Shown here piece by piece: positions 1 to 64,000 of a DNA stretch of 64,000 nt. The DNA comes from Felis catus. Taxonomy: Eukaryota. The stretch's first letter is position 1; each line of letters opens with the position of its first letter. A model generated the notes under the pieces. The model was not told where the DNA came from, ran no database searches, and saw nothing but the letters and a program-made list of their open reading frames with translations. Where the stretch lies: NCBI RefSeq assembly GCF_018350175.1, contig NC_058368.1, forward strand, positions 111,292,001 through 111,356,000, in the 5' to 3' direction. A program made the position numbers and the translations under genes.

Positions 1-230
1 TATTTCATTACTTTCTGTTTAGGGAGGATTTCACCTGCTTCCTAATTTTGACTATGAGTTTGACTCATTCTGGTTTCATTGCAGGGGACCCACTAGATAG
101 CCTCACCCTCTGGAGCCTCAGGTGCGAATCGGCCACAAGGCCTCCTCAGCAAGCGTTGACGGATGATTCGATTCCTTCGTTCTTTTACTCATTCACTTTA
201 TCTTTATGATTAACAGCTGCATACCAAATG

Positions 231-481
231 CAGGGCTGCGTTATGACTTTTGTATGCCCTACACACTTTTCTTTCATGGGCTCCTTCCTCCATACAGGCA
301 TTATTAAATCGTATTTTAGGACTGTGTTAGCAAAGGATGACTATAATCCAGGTCAGATTATTATATATTAATTATTATGCTTTTCTTCTGACTTTAAAAT
401 AAATTAAAATTAAAACATTTTCTCAGGCTCCTAATACTATTGTGGACCTCAACACTGCTTTAAGGCTTTAAGCGGGCCCCG
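231..481. mobile_element. Degenerate non-autonomous hAT-type DNA transposon relic (MER96B-like)
   Basis: Begins cagggctgcgtta and ends taagcgggccccg (imperfect terminal inverted repeats) around an AT-rich core; family name from recall only. Confidence 0.45.
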
Positions 482-809
482 CTGAGCGCTCACATTGTTC
501 CAGGAGTTGCAGTTGCGAACAATATACAATGCTGGAGCCTACATTCTAGCTGGTGAGAAACAGACATAAACAAAGTAAGTACATTTATCTTGCGAATCGG
601 TTACAAGTGTTAAGAAAAAACAAAAAGGAGAACGTTACGGAGTGTTGAGAAGGGTGGCAATTTAAACAGAATGGACAGGACAAGCATCACTAGGCAAGCC
701 TTGAAGGAAGATGTGAACAAGGCCTGGAACACGACAGGTATATACTTGGGGAAAAAAGACCATTAAGGAGAAAGTCTCAGCCACAAAAACAAAACCTAAA
801 AGCAACTCT

Positions 810-1550
810 CCCCAAAGCGTCGCTCCTCGAGTTACGTATTTCCGTAATCTATTAGCGAGGTCGCAGAAGGTCATTGGAAACAAGTGCCTGCCGCAGCAAC
901 CTCCATTTTGCTTTTGGGCACAAGCCTAAGCTACGTATGGGCCTCATCTGTATTCCTTTACCGCTCGTTAGTTTGGGGGTTCGCTTTTCTTCATGTCCTC
1001 GTGAAGAGCAGAGAACCCTGTCGACGGAGGAGAGGAACATTGGTAGTTAAAACAGGCAGGAGGAACCAGGGCGGCCCACTCTGCCCTCATTCAAAATGGT
1101 GGCGCGAGACTCGCGCTTTGTCCGGTCGGGCGGCGCGCATGCTTAGCCAGCCTCTCCGGCTTGGCGTTCTGGAGGGGCGGGCCTACGGCGGGGGAGGCGG
1201 GGGGCTCGCGCCCTGCGGCCTGGCCTGAAGTCATCTGCGCTGCCTCTGCTACCTGCAGCACCACCTTCATCCTTCCCTACCTATGGAGGGGAAGATGGAG
1301 CCTGTGACCGTAGCGACAGATAGCGGGGACCGGCCGGGGGCTCCAGCGGGCTCAGGCCTGTCGGCTTCCCAGCGTCGGGCCGAGCTGCGGCGGAGGAAGC
1401 TGCTTATGAACTCGGAACAGCGCATCAACCGGATCATGGGCTTTCACAGGCCCGGGAGTGGCGCAGGTGAGAACCTCCCATCTCCCTTCAGCTCCCGCCC
1501 ACCTCTTTGAGTCTTGAGGATCGTTCTTGCTTTCTCTCCAACGCCCCGCT
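810..1550 (+). promoter_or_regulatory. CpG-island promoter of CAMLG
   Basis: CpG/GC-rich stretch spanning exon 1; GC boxes (ggggcggg ~1174), NRF1-like gcgcgcatgc ~1133, YY1-like caaaatgg ~1092; no TATA box evident. Confidence 0.8.
1295..1466 (+). CDS. CAMLG: CAMLG (calcium-modulating cyclophilin ligand, GET2 counterpart) coding exon 1
   Basis: [57 protein letters not shown] matches the CAML N-terminus; strong Kozak aagATGG; donor CAG|gtgaga; 172 nt, phase 1; in-frame ATG also at 1283. Confidence 0.96.
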
Positions 1551-3151
1551 GATCTTTTTGACAAAGCTCTGCTCTCTGACCTCCCCTCTGTCCCTGCTTT
1601 TTAGGTGATGTCTCAAGTTCTCACTTCTTAATCTCTGGACGTTTCTAGTACCTGTCTTCAGTTTTCCGTAGGTTTCGCTCTCAGATTTTCCCTGTTCCCG
1701 CCCCAGGTTGTGAAACCTTGGCTCCTGAGCCCAATGGCATGGTGCCCTCTGCCCAGTTATGCTAGACAGCCCCTTGTTCCCCTTCTTTCCCCACGCCCTC
1801 CCCTCTTTTGAAGGGCGCACATTTTCCGCCCCGGTTACATTGCTCTCTTGTGCCCTTCAGGAAGAATACTTGGCTTTCTTTCCGTTCCAGATGCTTTCCC
1901 TTCTAGTGCCTTCCCTAGTATCTATCTTCCTTCTTTTGCTTTTCGCTGTTACTCTGTCGGCACAGGGGAGCTTGTGCTTACTGAACTGCCCCCCTAGTCC
2001 TTCCTACGTGGATCTAGGACCCTTACGGTCTTATCGTAGTGTCTGTGTTCAGTGCCCTCAACACTGTCATCTGCAGGCTTTCAACAACAGGAGAATAAAT
2101 TTGGAGCGACCATTCTTTGTACCCTAACAAGTGGGCCGTGCCCACCAGAGGTCTTCTCTTTTAGTGTGCTGAGATTGATGTCAGGAACTGCATTTAACCC
2201 TAAAGAGAGTTCCTCATTTCTCCCCCAATGCATGTACAATGAGTTCCTAAAAAATTTTTTTCATGTGATTATTTATGGAACACTTAATATGAGCTAGTGC
2301 TCTCTAAGTTTCCATTCAGTGCCTGTAGTAATTGACGCTTAGTCACTGTTCGCAAGCTACTTAAATCTTTGTGATTTCTGCGGGGCTTTAGATGGACAGC
2401 TCTGAACTTTTAGATAGTTCACAGGTTTGCAGCCAGAACTACTAGGAAAGGTAAGAAGCGCTTTTTCAAATTCATCTAGAACAGCAGCTAGAAAACACAT
2501 TTCTCCCTTTAATAATTAAAAGCAGGGTATTTATTCTTTCCCAAGACATGTATTTGTTATCCTTCTCGAGGTACATTCTGTATTTTGTTCTTTTGCTTTG
2601 AACATTCTGTCACTAAAGGCTTTATTTTGTATTTAAACCCGAAAAGCATCCTAAAACTGCTTAAGTACCTACTAATGGCTCCAGCACTACAGTGGGAGGA
2701 TTACGTAAACAGTAGCTGTAGGATATGCCACACCCTATGCTGACAGGACTCTGGATTCAGAATTGTAATATTAAAATACAGGTTTTAAAGAGCTTTAATC
2801 ATTTTATATTTTTAACCAGATAGGCTAGAGCAGGCAGTGCAGTCATACTTCTGGGATATATTATCCATGAAAACCTGGTCTTTTTGGCTTGCTCCATCCA
2901 TGACCATCTTTCCCAATTTGTCTACTAGTCTTCTACTCCCCAAATTTGGATTATGTCCTTTGCAGGAAAACTCTTCTGGAGTGATGTATTTTGAGCGTGT
3001 AGAGGAAGGAACTAGTTTATTTTTTCGTGCGGAACCAGTATTTAGATTCAGAGACTGCAGAGTTCTACCAGTAGCAGCATATTTTTTAATCTTAACGTGA
3101 AAAGTGTTTGCCAGTATACACTACATAAGGCTTCTAAATTTCTCTTCTCAG

Positions 3152-3609
3152 AAGAAGAAGGTCAAACAAAATCAAAGCAGGACAGTGACAAACTGAACTC
3201 TCTCACCATCCCTTCAGTTTCAAAGCGAGTAGTGCTGGGCGATTCGGTTGGTACAGGAACTACTGACCAGCAAAGTGATGTGGCCGAGGTAAAGGGGACT
3301 CAGCTGGGAGACAGATTGGACTCTTTCATTAAACCACCTGAGTGCAGTAATGATGTAAACCTTGAGCTCCGGCAGCGGAACAGAGGGGACCTGACAGCAG
3401 ACACTGTCCAGAGGGGTTCTCGCCATGGCCTCGAACAGTATCTCTCCAGATTTGAAGAAGCAATGAAGCTACGGAAACAGCTGATTAGTGAGAAACCCAA
3501 TCAAGAAGATGGAAATACAGCAGAAGAATTTGACTCTTTTCGAATATTTAGATTGGTGGGATGTGCTCTTCTTGCCTTTGGAGTCAGAGCTTTTGTTTGC
3601 AAGTACTTG
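3152..3609 (+). CDS. CAMLG: CAMLG coding exon 2
   Basis: Acceptor ttctcag|; [18 protein letters not shown]...[24 protein letters not shown]; donor TTG|gtaaga; 458 nt. Confidence 0.96.
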
Positions 3610-3784
3610 GTAAGAAACATAATGGAAAATGCAAATTGGTTATGTGATGAGGACTATTAATCTGTGGGACTGATTGCCAATATTACTGTTTACCAGATTC
3701 ATGTGGCTGTTTGGGGATATAGTATAAACTGCTGTTCACCTAGATATAGATGAAATGTCCTGGTTAAATACAGAGCCCAGTAAT

Positions 3785-3995
3785 AATTGCTTAACTCTTT
3801 CTGTATTCTAGGCAGCATTCTAAGTGCTTTACATGTATTAATTCATTTAACCTCATCCTCCTGAACTAGGTATCATTGGACTCTGTGTTTTATAGATGAA
3901 GGAATGAAGCCTCAGGGGTTAAGTCATTTGCCCAAGGTCACATCGCTAAGTGACAGCTGGGCAGTTGCTTTCCAAAGCCAAAGGGTAAAGTATCT
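3785..3995. mobile_element. MIR SINE relic
   Basis: ttttatagatgaaggaatgaagcctcaggggttaagtcatttgcccaaggtcaca resembles the MIR core. Confidence 0.7.
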
Positions 3996-5010
3996 ACGTG
4001 TACTATAGATTAATTACCACTTTTCAAATAATTTGAAACCTTAAAATGCAGTTGCTGTGGTCCTGAACAGGAGCTTTAATTTAATATAATCCTGAACCAC
4101 ATAATTTTCCTGTCGTTCAGAAAGCACCTCAGCATTTTATAATGTGGTAGTATCATCATAATGGCAGTTCGTCTTTATTTTACCAGAACGTGCCGGGAGA
4201 ATTGAAGAAAGCCATAGCTCATAGTTTAGTGTCTTGCTCTTCGAAGTATTTCCATTCACTAGACATTTAAAGAATATCTACCAGGTACCAGGTACATAAG
4301 CAAATTTTTCAGATTATGAAAGTTTAGGTTACTCGGCAAAAACCTTTCTTAAAATCAGTTTTATGCATTTTTTCTTAAGTGAGAATCTGTTGTACAGACT
4401 TTTTTCTGATGTTAAATTGTCCTAGCTTTCAGCATTTAGTGAGATGTGTAGCTGCTTTCTCTTATTGAGAGGGCTCTGTGTTTTTATGATTTGAAAGTTA
4501 GGTCCTATTTTTATGCCTCATTTTTGTGTGAGGTTTTTTTGGTTTTCTGGGGTTTTTTTGCTATGAGATTTTCAGCTGCTCTTTCTAAGTACTTCCATCT
4601 GGTGATGTTTGTTTGCTTGTTCACTCCATAATATTTTTACGTTTAGGAATAAATGTAAATTAATTATTGTTTTGATCTTTCTGATTATATTGTGTGAGAA
4701 GCAAGAAAACCATGCCATTTTATCTATAACAAGAAAAGCTTGTCATTTGGATGTCAGACATAGAGTTAATAAGTCAACTTCTTGCCCCAGAGTCTGGGAA
4801 TGCATGTTATCTTTTGAGTACTGGGCCTTTATGTGTGCTTCGAAATTGTCAGTTAGTTACTTCTCGGTGAGAGAGATGTTACTGCATAATGTGTTACACA
4901 TCTATCACCATTGAATACTCTAAATCATTTAAAGAGTAAATTTTTGTGAGAGAAGACATTTTGGGGGACATCAAAATAATGTGACTTGAGAAGCATGTTT
5001 TTTAATAAGG

Positions 5011-5060
5011 ACTTAATTATAAGCTTAATTATAAACTTATTTATAAACTTAATTATAAGT
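5011..5060. repeat. 12-bp AT-rich tandem repeat x4
   Basis: cttaattataag cttaattataaa cttatttataaa cttaattataag. Confidence 0.85.
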
Positions 5061-5278
5061 TTTATAATAAGGAAATCTAGTCCCTTTAGTTTTTTCACCC
5101 TTCTGCAGAAACAAGACTGCTCTCAGCCACTAAAATTAAGTTGTTGTTGTTGTTTTTTTTTTTTTTTTTTTTGCCATGTTTTTGCTTGGAATTTTACAGC
5201 TGCTGTTAGTTTAGTTTGATTTGTTGTGATTTGAATGATAATGTTGGAAATACATAACTTTATCTTCTGTCTTCACAG

Positions 5279-5344
5279 TCCATATTTGCTCCGTTTCTTA
5301 CTTTACAACTTGCATACATGGGACTATACAAATACTTTCCTAAG
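5279..5344 (+). CDS. CAMLG: CAMLG coding exon 3
   Basis: Acceptor cttcacag|; [22 protein letters not shown] (transmembrane segment); donor AAG|gtaaat; 66 nt. Confidence 0.95.
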
Positions 5345-6024
5345 GTAAATTAAAATTTTTTCTAAATTGGGGTGATGTGTTTAGACCGATTAATGATTAG
5401 ATAATTCTAAGAGCTTAAAAAAAATTAGTCATACTCATGGTCTGAATCAGTGTTACTAAGAGTGTCATTGTCCCACCAATGCTGATCTTAAAACTTTCTT
5501 TTCTATTTATAATGAGTTAAGTTCAGGAGGGAGTGATTAGAAACTTGTTAGCAATTTGAAATTGCCATAACATTTTTATCATATTTTACAAATATGTCGA
5601 TCTACCATAGACTGGTGGAAAAACTTAACTACAGAATTTGAATAGTACTTGTCTGAGAAAGTATTGAGTTTAATTACTTAGTGAATGTAGTGATGCATTG
5701 TCTGTAATAAAGGAAATTAATTTTAAGAGGGGGCCATTTATCTTACTGTGCTCCTTTCTAGATGCTTAACTGCAGTGCTGTTTATCTTAATGTCAAGGGC
5801 CTGGTATTTTCAAGAAATATTTGGCCAAAACTGCATTACAGAATCATGTAGAGTGTTCATGTTTACCTAGTTGGCTTACTTACAAATGTATACACAGTTT
5901 TATGGGACTTGAGTGGTGGAGAAAATAACCTCACTTATGTGATTGAGTTTTGTATGAGTTTTTTACTGAAAAACAGGTACTTGGTCATTTGCTTAGTTAT
6001 TTGTTATTATTATTTATTATTTGT

Positions 6025-9000
6025 GTTTATTTTTTGAGAGAGAGAGAGGGAGACAGAGCATGAGTGGGGGGGGGGGGGGGGGGGGGGAGAGAGACACACA
6101 CACAGAATCCAAAGCAGACTCCAGGCTCTGAGCTGTCAGTACAGAGCCTGACTTGGGGCTGGAACTCAACGAAATGCGAGATCATGCCCTGAGCAGAAGT
6201 TGGTAGCTTAACCAACTGAGCCACTTAGGCACCCCCTCATGTGTATTTTGAATGGGGTTTGAAACATTTGTATTTATGAAGAGTCAAATAGGCCATATGT
6301 ATAAAGTAAGAGAGAGAAGAAAGAAATGTAATTTTATTTTAAAATTTATTTAGTTTTTTTGATTATATAGATGTATATTTATTGACCTCTCCCCCCCAAG
6401 AAAAGTAATTAAAGTGTCTGTTTAGAAATTAATTCTTTAAACACTGATTATAGTTTTACAATAGCAAAGTTTGGAAACAACGAAGATGTCTACTAATAAA
6501 TGACCTATTAGGGGCGCCTGGCTGGCTCTGTCAATAGAGTATATGACTCTTAATCTCTGGGCCGAGAGTTTGAGCCTCATGTTGGGTGTGGTGTCTACTT
6601 AAAATAAAAATGTTCTTTAAAAAAAAAAATTTTGGGGCGCCTGGGTGGCGCAGTCGGTTAAGCGTCCGACTTCAGCCAGGTCATGATCTCGCGGTCCGTG
6701 AGTTCGAGCCCCCCGTCGGGCTCTGGGCTGATAGCTCAGAGCCTGGAGCTTGTTTCCAATTCTGTGTCTCCCTCTCTCTCTGCCCCTCCCCCGTTCATGT
6801 TCTGTCTCTCTCTGTCCCAAAAATAAATAAACGTTGAAAAAAAAAATTTTTTTTTTAATGTTTATTTCTGAGAGACAGAACATGAGTGGGGGAGGGGCAG
6901 AGAGAGAGGGAGGCACAGAATCCCAAGCAGGCTCCAGGCTCTGAGTTGTCAGCACAGAGCCCGATGCGGGGCTTGAACTCACAAACTGTGAGATCATGAC
7001 CTGAGCTGAAGTCGGTCGCTCAACCGACTGAACCACCCAAGCACCCCAAAAATGTTTTAAATATTAAAAAAAAATAAAATGACTCACTAAATTATGGCAT
7101 ATCCATTCAGAATGATGAAGCTCTGATGTATAGATAATAGTAAGCTCGCCAAGAAATACTAAGAAGAAAACAAAATGCAGCATAGGATCTATAGTATATT
7201 GCTTTTTTCGTAAAAAGGAGAATAATATATATTTGATTTTGCTTGTGTATATGTGAAGAAACTGGAAGTTTTGTGATTTTTTTTTTTTTTTTTTTTTAAG
7301 ATTTTAGTTTTAAGTAATCTCTATACCCAACACAGGGCTCAAACCTACAACCCTGATAACAAGATTCGCACAATCTGAGCCAGCCAGGAATCCCATAAAC
7401 TCTGGAAAAATATTACATGAAACTATTAACAGCAGTTATTTGTGATAGGAATGTGTGGGGGTTACTAGGTAAATGGGGGAGAGAAAAGGAAGGAAGATTA
7501 CTGTATACTTTGTACTTTTCTCTCAACAAAACATTTTTTTATGGATGTGTCTTTTTTTTTTTTTTAAGTGTATTTATTTTGAGAGAGAGAGAGAAAGAGA
7601 ATCCCAAGCAGCTCCAAGCTGTCAGTGCAGAGCCCGACTCCAGGCTCGATCTCATAAACCATGAGATCCTAAAATCAAGAGTTGGACACTTAACCAACTG
7701 AACCACCCAGGTGCCCCTGTAACTTTTCTTTTTAAGATAAAAAACAATTTTTTTAAGTAATCTCCACACCTACATGGGGTTGAACTTACCACCCTGAGAT
7801 CTAGAGTCACATGCATTAGCAGCTGAGCCAGCCAGGTACCCCTTTGTTTCATTTTCTTTTCTTTCCCTCCCTCCCTCCCTCCCTTCCTTCTTTCTTTCTT
7901 TCTTTCTTTCCTTTTTTTTTTTTTTTTTTTACATGTTTATCACTTATTTTTGAGAGAGAGAGAGTGCATGTGAACAGAAGTGAGTGGGGGAAGGGCAGAG
8001 AGAGAGGGAGACAGAAAATCCCAAGCAAGCTCCATGCTGCCAGCACAGAGCCTGTCACAGGGCCAAAGCCACGAACCATGAGATCATGATGTGAGCTAAA
8101 ACCAAGAGCTTAACCAACTGAGCCACCCAGGCACCTTTTTTTTTTTTTTAGAGATTTTATTTTTAAGTAACCTCTACACCCAGCATGGGGCTTGAATTTA
8201 CAACCCCGAGATCCAGAATAACATGCTCTACCGACTGAGCCAGCCAGGTGCCCCTTGTAGGAACACTTAAGAAAAAATTCTTTTTTTAATGTTTATTTTT
8301 GAGAGAGACAGAGACAGAATGTCAGTGGTTTGGGGCAGAGAGAGAGGGAGACACAGAATCTGAAGCAGGTTCCGGGCTCTGAGCTGTCAGCACAGGGCCC
8401 AATGCCAGGCTTGAACTCACAAGCTGTGAGATCGTGACCTGAGCCAAAGTCAGATGCTCAACCGACTGAGCCATCCAGGCACCCCTGGAACAGTTTTTAA
8501 ACAGAAATGTTTAAAGAATTGTACAGTGAGCGCCCATTTCTACTTATTACCTAAATTCTACAAGTAACATTTTGTTATATTATCATGATTTATGCAGTTT
8601 ATCCATTTTCAGTCCATCTTTTTTTTTTCCTTGATGAGTTTCAAAGTATGTTGTAGATGTTGACATCAGTATGCTTTACCCCTACATGTTCTGGTCAGGT
8701 GTCATTAACTACAATTCAGTGGTTGTTTATGGTTATTCTTGTTTTCATTAAGGTAAAATTTTCACACAGTAAAATGCTCAAATCTTTAGTGAGTTTTGTC
8801 AGCCTGTGAGTCCCAAACCCTTTAAAGGTTTAGAACATGACTGTTAAGAATTTCCACTGTGTCCCTTTTCAGTCAGCTTTCAGCCCCTTACACCCGGAGG
8901 GTCTGATTGTTTTTTTCCCACCATAGATTAGTTTTTGCCTATTTTAGTACTTCTTTCTTTCCTTTTTTTTTAAGATTTCATTTATTAAAAAAAATTTTTT

Positions 9001-9865
9001 TTGTTTATTTATTTTGAGAGAGAGAGTGCGCACAAGTGGGGAAGGGGCAGAGAGAAGAGAGACAGAGAATCCCAAGCAGGCTCTGCCTCATCAGTGCAGA
9101 GCCTTTTGTGAGGCTCCAGCTTATGAAGTAGGAGATCATGACCTGCACTGAGATCAAGAGTCGGATGCTTAACCGAATGCTTAACACGACCCAGGTGCCC
9201 CTAAGTATTTTATTTTTGAGTAATCTCTATACCCAGCGTGGGGCTCAAACTCAAAACCCCGAGATCAAGAGCCAGCCCGCTGCTCCTGTTTTAGTATTTC
9301 ATATATGTGGAATCATTCTTGTACATACTTTTTTGTGCAAGGCTTCTTTTATCCTGCATAATTTTGAGTTTCATCCATGTTTTTGAGTGTATCAGGCCAT
9401 CCACACCCCCTTTTTTTTTCTTAGTAATATTCCATTGTATGACTGTGTGCATTTGTTGATCTCATCTCCTCTTGATGGTCATCTTGTTTCCAATTTTTGG
9501 TTATTATGTCTAAAGCAGCTGACATTTTCTGTGAATCCTTTTGTAGACATAGGCTCTATTTTCTCTTGGGTAACCTTTGCTTTTTATATTTAAAAAGTTT
9601 TTTTAATCATGTGACTGGGTTTGTTGATAACCAAATTGATAAATAAAAATTCAGCCTTGGGTCGCCTGGGTGGCTCAGTTGGTTAAGCATCCGACTTCGG
9701 CTCATGTCATGATATCATGGTTTGTGAGTTGGAGCCCTGCATTGGCCTTTGTGCTGACAGTGCAGAGCCTGGAGTCTGCTTCGAATTCTATGTCTCCCTC
9801 TCTCTCTGCTCCTCCCCTGACCTCTCTCTCTCTCTCTCACTCTCTCTCTCAAAAATTAAGATAAA
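6025..9865. mobile_element. Cluster of CAN-SINEs (SINEC, tRNA-derived) in both orientations in CAMLG intron 3, interleaved with old L1 fragments
   Basis: Repeated ggggcgcctgggtggc...gttcgagccc...(ct)n...aaaataaa and reverse complements, e.g. 6025-6235(-), 6634-6846(+), 6847-7047(-), ~8280-8484(-), ~9659-9865(+). Confidence 0.92.
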
Positions 9866-10634
9866 AAAAAAAAAAGATAATAGTACTCTTTAAAAAAAAA
9901 ATTCAGCCTTGAATCTAAAAATTAGATGAGAAAATTTTATCAGGGGATACATTTTCCATGATATCCTACTGCATGCGTAACAAGTGTGAATTCCTTTGCA
10001 AGGCAGATAGGGCTCTACAGAATGTTGTGATGATTCTGTCACGAATAACTCTGTCCTTTAGTATGGCTGTCACTCTTCAGGCTTTTGTTGTCGTGAGACT
10101 TACCTTACAATGAGATTTCTCCTCTCATTTTTATCCAGCTAAATCTTGCTCATTCTTGAAGGCCTGTTTTCAATTTCCAATTCCACTTCCTTTTGAAATA
10201 AGATCTTCACTGTGCTTTCTTTATGCATATAACCGTGGACTAATTTCTATCTTCTTTGAGCCACTATGCTATACATTATCCATGCCATTCATTTAGCAGT
10301 TATTTATGTCCTGTGTGGTAATGTTTTTCCTGTTTTTGTCTTGTGCGGTTGTATATATCTTAAATTGTTATTTTTGCCTTGCCTCTAAGGCTTTTTTTTT
10401 CACTTTTGATAGCATGAATGGTGTCTTTCCCATTATTGCCTAGCGATAGGCATTATATGCTTTACACATTATATGCTTAGTAAATGTTGGTTGATATATT
10501 ACTGATTGATGTATTGAAACTTCAGTAATAGTTTTGAATCATTTCGGCAAAAATAGCAGCACTGATCATGTATGTATAGAGCTTAAGTAGTCTTCTGAAA
10601 GCTGTAAGATTTATTTAAGTCTTTCTGTGTACAG

Positions 10635-10826
10635 GGTGAAAAGAAGATAAAGACAACAGTACTAACAGCTGCACTTCTATTATCTGGAATTCCTGCTGAA
10701 GTGATAAATCGATCGATGGATACCTATAGTAAAATGGGAGAAGTTTTCACAGATCTCTGTGTCTACTTTTTCACTTTTATCTTTTGTCATGAACTCCTCA
10801 ATTACTGGGGCTCTGAAGTACCATGA
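10635..10826 (+). CDS. CAMLG: CAMLG coding exon 4 (last)
   Basis: Acceptor gtgtacag|; [66 protein letters not shown] at 10824-10826; spliced CDS 888 nt in frame. Confidence 0.96.
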
Positions 10827-11231
10827 AGCTTGGAGAACACAGAAGGAGAAGCTTATAAAAAAGCAACTTCTCATCTATATTGCAGTGTCTCTAAAAGAGG
10901 CAAATCAGTTTACACCTTTATGTCATTCTTTGACTTTATAGGGTTGTAAAATCATTTGATTAGGAATGGAATGGCAGGTTCCCTGATTTAAAAGTGTTGA
11001 GTTTGTATTAATACTGATGTGAAGAATATACTACCATGGTCACTAATTGACTTTTCTTGTTTGATTAGAATCCCTAGTCTGTACCTTTCCCTAACTTCTA
11101 AGATTTGTAATTCCTCTTTTGGGAGCCGAGCTACTGCTTTTAGGAGAGCAGAGGCACACGGTCTCAGCCAGCCCCAAAGGCTGCGACTTGTATTTGTGTT
11201 GTTCTGTCCTGAGAAATGGAGCTGTCTTAAA

Positions 11232-11237
11232 AATAAA
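11232..11237 (+). terminator. Candidate CAMLG polyadenylation signal
   Basis: AATAAA ~400 nt downstream of the stop codon in non-repetitive 3' UTR-like sequence; usage not provable here. Confidence 0.55.
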
Positions 11238-14200
11238 ATGAAAGAAACTGAATTGTCTAATGTTAAGTCTGCACGTTTTAACTTATAAGAGCTGAATAAG
11301 GTAGCCAATTTTATCTTGTTGAGTATCTTAATTTTTACTTCAGCCTAAATATGGAGTAATAGAGGAAGTGATTAACATTCATACATGTGAACTTAGAAGG
11401 TATTTATGAGGATATTTATTTTAATTTTTACTTATGAAAATTTTTTTATTACCAAACTCAGAATTGGAAATTTTCACTTTTGAGTTTTCATTTTCTACAA
11501 CTAAGGTTTTAAAGCAAACTAGAACAGCATGATTAGTATGTATAAAAATGAAATTTGAAAATTGACTGCGGTATGCAACCCACTATCATAGATACCCTTT
11601 TAACTAACTTGGTAACTCATATTTGGAAGGTTATAAAACATTAGGTGTTAATTTTGCTTGTTATCACATTTCCTTAAAGATTTTTGTATGGTCTATTTGA
11701 TTAATCCTTGTGAAAGGATATATATTAATTAAAAGCATATATATCTTTTTTTCAAAAAAAAAGTTTTATTTATTTAAGTAATCACTATGTCCAGTGTGGG
11801 GCTTGAGCTCATGACTTCAAGATCAAGAGTTGCACGCCCCTCTGACTCAGGCACCGCTAAAAAATACACTTTTTTTTTTCATTACTCCCAAAGTCTTCAT
11901 TTTTTGTCATTTTACTTTGAACTAGAATAATAGAGAATAAGTATAGTAATTTAAGTGTATCCCCTGACTTAGGATAAGATGATGAGCACATGTTCTTCCT
12001 GATTCCATAATGAATCTAGAATCAAGAAGATTAAAAAGCATCCTCGGATTTGTCATCTTCCTCCCAATCCCTAGGAAGACACTAGTGGTCTTCAATTGTA
12101 CGTGTTAACTTCTTTTGTGTCTTTTAAAAAAAAAAAAAAAGCCCCATTCAGTCGGTTGACACATGCCAAGCTTTAATAATTATAGATCATTATCAAATTT
12201 ATTTCAGAGGGAAGAGTTGGCTATAAGATGTCTGTGTCTGTTAGTGCCATTTTTTTTATTCAGCCAGTTGGCATCTCCCTTACTATTTGCTTAAGTTTGT
12301 TGAGTAGTGTCAAACAGAAATGGTAGTTTCTTAGTGTTGGGAATCATGAAGAATTTTTTACTTCAGAAATTTCAAGGACTCGAAATGTATATGAGTAAGA
12401 ACTAGATGGAAAAGTGACATCTTCGACCAGATTAGTTGTATAAATGGATGTGTGTCACCACCATTGGTCCTAAAAACAATAAGAGGGTTATGAGACACTT
12501 AGAGATGGTTAATTAGGTGTGCCTGGCTGGCTCAGTCAGAGGAACATGTGACTCATGGTCTTGGGGTTGTGAGTTCGAGCCCCATGTTGGGTGTAGAGAT
12601 TACTTAAAACTATTACTTACGATACTTAAAAAAATGAACTTAGAATCAAAATCTGTTTGGGAAGCCAGTGCATTTTGTTAAAAGTGATGTATTGGAGACA
12701 TACTGGACTATAATTACTTCTTTTACCTGTCCTAATAGTTAAAAGAATTTTTTCTGGGACATAGAATTGCTTTGAACTTAACGTAAACATATTGTGAACT
12801 TAAAAAGGCCATCAGAATTGTCACATGATTATATTCTCTTAAAGGGGATTTAGAAATGCATTATCTTGAAAAGAGCTCTGGGCTGGGTATCAGATGCATG
12901 GGTTCTGGTTCCAGTTTAGATTCCAAAAAGATTAGTGACCTAGGATTAAGTTTGTTTCCTGAGTCTCCGTTTTCTCACTTAAAATCAAGAAATTCAAGTA
13001 TATGATTTAAAAAATCTGTTCCAGCTGTAACATTAACTTCTGCATGGCCTCATCCAGTTTCATGGCTTCAAATACCCCATTAGTAAATGCTTATGACCCC
13101 TATCTCTCAGACAACCTCTACTTCTCCCTTGAACTCTACACTCATGTATCCCCTAATGTGGCCATTACCTCCTGGATGTCTAGTAGGCATCTCCAACATG
13201 TTACTGTAGCAGATCACTGATTTCCTCTCCTTCCCCTGCCAAATCTGCTTCAATGCCTTTCTTGTTTCTGTAAGTTCACCACGACCCACAGTAGTTCTGT
13301 TCAAAACCCGAGAGTCCTCTTTTTTTTAAATTTTTATTTTGAGAGAGGAGGGGAGGAGAGAATCCCAAGCAGGTTCCATGTTCTTGCAGAGCCCATCATG
13401 GGACTCCATCCAAGTGTGAGATCATGACCTGAGCCGGTATCAAGAGTTGGACACTTAACCGACTGAGCCACCTAGGCACCTCCTGAAAGTCCTCTTTATG
13501 CCTTCCTTTCCCTCACAGTTCACGTCCACTTTATCAGTTAGTGTTTGGAGAGCTGCCTCAAATACATCCAGGATCTGACCCCTTCTCAGGGTTTCCATGT
13601 TTAAGTCACTAGTGGTTTTCTGTTTTTCCTAGACTTAAACCCACACTTGTTACCCACATACAAGCAATGTAGAGTGGCTGGAATACCTGCTGAAACCAAG
13701 AGTCGGATGCTTAATGGACTGAGCCACCCAGGTGCACCTAAATATGCAAGTTTAAAGTTTACAGTTCCGGGGTGCTTGGGTGGCTCAGTCGGTCGTGTCT
13801 GCTTCTGATCTCACAGTTCATGACTTGGAGCCCCACATCAAGCTCTCCGCTGTCAATGTGGAGCCCTGCTTCAGATCCTCTGTCTTCCTCTCTCTGCCCT
13901 TCCCTGTGTGCGCTCTCTCTTAAAAATAAAATAAAATAAGGGTGGCTGGGTGGCTCAGTTGGTTAAGCACCTGACTCTTGATTTTGGCTCAAGTCATGAT
14001 CTCAGGTTTGTGGGACTGAGTCCCCTGTTGGGCTCTGCACTGGCAGTGTGGAGCCTGCTTGGGATTCTCTGTCTCTTTCTGCTCCTCCTGCACTGGCACT
14101 GTCTCTGTCTCTCTCAAAATAAATAAACTTCAAAATAAAATAAAAAATAAGGTTTACAGTTCAATGAGTTTTGACAAATGTATACATCCATGCGTCAACA

Positions 14201-14919
14201 GCCACAGTCACAATCTAGAATTTTTCTGTCATCTTTAGGTATAAGAAAGTAGAAAAGTAAAGAGGCACGTAAACTATAAGAGCCTCTCTCCAACTTTAGC
14301 ATTACAGCTTTCTGCTAAAACAGTGCTTATGCTAGCTAGGTGAGTCATTCTCAACCTTGAGCGTGCTTCAGAATCACTAAAGAAGCTCAAAAATGCACAA
14401 GAAGCACTCTAGACCAATTAAATCAGAATTTAGGTATGGTATTCATGCATCCACGTATTTTTTTTTTTTTTTAAGATTTTATTTTTAAGTAATCTCTATG
14501 CCCAATATGGGCTCCAACTCACAACCTGGAGATCAAGAGCCACATGCTCCACCCAGTGAGCCAGCCAGGTGCCCCATTCATGTATTTTTTTTTAAAACTT
14601 CCAAGCTCAGGCGATATTGAGAACCACTATAATCTTACAAATAGATTTTTAGCTCTCATCCTCTTCTCCACCAACTTAATTCCTCAGTCTTCACATCTTA
14701 CTTCAAAGGTCACATCTTCAGGGATCTCTTTTTGAACCCCTCTCCTTTGCTGTAATCTCTTTCTTATATCTACTTGTGGTTTTAGTTATGTCTGTATCCA
14801 CTATATTGTAAGCTCCTCGGATCTAGGACATACAGCACGCATAACAATACATACAAATGAATGTATAAATGAATCTGTGAATGGAGATGTTTGTACCATC
14901 ACTTAGCGCAGGTTAAGAG

Positions 14920-15740
14920 GGACGGCAGTACAAGTCCTGGGACAACTGGGGGATGCCTATGGCGTCTCGGTGGCCCTTGCAGGAAAGACCCTCCCAGGGC
15001 CTGCAAAACCAAGGAGACTTCTTTACCTCACGAACTTTCCGAGGCTTGCAGGGAAAACCCGGCAAAGGACGCGTCTTGCGGCGCGGCCAGCGTTGTGCGG
15101 CCTCCAGCCGAAAGGAGTCGCTGTGGAGAGATAGCAGCTTCCGGCCCGCTTTTCCCTTCTCTCTGCCACCGGCGCCAGCACGTCCTGTTTTCGTTGGCTG
15201 CTCTCGGATGGCTGCCACCGCTGGAGCTGCTGCTGTCTCTTAGTGCTGCTCCTCGCTCGGCTGGCTGAGGGCGGCGCGGCCTCTTCTTTTGTCCGGTTAC
15301 CCTGCGCATTGTCCCGAAGGGTGCCGCTTTTCCCGCGGCCGGCAGCATGGGCCGGGAGTCACGGTGAGGCGGCGCGCTGAGAGGGCGAGCGGGCGGGCGG
15401 TTTCCTTGAAGTGGGGTAAAGAGGCGGGAGTTGAGGTGCCAGCGGGGCCAGGCCTGACCCCGGGCGGCCCCACGTGCGGCCAGCGCTGACCTCGGCCACT
15501 AGAGGGGCTGGGGGACCCCGGCCGAGGCAGTGGCTGTATTTGGGGCGGTGACGGCCACGGGGTTCCCAGCACTGCCTTCGCCGGTTCCATCCCCTGGAGT
15601 GGGACCACCCCTCCAGGGCGTCAGTGATTGGGCACCACATCCCGCCATTTCCATGGAGCCCACCGTGATCGGTCTGGCAGCAGTGATCCCAGTTGAATTT
15701 CTTGCAGTTCGCATTTGCCACGTTTGCTTGGCGCCTGTTG
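14920..15740 (+). promoter_or_regulatory. CpG-island promoter / first exon region of DDX46
   Basis: CpG-dense; ETS-like cttccgg ~15138, YY1-like gatggctgcc ~15207, GC boxes; surrounds the ATG at 15347. Confidence 0.82.
15347..15363 (+). CDS. DDX46: DDX46 (DEAD-box helicase 46 / Prp5) coding exon 1
   Basis: agcATGG Kozak; MGRES(R); donor ACG|gtgagg; 17 nt, joins exon 2 in frame. Confidence 0.93.
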
Positions 15741-17729
15741 CTGCCTATTTTAGTTCTTTGTGTGGTATTTTCCCAAGTCAGTTGAAAGGAGCGTGGAGAC
15801 CAATATTTTTACATCACCTACAACATTGTACATGACTAGGCTTTTAGTGGGCTACGGTAATTGTTGCATGGAGATTTGTTTTGCAGATAGATTTCATATT
15901 TCTTTGTTACGTGTTTTTCTGTCCTTTTAAAGCTGTGCATTGGGAGGTCTTACTAGAATTAGGATATCTCTTCAAAACTTTAGATTGTTACCTGGTTTGG
16001 GACCTTGAGGTTTTTATCTCAGCGATGAGTATTTATTTGCTTTGTATTTAGCAGTTACTAAAAGATCCTTTTTATCTGGGATAAAAATAATAGTTTATTT
16101 TTTGTTAAAATTGTTTAATGTTTATTCATTTTTTGAGAGACAGAGTGCAAGTGGGGGAGGGGCCTAGAGGGAGGGAGACACAGAACTCAAAGCAGGCTCC
16201 AGGCTCTGAACTGTCAGCACAGAGCCCAACTGCGTGGCTGGAACTCATGAACTGTGAGATGATGACCTGAACTGAAGTTGGAGGCTTAACTGACTGAGCC
16301 ACCCAGTTGACCCTTAATAGTTTATTGACATATAATTAACATTCAGGGAAATAGACAACGCTTAAGGGTAGAGCTTGCTGAAATTTAGCAAATCCATAAA
16401 CTGTGGAAACATCACCCGGATAAAGATAAAGAATATTTCTACATCTGCACAAAATTCCTGGGGCGTCTTTTAAATCTTCTTGAAGGCATTGGCTGTTCAT
16501 TTGGCTACCCAGAGCAGAAACCTGCAAGTGTACTTATTTGATTCATTTTTCTCTCTTAACTGTCTCAACCCAATACGATTCTATATCCTCTCTCCATTCC
16601 TGCTCTCTATGACTTAATTCAGACCTAATTATTTAGTGCTCAGACTGCTACACTTGCCTCAAATTGATTATTTTCCTGTGATCTTGCCCTTCTAATAGAT
16701 TCCTCACACTGCAGCCAGAGTGAGATTATGTCATTCCTCTCTTTTTGTCTGTTTTGGTTCTTTCAAGATGAAGTCACACTCTTCAGCCCGCCTTCAGGGC
16801 CCTTCACAATTAAGTCTCTTCCAGCCCTTTAGCCTTCTTCCCTGGCTTGTTTTCTAGGTTAGTTTAGGGACTGATGAAAGGTTCAGAGATGGGAAGATCA
16901 GGTGTTAGAGAAATAAGTGAAGAGCCCAGTTTGCCTGCATATGTAGGTGTCATGAAAGGTTGAAGAAAAGTGGTAGGAGGTAGGTTCTGAAATGGAGTTG
17001 GGTCCAGAATGTGGGTGGATAGTAGATTTAGTTTCGAAGTTAAGATTTTAATTGAGAGCCTTTGAAGATTTTAAGAAATGAGTGTGTATGTTTATAATGT
17101 GGTCAGAATTCTGCTTTATGAAGATTACCTTAGCAGCAATGAGTAAAACAGATTTAAGGGAAAAGAGGGTAGAAGCAAGAAGATTTCTAAAGGTCTTCTA
17201 AAATGCCGTAACTACATAACTTTGATATGGAGTCATGACAGAACTCTGAGGAGGTGATAAAATTGAAAAGAATCACAGAGGTGAAATTGGTGATATTTGG
17301 TGTTTTATTGGTTGTGTAGAATGAGATATTGAAGATAATTGATACTTTGAGCCTACTGACTGAAAATTGGGATGACAAATAGTTTGGGGAGGGAAAGGCA
17401 GTAAGTTTGAGTTTCTAGGGGCACCTGGGTGGCTCAGTCAGTTAAGCGTCCAACTTCAGCTCAGGTCATGATGATCTCAATGGTCTGTGGGTTCGAACCC
17501 TGCATCGGGCTCTGTGCTGACAGCTCAGAGCCTGGAGCCTACTTACGATTTTGTGTCTCCCCCTCTCTCTGAGCATCCCCTGCTCATGCTATCTGTCTGT
17601 CTCTCTCAAAAATAAATAAACATTAAAAAATAAGCTTGGGTTTCTACACATTTAATTTCACGTGCTTAAAGGATAATGAGGTATACTCATTCCCTAGCCA
17701 TCTTATCCACGTTTATTGCTTTAAGTAGC

Positions 17730-18808
17730 CTTTGTACACTGATGTCTCCCTTGGTGAACCCTGGACTCATATTTTCAACTACCTCCTCTACATCTCCATG
17801 TGAATGCCTAATATCCTGATTTCCCACTCTCCCCCCACATCTACTCCTCCTCAAGCTTCCTATCTTAGTACGCAGCAACTTTGTCTTTCTGCTTGGTCCG
17901 CGCAAGTATCTCAGCAACACTCGTGACTTCTCCCTTGCTGTCCCACTTGACATTGAATTAGTCCTTAAATACAATCAGCTCTAGCTCCATGATATCTACA
18001 TTTTGACCCTTCCTATGGCAACTCTGAACCTGACATTCTGATCCATGCCACTACTCTCTTACTTGGGTGATTGCTATAGCATTCTACCTGTTTTCCTTGC
18101 TTCTGCACTTGGCTTCCTTCAGTTTGTTCTCCCCTCAGCAGCCAAATTTTTTTTTTTTTAAGTTTATTTATTTTGAGAGGGCATGCACATATGCATTCGT
18201 TGGGGAGGGGCAGAGAGAGAGGGAGAGAGCATCCTAAGCAGTCTCCGTGCTATTGGTGCAGAGCCTGATGTGGGGCTCTAACCCAGGAATCATGAAGTCA
18301 TGACCTGAGCTGAAATCAAGAGTCGGATGCGTAGCCAACTGAGCCACCCAGGTACCTCCAGACTAATGCTTTAAAAACTGAGGTAACGTTGCTCCTGTGC
18401 TTAAAATTTTCCGGTAACCTCAACTTACTCAGATCTATAAGGCTCTACAAATCTGTGCATGTTTGGCTGCGCTACGGTATCTCTGACCTCATTTCATGGT
18501 ACTCTTTCTTGGTCATTCGGCCCTAGCCCCATCTGCCTTCCTTGCTGTTCCTTGGACACACCAGTCAAGCTTTGTCTTCAGGGTCTTTGCACTTGTGGTG
18601 CCTGAAAAGTTTCTCCCCGATATATCTACACGGTTCTTTTTACTTTTCTCAAACTTCTGAAATGTCTCTTAGCACATTTTTCTCTAGTCACCTAGTGTAA
18701 AATAGCAAACCTCCTACCTCCCATCCTCTCTTTCATCTACTCTAATCTGTTTTTCTCCATAGCACCACGTGATGGTGATGTATTGTTTATTTTTTTCTTT
18801 ACTTAACT

Positions 18809-18849
<41 letters not shown>

Positions 18850-18910
18850 AGAATGCAAGTTGCTTGGGACCCAGAGGCAGGAGTTTGATCTGTTCTTTTT
18901 ACTGTCCTTG
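17730..18910. mobile_element. L2 LINE relic interrupted by a SINE (similar L2 pieces at ~13060-13600 and ~16550-16850)
   Basis: Pyrimidine-rich L2-like phrases (ttttcaactacctcctctacatctccatgtgaatgcc; tcagggtctttgcacttgtggtgcctg; ttttctccatagcac). Confidence 0.6.
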
Positions 18911-19142
18911 TTTCCCTTTTAAGATAGTTGTTTTTTCCCTCTCTACATGGACTATAAATGAAGGAATCATTACTTCCCTCTGGTTTTAAGAATTGTAGGG
19001 GTTCCTGGCTGGCTCAGTGAGAAGAGCATGTGATTCTTGATCTCAGGGTTGTGATTTCAAGCCCCATGTTGGTTGTGGAGATTACTTAAATAAATACACT
19101 TAAAAAAAAAAGAGTTTATGTGTACAAAGTCCTTTCATTGTT

Positions 19143-19366
19143 GGGGCGCCTGGTTGGCTCAGTCGGTTGAGCGTCCGACTTCGGCTCACGTCATGATCTC
19201 GCGGTCTGTGAGTTCGAGCCCCACGTCGGGCTCTTTGCTGACAGCTCGGAGCCTGGAACCGGCTTCGGATTCTGTGTCTCCCTCTCTTTCTGCCCCTCCC
19301 CACTCATGCTCTGTCTCTCTCTCTCTCTCTGTCAAAAATAAATAAACATTAAAAAAATTTAAAAAA
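19143..19366 (+). mobile_element. Full-length felid CAN-SINE with 17-bp target-site duplication
   Basis: A/B boxes, (ct)n, A tail; TSD aaagtcctttcattgtt at 19126-19142 and 19367-19383. Confidence 0.95.
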
Positions 19367-19478
19367 AAAGTCCTTTCATTGTTTAATTTGTGTGCTGAGA
19401 TATATTGGGAAAATGTGATTAAATAAAATATACAAGCTAACTGCGTTTCCTAAACTTAATCTTGACCTTACTTTCTAG

Positions 19479-19664
19479 CCATTATCGGAAGCGGTCAGCA
19501 TCAAGGGGGCGCTCTGGAAGTCGATCTAGAAGTCGCTCACCTGACAAAAGAAGTAAACGTGGAGATGACAGGCGGTCTAGAAGCAGAGATAGAGATAGAA
19601 GGAGAGAGAGGTCTCGTAGCAGGGATAAAAGAAGATCTCGGTCAAGAGACCGGAAGCGCCTGAG
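19479..19664 (+). CDS. DDX46: DDX46 exon 2 (RS domain)
   Basis: ttctag|; HYRKRSASRGRSGSRSRSRSPDKRSKRGDD...RKRLR; GAG|gtaaga; 186 nt. Confidence 0.96.
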
Positions 19665-20254
19665 GTAAGAATTTAAAGATTCACGATAAATTGGTCTCTG
19701 TCAGCTAAATTCAGCTTCTTCAAAAGTGTGACTTGGACTGGATTTTAGTGGCCCCTTTTTAGGCACTCTGTTTTAACTCCAGCTTGTTTGATTAGGTCAA
19801 GAAGTGATTTGCCTGGAACAAAGACTTTCAAACAGTATTTTAAGTTTGGAAACGTTTGGCTCTATTTCCTGTAATCCAAAGAGAACCAAATAAATAAAAA
19901 TTAAGAAAGAAAGGGTGAGCAGTGCCCAGCTGGGATTAGTGGGTAGAGCATACAATTCTTGATTGCTGGTTTATGAGTTTTACCCTTATGTTGGGTGTGG
20001 AGCCTACTTAAAAACCAAAACCAAAACCAAACCAAAGAGAACCTTCAGAGCCCCCTGAGGGAGGTTTTAAAAGCCAGTAAAAGATAAGGTAATATGCTGT
20101 CAAGGGGGTTCTGTTCTAATTCTGTCCCAAGAATGCTGACCACTGTGTTCAGAGCAGCCACTAAAGCTGATAGGAGAAGGAAAAAGGACAGAGCTACCCA
20201 AGCCCTACTTGCTGTTTGTCACTTTAAAAAAAAAAAATTAAAAAAAAAAAAAAA

Positions 20255-20901
20255 ATTTTTTTTTTAACATTTATTTATTTTTGAGACAGAGAGAGACACA
20301 GCATGAACGGGGGAGGGGCAGAGAGAGGGAGACACAGAATCGGAAGCAGGCTCCAGGCTCTGAGCTGTCAGCCCAGAGCCCGACGCGGGGCTCGAACTCG
20401 CGGACCGCGAGATCGTGACCTGAGCTGAAGTCGGACGCTTTAACCGACTGCGCCACCCAGGTACCCCTTTTTTTTTTTTTTTTAAATAAAAAAAAAACAA
20501 TTTTAAGGATTTGTATTTTTAAGTAATCCCTACACCCATTGTGGGGCTCAAACTTACCCAAAATCATGAGTTCATTGCTCTACTGACTGAGCCATCCAGG
20601 CGCTCCCGTTTGACACAATTTTTAAAAACCATTTTATTTTTTATTTTTTATTTTTTATTTTTTATTTTTTTTATTTTTATTTAAAAAAAATTTTTTTTAA
20701 CGTTTATTTATTTTTGAGACAGAGAGAGACAGAGCACGAATGGGGGAGGGTCAGAGAGAGAGGGAGACACAGAATCTGAAACAGGCTTCAGGCTCTGAGC
20801 AGTCAGCACAGAGCCCGACGCGGGGCTCGAACTCACGGACCGCAAGATCGTGACCTGAGCCGAAGTTGGACGCTCAACCGACTGAGCCACCCAGGTGCCC
20901 C
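20255..20901 (-). mobile_element. Two young antisense CAN-SINEs (~20255-20468, ~20690-20901) with a short SINE between them
   Basis: CpG-retaining reverse-complement SINE bodies with T-rich tails. Confidence 0.92.
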
Positions 20902-22479
20902 TTAAAAACCATTTTAGATTTAAACGAAAGAACACCCTAATTTTTATTTTACGTGCTTGCATTTTCCTAGGCACGAATCAAGCAGCTATAACCTTCCTAG
21001 AGGTGAAAGACATTGTCTTTAAATAAAAATCTTCGCCACACCAAAAAAAATTTCTGATAAGTTTTTTATTAAAACAGGAAAGAAGACAGGGTTGTATAGG
21101 TGTTATGAACTAATCACAGAAAAAAAACCCTATTTTTTTCCAAACATTAGAAGGAGAACTAGCAAAGGTACTCAGGGAGAATATTCATCCTTTAGAATGC
21201 ATATGGTGCAATTTCTTCAGTTTTGTATTATGTGGTCCCAGGAACAGTTTCATATAATTCAGTCAAGTATGTGTTAAGTGAAATTGATTACTTAAGATAA
21301 TGTCTTTAACTTTTGAGAGTGAATCACGAGGTTTTAGGGGCACCTGGGTGGCTCTGTCAGTTAAGCGTCCAACTTTGGCTGGGGTCATGATTTCACAGTT
21401 CATGAGTTTGAACCCTGCATAGGGCTCTCTGCTGTCAGTGCCGAGCCTGCTTCGGATCCTCTGTCTCCCTCTCTCTCTGCCCCTCCCTGACTTGTGCTTT
21501 TTTTTCTTGCTCTTTCAAAAATAAATAAACTTAAAATAAAAAAAAAGAATCATGAGGTTTTAGAGCAAGAAGGATTTTGAGATTATGTAAGTAAAGTCTC
21601 CATATCATATAGATAAGGAAACTGAGCCACAGAGTTGATCTGCCATATGTCATGTGACTGCCAGCTCTAGAATAGAAATTTTTGTTTCCTACTCTTCATG
21701 TCTGTGATCTTCCCATAGCCCCATTGTGCCTATCCTTATACTTAGGTTTTGGCTGATTTTGGGTTTTAGATTTTCTACTATAGGCCGTAGATTTCAAAAA
21801 GCTATTATGACAGATTTGCTGTTTTTCAACAAATATCATTTTGGAATTAGTATCAGTTTTTTGTTGACCATTTGTAAGAATTGGCTTTACTTGTTCCACG
21901 TTTATTTACTAAAGTTTATTTATTTATTTTGAGAGAGAGAACCAGCAGGGGAGGGGAAGGGAGAAAGAATTGAAAGCAGGCTCCATGCTGTCATGCTGTC
22001 AGTGCAGAGCCCATTGAGGGACTTGAACTCATTAATCCAGATACCATGACCTGAGCCCAAACCAAGAGTCAGACTCTTAACAAACTGAGCTACCTAGGCG
22101 CCCTACTTGTTCCCTATCTACCTATTTATTTTTTAAATTTATTTATTTTGAGAGAGAGAAAGAGAGAGCTGGGGAGGGGCAGAGAGAGAGGGAGAGAGAA
22201 TCCTAAGCACGCTCCACACTGTCAGTGCAGAATCTGATGTGGGGCTTGAACTCACCAACTGTGAGATCATGACCTGAGCCAAAACCAAGAGGCAGACGCT
22301 TAACCAACTGAACCACCTAGGTGCCCCAATTGTTCCCTATTTATATCTGATTTGATGGTTAATTGAAATCTCAGCCTTTAGTAATGGTAATAATTAAGAA
22401 GCTCTTTCAACATGGCACAGAAACATTATCTGAAAGAATCTCTAATTGGTCATAGAATGAATGGAAAGTGTCCTTTCAG

Positions 22480-22623
22480 GCGTTCCAGAAGTAGAGAGAG
22501 AGATCGAAGTCGAGAGCGAAGAAGATCTCGAAGTCGAGACAGGAGACGCTCCAGGAGTAGAAGCCGAGGCCGGCGATCCAGATCCTCAAGTCCTGGCAAT
22601 AAAAGCAAGAAAGCTGAGAATAG
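22480..22623 (+). CDS. DDX46: DDX46 exon 3 (RS domain)
   Basis: tttcag|; RSRSRERDRSRERRRS...PGNKSKKAENR; TAG|gtaatg; 144 nt. Confidence 0.96.
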
Positions 22624-25064
22624 GTAATGTTATCATTGGACTGTATCTGTCTTGCAGGTTGGGAACTGACTCTTCACTATTCCTTTTCTCTCTTTCTTTT
22701 TTTTTTTTTTCCACTGATTTTGGCTGCTATGATGAACTATTGGTTGAATTTTAATAGGTTATAAAGCTTGTAAATTATTGGAAAATACTAGATTCGGTTG
22801 GTTTTAACACTCAATACATTGTTCTCTTTAATGTCTACTTTTAATAGGAATATATTATATAAACCTCTTCCTAGGAACTCTGGTTTTCTTTTGAGGTATG
22901 TTTTTAACATTTTTAACATTGATTTGACAGATAACTTTTTTTTTAACGTTTATTTTTGAGAGAGAGAGAGAGAGAGAGAGCGGGAGCAGAAGGGGGGGAA
23001 GAGAGAGTGGGAGAGAGAGAATCTTAAGCAGGCTCTGTGCTAACAGCTCAGGACCTGATATGGGGCTCAAACTCATGAACCTTGAGATTGTGACCTGAGC
23101 TGAAATCAAGAGTCAGATGGTTAACTGACTGAGCCACCCAAGCATCCCATTTGACAGTTTTTAAATCATGACATGTATTACTGAATTGCTGTTCAGGATG
23201 GGTGTGAACTTTGCTTGTGTTAAGTTAAATATACATGTTTCCTTAAGATGCCAGTACCATTCAATTTTGAGTTATTGGTTATGTCTTTTAGACATAATAT
23301 GTTTACTTTTTTATCCGTGTCATTTATGTTTATTCTTTATATTTCTCTTGTCAATGGTTCATTCTTTTCCTGTTTGTAAAAGTGGTGTCAAAGGATAGTC
23401 AATACATGAATTTGTGTCTGTTTTCTGTACCTTCTCCATATTAGTCGTGAGGATTTTTTTCCTGTCATTAATTTTGTTAGTTTTATTTTACTGAGGTCCA
23501 TATAATAATGTCCATTAGGACTATTTTAAGTTAAAATATAAATTTGGAAAAGTGAATGAAGTATAAATATGCAGTTTATTAAGTAATTATAAAGCAATAC
23601 TCATGTAAACACCACTAAGGTTTAGAAATACAACATTGTCAGTATCTCCAGAAGCCATCCATGTCTGTTCTCTAACCTAGCTCTTTACTACCCTAGATAA
23701 AACCATTTCTGACTTTTGTACTAGTAACTTCTTTCTATTTATTTATCATCTGTGTTTGCATCTGGAAAAAGAATAGTTTAGATTTGTATGTTTTTTTAAC
23801 TTTACCTGAATGAATCACATATTCTTTTGTATCTGTGTTGGTGATTGTTTGAGACTCATCTGTGTTACATATAACAGTAGGTCGTTTTCATTGCTGAATA
23901 CTATTCTGCGGCATAAATGTACCACTATATATCCGTTTTACTGAGGTACGTGTTTGGGTTGTTTTAACTTTTAGTTGCTTGTGAATGTTTTTTTTTTAAA
24001 GTTTATTACATTTATTTTGGGGAGAGAGAGAGAAAGAGAGCAAGTGAGGGAGGGGTGGAGAGAGAGGGAGACACAGAAGGAATCTGAAGCAGGCTCCAGT
24101 CTCTAAGCTGTCAGCACAGAGCCCGATCTGGGGCTCGAACTTGTGGACTGTGAGATCATGACCTGAGCTGAAGTTAGATGCTCAACTGACTGAACCACCC
24201 AGGTGCCCTGTGAACATTTGTATGTATGTTTCCTAGTGTACATGTGCATGAGTTTCCCTAGTCTGTATATACGAATGAATTACATGGCCATAGAATTAAC
24301 ATAGCTTCAAAAAAAAAAAAAAAAAGAATTAACATACCTTCATTTTTACTAGGTGATCCCAAATGCTTTCCAGAGGGGTTATACTAATTATACTCCCACA
24401 AACATTATGATAATTGTGTTGTCTCATACCCTTCCTAGTATTTGGTATTGTCAGTCCTTCTAATTTTTGCTAACTGGTTAGATATGTTATACCAATATCA
24501 TTGTGGTTTTAATTTGTATTTCTCTACCCGTGAGGTTGAACATCTTTTCATATGTTTGCTTGTCATTCGAATTTCTTCTTTTCTGAAGTATGTTAAAAAT
24601 CTTTTTGCTTATTTTCCTGTTGGGTTGTTTCTTTAAAAATTGATTCATAGGAAGTTTTTGTTGTTATTTTTAAATATCCTGAATGGTTGTTTACTGTCAT
24701 TTTTATGAATGGCAAATATATTCTCTTACTCTGTAGTTTGTCTTTTCACTCTGCAATGATACTTTTGATGAACAGAGACTTAAGAAAGAAGAAACATTTC
24801 TCGATTCATTTTGTGTATTGAGAAGAATGTAGATATTAAAACCTGACAAGGGCAGTGTGAGAAAATTATAGGCTATACTCATTCTAAACATAAATATTAT
24901 ATCAAATCCAACCATATGTAAAAAAAAATAATTATGACTTAGTTGGATTTATTCCAGAAATAGAAGATTAGTTTAACATTAGAAAATTTATCATTGTAAT
25001 ACTTTATATTAGTAAGAGCCAAAGTGAAAATTCTTAGTTATTTAAGTAGATTCAGAAAAGTGTT

Positions 25065-26542
25065 TTTTGTGTTTTCTTAAAATTTTTAAAAAAATCTTTA
25101 TTTTTTTAGTTTACATCCACATTAGCATGTAGTGCAACAATGCTTTTAGGAGTAGATTCCTTAATGCCCCTTACCCATTTAGCCCATCCCCTCTCCCATA
25201 GCCCCTCTAGTAACCTTTTGTTTGTTCTCTATATTTAAGAGTCTCTTATGTTTTTGCCCCTTATGTTCATCTAGAGTCCTCATATGAGTGAAGTCATATG
25301 ATAGTTGTCTTTCTGTAATTTCGCTTAGCATAATACCCTCTAGTTCCATGCACGTAGTTGCAAATGGCAAGATGTCATTCTTTTTGGTTGCCGAGTAATA
25401 CTCCATTGTATAGATATACCACATCTTCTTTATCCATTCATCCATCCATGGACATCTGGGCTCTTTCCATACTTTGGCTATTGTCGATAGTGCTGCTATA
25501 AACATTGGGGTGCATGTGCCCCTTCGAAACAGCACACCTGTATCTCTTGGATACATACCTAGTAGTGCAATTGCTAGGTTGTAGGGTAGTTCTAATTTTA
25601 ATTTTTTGAGCAAACTCCATACTGTTTTCCAGAGTGGCTGCATCAGCTTGCATTGCCACCAACAATGCAAAGAGATCCTCTTTCTCCTCATCCTCGCCAA
25701 CATCTGTTGTTGCCTGAGTTGTTGATGTTAGCCATTCTGACAGGTGTGAGGTGGTATCTCATTGTGGTTTTGATTTGTATTTCCCTAACGATGAGTGATG
25801 TTGAGCATTTTTTCACGTGTCGGTTGGCCATCTGGATGTCTTCTTTGGAGAAGTGTCTATTCATGTCTTTTGCCCATTTCTTCACTCGATTATTTGTTTT
25901 TTGGGTGTTGAGTTTGAGAAGTTCTTTACGGATTTTGGATACTAACCCTTTATCTAATAATGTTGTTTGCAAGTATCTTTTCCCATTCTGTCGGTTGCCT
26001 TTTCGTCTTGCTGATTGTTTCCTTTGTGGTGTAGGAGCTTTTTATTTTGATGAGGTCCCAATAGTTCATGTTTGCTTTTGTGTCCCTTGCCTCCAGAGAT
26101 ATGTTGAGTAAGAAGTTGCTGAGGCCGAGGTCAAAGAGGTTTTGCCTGCTTTCTCCTCGAGGATTTTGATGGCTTCCTGCCTTACATTTAGGTCTTTCAT
26201 TCATTTTGAGTTTATTTTCGTGTATGGTGTAAGAAAGTGGTCCAGGTTCATTTTTCTGCATGTCGCTGTCCAGTTTTCCCAGCACCACTTGCTGAAGAGA
26301 CTGACTTTATTCCAATGGATATTCTTTCCTGCTTTGTCAAAGATGAGTTGGCCATACATTTGTGGGTCCATTTCTGGGTTCTCTATTCTGTTCCATTGAT
26401 CTGAGTGTCTGTTCTTGTGCCAGTACCATACTGTCTTGATGATTACAGCTTTCTAATACAGCCTAAAGTCCAGGACTGTTATGCCTCCTGCTTTGGTTTT
26501 CTTTTTGAAGATTGTTGTTGCTATTTAGGGTCTTTTCTGGTT
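25065..26542 (-). mobile_element. 5'-truncated L1 (ORF2 C-terminus plus 3' UTR), frameshifted, inserted into an older opposite-strand L1 ORF2 relic
   Basis: Minus-strand ORF pieces [36 protein letters not shown] and [25 protein letters not shown] are L1 ORF2p; flanks agaaaagtgttt (~25054) and agaaaagtattt (~26559) look like a TSD. Confidence 0.93.
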
Positions 26543-27908
26543 CTTAGCATACATGGATAGAAAAGTATTTGACAAACTGATTGAAAAATTAGAAATGCAA
26601 TGGCATAAACAATCTTTTTTTTTTTAATTTTTATTATTTTTGAGAGACAGAGAGACAGAACATGAATGGGGGAGGAGCAGAGAGAGAGGGGGACACAGAA
26701 TCCAAAGCAGGCTCCAGGCTCTGTGCTATATCAGCACAGAGCCCGACGCGCACAAACTGTGAGATCATGCATGACCTTAGGCAAAGTTGAATGCTCAACT
26801 GACTGAGCCACCCAGCTGCCCCTCTAATGTACTTTTTTTTTTACTTTTTTTTTTTTTTAACGTTTATTTATTTTTGAGACAGAGACAGAGCATGAACAGG
26901 GGAGGGTCAGAGAGAGGGAGACACAGAATCTGAAACAGGCTCCAGGCTCTGAGCTGTCAGCACAGAGCCCGACGCGGGGCTCAAACTCACTGACCGTGAA
27001 ATCATGACCTGAGTTGAAGTCGGCCGCTTAACAGACTGAGCCACCACGCGCCCCTCTAATGTACTTTTAAAAGCATCAATTATAAGGCGTGTAAAAGTAG
27101 ACTGAAATGATTGCATTAAAATAAGAAATTTTGTTCATTATAAGATATCATACATAGGGGAAAATGCACGTCTATTGGGGTTTTAAACATTATTACATAC
27201 CAAATTATCTTGTAGAATATTAATGTTTTGGTATATTTCTTTGTGTGTCAAATTTTACCTCCTATTTAAATTTTGTAATTATTTTTATGTGATATGTCCA
27301 CTTTTTCTTGGGCAAATTGCCAAATATTTAATAATTAATGATATTTGTTGCTACTTATAGGATTAAGTTTTCGTTATATTTCCAGGATGTTTATTAACGT
27401 AATATGAAAGTGAAATTGACTCTCAGAAGTTAAATGTAAAATGCAGGTCGGGGCACCTGGGTGGCTCAGTCATTTAAGCATCTGACTCTTGATTTCATCT
27501 GAGGTCATGATCTCGTGGGTTCGGTTCGTGGGTTTGAGCCCTGCATCAGGCTCCATGCTGTCAGTGTGGATCCTGCTTGGGATTCTCTCTTCCTCTCTCT
27601 CTGCTCCTCCCACACTCATGCTGCCTCTGTTTCTCTCAAAATAAATAAATAAACTTTAAAAAAAAAAGTAAAATGCAGGTCTTTACAAATATTTTAAGGG
27701 GTGTGTGGGTGGCTCAGTTCAGTTGAGCGTCCCACTTCAGCTCAGGTCATGATGTTTCAGTTTGTCAGTTCAAGCCCCGCATCGGGCTTTGTGCTGAGAG
27801 CTCAGCACGTGGAGCCTGCTTTAGATTCTGTGGCTTCCTCTCTTTCTGACCCTCCCCTGCTCACACTCTGTCTCTGTTTCTCTCAAAAATAAAAATTATA
27901 AAAAATTT

Positions 27909-28135
27909 GGGGCGCCTGGGTGGCGCAGTCGGTTAAGCGTCCGACTTCAGCCAGGTCACGATCTTGCAGTCCGTGAGTTCGAGCCCCGCGTCAGGCTCTG
28001 GGCTGATGGCTCGGAGCCTGGAGCCTGTTTCCGATTCTGTGTGTCCCTCTCTCTCTGCCCCTCCCCCGTTCATGCTCTGTCTCTCTCTGTCCCAAAAATA
28101 AATAAAAAACGTTGAAAAAAAAATTAAAAAAAAAA
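27909..28135 (+). mobile_element. Young felid CAN-SINE, last of three tandem sense SINEs (from ~27450)
   Basis: ggggcgcctgggtggcgcagtcggttaagcgtccgacttcagccagg...cccaaaaataaata-A tail. Confidence 0.93.
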
Positions 28136-28198
28136 TTTTTAAATGTGAATGTTTCTGAATACAAATAGATGATGTTTCTTTTTTTCTTTTTTTTGTAG

Positions 28199-28295
28199 GT
28201 CTAGGTCCAAAGAGAAAACGGATAGTGGGGAAAGTTCTAAAGAGAAGAAAAAAGACAAAGATGACAAGGAGGATGAAAAAGAAAAAGATGCTGGT
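28199..28295 (+). CDS. DDX46: DDX46 exon 4
   Basis: ttgtag|; SRSKEKTDSGESSKEKKKDKDDKEDEKEKDAG; GGT|gtatgt; 97 nt. Confidence 0.94.
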
Positions 28296-29362
28296 GTATG
28301 TTTACTAACAAATAATTGTATAATATCAAGCTTGTTTCTGTAATCACAGATTGTTGTTTTTTTTATTGCTATGTATTTTGAACTTTAAAAAAAAATGTTT
28401 ATTTATTCATTTTTAAATGTTTATTTTTGAGAGCTAGAGAGAGCACGAACAAGGAAGGGGCATAGAGAAAGGGAGAAACAGAATCCAAAGCAGGCTCCAG
28501 GTCCTGAGCTTTCAGTATAGAACCTGATATCGGGCTTGAACTCACAACTGCCATACCATGACCTGAGGTGAAATCAAGAGTTGGTCGTTTAACTGACTGA
28601 GCCACCCAGGTGTCTCTGGATAAAGCCTTTACAAAGGCTGTTTCTAGGAAACTTAAACATAAAGGCTAAACACAAAAGCTGGTTGTTTTTTTGTTTTTAA
28701 ATATATTTTTAATGTTTTTTGTTTCTTTTGTGGGGTGGGCAGAGGGGCATAGAGAGAGAATGAGTAGAGAATCCCAAACACTCTCTGCATTGTCAGCATG
28801 GAGCCTGAGGCATGGCTGGATCTCTTGAACCTGTGAAATCATGACCTGAGCCAAAATCAGGAGTTGGACGCTTAACCAACTGAGTCACCCAGGTGCCCCC
28901 TACGACCAAAGCTTTTTAATCATGTTGATACATAGCTTTCCCTTACTCATTAATTTCTAATAGAAAATTTCTTTTTCATGGTGGCAGTTTAAGAGGAGTT
29001 TAGAGGATTTGAAGTTGACAATAACTGACAACTAGGGAATTTTGCGTGTTTATTTGTCTAGTTTCTAGTTGAGGAAGAAAGTGAATTCCTGTGTATTTTG
29101 CTGTAATGAAAAAGAGATTAGATTATGGTTTTTGAAGTCTGTCTGCTTTCTTAGTTGAAGATGCTTTTTCTTATGAATTCATTTTGCTGGTGTATTTGTG
29201 GATATGTTTAAAAGATGTGTGATCTAAATCTTTTCTAAACTAAGGAGTTTGTAAATACTTTTTTATACTTTGAAAAAGTTATTTGGAATATTGCTGAAAT
29301 AAAGTTGTTAATCTTTGTTTCCTTCTCTCGCTGTCTCTCTTGTCCCCCCCCCCCCCCCCAAG

Positions 29363-29528
29363 AACTTTGATCAGAATAAGCTGGAAGAAGAAATGAGGAA
29401 GCGAAAAGAACGAGTTGAAAAATGGCGAGAGGAGCAACGTAAAAAGGCCATGGAAAACATAGGGGAACTGAAAAAGGAAATTGAAGAGATGAAACAAGGG
29501 AAAAAATGGAGTTTAGAAGATGATGATG
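29363..29528 (+). CDS. DDX46: DDX46 exon 5
   Basis: C16-aag| acceptor; NFDQNKLEEEMRKRKERVEKWREEQ...KWSLEDDD; ATG|gtatat; 166 nt. Confidence 0.95.
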
Positions 29529-31157
29529 GTATATTCATTTGGTACACTAATAGTCTATATAACAATTCATGTAGAATATTCTAGAAATATGAATAATACT
29601 TCATAGTGGAAATTTTTAGGCATTTTTTCTCTTGTGGAAAAACGTACGATTTTAACCTTTTTTTAAATGTGCAATTCCATGGCATTAAGTACATTCATGG
29701 TGTTGTGTATCATCCATCATCACCAGCCATTTCCAGAATGTTTTCATCATCCCAAACAGAAACTCTGTGCCCACAAAGATTAATTCCCCATCCTGCCCTA
29801 CCCTCAACCTACTTATCCCCCAAAATATCTATTCTATGAATTTGCCTTTTGTAAGTACCTCACATAAATGTAGTCATACGGTCTCCGCCCTTTTGTGTCT
29901 GGCTTATTTGACTCAACATAATGTCCTCAAGGTTCTTCCATGTTGTAGCATGTGTCAAAATTTCATTCCTTTTTTATGGCTGAATGATATTCCATTGTAT
30001 GTGTATACTGCGTTTTGTTTACCTATTGGTCTATTGGATATGTAGGTTGTTTACACCTTTTGACTGTTGTGAATAAAGCTGCTGCAAGTATTGGTATGCA
30101 AATATACATTTGAATCCCTGCTTTTAGTTTTTTAGTTAATATACCTAGGAGTGGAATTGCTGGGTTCATATTGAGATATTAAATCTCTCTAATAATATTT
30201 ATGTTAAAATGTAAAGTGTAGGATAGTGTTCAGTAAGGATCACTGATTTTACCTCATTTTTGTTGTTTTTTTATTTAAAAAAATTTTTTTAATGTTTATT
30301 TTTGAGAGAGAGAGAGAGAGAGACAGAGTGTGAGTGGGGGACGGTCAGAGAGAGAGGGGAGACAGAGTCCGAAGCAGGCTCCAATCTCAGCGGTCAGCAC
30401 AGAGCCTGACACAGGGCTCGAACTCAAACCCTGAGCCGAAGTCAGACGCTTAACTTACTGAGCCACCCAGGCGCCCCTCACTGGTTTTACTTGAGAGTGG
30501 AGAGTTGAGTTCTTATGGGCACAGTCAGTAAATAGCTCTTTAATTTTTTTTATTACAAATAAGAATATTAGTAATGAAGGTAAGTTAAAGGCATGTTTTC
30601 AGGTCCCTCCTGATTTTTCATAACTTACAAGGGAACTATTTCCCTGGCGTATATGATTTTTACTTTTAGATTTTAGTGAAGTAGAAGAGTGTGAAATTTT
30701 ATAGGGAAATGGAGTTTTGCTCTATTTTTCCGTGAAAATTCTGGTGAATTTTTCATCTTCTATTAAAGTTTCACAGAGTGGTTTAAATAGATGAAGAGAA
30801 TGTATTTTTAAGGGGTGATGATATCTTTGATATGTGAAAAAAAAGATTATCTTGAATTGAAAATGTGCGATTTTTTTTTGTGATTTTAAAAAAAAGGTAA
30901 TTGAAAGAAATGTACTATTTAACAGAAAGTTTTTAGTCCTGTCTCTTTTCAATGTATCATGTGATTTATATCATTATGTAAAATTGATGCATGCTTGCTA
31001 AGTGTAATAACTTGTTAAGTTTGAGTATTTGAACTGCTTTGTGCCTGGGTTGGTTGGAAAGGAGGGTGTGAGGGAAGAGGTCACGGTGAGAGGCATTCTG
31101 ATTATGAAGTATTTCCTTTTGAAACATATGTACAAAAGAGTGATTCTGCTCTTTTAG

Positions 31158-31309
31158 ATGATGAAGATGATCCTGCAGAAGCTGAAAAGGAAGGAAATGA
31201 AATGGAGGGTGAGGAGTTAGATCCGTTAGATGCTTACATGGAAGAAGTGAAAGAGGAAGTAAAAAAGTTTAATATGCGAAGTGTGAAGGGTGGTGGAGGG
31301 AATGAAAAG
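31158..31309 (+). CDS. DDX46: DDX46 exon 6 (DPLD motif)
   Basis: ttttag|; DDEDDPAEAEKEGNEMEGEELDPLDAYMEEV...GGGGNEK; AAG|gtatac; 152 nt. Confidence 0.95.
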
Positions 31310-32099
31310 GTATACCATTTTCTCTTATTTTTTAAAGATTTTTCCAGTATTCCTAATTGGATAACGAATTCTTGTCACATTGACCTACCACTGACTTGCC
31401 TGAGTTTATAAATTTGATTCCTCCCCTCTTTCAGAAATGCTAGTGCTTTTTCTCAGTCCCACAGATACTAGGGAATTTTAGCTGTAAGCGTTCTTTCAAA
31501 AAGTTGCTCTTACTGCCACCATCTGTATTTAGTGTCTTTCCTTACTGCTGACCTCTCATTAGGTCCTCTCCAGACTTCATTGGCACTTTCAGCTTTCATG
31601 TCTCTGATCCCCTTTACCAGTGTATTTTTCTTCTTTTTAATAGCATTTGTTGTCTTCTGGCAAATTATCTGATTTAGTTTTTACTGTGTTTATTGTTTCT
31701 CTCTTGTAAAATGAGAGCTGTCTAATGGTAGTGACCTTTACCTGTTTTAATGATTTATCCTAAGCTCTTTCAACAGTGTCTGGCTTGTCCAATGAGTAAA
31801 AAGTACCATTTAGAAGTATTTTTAAGTGAATTATATTACATTTTTATATGTTCTATAACATTATATATTACATAAAATGATATAAAATTACATTATACAG
31901 TATTATATAAAATATATAGTAAACTTTATATTGTATAATCCAGTTAATGTTACATTTTAAAATTTAAACAAATTCATTAGGAGAAAGCAGACTCCTTTTG
32001 TCATTTGAATTATAAATTGTGACAGTTATCATTGTGCTTCATTTGCATACAATTTCTTCTCAATTTTATAACATACTTTATATTCCTTTTTTATTTTAG

Positions 32100-32213
32100 A
32101 AGTCTGGGCCAACAGTCACAAAAGTTGTCACTGTAGTGACAACCAAAAAAGCAGTGGTAGATTCTGATAAGAAGAAAGGTGAGCTAATGGAAAATGACCA
32201 GGATGCCATGGAG
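32100..32213 (+). CDS. DDX46: DDX46 exon 7
   Basis: ttttag|; KSGPTVTKVVTVVTTKKAVVDSDKKKGELMENDQDAME; GAG|gtaatt; 114 nt. Confidence 0.94.
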
Positions 32214-32770
32214 GTAATTCTTTGTTAATTTTGACTTTGTTCATTATACTATCCTAGAAGTGTTTATTTGGTGGAGATGTGCTCTTTAGTTCTAGAAACT
32301 ACTGTTAGGAGGAGTTCTTGCTTTTCTCAACAGTGCTGTTGCTGAATATCCAGTCTGTAGAACATTTTGACATCTTTGACTTTTTTCTGCATGCCCACTT
32401 GTTGATTTCCCCTTTGCCCCTCATCACTGACCTCAGACATATAAGGCAAGAGAAGAGATAAAGTGACAGAATGAATTAAATTTCTTCTATTAACACGCAT
32501 TGTAAAGATTTGTGTAGAGAGAACTATATCAAAACTTCTTTAAAGCCTTATTAGAATTGTTTTGTTATTTTAGCTTTATATTGTCATTATAACTTTCTGT
32601 AAGGGCAAAGAAAAAAGAAAGTAAGTTGAAAAATTCAGAATGTGAAAAAGTAAAAGCCAAGGAATATTTTCTAGGAGAGGAGGATTTTAAAAGCTAGGAA
32701 TAGTGTTTTCCGTAAGGAGAAAATAATAAAGGATTTAGCTTTTTCCTTATTATTATTTTTTTAATTATAG

Positions 32771-32936
32771 TATTCTTCAGAGGAGGAAGAAGTTGATCTT
32801 CAGACGGCCCTTACAGGCTACCAGACAAAACAGAGAAAGCTTCTAGAACCAGTGGATCATGGAAAAATTGAATATGAACCGTTCAGAAAAAACTTTTATG
32901 TTGAAGTTCCAGAATTAGCAAAAATGTCTCAAGAGG
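32771..32936 (+). CDS. DDX46: DDX46 exon 8
   Basis: ttatag|; YSSEEEEVDLQTALTGYQTKQRKLLEPVDHGKIEYEPFRKNFYVEVPELAKMSQE; AGG|gtaaaa; 166 nt. Confidence 0.95.
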
Positions 32937-34297
32937 GTAAAATTCTTTTATTCATTTATTGGTTATTGAACAGAGGAGGATATGCTTCGCTTTGCCTAGG
33001 AGGAATGTGGGTAGGTTGTAAGTTGGTGCATGAGTAGGAGGAGTTGTCATGGCTTACCTGGAGAAGTGAGAGAAGAAACAAGAAGGCAAGAAGTCATTCT
33101 AGTGAGTATGAACTTCATCTGCAAAGATTCAGAGCAGTGAGGAATCAGTGTAGTTTTGGAAGTATTTTTAAAAATGAGCAAAAATTAGTTTGGGTCATGT
33201 AGTTGAGATTTTTTGGGTTGAGAATAGTCTTCATGTGAAGTTAGCAAATAAAGTATTATTAGCCTTTCCCTTTCTGGGATTTGAGGGTTAGGAACCAGTG
33301 TGAATCTGTGTAATTATTGGTAGAATAAGGATAATCTAGGCAACTCTTACTTGGAGAACAAGTGTTTGTATTACCTGTCAATCATTGTTCTTTTATTGAT
33401 GTTTCAGTGTAAGACATAATAAAAGACAGATTATAGAAATGGGATATTTCTTTTAATCCCCTATTAGGTCACAGCAGTAATTGTATTAAGTGTCCTATAG
33501 ATTTTGTGTGGAATTATCTTTAGTAGTACAAAAAAAAGATTTTTTTGAAAACTTTTCTCCTTTACTTTTTCAACCTTTTTTTCAATTTTGAGAGACAGAG
33601 TGTGAGCAGGGGAAGGGCAGAGAGAGAGGGAGACACAGAATCTGAAGCAGGCTCCAGCTTCTGAGCTGTCAGCACAGAGCTCAATGCAGGGTTCGAACCC
33701 ATGAACAGTGAGATCATGAGATCATGACCTGTGCTGAAGTCAGATGCTTAACCGACTGAGCTACCCAGGTGCCCTTCTTTTCTTTTTTTATGTTACTTAT
33801 TTTTGAGAGAGAGACAGAGCTTGAGTAGGGGAGGGGCAGAGGGAGAGGGCATTCACAGAATCTGAAGCAGGCTCTAGGCTCTGATCTGTCAACACAAAAC
33901 CTAATGTGGGGCTTGAACTCACAAGCCGTGAGACCATGACCTGAGGTGAAGTTGGACACTTAACTGACTGAGCCACCCAGGTGCCCCTGAAGATTTTTTT
34001 TTTAGGTTTCTTTATTTATTTTGAGAGAGAGAGTATGCAGGAGGGGCAGAGAGAGAGAGGGAGAGAGAATTCCAAGCAGGCTCTGGACCGTCAGTACACA
34101 GAGCCCAGTGCGGGGCTCGAACTCATGAACTGTGAGATCATGACCTGACGTGAAATCAAGAGTTGGATGCTTACCTGACTGAGCCACCCAGGTGCCCCAA
34201 GAATTGAAGATTCTTAGTTTTGCCATGCTTGATTGAAAAGTAGAAGGCATTAATGAAACAATATTTAATAGATTTTAATCTGGATTTTGTTTTGTAG

Positions 34298-34418
34298 AGG
34301 TAAATGTTTTTCGGTTGGAAATGGAAGGCATTACTGTCAAGGGAAAAGGTTGCCCCAAACCAATTAAATCTTGGGTCCAGTGTGGAATTTCTATGAAGAT
34401 CCTAAATTCTCTCAAAAA
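34298..34418 (+). CDS. DDX46: DDX46 exon 9
   Basis: ttgtag|; EVNVFRLEMEGITVKGKGCPKPIKSWVQCGISMKILNSLK; AAA|gtgagt; 121 nt. Confidence 0.95.
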
Positions 34419-35000
34419 GTGAGTAGTTAGTGATTCTCTACATTTTTCAGTGTCTTCCTATTCAGAATGGCTCTTTTACCCAATTAATTCCATTGGTTAC
34501 ATTTTTACTGTAATAGAAAAATTTACTGTTTTTTTCTTAAACAGCTGAGTGTTTTCAGATATAATTTACATATCATAAGCCTTACTCTTTGTACAGTTCA
34601 ATGATTTTTAGTATATTTATGGAGTTAGGCAGTCATCACCATAATTTAATTTTAGAACATATTCATTATCCCAAAAAGAGACCTGTATCCCTTAGTAGTC
34701 ATTCTTCTCCCTTCTTTGTCCTAGGCATCCACCAATTTACTGTGTCTACAGATTTGTCTCTTCTGGACGTTTCCTATAAGTGGGATCGTACTAACATAGT
34801 CTTTTGTGATTCACTTCTTTCACTTAACATAATATTTTCAATGCTCATTCATGATGTAGAATGCCTCAGTCCTTCATTCCCTTTTGGCAAATAATATTCG
34901 TTGTACAGCTGTTCTGCGTTTTGGAAAACCTTGCTATGGGACTTGGAGAGACCCAGAGATGCCAGTTCTTACCTTGTCTTTCTTTGGTTTGCTTTTTAAG

Positions 35001-35176
35001 GCATGGCTATGAAAAACCCACGCCAATCCAGACCCAGGCGATTCCTGCTATAATGTCTGGACGAGATTTGATTGGTATTGCCAAGACAGGAAGCGGAAAG
35101 ACCATTGCTTTTCTGTTGCCCATGTTTAGACACATCATGGATCAGAGGTCATTAGAAGAAGGAGAGGGGCCAATAG
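35001..35176 (+). CDS. DDX46: DDX46 exon 10 (Q motif, Walker A AKTGSGKT)
   Basis: tttaag|; [40 protein letters not shown]...GEGPI; TAG|gtacaa; 176 nt. Confidence 0.97.
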
Positions 35177-36119
35177 GTACAATTCCTTTCATTAAACTAT
35201 TTATTCAGGTAACAGCTTTGTTGTCAGTTAATCAGAAAGACCTGATATTTTATAATGTTCTGTTATAACAATAAAGATGTCTTTATGTACATTTCCTTTA
35301 TAAATTTGGCACTTTGGGGCTGATTTCCCCTTACCAGCAGGTGGAGTGAGAATCTTCAGAGCTCTGGAGTGACACCTCAGAAGTACAAAAACAGCCTCTC
35401 CTGGCACAGCTCAATTTTTAAACTCTGACTCGGCAGGTAGACTCCTCGTGCATCTATCTGTTTATTTATATTGAGGTTTGTGCTTAGTGAGTGTCAGTGG
35501 ATCTATAAACTCAACATAGAAGATTGTAAGGAAATATATTTTCCATTTTTGGTTTTTCGCCTTAAAAGGCTATATATATAGTGCCAGCATCTCCTTCAGG
35601 ATTAGGTCTTCAGGTTCATTTGTTGATTCATTTGGCAGAGATCTGTTTCGCAAGTGTGAGTAGGGTTTTGAAAATTTGCTCAGCTCCTCTCTTGGAAACG
35701 GGGCACAATATATTCCTACTTTTTCTGTGCCCTTCACACCAAGGTTGTTTCCGGAAGCCTCGGTATGGCTCTGCAGCACAGTGAGTCGCTTGATTATCTT
35801 TGCTCTGTGATTTGCAGTTGAGAATGATTTGCGTTCTTTTCACCCCAGTATTTTCCTGATGTTTGAGTGAGACATTTAACTCTCATTTATCTTTCTGTAG
35901 CATGTTCTTAAAATCTACTTAAAATTAGCAATCGCCACAATCTCTACTATTACAAACCTTTTGAAAGAGGGTTTCAAAGGTGCATAAAACAAATGAAAAC
36001 AAAAACAAAAAATTATACTAAGAAATCTGAACATTATTTCAGAGGTTAAATATAACACGTTACAGGATAGCCTTTCAAGAATTTTGGTGGTTAGGCTTTT
36101 GACATATTTATCTTTTCAG

Positions 36120-36241
36120 CTGTCATCATGACTCCAACTCGAGAACTGGCTTTACAAATTACTAAAGAATGTAAGAAGTTTTCAAAGACCCTGGGACTTA
36201 GAGTGGTCTGTGTTTATGGAGGAACAGGAATCAGTGAGCAG
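36120..36241 (+). CDS. DDX46: DDX46 exon 11 (motif Ia PTRELA)
   Basis: tttcag|; [44 protein letters not shown]|gtaact; 122 nt. Confidence 0.97.
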
Positions 36242-38509
36242 GTAACTATAAAAGGAGCATTCAGTTTTTCCATTCTTTTTTTTCTTTCAGTGTTCCCATT
36301 CTTAAATTATTTAATGATCTAAAAGTGATTTGTTTTAGTGATTTGTATAATGATTGCTTTTAAAATCTTAGCCACTGGGGCACCTGGGTGGCTCAGTCGG
36401 TTAAGCATCCGACTTTGGCTCAGGTCATGATCTTGCAGTCCATGAGTTCGAGCCCTGCTTGGGCTCTGTGCTGACAGCTCAGAGCCTGGAGCCTGTTTAA
36501 GATTCTGTGTCTCCCTCTGTCTCTGACCCTCCCCCGTTCATGCTCTGTCTCTCTCTGTCTCAAAAATAAATAAACATTTAAAAAATTTTTTTAAATCTTA
36601 AAAAAGATGAGGTTTAAAAATAATAGTGAGGATGAATTATGTTAATCTTATATTTTAAGATTTTCAGTCATTTTTATACCTTGGCTTTCCTGATACTCCT
36701 CTTTGTCTTTCTCTGCTCAAGGAAGGCAGATATTTTTTCCATTTTATAGATAAAGAAATGGCGAGAAAGGTTAAGTAAGTTGATCAAAGTGTTTAGGCTA
36801 ATAAGACTTAATTTGTCCCAGAACCAGGTCATCTGATTTCCCAACTGGCTCTAATTCATGTGACATCTTTAAAAGGTGGTGATGACTGTTTTGCATTAAT
36901 ACCTGTCTCACTGGTATCTTTAAATGTTTTTGGCAAGAGTTATTTATTTATTAAAAAAAATTTTTTTTTAATGTTTATATATTTTTGAGAGAGAGAGAGA
37001 CATAGCATGAGCAGGGGAGGGACAGAGAGAGAGGGAGACACCGAATACAAAGCAGGCTCCAGGCTCTGAGCTGTCAGCACAGAGCCTGATGCAGTACTCA
37101 AACTCACAAACCTTGAGATTATGACTTGAGCAGAAGTTAGATGCTTCAACCGACTGAGCCACCCAGGCGCCCTGCAGCAAGAGTTATTTAAACATAATTT
37201 CATTTACTCTCTTTACTTTGACATTTTTCCAAATGTCTTCTTAAAAATGATGGTTATTAGATAATTTTGCTTTAACTAGAAGAAGGAAAAAAACCAGGTT
37301 GTGTGATCAAATAAGTTTTGGAAAGGTCATGTTGTACAATGTTAAAGTCGACTTTTTTTCTTAAAAGACTTCTTAGGCTTTGATAACGAATATGTCTTCT
37401 GATACTAGAAAAATGTAATAAATTAAGTGGCATTATCTCAATTTATTTAACCACATTCCTTTTTAAGGAATATTTGCTGTTGTTAAATGCTTTATGTTTT
37501 CTCAGCTTATCTTGGCCTCAGTTGTTCTGATGACAGTTTATTGTAAGAAATAACATTTACAAAAAATAACTTTACACATGCATGTATGTTATATTTATAT
37601 AGAAGTGAAATGAAAGTTTACTGATCTCTAACACATTCTGGTTTTTCCATTCTATTTCATTTTAAAAATACTGATTGTTGAGGCACCTGGGTAGCCCAGT
37701 CGGTTAAGTGTCTGACTCTTGGTTTCTGCTCAGGTCATGATCTCAGGGTTCATGGGTTTGAGCCCCACATCGTGCTCTGCTGACCGCACAGGGATTTCTC
37801 TCTCTGCCCCTCCCCCTGCCCACACTTTTTCTTTCTCAAAATAAATAAATCTTTAAAAAATAAAAAATAGGGGCACCTGGGTGACTCACTTGGTGAAGCA
37901 CCAGACTTCGGCTTAGGTCAAGATTTCTCAGTTCGTGAGTTCGAGCCCTGTATTGGTGAGCTCGAGCCCCCTTTGGGCTCCGCACTGTCAGCTTAGGGGG
38001 ATTCTGTCTCTCCCTCTCTCTTTCCCTTTCTCTCTGCTTCTCGTAGGATTCTCTCTCTCTCTCTCTCCCTCTTTGCCCCTCACTCACTCCCTCTCTCAAA
38101 AAACAAAAGAAACAACAAAAAAAATCAAATCAAGTTAAAAAAAAACATAACAAGTGAACAGGTAAATAAAATTAGAAAATGAGAATACTGGTTGTGGATA
38201 CTCATGATTCTCTAATGGAAACAATTCTCGACTTGAAAAACATTGGTGTATATAATTGCTTTAATTACTGCTTTCTAATGCTCCTTTCTTTTAAGGGATC
38301 ATGTGAAATTAAAATTGGTAAAATTCTCTGGTTTTCATTGAGTTCAAAGTTACAATACCATGTCGTCATGTTGCTGCTTCCTTTTCCTTTGTCGTGCTCC
38401 AGCATTCCAAAGAATTAAGCAGGAAGCTTTGGAGTCTTCTAATCAGACTTCACTGTGTTACCTTATGGAGCTGTATGGTGACCCTGGACATTATTTTCAA
38501 ATCTGTTTA

Positions 38510-38714
38510 TTTTTTTTCAACGTTTATTTTTGGGACAGGGAGAGACAGAGCACGAATGGGGGAGGGTCAGAGAGAGGGAGACACAGAATCAGAAGCAGGC
38601 TCCAGGCTCCGAGCCATCAGCCCAGAGCCTGACGCGGGGCTTGAACTCACAGACCGCGAGATCGTGACCTGGCTGAAGTCGGACGCTTAACCGACTGCGC
38701 CACCCAGGCGCCCC
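38510..38714 (-). mobile_element. Young antisense CAN-SINE with 13-bp TSD
   Basis: TSD tcaaatctgttta at 38497-38509 and 38715-38727. Confidence 0.94.
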
Positions 38715-38774
38715 TCAAATCTGTTTAAATAAGTATTAGTGATAAATAGACTAAAATTTCATCTTTTTTATTAG

Positions 38775-38853
38775 ATTGCTGAGCTGAAAAGAGGTGCTGA
38801 AATTATTGTTTGCACACCTGGTCGAATGATTGACATGTTAGCAGCTAACAGTG
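38775..38853 (+). CDS. DDX46: DDX46 exon 12 (TPGR motif)
   Basis: tattag|; [29 protein letters not shown]|gtaagt; 79 nt. Confidence 0.96.
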
Positions 38854-40269
38854 GTAAGTCAGGGATATTTTTTGTTGTTCTCATTTCTCGTTTTTGAATT
38901 CTATACATTTTTGTTAAATCAAAGCAGATAAAAGAAACCACCATTTTTTTTTATGTTTCTTCTTAAAGCTGTAATATCTTAAAATTTACATTGCAACCAG
39001 CTAACTGTTGCAAGCATTCATAATATTACTGCAATTTTACTTCCAATTTTATTTGGAAACTAACTCCATATGATGTTTTTGGTTCTTAACATGGATTCTT
39101 AATCAAATTTTGGTCTAGCTTTGCTTTTAATGGGGTTGGGGGGGCTATCTTTTTTTAATTTTTATTATTCTAAACTTCAGACTTTTTCCTCCACAGAAGC
39201 TAATGTTTTATTACAATACTGGATAAATTAAGGTATTGCAGCTTCAAGAAATTTTATCTTTTGTAAATATTGCATGTTTTTTAGCTCTTATGTTGTGCTT
39301 TGTTAAATTATTCCCTATCAAAACTGTTACTAAACTGTTGACATTATTTAACTTCTGTGGAGAAAGGCCCTTCGAGATTTATAGAACTGGGCTTCCGAGA
39401 CTTAAGCCATCCAAGGTAGGTAATTTAATGCTGTTCCCAACCTTGCAAGACTAATGGGGGCTGCAGATGTTAGTATGGAGTACTTAAATATTGGAGAGCA
39501 TTTACTTTGGCTCATTTCTTATTTTTTGAAGAAAATGCTTTCAAAGGTTTCCATTGCAGTGTTCAATATATACATAATAAAGTATTAAAAACTGTGAGTA
39601 ATGCATGTTTCTTGTAGCATTCGGCTTGAATTTCTGTATATACTTAATTCTAATTCTATATGATGTTGACGAAGTGACAACGAAATTGTTTGATAAATCA
39701 TTGTGCTTATACAGCCTACAAAAAGTTTTGGGTTGAATGCTGATGAAATAATCCCTTGTTTTTTCTCAATGCTGCATTGATTAAGTCTCCTGAAATTCAT
39801 CTTGATTAATTTTACCTTTTTCCCTTATCTGTCCTTTTGGTTTATATTTAATAACTATTTTATACATGTTTTTGCCAGGTGATTGATTCATCACTTGATA
39901 GAAAGGCTTGTGTTAATCCTTTAGAAAAACTTTCCTGTGTATGTTTTTAGTTTTCCACTGCCTAAGAAACCACTTGCATCTGTTTAAACCATTGGGAGCA
40001 TTTAATAACATTGAACTTATGATATCTTTGTGTAGAAAAATGTATGTATGCAATACATTTGGTATTTGAAGTTTTTGTTTAATAATTCAGTTACTTAATG
40101 ATGTTGAATAGCTTCTCATTAATATTTTGATATGCCCAGTAGAAGCTTCTAACTATATGAAAGTAGTTTATAAAGTAATATTAAAAGGAGGTTTTCTGCG
40201 TCTAAAATAGTTAGCACTGGAACTTGCTTTCCACACATACGCTGTAATCTCTAATATGTTTTTTTCTAG

Positions 40270-40386
40270 GTGATGCTGTCAGATAATGGCTGATGTGGCT
40301 CGATGCTTCATCTCAGTCTTAGTTTTATGATGTGTTTTGGAGAGGGCTGTTTTCTGAATTTTACAGGTCCTTCAGGCCCTATGATG
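40270..40386 (+). other. Candidate stop-containing (poison) cassette exon in DDX46 intron 12
   Basis: Acceptor gtttttttctag|, donor ATG|gtatgc; after exon 12 reads GDAVR* (TAA 40284-40286); internal alternative acceptor ttttacag| at 40366. Confidence 0.65.
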
Positions 40387-40591
40387 GTATGCAAGAGACG
40401 AGTTTGACAAAATAAAGGGCCTCATATACCCATTGTCAGAAAGTATTTGCCATTAGATTAAGATCTTGTAGACCAAAATTTCTGTTCACTCTTTAAAGAT
40501 ACCTAACTTACCCCTCTGGTTAAGTCAGGCATTTTAGTTCCCTTTACAGTTTTTTAAAGTTCTTGGTAGTCATAAAATGAATTGTGACTGA

Positions 40592-40747
<156 letters not shown>

Positions 40748-43700
40748 TAGAAAATCTTGTACCTGCCATGAGAATAACATGTTAATATGGTGTCTGAACT
40801 TCTCACACGTTTTTGTTGTGTTGTAATATAGTAGGTTGGGGACATAGGGAATTCAAATAGATAATTATGCTCTGAATTCCTCATAAAACTGGTTCAGGAG
40901 GTATTTCTAAAACCATTGTTGGTTAAATTAGAATTGGAATGCTGATAATAGAAGCTTAAGCTTCTCTATTTTATAGTTTTTATTGTATTTTGAAATAAAT
41001 TCTTTTAATTCATGCTTTTAATTGCCTCAACGATCAATATAGCACATTTTGTTTACATTCTGCAAATGTAAAAACTAAGGGCCAGAGCATTTGTCTACCT
41101 TAGATTTTAATATTCCTCATGCACACTGTTTGCTCAGATAGAAAATTTCAGTGTTATAAACTTAGAGGGACACATGTTAAGGAACTTTAAGGTCTTAGGA
41201 ATTTTTGCTAATGAGATAAGGAATGTGAGTTATCAATGTGCTATGGATGCCAAAAAAATTATTTTTGATCATAAACTGCATTAATAGAAATGGGGTATTA
41301 GCTTTCTCAATAGGTGGAGCATGTGACTCTTGATCTCTGGTCTGTGGGCTTGAGCTCCACGTTGGATGTAGAGATTGCTTAAGAAATTCTTTAAAGACAC
41401 CTGGGTGGCTCAGTTGGTGAGCGTCTAACTCTTGATTTCTGCTCAGATCATGATCCCGGGTCATGGGATAAGGCCCCATGTTGGGCTCTCTCTGAGCATG
41501 GAGCCTGCTTAAGATTCTCTCTCTCCCCCTCTGCTCCTCTCTCCCACTTGCACTCTCTCTCTCTGAAATTTTTTTAAAATTAAAAAAAGGGAATACAGTT
41601 AAGGTGGCCTTTGGTTTTTTTCAGTTTATTCATGTGTTCTCCAGAAATGTATTACCTGTCATATACTTGTATGTGTTGTGTTTAGATTTAGGGATCACAA
41701 TCTAAATGGGATATACAAGAGCACATAACAGTAAACAGGATTATGGTGACACCCGAACCATGTGAGAAATAGTTAAATGAATAAGTGACATTTAGCTTGG
41801 AGTAGAGGATTTGATAGCATCCTTTAACCGTTTGAAAAAAGTCTGTCACATGAAAGAATCATTGAGGAGTAGACCTGGGACCCAGTTGGGAAGCTATAGG
41901 GAGCTGAATCTAAGCATATGTGAGAAAGAACTGGATAAACATTATTTGGAGATGAAACAATTTACATTGTGGGAGGAGGGCAGATACTGAATATGTTTTT
42001 CGTCTATGTGTTCGGTTAGAGGTAGGGGGTCCATTTGAGGAACGAGAGCAGAAGGAATTGATGAATAGATGGAAGATGGAATTAGATCCCTTTCAAATGT
42101 CTTTCCCAGTCCTGGGAAATCTTAGATTTTATGGTAATGTTTAAGGTAGGTGTGGTGTGATTGGGCCTTTCTGGTAAATCAATTAAGTGTTGCCAGAAAG
42201 AGGCCAAAATAACTTTTCCCAATCATATGCAGTGTGTGAGTCATTTCTTGCCATTAGTGCTTACATCTACATTAAGTATGTGAGGGAGAAATGCTGAGTA
42301 ACAGCGTATGTGTAAGCACTAAACCGTTGAAAAGAAGAAATTTTAGATTAATGATTATTTTGTGAGCTGTTGTGTAGATTAAAAATGCTTGGTTCAGGTT
42401 CAGTGCCATAGAGCACTATTTGGATGTTAAAGCAAGTAAAGGCATCCCCATTTGAATCAAAGCTGGTGCTAGTCAGTGCACATCTGCACAATGACTTCTA
42501 TCTAGAGCAGAGTTGGCAGACAGTGTGCCTCCAGACATGATTCTGTATGGAAGAAAATCATGAAAATTGGGAACTAAATCAAATAATGCTTAATGTATAT
42601 TTTTCTGAGTGTAAATCCATAGTAAATGTATATGCTATACAGTGACATTGGCAGAACGTACAGGAGTCTCCTTTTTCACATTAGCATATACAGGTTGGCA
42701 GGTTGAAAGGCACTTGGGCAGATCTTTGTGAATTGTTTTATTTATTTATTTATAATTTTAGAGAGAGGACAAGCAGGGGAGAGTGGTGGTGGGTGGGGAG
42801 GGGGGAGAGAATCTTAAGCAGGCTCCACATTCAGCACTGAGCCTGATATGGGGTTTAATCCCACAACCCTGGAATCATGAACTGAGCTGAAATCAAGACT
42901 TCGATGCTCAACTGACTGAGTCACCCAAGTGCCCCTAACAGAATATTAAAAAGTGGTTTTCCATGACAAATTTTTCTACAGTTTCTAGGTTCTTTTTTAA
43001 TTTAGTAAAATTAAAGAGTAAGAGAAGAAATTGATTAGATATAGACCTTGATCTTTAGCTCTAGTTAGCCATTATGGAGCTGGATATACATACTTTGTGA
43101 AAATATGTTAAGTAATATTCCTATTAGTTATAAAAAAATGGTTATTTACAAAAAAAAATACCAAATGATTATTTACATGTTTTACTTTTTATTTTTATTA
43201 AGAAAGTCAGGAATGTTTTAATTGACAAATTTATTCATACGTGTGACTAGTACAAAATGAAGTGATCTAAAGATCACTAAATCTAAAGATTCTAAAGATG
43301 TTTACTCCGAGTTTTTACTTTCTTGAAAATACCGATCACGTAGTAAAGTGAGACAGTAAATGTATTTGTCACTTGTACAGTGCAAAGCAGCATGCTTGCC
43401 TCAGTCATCAAGGAGCTCACTGTTTAGTGAGAGATTATCGTAACTTTGAAGGCTGTCTTCAAATTGGCATAAAAAATAGGTCACTGAAGGGGCACCTGGG
43501 TGGCTCCATCAGCTAAGCATCCAACTTTTGATTTTGGCTCAGGTCATGATCTCAGAGTCGTAAGAACCCACATCGGTTTCTGCACTGGGCATGGAATCTG
43601 CTTACTTAAGATTCTCTCTCCCTGTACCGCTTGTGCTCTCTCTCTTAAAAAAAAAAAAAAAAGTAGGGGGCACCTGGGTGGCTCAGTTGGTTGAGTGTCT

Positions 43701-45170
43701 AACTTCAGCTCAGGTCGTGATCTCGCAGCTCATGAGTTCGAGCCCCACGTCAGGCTCTGTGCTGACAGCTCAGCCTGGAGCCTGCTTCAGATTCTGTGTC
43801 TCCCTCTCTCTCTGCCCCTCCCTCACTCATGCTCTGTCTCTCAAATAAATAAATAAGTAAACATTAAAAAAAATAGGTCACTAGATTGATGATTAGATAC
43901 TTCAGCACCTCTCAGTCCTGTGTTCAGGCCACTGGTGAAGGGTTTGGTGCATAAGCAGCTCCTATTGAATAATATGGATGCTACTTAAGGAGATAGAGGT
44001 ACTAAAAAAAGAGCATTTTTCAAAAACTTATTTTTAAGTCTAATGTAATCCTTTACATTAGAGGAAACAGAATCAGGGATATAATGACAGTTTTGACCTC
44101 TCCCCGCACCCCCAAGTTTTATTCCTATTTCACAATAATGCTCTAGTCCAGAGTTATTTTGTTTTTTATGTAGTGTTTATTTTTTAGAGAGAGAGTGAGC
44201 AGGGGAGGAACAGAGAGAGAGAGAGAGGGAGACACAGAATCTGAGCTGTCAGCACAGAGCCTGATGCAGGCTCCAACCCGCGCACTGTGAGATTATGACC
44301 TGAACTGAAGTCGGAGACTTACCTGACTGATCCACCCAGGCACCTGTAGTCCAGGGTAATTTTTACCAACATACATATCAACATCTCAAGGACCCTATTT
44401 GTGACTTAAAGATTGAGATAGTGATATTTACTTTGATAAGTAAATCAATCATTAAGTTGGTAGCAAATTATTTTCTTGAGGGTAAAGGAAAGCATTGCAC
44501 GTTGTCAAGAGAAGTATAAGAGAGAATGTACTAAACTTTTAGAACTTCTTCAAAAGGAGCGTATGCCAGTGATCAAGACTTGAAATCAGTGAAAAGTGGG
44601 GGAAATGGCTACCTTTGTAAACATTAGTGACCAGCTGGACTGATGAATTGAGTTTTAGCCTATAGGTATGAAAGGAGAAGTTTAAGGACTTAGTACTTGG
44701 CAGCCCATGGCTGACTTTAATTATCTGTGTACTGTGAGAGAGGGAACATACTGAAAAGTTTCAGGAACAGCTTTTAATCAGTAGCCCCCAGTGTGATAGC
44801 CAAGTGAGCATAAGAAGGCAATTGAAACCCAGGCCAGTCATCCCTGAAAACGTGTGTCATCATTAGCGTCATACTATGGGCATCTTCACGACTCTAAGCA
44901 GTAATAGGTATTCATAAGGAAAATCTAAGCTCCCATGTGTGATAGTTAGTACACCGTTCCATGAAGCACAGGATTTATAGCTTATTCATGAAGATTTCTC
45001 TTAGCACTTGGGCAAGAGAGGGAGTTAGTTGTGGTTTTCAAGAAAACTTTCCTCCTTTGATGCCTGTTTCGGATTCTGTGTCTCCCTCTCTCTGACCCTC
45101 CCCCTTTCATGCTCTGTCTCTCTCTCTCTATCAAAAATAAACATTAAAAAAAAATTAAAAAAAAATTTTT

Positions 45171-45266
45171 AATGGAACTCTTCATGCATTTCCTCCTTGC
45201 ACAGGAACATGCTAATCTCTGTATCATTCCAATTTGTTTTAGTATGTGTGCTGCTAAAGTGAGCAC
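45171..45266 (-). pseudogene. U6 snRNA retropseudogene (degenerate)
   Basis: Minus strand GTGCTCACTTTAGCAGCACACATACTAAAACAAATTGGAATGATACAGAGATTAGCATGTTCCTGTGCAAGGAGGAAATGCATGAAGAGTTCCAT aligns end to end with U6, with CpG decay and indels; short A tail follows. Confidence 0.9.
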
Positions 45267-45719
45267 TTAAATGATTTTTTTTTAATGTTTCTTTATTTTT
45301 GAGAGCGTTTATTTATTTTTGGAAGAGCGTGAGCGGTGGAGGGGCAGAGAGAGAGGGGGAGATGCAGAATCAGAAGCTGGCTCTAGGCCCTGAGCTGTCA
45401 GCATGGAGCCCAGCGTGAGGCTTGAACTCACAAACTGCGAGATCATGACCCGAGCTGAAGTCAGACGCTTAACCGACTGAACCACCGAGGTGCCCCTTAA
45501 ATGATTTTTTTTTAAATGTTTATTTATTTTTGAGACAGAGAGCATGTGAGTGTGGGAGGCAGAAAGAGAGGGAGACAGAGAATCCCAAGCAGGCTCCGTG
45601 CTGTCAGCACAGAGCCCAGTTCAGGGCTTGAACTCACAAGTCGTGAAATCATGACCTGGGCCAAAATCAAGAGTCGGTCCCTTGACCAACTGAGTCACCC
45701 GGTGCCCCTTCAGTGATTT

Positions 45720-48605
45720 ATTTTTATGTTCTAAATTTACTTTTATTCAAGTATAATTAGCATACAGTGCTATTAGTTTCAGGTGTATGTTATTATCGGT
45801 TCTATATATTACTCAGTGCTCATCATGATAATTGTACTCTTAATCCCCTTCACCTGTTGCACTTATCCCCACTCACCTCCCCTCTGGTAACCACCATTTT
45901 GTTCTCTGTATTTAAGAGTATGCTTTTTTTTTCCTTTTGTCTGTTTTTATTCTTTATTCATTTTTTTAAGTTTATTTATTTTGAGAGAGGGGGGTAGAGA
46001 TAATACCAAACAGGCTCCATGCTGTTAGCACAGAGTCTAGTGTGGGGCTCAGTCGCATGAACCATGAGGTCATGACCTGAGCCAAGATCAAGAGTTGGAT
46101 TCTTAACTAATGGTGCCACCTAGGCACACCTGTTCATTTGCTTCTTAAATTCCATACATAAATGAGATCATATGGTATTTGTCTTTCTCTGACTGACTTA
46201 TTTCACTTAGCATTATACCCTCTGGGTTCATCCATGTTGTTGCAAATGGCAAGATTTCATTTAAATGACTCATTTTTAAAGATTGCCTTCTATCTGCGTA
46301 GGATTTATGTCCTCTGAGTTGATTTTCTATTTGCTTTGATTTCTGCATTCAGATTAGAAACATTCTGTAGAGGTCTGGGAACCTGTAGTTAACTACTTAC
46401 ATTTAAGGGACAGAGAAAAGGCAGCTTAAAATTCAGAGTTCTCTGTGCCAGAGCAGTACTTAGTGATCCTGAGTTTCACTGTTGTAATCTGGCTGGGACT
46501 TTAATTTAGATGAGGACTATCTTCTGCCTGACTTCTTGGACTGGGCAGACCGTCCCTGGAAAAATATTGGCCAGTCTCCAGCCTGGACTGTAAAGGCCTG
46601 TCTCTTGTTCTAGGTTGGGAAAGAGGCTTGAGGGAGAGTGGGAGCCTCAGTATTGAACATCATGCATTTACTTAATGCTTTTCTTCTTAGGATGTTATCC
46701 TTGCCTCATCCAGTCATGTTCTTATTTTATATTCTGCGTCAGCTAAACCTTTGGGTCTTTGGCTAGGGTGAGAGAAGGGCCTGACAGTAGGAGATAGGTG
46801 GAGGTTGAGGGATTTGATTGCTTCTTTAAAAAAATTTTTATTTTTGAGAGAGAGACAGAGAGAGAGAGCACGAGTGGGGGAGGAATAGAGAGAGAGGGAG
46901 ACACAGAATCTGAAGCAAGCTCCACACTCTGAGCTTCAGCACAGCCTGATGTGGGGCTCAAACCCACAAACTGTGAAAATGACCTGGGCTGAAGTTGGAC
47001 TCTAAACTGACTGAACCCCCTAGGTGCCCTGGGATTTGATTGCTTCTTAAGCAGACTTTGCATCAATTCTCTTCATTTTGGAATCCCACCTTTCATCTCC
47101 ATATAGGGAGAATAGCTTCATTCTCAACTTTTTCTTACTGCCAGCTTCCTTGAGCTTGATTAATCTTTTACCATCTTGAAACATTTTGTTGCTTTTTGTT
47201 TTGTTTTGTTGACAAATAAAATTTACATACTGTAAAACTCATGCTTTTTTAAAATTTATTTTTCTAATTTACATCCAAGTTAGTTAGCATATATTGCAAC
47301 AGTGATTTCAGGAGTAGATGCCTTAATGCCCCTTACCCATTTAGCCCATCCCTCCTCCCATAATCCCTCCAGTAATCCTGTTTGTTCTCCATATTTAATA
47401 GTCTGTTCTGTTTTTGTCCCTCTCCCTGTTTTTATATTATTTTTGTTTCCCTTCCCTTATGTTCATCTGTTTTGTATCTTAAAGTCCTCATATGAGTGAA
47501 GTCATATGATATTTGTCTTTCTCCAAATGGCTAATTTCGCTTAGCATAATACCCTCTAGTTCCACCCACGTAGTTGCAAATGACAAGATGCCATTCTTTT
47601 TGATTGCCGAGTAACACTCCATTGTATAGATATACCACACCTTCTTTATCCGTTCATCTGTCGTTGGACATTTGGGCTCTTTCCATACTTGGGCTATTGT
47701 TGATGGTGCTGCTATAAACATCGGAGTGCATGTGCCCCTTGGAAACAGCACACCTGTATCCCTTAGATAAATACCCAGTAGTGCAATTTGCTGGGTCGTA
47801 GGGTAGTTCTATTTTTAATTTTTTGAGGAACCTCCATACTGTTTTCCAGAATGGCTGCATCAGTTTGCATTCCTGCTAGCAGTGCAAAAGAGATCCTCTT
47901 TCTCCTCATCCTCACTACCATTTGTGTTTGCCTACCACATCTTTCTTAAAATTTATTTTGTAAAAACTCTTACTGTTTGTTTATTTTTGAGAGAGAAAGA
48001 GACAGAGAGTGAGTGGGGGGGAGGGCCAGAGAGAGGGAGACACAAAATTGGAAGCAGGCTCCAGGCTCTGAGCTGTCAGTACAGAGCCCAGCGTGGGGCT
48101 TGAACCCGTAAACTGCAAGATCATGACCTGATCTAAAGTCGGATGCATCACTGACTGAGCCACCCAGTCACTCCTCTACCACATTCTTTATCCATTCATC
48201 ATTTAATGGACATTTGGACTCTTTCCATAGTTTTGCTATTGTTGATAATGGTGCTGTAAAGGTCAGAGTGTATGTACCCCTTCAAATCTGTATATTTGTA
48301 TCCCTTAGGTAAATGCGGAGTGGTACAATTGTTGGATTATAGGGTAGTTCTATTTTTAACTTGTTGAGAAACCTCCATACTGTTCTCCAGAGTGGATGCA
48401 CCAGTTTGCATTCCCACCAACAGTGCGAGAGAGTTCCCCTGTCTCCACATCCTCGCCAACACTGTTGTTTCCTGAGTTAATTTTAGCCATTCTGACACCT
48501 GTGAGGTGGTATTTCATCATGGTTTTGATTTGTATTTCCCTGATGATGAGTGATATTTAACATATTTTCATGTATCTGTTAGTCTTCTGGATGTCTTCTT
48601 TGGAA
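45720..48605 (-). mobile_element. Antisense L1 3'-end fragments (~45720-46260, ~47245-47915, ~47920-48605) interrupted by SINEs
   Basis: ORF track NEILPFATTWMNPEGIMLSEISQ and TCTPMFIAAPSTIAQVWKEPKCP..FATTWVELEGIMLSEIS are the L1 ORF2p C-terminus. Confidence 0.88.
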
Positions 48606-49326
48606 GAATACCCTTCCCAGTTTCCAGTCACTCACCACCATCTACCTTTAAACCATCATCAGTAATATTACTCATTATTACTTTTTTTCTTGTTTTACCA
48701 ATCATCACAAGAATCCTAGGAGTCTTTATTTTCTCCAGGGCTCTATAGACACTGAGGCAATTGGTGCCTGTATCTTACTCCCTCTACAGTATGTTCACCT
48801 TCATTGTTCTCTTTCTGTAGCTCTTTCAACCTTTGATACATAATATATTTATGTGTCCACTCTCCTTAGAATAGAAGTTCCATGGAGACAAGTTTTTGTC
48901 TGTTTTTATTGCATATTTCCAAATAGAGCAGTGCTTGGCACATAATAGTTCAGTAAAATTGTGTTTACTAAGTGAAGGAAAACAGTGGTACAAGGGAAAA
49001 TAGTTTCATCCCGGATGTAGTTTGAAGACTGAGAATACTGTATTTATTGGTGAATTAGGTGTGAGATGAGAGAAAGAGAGAGAGAGTAGTTACAGATGGC
49101 TCCTCCATCTTTGGCCTAAACATGTAGATAACTACAGTTGCCATTTCTTACGGGGGGGGGGGGGGGACTGAGAGGAGCAAATTATGGGGTAAAATCAATT
49201 ATAATCTAAGGTAACAGGTTTAGAAGTCACTGAATGGATGTTCTCAAAATTTCTTTCTACTTGATTTTAACATCATTGACTTTTAGAGGCTAAACTCAGC
49301 CGTATTTATTTGCATTGTGTCCTTAG

Positions 49327-49491
49327 GTCATGCGCATTGTGGATAATGTCCGTCCGGATCGACAGACAGTTATGTTTTCAGCTACTTTCCCCAGAGCTAT
49401 GGAGGCTTTGGCTCGCAGAATCCTCAGTAAACCCATTGAAGTGCAGGTTGGAGGCAGAAGCGTGGTTTGCTCAGATGTGGAACAACAAGTG
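49327..49491 (+). CDS. DDX46: DDX46 exon 14 (SAT motif)
   Basis: ccttag|; [58 protein letters not shown]|gtgggt; 165 nt. Confidence 0.96.
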
Positions 49492-50001
49492 GTGGGTACA
49501 GCCTTTAAGAAACCCTCAGTTCCCTGGATGTTCAGGATGTGATTCTTGTGGGATCATTGTGATGTAGGAAGGTAATTTCTAAAATTAAATAGGATACAAC
49601 TGCAGCCATTAATATTTTATATGGTGCACTTGAATATGCTTTTCTGTGGAACTGCATGTTTAAAATCCTCTTACAAAATGCCCTTTTTAGTTCGTCCCAC
49701 CAGAAGAGGTGGGCTTGTTAATAGAAATGTCACATCTTGTTTTTTTAGTTAATAGGGTGTGAGATCAAGAGGCAGAGAGAACCAGGTGATTGCCCACATT
49801 TACAAGCCCCCTCTCTGAAAGTTACAGATTTGTTTTTGGTCTTACTGGTTTATCAATTAAAATCAATATTTTCCTGCCCGGTCCTAAAATACAGCAAGAT
49901 ATTGTCATTTCACCATCTGCCACAAATAAAATGAGTATTTTTGTTCACAAGATGTATTTGCAGTTTTACTCCATTAACTTGGTGCGATTTGCTGTTTGCA
50001 G

Positions 50002-50164
50002 ATTGTGATTGAAGAAGAAAAGAAGTTCTTGAAGTTACTTGAGCTTCTCGGCCATTATCAAGAATCGGGATCTGTCATTATATTTGTGGATAAGCAAGAA
50101 CATGCAGATGGTCTTCTGAAAGATTTAATGAGAGCATCTTATCCTTGCATGTCTCTTCATGGAG
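50002..50164 (+). CDS. DDX46: DDX46 exon 15 (last exon visible; gene continues beyond the window)
   Basis: ttgcag|; [57 protein letters not shown]|gtaatg; 163 nt; no further helicase exon (ARGLD/HRAGR motifs) seen up to 64000. Confidence 0.96.
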
Positions 50165-50599
50165 GTAATGTTTACTGAAGTATCTGTTGAGTATTTAATT
50201 TGACCAAGCACTGCAGTGTACTGTGTACTGTGTGTTTACTGTGTACTGAGTTTAGAACCAGAGTTTGTATCTTCTATCTCCTCTTTTATTCAGAACTCTG
50301 GGGGCTAATAAGCATTATTATTATTCCATCTTTGAGGTAAAGAAAATAAGACAAGAAGTACATTGGTTTGACCAAACTTTATAGCCATTAATCAGCTAAG
50401 GAGAAATAGAACTTAAAATTCTCTGTTTTGTGTTGTATTCTTTCCATTGTGCCATGCAACCTGGAGGTTTTCATGATTCACATTAGAGCTTTAATTGAAA
50501 GTAACCTTTTATTTTCTGTGTGATGTCTCCATTGTTGTATATATGTAAGACTTAGAACCCTGAACATGTGCAACAGAGACAGTTTGAATTACCCTCATT

Positions 50600-51128
50600 A
50601 AGGATGTGTTCTGGCAGTCTGTGACTTTGTAATGAACCACCCCAAAATGTAGTGGCAGCTATCATCTATTTTCTTTATAAATCTTTGCTTTAGCTAGAGC
50701 TCAGCACTTAACCTAGTTTCTGTTTCATGCTGTATCTGCTGGCATGGCTTAATTGGGACTGGGGATCCATTTCCATATTTGCCTTACTTAATGTGGCTGG
50801 GAAGTTGGTACTGGCTCTTGACCAAGCTCAGTCAGGTTATTGGCCAGGGATCCTGGCCCTTCCCTTTGTGGATCTCTCTGTGGGACTACTTGGCGAGAAG
50901 GCAAGTTAAGGCTACTTGTCAGGCCAGTTACGGATGATACTGGGAATTGGCAGAACTTTCATTTCCATCATATTCTGTAGGTCAAAATAGTCCCATGACT
51001 GGCCCAGATTCAAGGGGATCGAGGTATAGACTCCACTTCTTGATAGGAGGGTCATTCCCTATGCAGAAGAGCATGTAGAATAAGCCATGCTTTTGCTGTC
51101 ATCTTTGGAATATGCAGTCTGTGACACC
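50600..51128. mobile_element. MaLR (MLT1-like) solo LTR relic
   Basis: aaccaccccaaaatgtagtggc ... ggcccagattcaagggga..atagactccacttcttgataggagg..catctttggaa, typical MLT1 wording (from recall). Confidence 0.6.
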
Positions 51129-51419
51129 AAGTTTCATTGTGGATGCAATTAAAAGGGCTCTAAGGGTATGTATTTGGTTAACTTTTAATGTTTTGGTTTT
51201 TGTTTTGTTTTTTTAAGTTTGTTTATTTGTTTTGAGAGAGAGAGAGAGAACCAGTGAGTGAGGGGCAAAGAGAGGTGGACAGAGGATCCATCAGTGCTGA
51301 CAGCAGAGAGACCAACATGGGGCTCTAACTCACAAACCATGAGATCATGACCTGAGCTGAAGTTGGACGCTTAACCAGATGAGCCACCCAGGCTCTCCTA
51401 ATGCTTGAAAATCACTCAT

Positions 51420-54400
51420 GTTTTCCCCTTTGTTTTGTTAATTGGGATGAAATATATATTACATAAAATTTACCATTTTAACTATTTTAAGTGTGTGATT
51501 CAGTGGTGTTAAGTACATTAACAGTGCTGTGTAACAACACCGTTATCTATTTCCAGAAGTTTTTCATTGTTCCAAACAGAAACTCTACCTGTTAAATAAT
51601 AACTTCATCCCCATCCCCACCTTCTGGCCCCTGGGAACATGTATTCTACTTTTTGTACCTATGAATTTGCCTGTTTTAGGTACTTCACATGAGTGGAATC
51701 ATACAGTGTTTGTATTTCTGTGCCTGGTTTATTTCAGTTAGCATAATTGTTATTGAGGCTTATCCGTGTTTTATCATGTGTCAGAATTTCCTCTTTTTTA
51801 AAGTATTTTAATTCCAGTGTAGGTAACATAAAGTGCTGTATTAGTTTCAGGTGTACACTGAACACCTGATTTAACATTTCCATACGTTAGTGCTCATCCC
51901 AAGTGTGTTCTTTAATCCCTGTCCCCTGTTCTACCCACCCACCTCCCCTCTGGTAACTGTTTGCTCTCTATAGCTAAAAGTGTGGTTCTTGGTTTGCCTA
52001 TCTTTTTTTTCCCCCTTTGTTCATTTGTTTTGTTTCTTGAATTCCACTTATGAGTGAAGTCGTGTGGTATTTGTCTTTCTCTGACTTCCTTCACTTAGCA
52101 TTATGTTTTCTGGCTCCATCCATGTTGTTGCAAACAGCGAGATTTCATTCTTTATGATGGCCAAATCATATTCCTGTGTGTGTGTGTGTGGGTGTGTGTG
52201 GGTGTGTGTGGGTGTGTGTGGGTGTGTGTGTGTGTGTGTGTGTGTGTGACGTCTTCTTTATCCATTCATCTGTCCATGGGTACTTGGGCTGCTTCCATAA
52301 TTTGGCTAATTTAAATAATGCTGCGGTAAACATAGGGGTTCATATGTCCTTGTGTCCTTTTTTTTGAGTAAGTTTTTTTGTATTCTTTTGATAAGTACCC
52401 AGTAGTGGGATTACTGGATCATAGGGTAGTTCCGTTTTATTTATTTGTTTGTTTATTTATTTTTGAGAGAGAGAGAGAGAGAGAGAGCGAAAGCACGTGA
52501 GTGGGGAAGAGGGTGAATCTCAAACAGGCTTTAGGTTCAGCATGGAGCCTAATGTGGGGCTTGATTCCATGGGATCATTACCTGAGCCAAAATCAAGAGT
52601 CACATGCTCAACTGACTCAGCCGCCCAGAAGTCCCTGGATAGTTCTATTTTTAATTTTTTGTGGAGCCTCCATACTCTTTTCCATGGTGGCTGCACTAGT
52701 TTGCATTCCCACCAACAGTGGGTACAAGGTCTTTTTGCTCCACATCCTTGCCAACAGTCGTCTCTTGTGTTGTTGATTTTAGCCATTCTGACAGGTGTGA
52801 GGTGATATCTCGTTGTTTTGATTTGCATTTTCCTGATGATTAGTGATGTTGAACATCTTTTCATGTGTGTTGACCATCAGGATGTCTTCTTTGGAGAAAT
52901 GTCTGTTCACATCTTCTGCCCAGTTTTTAATTGGATTATTTTTTTTTTGGGTGTTGAGTTTTATAAGGTGTTTATATATTTTGGATACTACCCCTTTGTC
53001 AGATATGTCATTTGCAAATATGTTCTCCCATTCAGTAGGTTGTCCTTTAGTTTTGTTGATTATTTCCTTTGCTGTGCAGAAGCTTTTTTTTTTTTAAGGA
53101 TAAATGAACATTTATTTATTTATATTGATTTATTTTTATTTTTTGTAATTTACATCCAGGTTAGTTAGCATCTGGTGCAACAATGATTTCAGGAATAGAT
53201 TTCTTTTCTTTTCTTTTTTTTTATTTTTCTTTTTTATTTTTTTTTTCAACGTTTATTTATTTTTGGGACAGAGAGAGACAGAGCATGAACGGGGGAGGGG
53301 CAGAGAGAGAGGGAGACACAGAATCTGAAACAGGCTCCAGGCTCTGAGCCATCAGCCCAGAGCCTGACGCGGGGCTCGAACTCACGGACCGCGAGATCGT
53401 GACCTGGCTGAAGTCGGACGCTTAACCGACTGCGCCACCCAGGCGCCCCATCAGGAATAGATTTCTTAAGCCCCTTACCCATTTAGCCCATCCTCCCTCC
53501 CACAACCCCTCCAGCAACCCTCTGTTTGTTCTCTGTATTTAAGAGTCTCTTACGTTTTTTACCCCTCCCTGTGTTTATATTATTTTTGAGAAGCTTTCTA
53601 TTCTGATGTAGTCCCGGTAGTTTATTTTTGTTTGTTTTGCTTTTTTCTTTGTTTTTTGTTTTTTAAGATTTTACTTTTAAGTAATTAGACCAAATGTGCA
53701 GCTTGAGCTCACAACCTTGAGGTCAAAAGTTGCACTTCCACCGATTGAGCCAGCCAGGCACCCCTGTTTTTCTTTGCCTCACGAGAGGCAAAGAACTGTC
53801 CTCTCTTCTAGGATTTTTATGGTTTCAGGTCTTACATTTAGGTTTTTAATTCATTTTGAATTTGTTTTTGTGTATGGTAAGAAGAATTTCCTTTTTAAAA
53901 AGCGAAATAGGGGCGCCTGGGTGGCTCAGTCGGTTAAGCGGCCGACTTCGGCTCAGGTCACGATCTCGCACTCTGTGAGTTCGAGCCCCGCGTCGGGCTC
54001 TGTGCTGACAGCTCAGAGCCTGGAGCCTGTTTCAGATTCTGTGTCTCCCTCTCTCTCTGACCCTCCCCCATTCATGCTCTGTCTCTCCCTGTCTCAAAAA
54101 TAAATAAATGTTAAAAAAAAAAAAATTTTTTTTAAAAAAAGCGAAATAATTTTTCATTGTATGTATATACCACATTTCCTTTATTCATTTACCTGTTGAT
54201 GGACATTTGGGTTGTTCCTACCTTTTGGCTCTTGTGAGTAATGCTACTTAACCACTGGTGTACAAGTATCTGTTTGAGTCCTGTTGGCCATATGGCCATA
54301 TGGCTATTTTTAACTTTTTATGGAACCTGCAAACTACTTTTTGTAAAAATTGCACCATTTTGGAATTCCAGCAGTGCATTAGGGTTTCAGTTTATCCACA

Positions 54401-55110
54401 GCCTGGCCAGCACTTGTCTCCTATTTTTTTTTTGTAAGAGCTATGCTAGTAGATGTGAAGTGACATTGTGGTTTTGATTTGCATTTCCCTAATGACTGAG
54501 ATTAAACATCTTTTTATGTGCTTATTGGGTATTTGTATATCTGTTTTTGAAGAATTGTCTATTTTAGGCTTCTGCCCATTTTTAATTAGGTCATTTGCAT
54601 CTTTTTTTCATTGCTGAGTTGTAGGATTTCTTTATATATTCTTGATAGCAATCCCTTATCAGATGTACAGTTTACATATATTTTCTCCCATTCTTTGGGT
54701 TGTCCTTTCACCCTCTTGGTAGTGTTTTTTGATGCGCAGACGTTTTAAATTTTGAAGTCCATTTTATTTTTTCTTTTTTTGCCTTTTCTTTGGCTGTTAA
54801 TTCAAGAAACCATTGCCAAGTCCAAGGTTATGAAAATTTTCCCTCTTGTTTCCTCAGAGTTCTAAAATTATAGCTTTTACGTTTAGGTAATTCATTTTGA
54901 GGTGATTTTTATATATGATGCAAGATATGGATCCAGCTGCATTCTTTTGCATGTGGTTTTTCAGTTTCCCTGACCCATGTGGTAAAAAGACTGTCCTTTT
55001 CCCATTGAAGAGTCTTGGCACCTTTGTCAAAATCTATTGACCATTTATTTATCTGAGGGTTTCTGAGCTCTTTATTTAATTTCATTGATCTGTATGTTTA
55101 TCTTATGCCA
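51420..55110 (-). mobile_element. Nested antisense L1 stack: old L1M host, carnivore L1 ~51800-53882, short young L1 3' UTR ~53087-53588, and SINEs
   Basis: L1 ORF2p pieces ([39 protein letters not shown]) and TSDs listed under findings. Confidence 0.88.
52175..52248. repeat. Interrupted (GT)n microsatellite with four 10-bp GGTGTGTGTG units
   Basis: Read directly; lies inside an L1 fragment. Confidence 0.95.
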
Positions 55111-56469
55111 AACTTTTTTTTTTTTTTTTTTTTTTAAGTAAACTCTATCCCCAGCGTTGGGCTTGAACTCATGACCCAGAGATCAAGAGTTGAATGCTCT
55201 ACTAACTGAGCCAGCCAGGCACCCCTTTATCTTTTTTTTTTCCCAACTTTTTTTTTAATTCTGAGAGAGAAAAAGCATGAGTGGGGGAGGGGCAAAGAGC
55301 TAGAGAGGGAGAATCCAATTCCAACAAGGTCCACACTGTCAGTGCAGAGCCTGACTCAGGGCTTCACCCTCTCGATCCATGGCACTTAACTGACTTGAGC
55401 CACCCAGGTGCCCCAACATTTCTTTTTTTAGTAGACTGTTTTTTAGAGCAGTTTTAGATACACAGCAAGACAGCAGAAATTACCAAGTTCCCGTATATCC
55501 CTTGCCCCCAAGTACAACCTCCTCCCCTATCAATATTCCATACCATAGAGGTACATTTGTTACAGTCATTGAACCTGTATTGACATATCATTGTCACCCA
55601 GAGTCCCTGGTTTACATTAGGGTTCGCTCTTGGTGTTATACGGTCTATGGATTTGGACAAATTTATAAAGACATATTCACCAGTATAGTACCATACTATA
55701 TCAGTCATAGAAAATACTACCGTAAGAATCCTGTTTGCCTATTCATCCCTCCCTCCCCCATCCCTATACTGCCGCTTATCTTTTTTTTTTTTTTTTTTTT
55801 TTTAAGTAGGCTCCCCCAAGATGCAGGGCTTGAACTCCCTGCCCTGAGATCAAGACCTGAAACGAGATCAAGAATCAAACACTTAAGCCACTAAGCCACC
55901 CAAGATGCCCCAGCCACTAATCTTTTTACTCTCTCTACATTTTTACCTTTCTAGCATGTCCATGTCTACTTTTAATCATTAGGATAAACAGGCAATAATG
56001 ACTTATCATAGACGTTTTATTTTGGCCCTGTTAGTGTAATCATTCCTGAAAATGTTTTGGTTGCCATTAGCTACAAAGTTTCTAGTGTAGAACTTTAGTT
56101 TTTCTCCACATTTGAAACATGGGACTCAGCTTTCTTTCTTTCCCTAGATGATTTCTTTTCTCTCCTGTTTGTTGTTTTGTACTTTTAAGTTAAATTAAAA
56201 TGTTTTTAATGTTTATTTTGAGAGTGAGTAGCGATTGGGGGAGGGGCAGAGAGAGAAGGACAAAGAGAATCCTAAGCAGGCTCTGGGTTGTCTGCACAGA
56301 GCTTGTCGTACAGCTCCACCTCATGAACTGTGAGATCATGACCTGAGCTGAAATGGAGTCAGACCAACTAACTAAGCCACCCAGGTGTCCCAGTACTTTC
56401 TAATTTTAAATATTTTGATTAAAACAGGTGTGTCCATGTAAAATCTTGTGTCTCAAAGCAAATAAACAA

Positions 56470-56683
56470 GAGGCGCCTGGGTGGCACAGTCGGTTAAACG
56501 TTCGACTTCAGCCAGGTCGCGATCTCGCGGTCCGTGAGTTCAAGCCCCGCGTCGGGCTCTGGGCTGATGGCTCAGAGCCTGGAGCCTGTTTCCGATTCTG
56601 TGTCTCCCTCTCTCTCTCCCCCTCCCCTGTTCATGCTCTGTCTCTCTCTGTCCCAAAAATAAATAAAAAACATTGAAAAAAAA
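56470..56683 (+). mobile_element. Young felid CAN-SINE with 15-bp TSD
   Basis: TSD aaagcaaataaacaa at 56455-56469 and 56684-56698. Confidence 0.93.
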
Positions 56684-58214
56684 AAAGCAAATAAACAAAA
56701 TTTATTGTGAATGTAAGATTTATTTATTAGCTTAGACATTTTTTAAGTAATTTTGTAGTAGAGCAATGTGCTGAATTTCTTTTAACCTTTTTTTTTTTAA
56801 TGTTTATTTTTGAGAGGCAGAGTGTGAGCGCAGGAGGAGCAGAGAGAGAGGGAGACACAGAATGCAAAGTAGACTCCAGGCTCTGAGCTGTCAGCACAGA
56901 GCCCAGTGTAGGGCTTAAACCCATGAACTGTGACATCATGACCTGAGCCAAAGTCGGACACTTAACCAACTGAGCTACCCTGGCTCCTCCAGTGTGGTAA
57001 ATTTCTGAAGGAAAACTAGGGAGAAGTTTTGATTATGAGTCTTGTTGTTAAGCTCTTTTAATGTGTAACTGAATAAAAGCCAATTTGCTATATAAGTATA
57101 AAAATGTAGAAATTATTTAGGGCTTTTTAAGAATTAAAAGGTGTAATCATAAAATTCCTAATGTGCATATGAAATTAATGTACATTTTATACCTAACACA
57201 TAGTGTAATGATATAGTGAGAAGGATGCTTGGAGATGCCCCACATGCTGTGTCTTCTATAGAGCCACCTGTAGTTCTTCGTGTCTTCAGGTCTAGAAGGG
57301 GAAGAGCAAAGGCTGGAAGTAAGAGAGTGGATTATATGTTCTGCCCACTCCTGGTCTTAACCTGAAACAATTTTCTCAGTACAGCAATCAAAACATTCTA
57401 CTGTGGCTTAACTTTTTTGTTAGATGTTTGTCAGCATTATTATGAACATAATAAATGGAGAACATGTTCTTAGTACTCCTTTTTGACCTATCACATAACC
57501 TGTAGTAACCTTAAAGTAGGTTACAAATGAAAGAAATATGAAAATACTTTCATTGAACCGTGGCTGCAGTTTCTGGTTTGTCAGCCATCCATTTTTTAGC
57601 TTTTGCATTAACAATGAATAATTTAAAAATTTCTTAAAAACACAGTGCATCTTGGGTACCTGGGTAGCTCAGTTGGTTGGGCATTCAGCTCTTGATCTCA
57701 GCTGGAGTCATGATCTCATGGGTTCATGGGATTGAACCTTGTGAGCAAGTGTCTTTGAATTCTGTCCCTCTCTCACTGTGCCCCTCCCCCCACTTGCATG
57801 TGCTCATGCTCCCTCTCAAAATAAATAAGTTAAAAAAAAAACAATGCATCTAATAGGGTAAACAATGAAATTAGAAAGCAGCACACAGGTTTCTACTTAT
57901 GAGAAATTATGGTATATGAGAACATATACTTTTTTTTATAGGGCAGACTGTTTCGTTGAGGCCTTCAACTTGTACTATTAATATCAGTTACATTTTTCTT
58001 TTTTCTGCAAGTGACAAAAAACTAATCCAACTGCCTTAAATCATGAGACATTTTTATTATTTTATAAAAATGAAATCTAATGGTGAAGTGACTCCAGATT
58101 GTTTCATTTAGTGGCTCACTGTCACTATATTGTATTTTCTGTACTGCCATCCTGAGCATGTTAACTTAATTGTTTTTTTTTTAAGTTTATTTATTTATTT
58201 TGAGGTGGGGGAGG

Positions 58215-58263
<49 letters not shown>

Positions 58264-59660
58264 CCAAACAGACTCCATGCTGTCTGTGCAGAGCCTCATG
58301 CTGGGTGTGTTATCACCAACGGTGAGATTATGACCTGAGCCAAAATCAGGGGTTCAGTGCTTAACTGGCTGAGCCACCTAGGCACCCCAAGTTAGTTTTT
58401 AAAGTAGTTTTTTTTCATGGCACCAAAAAGCCTTCTGCAGTTTTAACCATCACTTTTTTTTTTTAATTAATTTATTTTTTAACGTTTATTTATTTTTGAG
58501 ACAGAGAGATACAGAGCATGAACAGGAGAGGGTCAGAGAGAGGGAGACACAGAATCCGAAACAGGCTCCAGGCTCTGAGCTGTCAGCACAGAGCCCGACA
58601 CAGGGCTTAAACTCACTGACCTCGAGATCATGACCTGAGCCAAAGTTAGCCGCTTAACCGACTTAGCCACCCAGGTGCCCCTAACCATCACTTTTGTATC
58701 AGACAAATTACAGAGGAAGAAGACTATTTCCCATATGTCTAGGTGCCTTTTTCCCCTCTTATTTTTATAACCACAATTTGTAAACACAGAAAAAATCTGA
58801 GAAAATCATATGGTGAAGAGCCTTGAACATCCAGTACTGGATTCTACAACTAACATTTTCTAACATTTTGTTGTATTTCTCTTTCACATCTTTAGCCATC
58901 TGTCTATTCTACCTACTCATCATATTTCTTAGTTTTTTGATATGTTTTAAAGAAAGTTGTAGCATCAGCATATTTCACTTCAATATGCAGATGGTTAACA
59001 CTAGTTCAAAAATTTTTTATTTTATTTTTTAGAATAACTATGTTTTTTAAGTAAACTCTGTCCCTATCGTCGGGCTCAAACTCAAGACCCCAAGATCAAG
59101 AATTGTATACCGAGCCAGTCAAGCGCCCCCCAAATTTATTTATTTATTTATTAAAAAAAAATTTTTTTTTAACGTTTATTTATTTTTGAGACGGAGACAG
59201 AGCGTGAATGGGGGAGCGGCAGAGAGAGAGGGAGACACAGAATCAGAAGCAGGCTCCATGCTCTGAGCCATCAGCCCAGAGCCTGACGTGGGGCTCGAAC
59301 TCATGGACCACGAGATCGTGACCTGGGCTGAAGTTGGACGTCTAACCGACTGAGCCACCCAGGCGCCCCGTCCCCCCAAATTAAAAAAAAAAAACACAAA
59401 CTATAGGTAAACTGTAGTAAAATGTACAGATCATAAGTGTGCCCTTTGATGAGTTTTGACAAATATATATAAGCTGTGAAACCCAAACCTCTATGCATAT
59501 ACAACCTCAGAACTCCCCCCCAGTTAATGCCTGTTCTCATCCCCACAGGCAACCACATTTTACATTTTTTTCCAACATATATTTGTTGTATTTTTAGAAT
59601 TTCAGATAAATGAAACCGTACTTTCTCAACATTTTTGTGTCAAGTTATCTTTTACTCGGC

Positions 59661-59920
59661 CTTTTTTTTTCTTTTTTTTAGCTTCAGAAAATGTTTTTTT
59701 AATAGTAGGAAAGCTCTCTTTATAGAGAGGGGACTTTCGAAAGTGAATGCCTGTGGACTATAGGCAAGGGCCTTTGTTTTATGAGGTTCTGGTCGCCGCC
59801 TCTTCCCTTCCCCCTTGTTCCTTCTCAGCTTCTACCCTTACTAGCTTGATAGCTCTAGGTGCTGGGTTGTCCATTCTTCATTGGCTTGGTTCCGTCATAT
59901 GGTGGGTGGTCCTTGGCCTC
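59661..59920 (-). mobile_element. Polyadenylated retroposed fragment with LTR U3-R-like layout, inserted in an old L1
   Basis: Minus strand order: CCAAT (59880-59884), CATAAAA (59777-59783), ATTAAA (59698-59703), A tail (59662-59679); flanks actcggc/attcggc. Confidence 0.55.
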
Positions 59921-61200
59921 ATTCGGCATGTTTTTGGGATTCTTCCACGTTGTTGCATTACCAGTAGTTCTTCCCTTATTGTTAATATTCTTTTGTATAA
60001 ATCTGTCCCCGTTCGTTCAGTTCATTTCTCTTGACACCTGGGCTGTTCCTTGTTTTTCTGCTGCTTCAGCCATCCCACAGGGAACAATATAATTGGGATA
60101 CAGAACAGTTCCATCATGCCCCAAAACTCCCTTGTCCTATACCTACAAAAGTAACTGAAAAGTTAACTCTCCTCCTGTTTATAACTCCCGTCAACCACTG
60201 ATGTGTTTTTATAAGAATATTTGTAAATATAGGTCATACATTATGCAGTTGACTCTTTTCACTCAACATAATGATTTTCAGATCCACTGAAGTTGTTGCA
60301 CAATTCATCTCTTTTTATTGCCCAAAGATATTTATTGTATGGATGTACCACGGTTTGTGTATCTTCATCTGTTGAAGGATGTTTGGGTTGTTTCCAGTTT
60401 TAGACAAAAATGAATAGAGCTGCTATTAAGTGCTTGAATACAGGTTGTATGTGAAAATTTTTCTAGAATAGATAACCAGGAATGGGATTGCTGGGTCATA
60501 TGGTTAGTGTATCAGTATGGTTTTCTTTGTGTTTATTGTACTCATGGTTCACTGAACTTGTAGAATCTGTAAATTTATGTTTTTCAGATGTAATTTGGGA
60601 CAAATTTGGGAAATTCTTGACCTTTGTATCTTAATTTTTTTTTTTTCCAGAGCTATTTTTCTTCTCTCTTTGGGATTGCAATTATGTGTATGTTCAGCCC
60701 TTTAGTACCATTTCCCATGTCTTTGATCCTTTGTTCAGTTTTGTTTTTCAACCTTTTTTTCTCCTCTATAAATTAATACTGGGTCATTTCTTTAACTGTC
60801 TTCAAGTTCACGGATTTCTTTTTGCCCTCTTTTATTTGCTGTTAAGTCTATCCAGTGAATTTTTAATTCAGATTTTTCTTTTTTTAGTTCTAGAATTTCT
60901 AGTTGGCTCTCTCTTATATTTTCTTCTTGTTTCTCTCATAAGATTTCCTGCCATTCATTATGAGCATTTAAAAATTTTTCCTTGATCACAGTTACAGCAG
61001 TTGCTTTAAAAATCTTGGACTATTAGGGCATCTGGGTGGCTCAGTAGGTTGGGCTTCTGACTGTTAGTTTCAGCTCAGGTTGTGATCTCACACTTTGTAG
61101 GATCAGGCCCTATGTCGGGCTCTGCGCTGACAGCACAGAGCATGCTTGGATTCTCTTTCTCCCTCTTTGCCTTTCTCCCACGGGTGCATGTGTATGCTTG

Positions 61201-61232
<32 letters not shown>

Positions 61233-61745
61233 AATAAATAAATAAATAAAAATCTTTGACTATTAATCATAACATCTTGGTCACCTTGTCAGTTTCTGTT
61301 GATTATCTTTTTATTTTGTTTTATATATTTCTATATTTTTATCTAATAATTTTGATTTGTATACTGCCCTTTATGAATAATCCATTGTAGGGTCTGAATT
61401 CTCATATTTTCCTTAAGACTTTTGTTTTAATAAGACATTAACTTGGTTGGACCCTTATTTTAAACTCAGTCCTTTTAATGGGCAACATCTGAAATCTGTT
61501 AATTTCTTTTATTTTTTTAGTAAAAATAATTTTAACATTCATTTTTGAGAGACTGAGAGAAACAGAGCGTGAGCGGGGGAAGGGGCAAAGAGAGAGGGAG
61601 ACACAGAATCTGAAGCAGGCTTCAGGCTCTGAGCTGTCAGCACAGAGCCTGACGAGGGGCTCAAACTCTGGGACCAGGACTTCATGACCTGAGCTGAAGT
61701 CAGATGCTTAACCAGCTGAGCCACCCAGGCACCCCTGTGTTAATT

Positions 61746-61747
<2 letters not shown>

Positions 61748-61793
<46 letters not shown>

Positions 61794-62000
61794 CCAACGT
61801 TTATTTATTTTTTTGGGGACAGAGAGAGACAGAGCATGAACGGGGGAGGGGCAGAGAGAGAGGGAGACACAGAATCGGAAACAGGCTCCAGGCTCTGAGC
61901 CATCAGCCCAGAGCCCGACGCGGGGCTCGAACTCACGGACCGCGAGATCGTGACCTGGCTGAGGTCGGCCGCCCAACCGACTGCGCCACCCAGGCGCCCC
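61748..62000 (-). mobile_element. Very young antisense CAN-SINE with 46-nt pure poly(A) tail
   Basis: T46 at 61748-61793; CpG-rich body; TSD gtgttaatttcttt on both sides. Confidence 0.95.
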
Positions 62001-62609
62001 AGTGTTAATTTCTTTTAGCCATACCTAGGTTGCTTGGATTCTGTCCCATGCATGCATGGTTTAGGGTCCACATGTTTGTGCTTGCCTACTCTGTTTCATC
62101 TTCTGTTTTCTGGTCCTCAGCTAGTATATTATTCCAAATGTCAAAAATTCCAGTTTCTATTCAAGTTTCACTTGTCCCCCGTGGCTTCCCAAGGCTTTTC
62201 CCCAAACAGAAAGTTTAAAGTAAATAAATTGAATCCTGTAATTGCAACTACTGCTAGTGTATTATTCCAAATGTCAAAAATTCCAGTTTCTGCTTGTTTT
62301 TAGTCATACTCTTGTGCCTTCAGGTAGGTTTTTTGTGTTTTTTTTTTTTTCTCCCAATATTTTGCCCAGAGTTTATAGTTGCTGTCTGCAAGAGGGTTGG
62401 TCCAATAAGAGCTTTTCCTACATTGAGGGATATGTGTGTTTTTTATATAAGTAATAAGGATATTCCCCCCACCCCCACCCCCCCATAATCCCTTGTCTGT
62501 ACTTCTCTTATCTCTTTGGTAAAAATTGCATCACATGCTTATGCCTAAATCATTTGTAAGCAAGCAGAATGACTAATGATTCCTAAAGTTTTGCCCTGGC
62601 ACCCTTGAG

Positions 62610-62980
62610 GTTCTCAGAGACTTTAAGGGGTTCATGAGATCAAAAGTATTTGTGTAATAACCTTACTACGTGATTTACCTTTTTACTTTCATTCTGTGTG
62701 GCGTGTATAGTGTAGTTTTCTGAAGGCATCATGGCATGTTCTATTGCACCAGATGGGATGCAGAAGATATGAGACTCCAACTATCTTCTGTTACGAGATG
62801 CCCCTAAATTTTAATATGTAATTGCTTTTAAGTTATTTTTAAACAAGTTCGTAAGTATTCACAAATTTTCTCAGTTTCTAATACATTGAATATTGATAGA
62901 GATGACCTGTGTAAAGTATAGCTCTCTGGGTCTCATCCTCATTAATTTTTACAAAGGAGGCCTTAAGCACAGAAAGTGAA
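62610..62980. mobile_element. Possible hAT-Charlie DNA transposon relic
   Basis: aggggttcatgagatcaaaagtattt..tagttttctgaaggcatcatggcatg resembles Charlie1-type sequence from recall; termini not resolved. Confidence 0.4.
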
Positions 62981-64000
62981 TGGGATTGATTCACCTAAAA
63001 GTGAGAATTAGGCTCATCTCTGGTTTGATATATGTGATCATATGTTGGGTGGATAGGTGAACAAATTTGGAGTTCTGTTAAAAAGGAAAAGGGTTGGGGC
63101 ACTTGGGTGGCTCAGTTGGTTAAGCATCCGACTTCAGCTCAGGTCATGATCTCACAGTTTGTGAGTTCAAGTCCCACATCAGGCTCTGTGCTGACAGCTC
63201 AGAGCCTGAAGCCTGCTTCAGATTCTGTTGTCATCTCTCTCTGCCCCTTCCCTGCTCCCACACCATCCCTCCCTCCCTCCCTCTTTCCCTTTGTTTCTCA
63301 AATATAAATACACATGAAAAAAAAAAAAAGGAAGAGGGTTAATTGCTGCTGGGCAGGTATCCCATATACTGTGTTTAGCATATTATATTCACTTCATGGA
63401 ATAAAGTATGTGTAGCTGAGTTAGGTAGTCAGGATACCTCAGTTTAAAGTAAAAGTTTTAGTACATTTTAATTTTAAATTTAATTTATATTGGTATTGAC
63501 TTCATTAATTTTTCTTAAGAGACTTTTGGGTTTGGTGTTGGATTCTAGTTATTTTGACATTAGATCCAAATAATTTCTTTAATTCAGTCATTGAAGAGTA
63601 CACTTTTTTTTTTTTTTTTTTTGCTGAGAGAGCAAGGGAGAGACAGAGTGCAAGCAGGGGAGGGGCAGAGAGAGATAGGGAGGCATGGAATCTGAAGCAG
63701 GCTCCAGGCTCTTAGCTGTTAGCACAAAGCCCAGTGCGGGGCTTGAACCCATAAACCGTGAAATCATGACCTGAGCCGAAGTCAGACACTTAACTGACTG
63801 AGCCACCCAGGCAGGTGTCCTGAGGAGTATGTTTAAGTTTTAGGTAATAGTATTAATTAGCATTGATATATATTTAGATACTAAGTATTCTGTGTATTTT
63901 AAACTCAGATTTTATATGAAGCCTTAGAATATCTCCTGCTGCCAAAATGAGTTTTTCATGGTTTGAGAATTTACCCCATTCCCTTCTCTAATTACTAGAG

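Follow-up and report, generated by a model that had tools for sequence, protein, structure and literature searches.

The window analysed here, 64,000 nucleotides of the Felis catus genome (NC_058368.1, positions 111,292,001 to 111,356,000 of the forward strand), contains 15 exons of DDX46. Alignment of a processed retrocopy of the gene to the window places these exons in order and assigns number 12 to the intron between the exon carrying the TPGR motif and that carrying the DEAD motif, in agreement with the initial annotation. Further upstream on the same strand, exon-like frames at about 1290-10940 mark a second gene, the peptides of which resemble CAMLG. SINE copies at 38510-38715 and at many other positions of the window are presumably of the carnivore type. 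The features in and around intron 12, numbered from the first nucleotide of the window, are as follows.

38775..38853, forward strand: DDX46 exon 12, 79 nt with the TPGR motif, constitutive, the 5′ flank of the cassette (placed by coordinates and by the retrocopy alignment)
40247..40269, forward strand: 3′ splice site A, with TGTAAT, CTAAT, a short U tract and CTAG, and a 53-nt AG-free zone
40270..40386, forward strand: poison cassette exon, 117 nt (placed by coordinates, the 117-nt human and mouse events and the GDAVR protein tails)
40284..40286, forward strand: premature TAA after G-D-A-V-R, giving a 518-aa product if exons 1-12 are translated
40367..40386, forward strand: putative 20-nt short form from acceptor B, present in the sequence, chance-level in score and unsupported
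40387..40392, forward strand: 5′ splice site of the poison exon, GTATGC
40411..40416, forward strand: AATAAA, 25 nt 3′ of the donor, a candidate intronic poly(A) signal
40635..40717, forward strand: DDX46 exon 13, 83 nt with the DEAD motif

The cassette is bounded by canonical AG and GT dinucleotides with plausible splice signals, and 1416 nt of intron lie upstream and 248 nt downstream. The GC content is 44% in the 117-nt exon compared to 32% in the intron. Two branch-like adenines precede acceptor A, one in CTAAT at -16, near the AG, the other in the weaker TGTAAT at -23. A genome search with positions 40150-40500 returned a single match, the window itself. Exon 13 of the window is identical to residues 516-542 of human DDX46. 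In the 117-nt form, translation runs AANS-GDAVR-stop, the in-frame stop falling five codons into the cassette. From the TAA to the 3′ junction of the exon there are 100 nt, which exceeds the 50-55 nt of the stop-to-junction criterion, and exons 13-15 follow in the window. The 20-nt form, which starts after a second AG, is frameshifted (19 protein letters, not shown) and ends at a TAA at 40659-40661, leaving 56 nt to the junction of exon 13. Exons 12 and 13, the AGs ending at 40269 and 40366, the ATG-GTATGC donor after 40386 and the stops of both reading frames were all recovered where the initial annotation had put them.

The processed retrocopy (L002, G000:C47:59345948-59349112) has exons 1-15 joined, with 95.5-99.2% identity to the exons of the window, and a 702-aa open frame surrounds the match, with DEAD changed to DLAD. 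The poison exon is absent from the retrocopy, so there is no fossil junction to be found there. Two Felis catus proteins, P0048 and P0009, have changes in common with the retrocopy (NLGRV and TNKK, respectively) and may be models of it. The tail of P0009, GRYDAL, was set aside together with its TNKK substitution.

A rough splice-site matrix was trained on the 14 acceptors and 14 donors of DDX46 in the window and gauged against the gene's own introns. Real sites, when left out, scored from -3.4 to 14.0 as acceptors and from 1.7 to 9.5 as donors. The score of acceptor A, 9.4, is reached or exceeded by 16 of 2209 intronic AGs; for acceptor B, at 7.1, the number is 65 of 2209, and for the donor of the poison exon, at 6.8, it is 38 of 1828 GTs. 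In the 31.7 kb of DDX46 introns, four pseudo-exons (length 15-250 nt) equal or surpass form A in strength and 17 equal or surpass form B, the candidate being included in each count. From these ranks and counts A is a fair candidate and B unremarkable as far as sequence alone can tell; outside data raise form A, but not form B, above chance. Three further pseudo-exons, at 38047-38161, 44174-44355 and 46691-46767, equal or exceed the real poison exon on the same rough matrix. Intron 12 also holds a cryptic-exon candidate at 39181-39419, with an acceptor-like site at 39181 and donor-like sites after 39415 and 39419, both scoring above the poison-exon donor.

Conservation was assessed at the level of proteins and published tables and not by DNA alignment. 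A total of 263 proteins, 240 of them with the end of exon 12, came from the best 120 of 941 matches in one homologue search, the best 120 of 339 in a second, and two cluster look-ups, with 15 of the 27 members of the main cluster among those listed. Among these listed matches a GDAV(R/K/S) tail follows exon 12 in 14 of the 240 and a GGAVR tail in two. The carriers are primates, carnivores (lion, dog), ungulates (cattle, pig), whales, bats, squirrel, rabbit, Tasmanian devil and wombat, and the cassette is, at this level, conserved across mammals including two marsupials. The human entry D6RJA6_HUMAN (EAW62239.1) ends in AANSGDAVR. At 471 aa this isoform is some 48 residues shorter than the product of all exons, a difference consistent with loss of the 144-nt exon 3 by skipping, judging by its length and by P0111. 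The non-human entries are presumably for the most part projected gene models, and if so their tails are a sign of conserved DNA and not of expression. Fish tails (GEKAVR in two proteins, GALRR in one) and the bird tails GDAW and GDTW look like forced gene models and were excluded from the count. Projected models can carry invented tails, as GRYDAL, GEKAVR and GALRR illustrate.

Counterparts of the exon occur in human and mouse RNA tables, some of them from cells treated with cycloheximide, an agent that is not specific for nonsense-mediated decay (NMD). In the human list of PMC7347940, which admits events with three or more junction read pairs and a PSI of at least 3% in tissue RNA-seq, the rows for DDX46 hold one event, chr5:134790106-134790222 (hg38), of 117 nt and labelled EI_NMD; such labels are drawn in that list from GENCODE NMD or RefSeq NR transcripts. 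The same human exon is a row in the tables of PMC13078869 (chr5:134790105-134790222, flagged NMD_in), flanked by chr5:134788512-134788591 (79 nt) and chr5:134790469-134790552 (83 nt) with introns of 1514 and 247 nt. Cycloheximide compared to DMSO gives a delta-PSI of +0.059 (P 0.0058, FDR 0.069) and a gene log2FC of 1.21 in that row; the effect is small, with an FDR above 0.05, and the mouse brain event match is entered as #N/A.

The mouse table of PMC11188260 lists a 117-nt Ddx46 cassette at chr13:55808166-55808282 with the NMD class ‘Stimulating’. The row comes without flanking exons, hence its placement in intron 12 is deduced from gene and length. PSI under cycloheximide is 0.695 versus 0.274 at day 6 and 0.362 versus 0.228 at day 24, the flanks have a PhastCons score of 0.825, and the event is retained under the stricter cutoffs of the table. 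Skipping correlates with Ddx46 level (r 0.73, FDR 0.022), the gene trend is downward (tau -0.94), and the PTBP1 effect is given as n/a. The exon appears in PMC11188260 as a table row, with no mention in the main text available. DDX46 had no match in the supplements searched of PMC7726792 and PMC10123112, and the exon is absent from the passages seen of PMC3446320 (Ddx46 circadian expression), PMC8980049 (a gene list), PMC13059769 (V872 isoforms) and PMC9380745.

On this evidence we consider it highly likely that the 117-nt exon is the orthologue of the human NMD exon, that its inclusion leads to NMD and less DDX46, and that with one acceptor and one donor it serves as a rheostat set by the splicing state. 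Inclusion of 40270-40386 would introduce a stop ahead of the DEAD motif, with further junctions 3′ of it, and, by the standard exon-junction rule, a message with the 117-nt exon would be degraded by NMD, lowering DDX46 output. A single acceptor (40269) and a single donor (40386) would be enough for this. Evidence from human and mouse supports the decay step, which we infer for Felis catus, where splicing of the exon is likewise expected from the human and mouse junction reads. The early stop, together with the match to an exon catalogued in human and, probably, in mouse, makes it likely that the exon tunes DDX46 in this genome. What sets inclusion? The best-supported reading is that the cell's splicing-factor state, as in neuronal differentiation, would be the main influence, so constituting a rheostat on DDX46.

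A different answer, compatible with the preferred one, is that DDX46 senses itself, with its level or ATPase activity setting inclusion through the awkward branch geometry of acceptor A. This is possible but less than likely. Autoregulation is frequent among the poison exons of RNA-binding and spliceosomal proteins, according to the portions available of PMC6547761, PMC11357089 and PMC12398788. In yeast a stronger interaction of Prp5 with Hsh155 favours suboptimal branch sites (PMC5238730, in part), which would amount to negative feedback; however, slower Prp5 ATPase also raises the use of such sites in the same source, and this has the opposite sign. The geometry of acceptor A, with its consensus CTAAT at -16 and weaker site at -23, appears to suit a sensor, but of the real DDX46 acceptors one carries its motif at -14 and several lack such a motif, making branch geometry a weak guide. 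Differentiating mouse neurons combine higher inclusion with lower Ddx46 mRNA, a pattern that the authors, writing on the class in the text available of PMC11188260, call surprising for feedback loops. These neuronal data fit programmed repression better than self-feedback by DDX46. Of 123 SF3B1-mutant events at 3′ splice sites, only 9.1% were reproduced by knockdown of DDX46, as given in the portion seen of PMC12434867. A more specific proposal, that DDX46 reads its own branch-site proofreading and that the close consensus and weak upstream motif would render inclusion dependent on its dose or ATPase, we regard as unlikely. If true, the poison exon would sense a catalytic fidelity step and not an RNA-binding motif, providing a natural reporter of Prp5-type proofreading in mammals.

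The initial annotation had proposed a dual-acceptor exon, in which the AG at 40366 would also be used at meaningful frequency to give the frameshifting 20-nt form. Acceptor B does fall within the top 3% of intronic AGs and has in common with form A a donor that is proven, and the 20-nt product would be hidden by NMD. Yet pairs as strong are present 17 times in the introns, the AG-free zone before acceptor B is only 20 nt and no yTnAy motif lies between -39 and -5. The GPSG continuation expected of the 20-nt form follows exon 12 in none of the 240 tails among the matches listed. The expected human start, 134790202/3 with no indel assumed, has no match in the eight supplement files searched of PMC13078869, and none of the five unannotated DDX46 junction rows seen in PMC8091538 is in intron 12. 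With a score at chance level and neither a protein tail nor a table row among those seen to support it, use of the second acceptor is improbable.

It is also very improbable that the acceptor doubles as that of a terminal exon using the AATAAA at 40411, or keeps intron 12 unspliced by acting as a decoy, with truncated protein or nuclear-detained RNA as the outcome in place of NMD. A hexamer 25 nt beyond the poison-exon donor is suggestive, but AATAAA occurs at a background of 0.94 per kb in DDX46 introns, and in the published rows seen the event is a cassette, has both its junctions and responds to cycloheximide (PMC13078869, PMC11188260). A literature search for this alternative matched 296 papers, and DDX46 is not mentioned in the 15 of them that were listed. 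That the 117-nt form is a chance pseudo-exon or splicing noise is scarcely credible and is refuted by the published human and mouse rows: three other pseudo-exons in DDX46 introns reach an equal matrix score, but the exon has the same length in three species, the same peptide tail in marsupials, flanks with a PhastCons of 0.825 and a PSI of up to 0.70.

The poison exon proposed by the initial annotation is accordingly supported: in human, and in mouse as judged by gene and length, it is annotated and NMD-responsive. The accompanying caveat, that it may already be annotated, is borne out by D6RJA6 and by the rows of PMC7347940, PMC13078869 and PMC11188260. Since the exon is both annotated and catalogued the finding is already known, and the reading from raw sequence correctly rediscovers a poison exon that is catalogued and little studied. 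A literature search, largely without subscription papers, found no paper devoted to the DDX46 exon or to DDX46 autoregulation. Recovery in this genome adds little beyond the fact that the exon can be read from raw sequence. The PSI of up to 0.70 in mouse neurons under translation block indicates that much of the DDX46 output may be under the control of the exon, which could also serve as a convenient test case for branch-site proofreading by human DDX46 in cells.

The closest known systems are the exons of the human and mouse genes. The human NMD exon and that described here are both 117 nt, lie between exons of 79 and 83 nt and give a GDAVR-stop tail, and the downstream introns are 247 nt in human and 248 nt in Felis catus; the upstream introns differ, being 1514 and 1416 nt, respectively. 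The mouse cassette is alike in gene, in length (117 nt), in its NMD-stimulating class and in its conserved flanks; its regulation was shown in differentiating neurons of the mouse. Among other splicing factors, SR proteins and SNRPB are known to feed back on their own poison exons. For SMNDC1/SPF30, too, abstracts report such feedback of the host protein, and the DDX46 cassette is likened to these cases on structure only. Like the poison exons of SR proteins, SMNDC1/SPF30 and SNRPB, it is a conserved cassette that carries a stop codon, lies in the gene of a splicing factor and is coupled to NMD.
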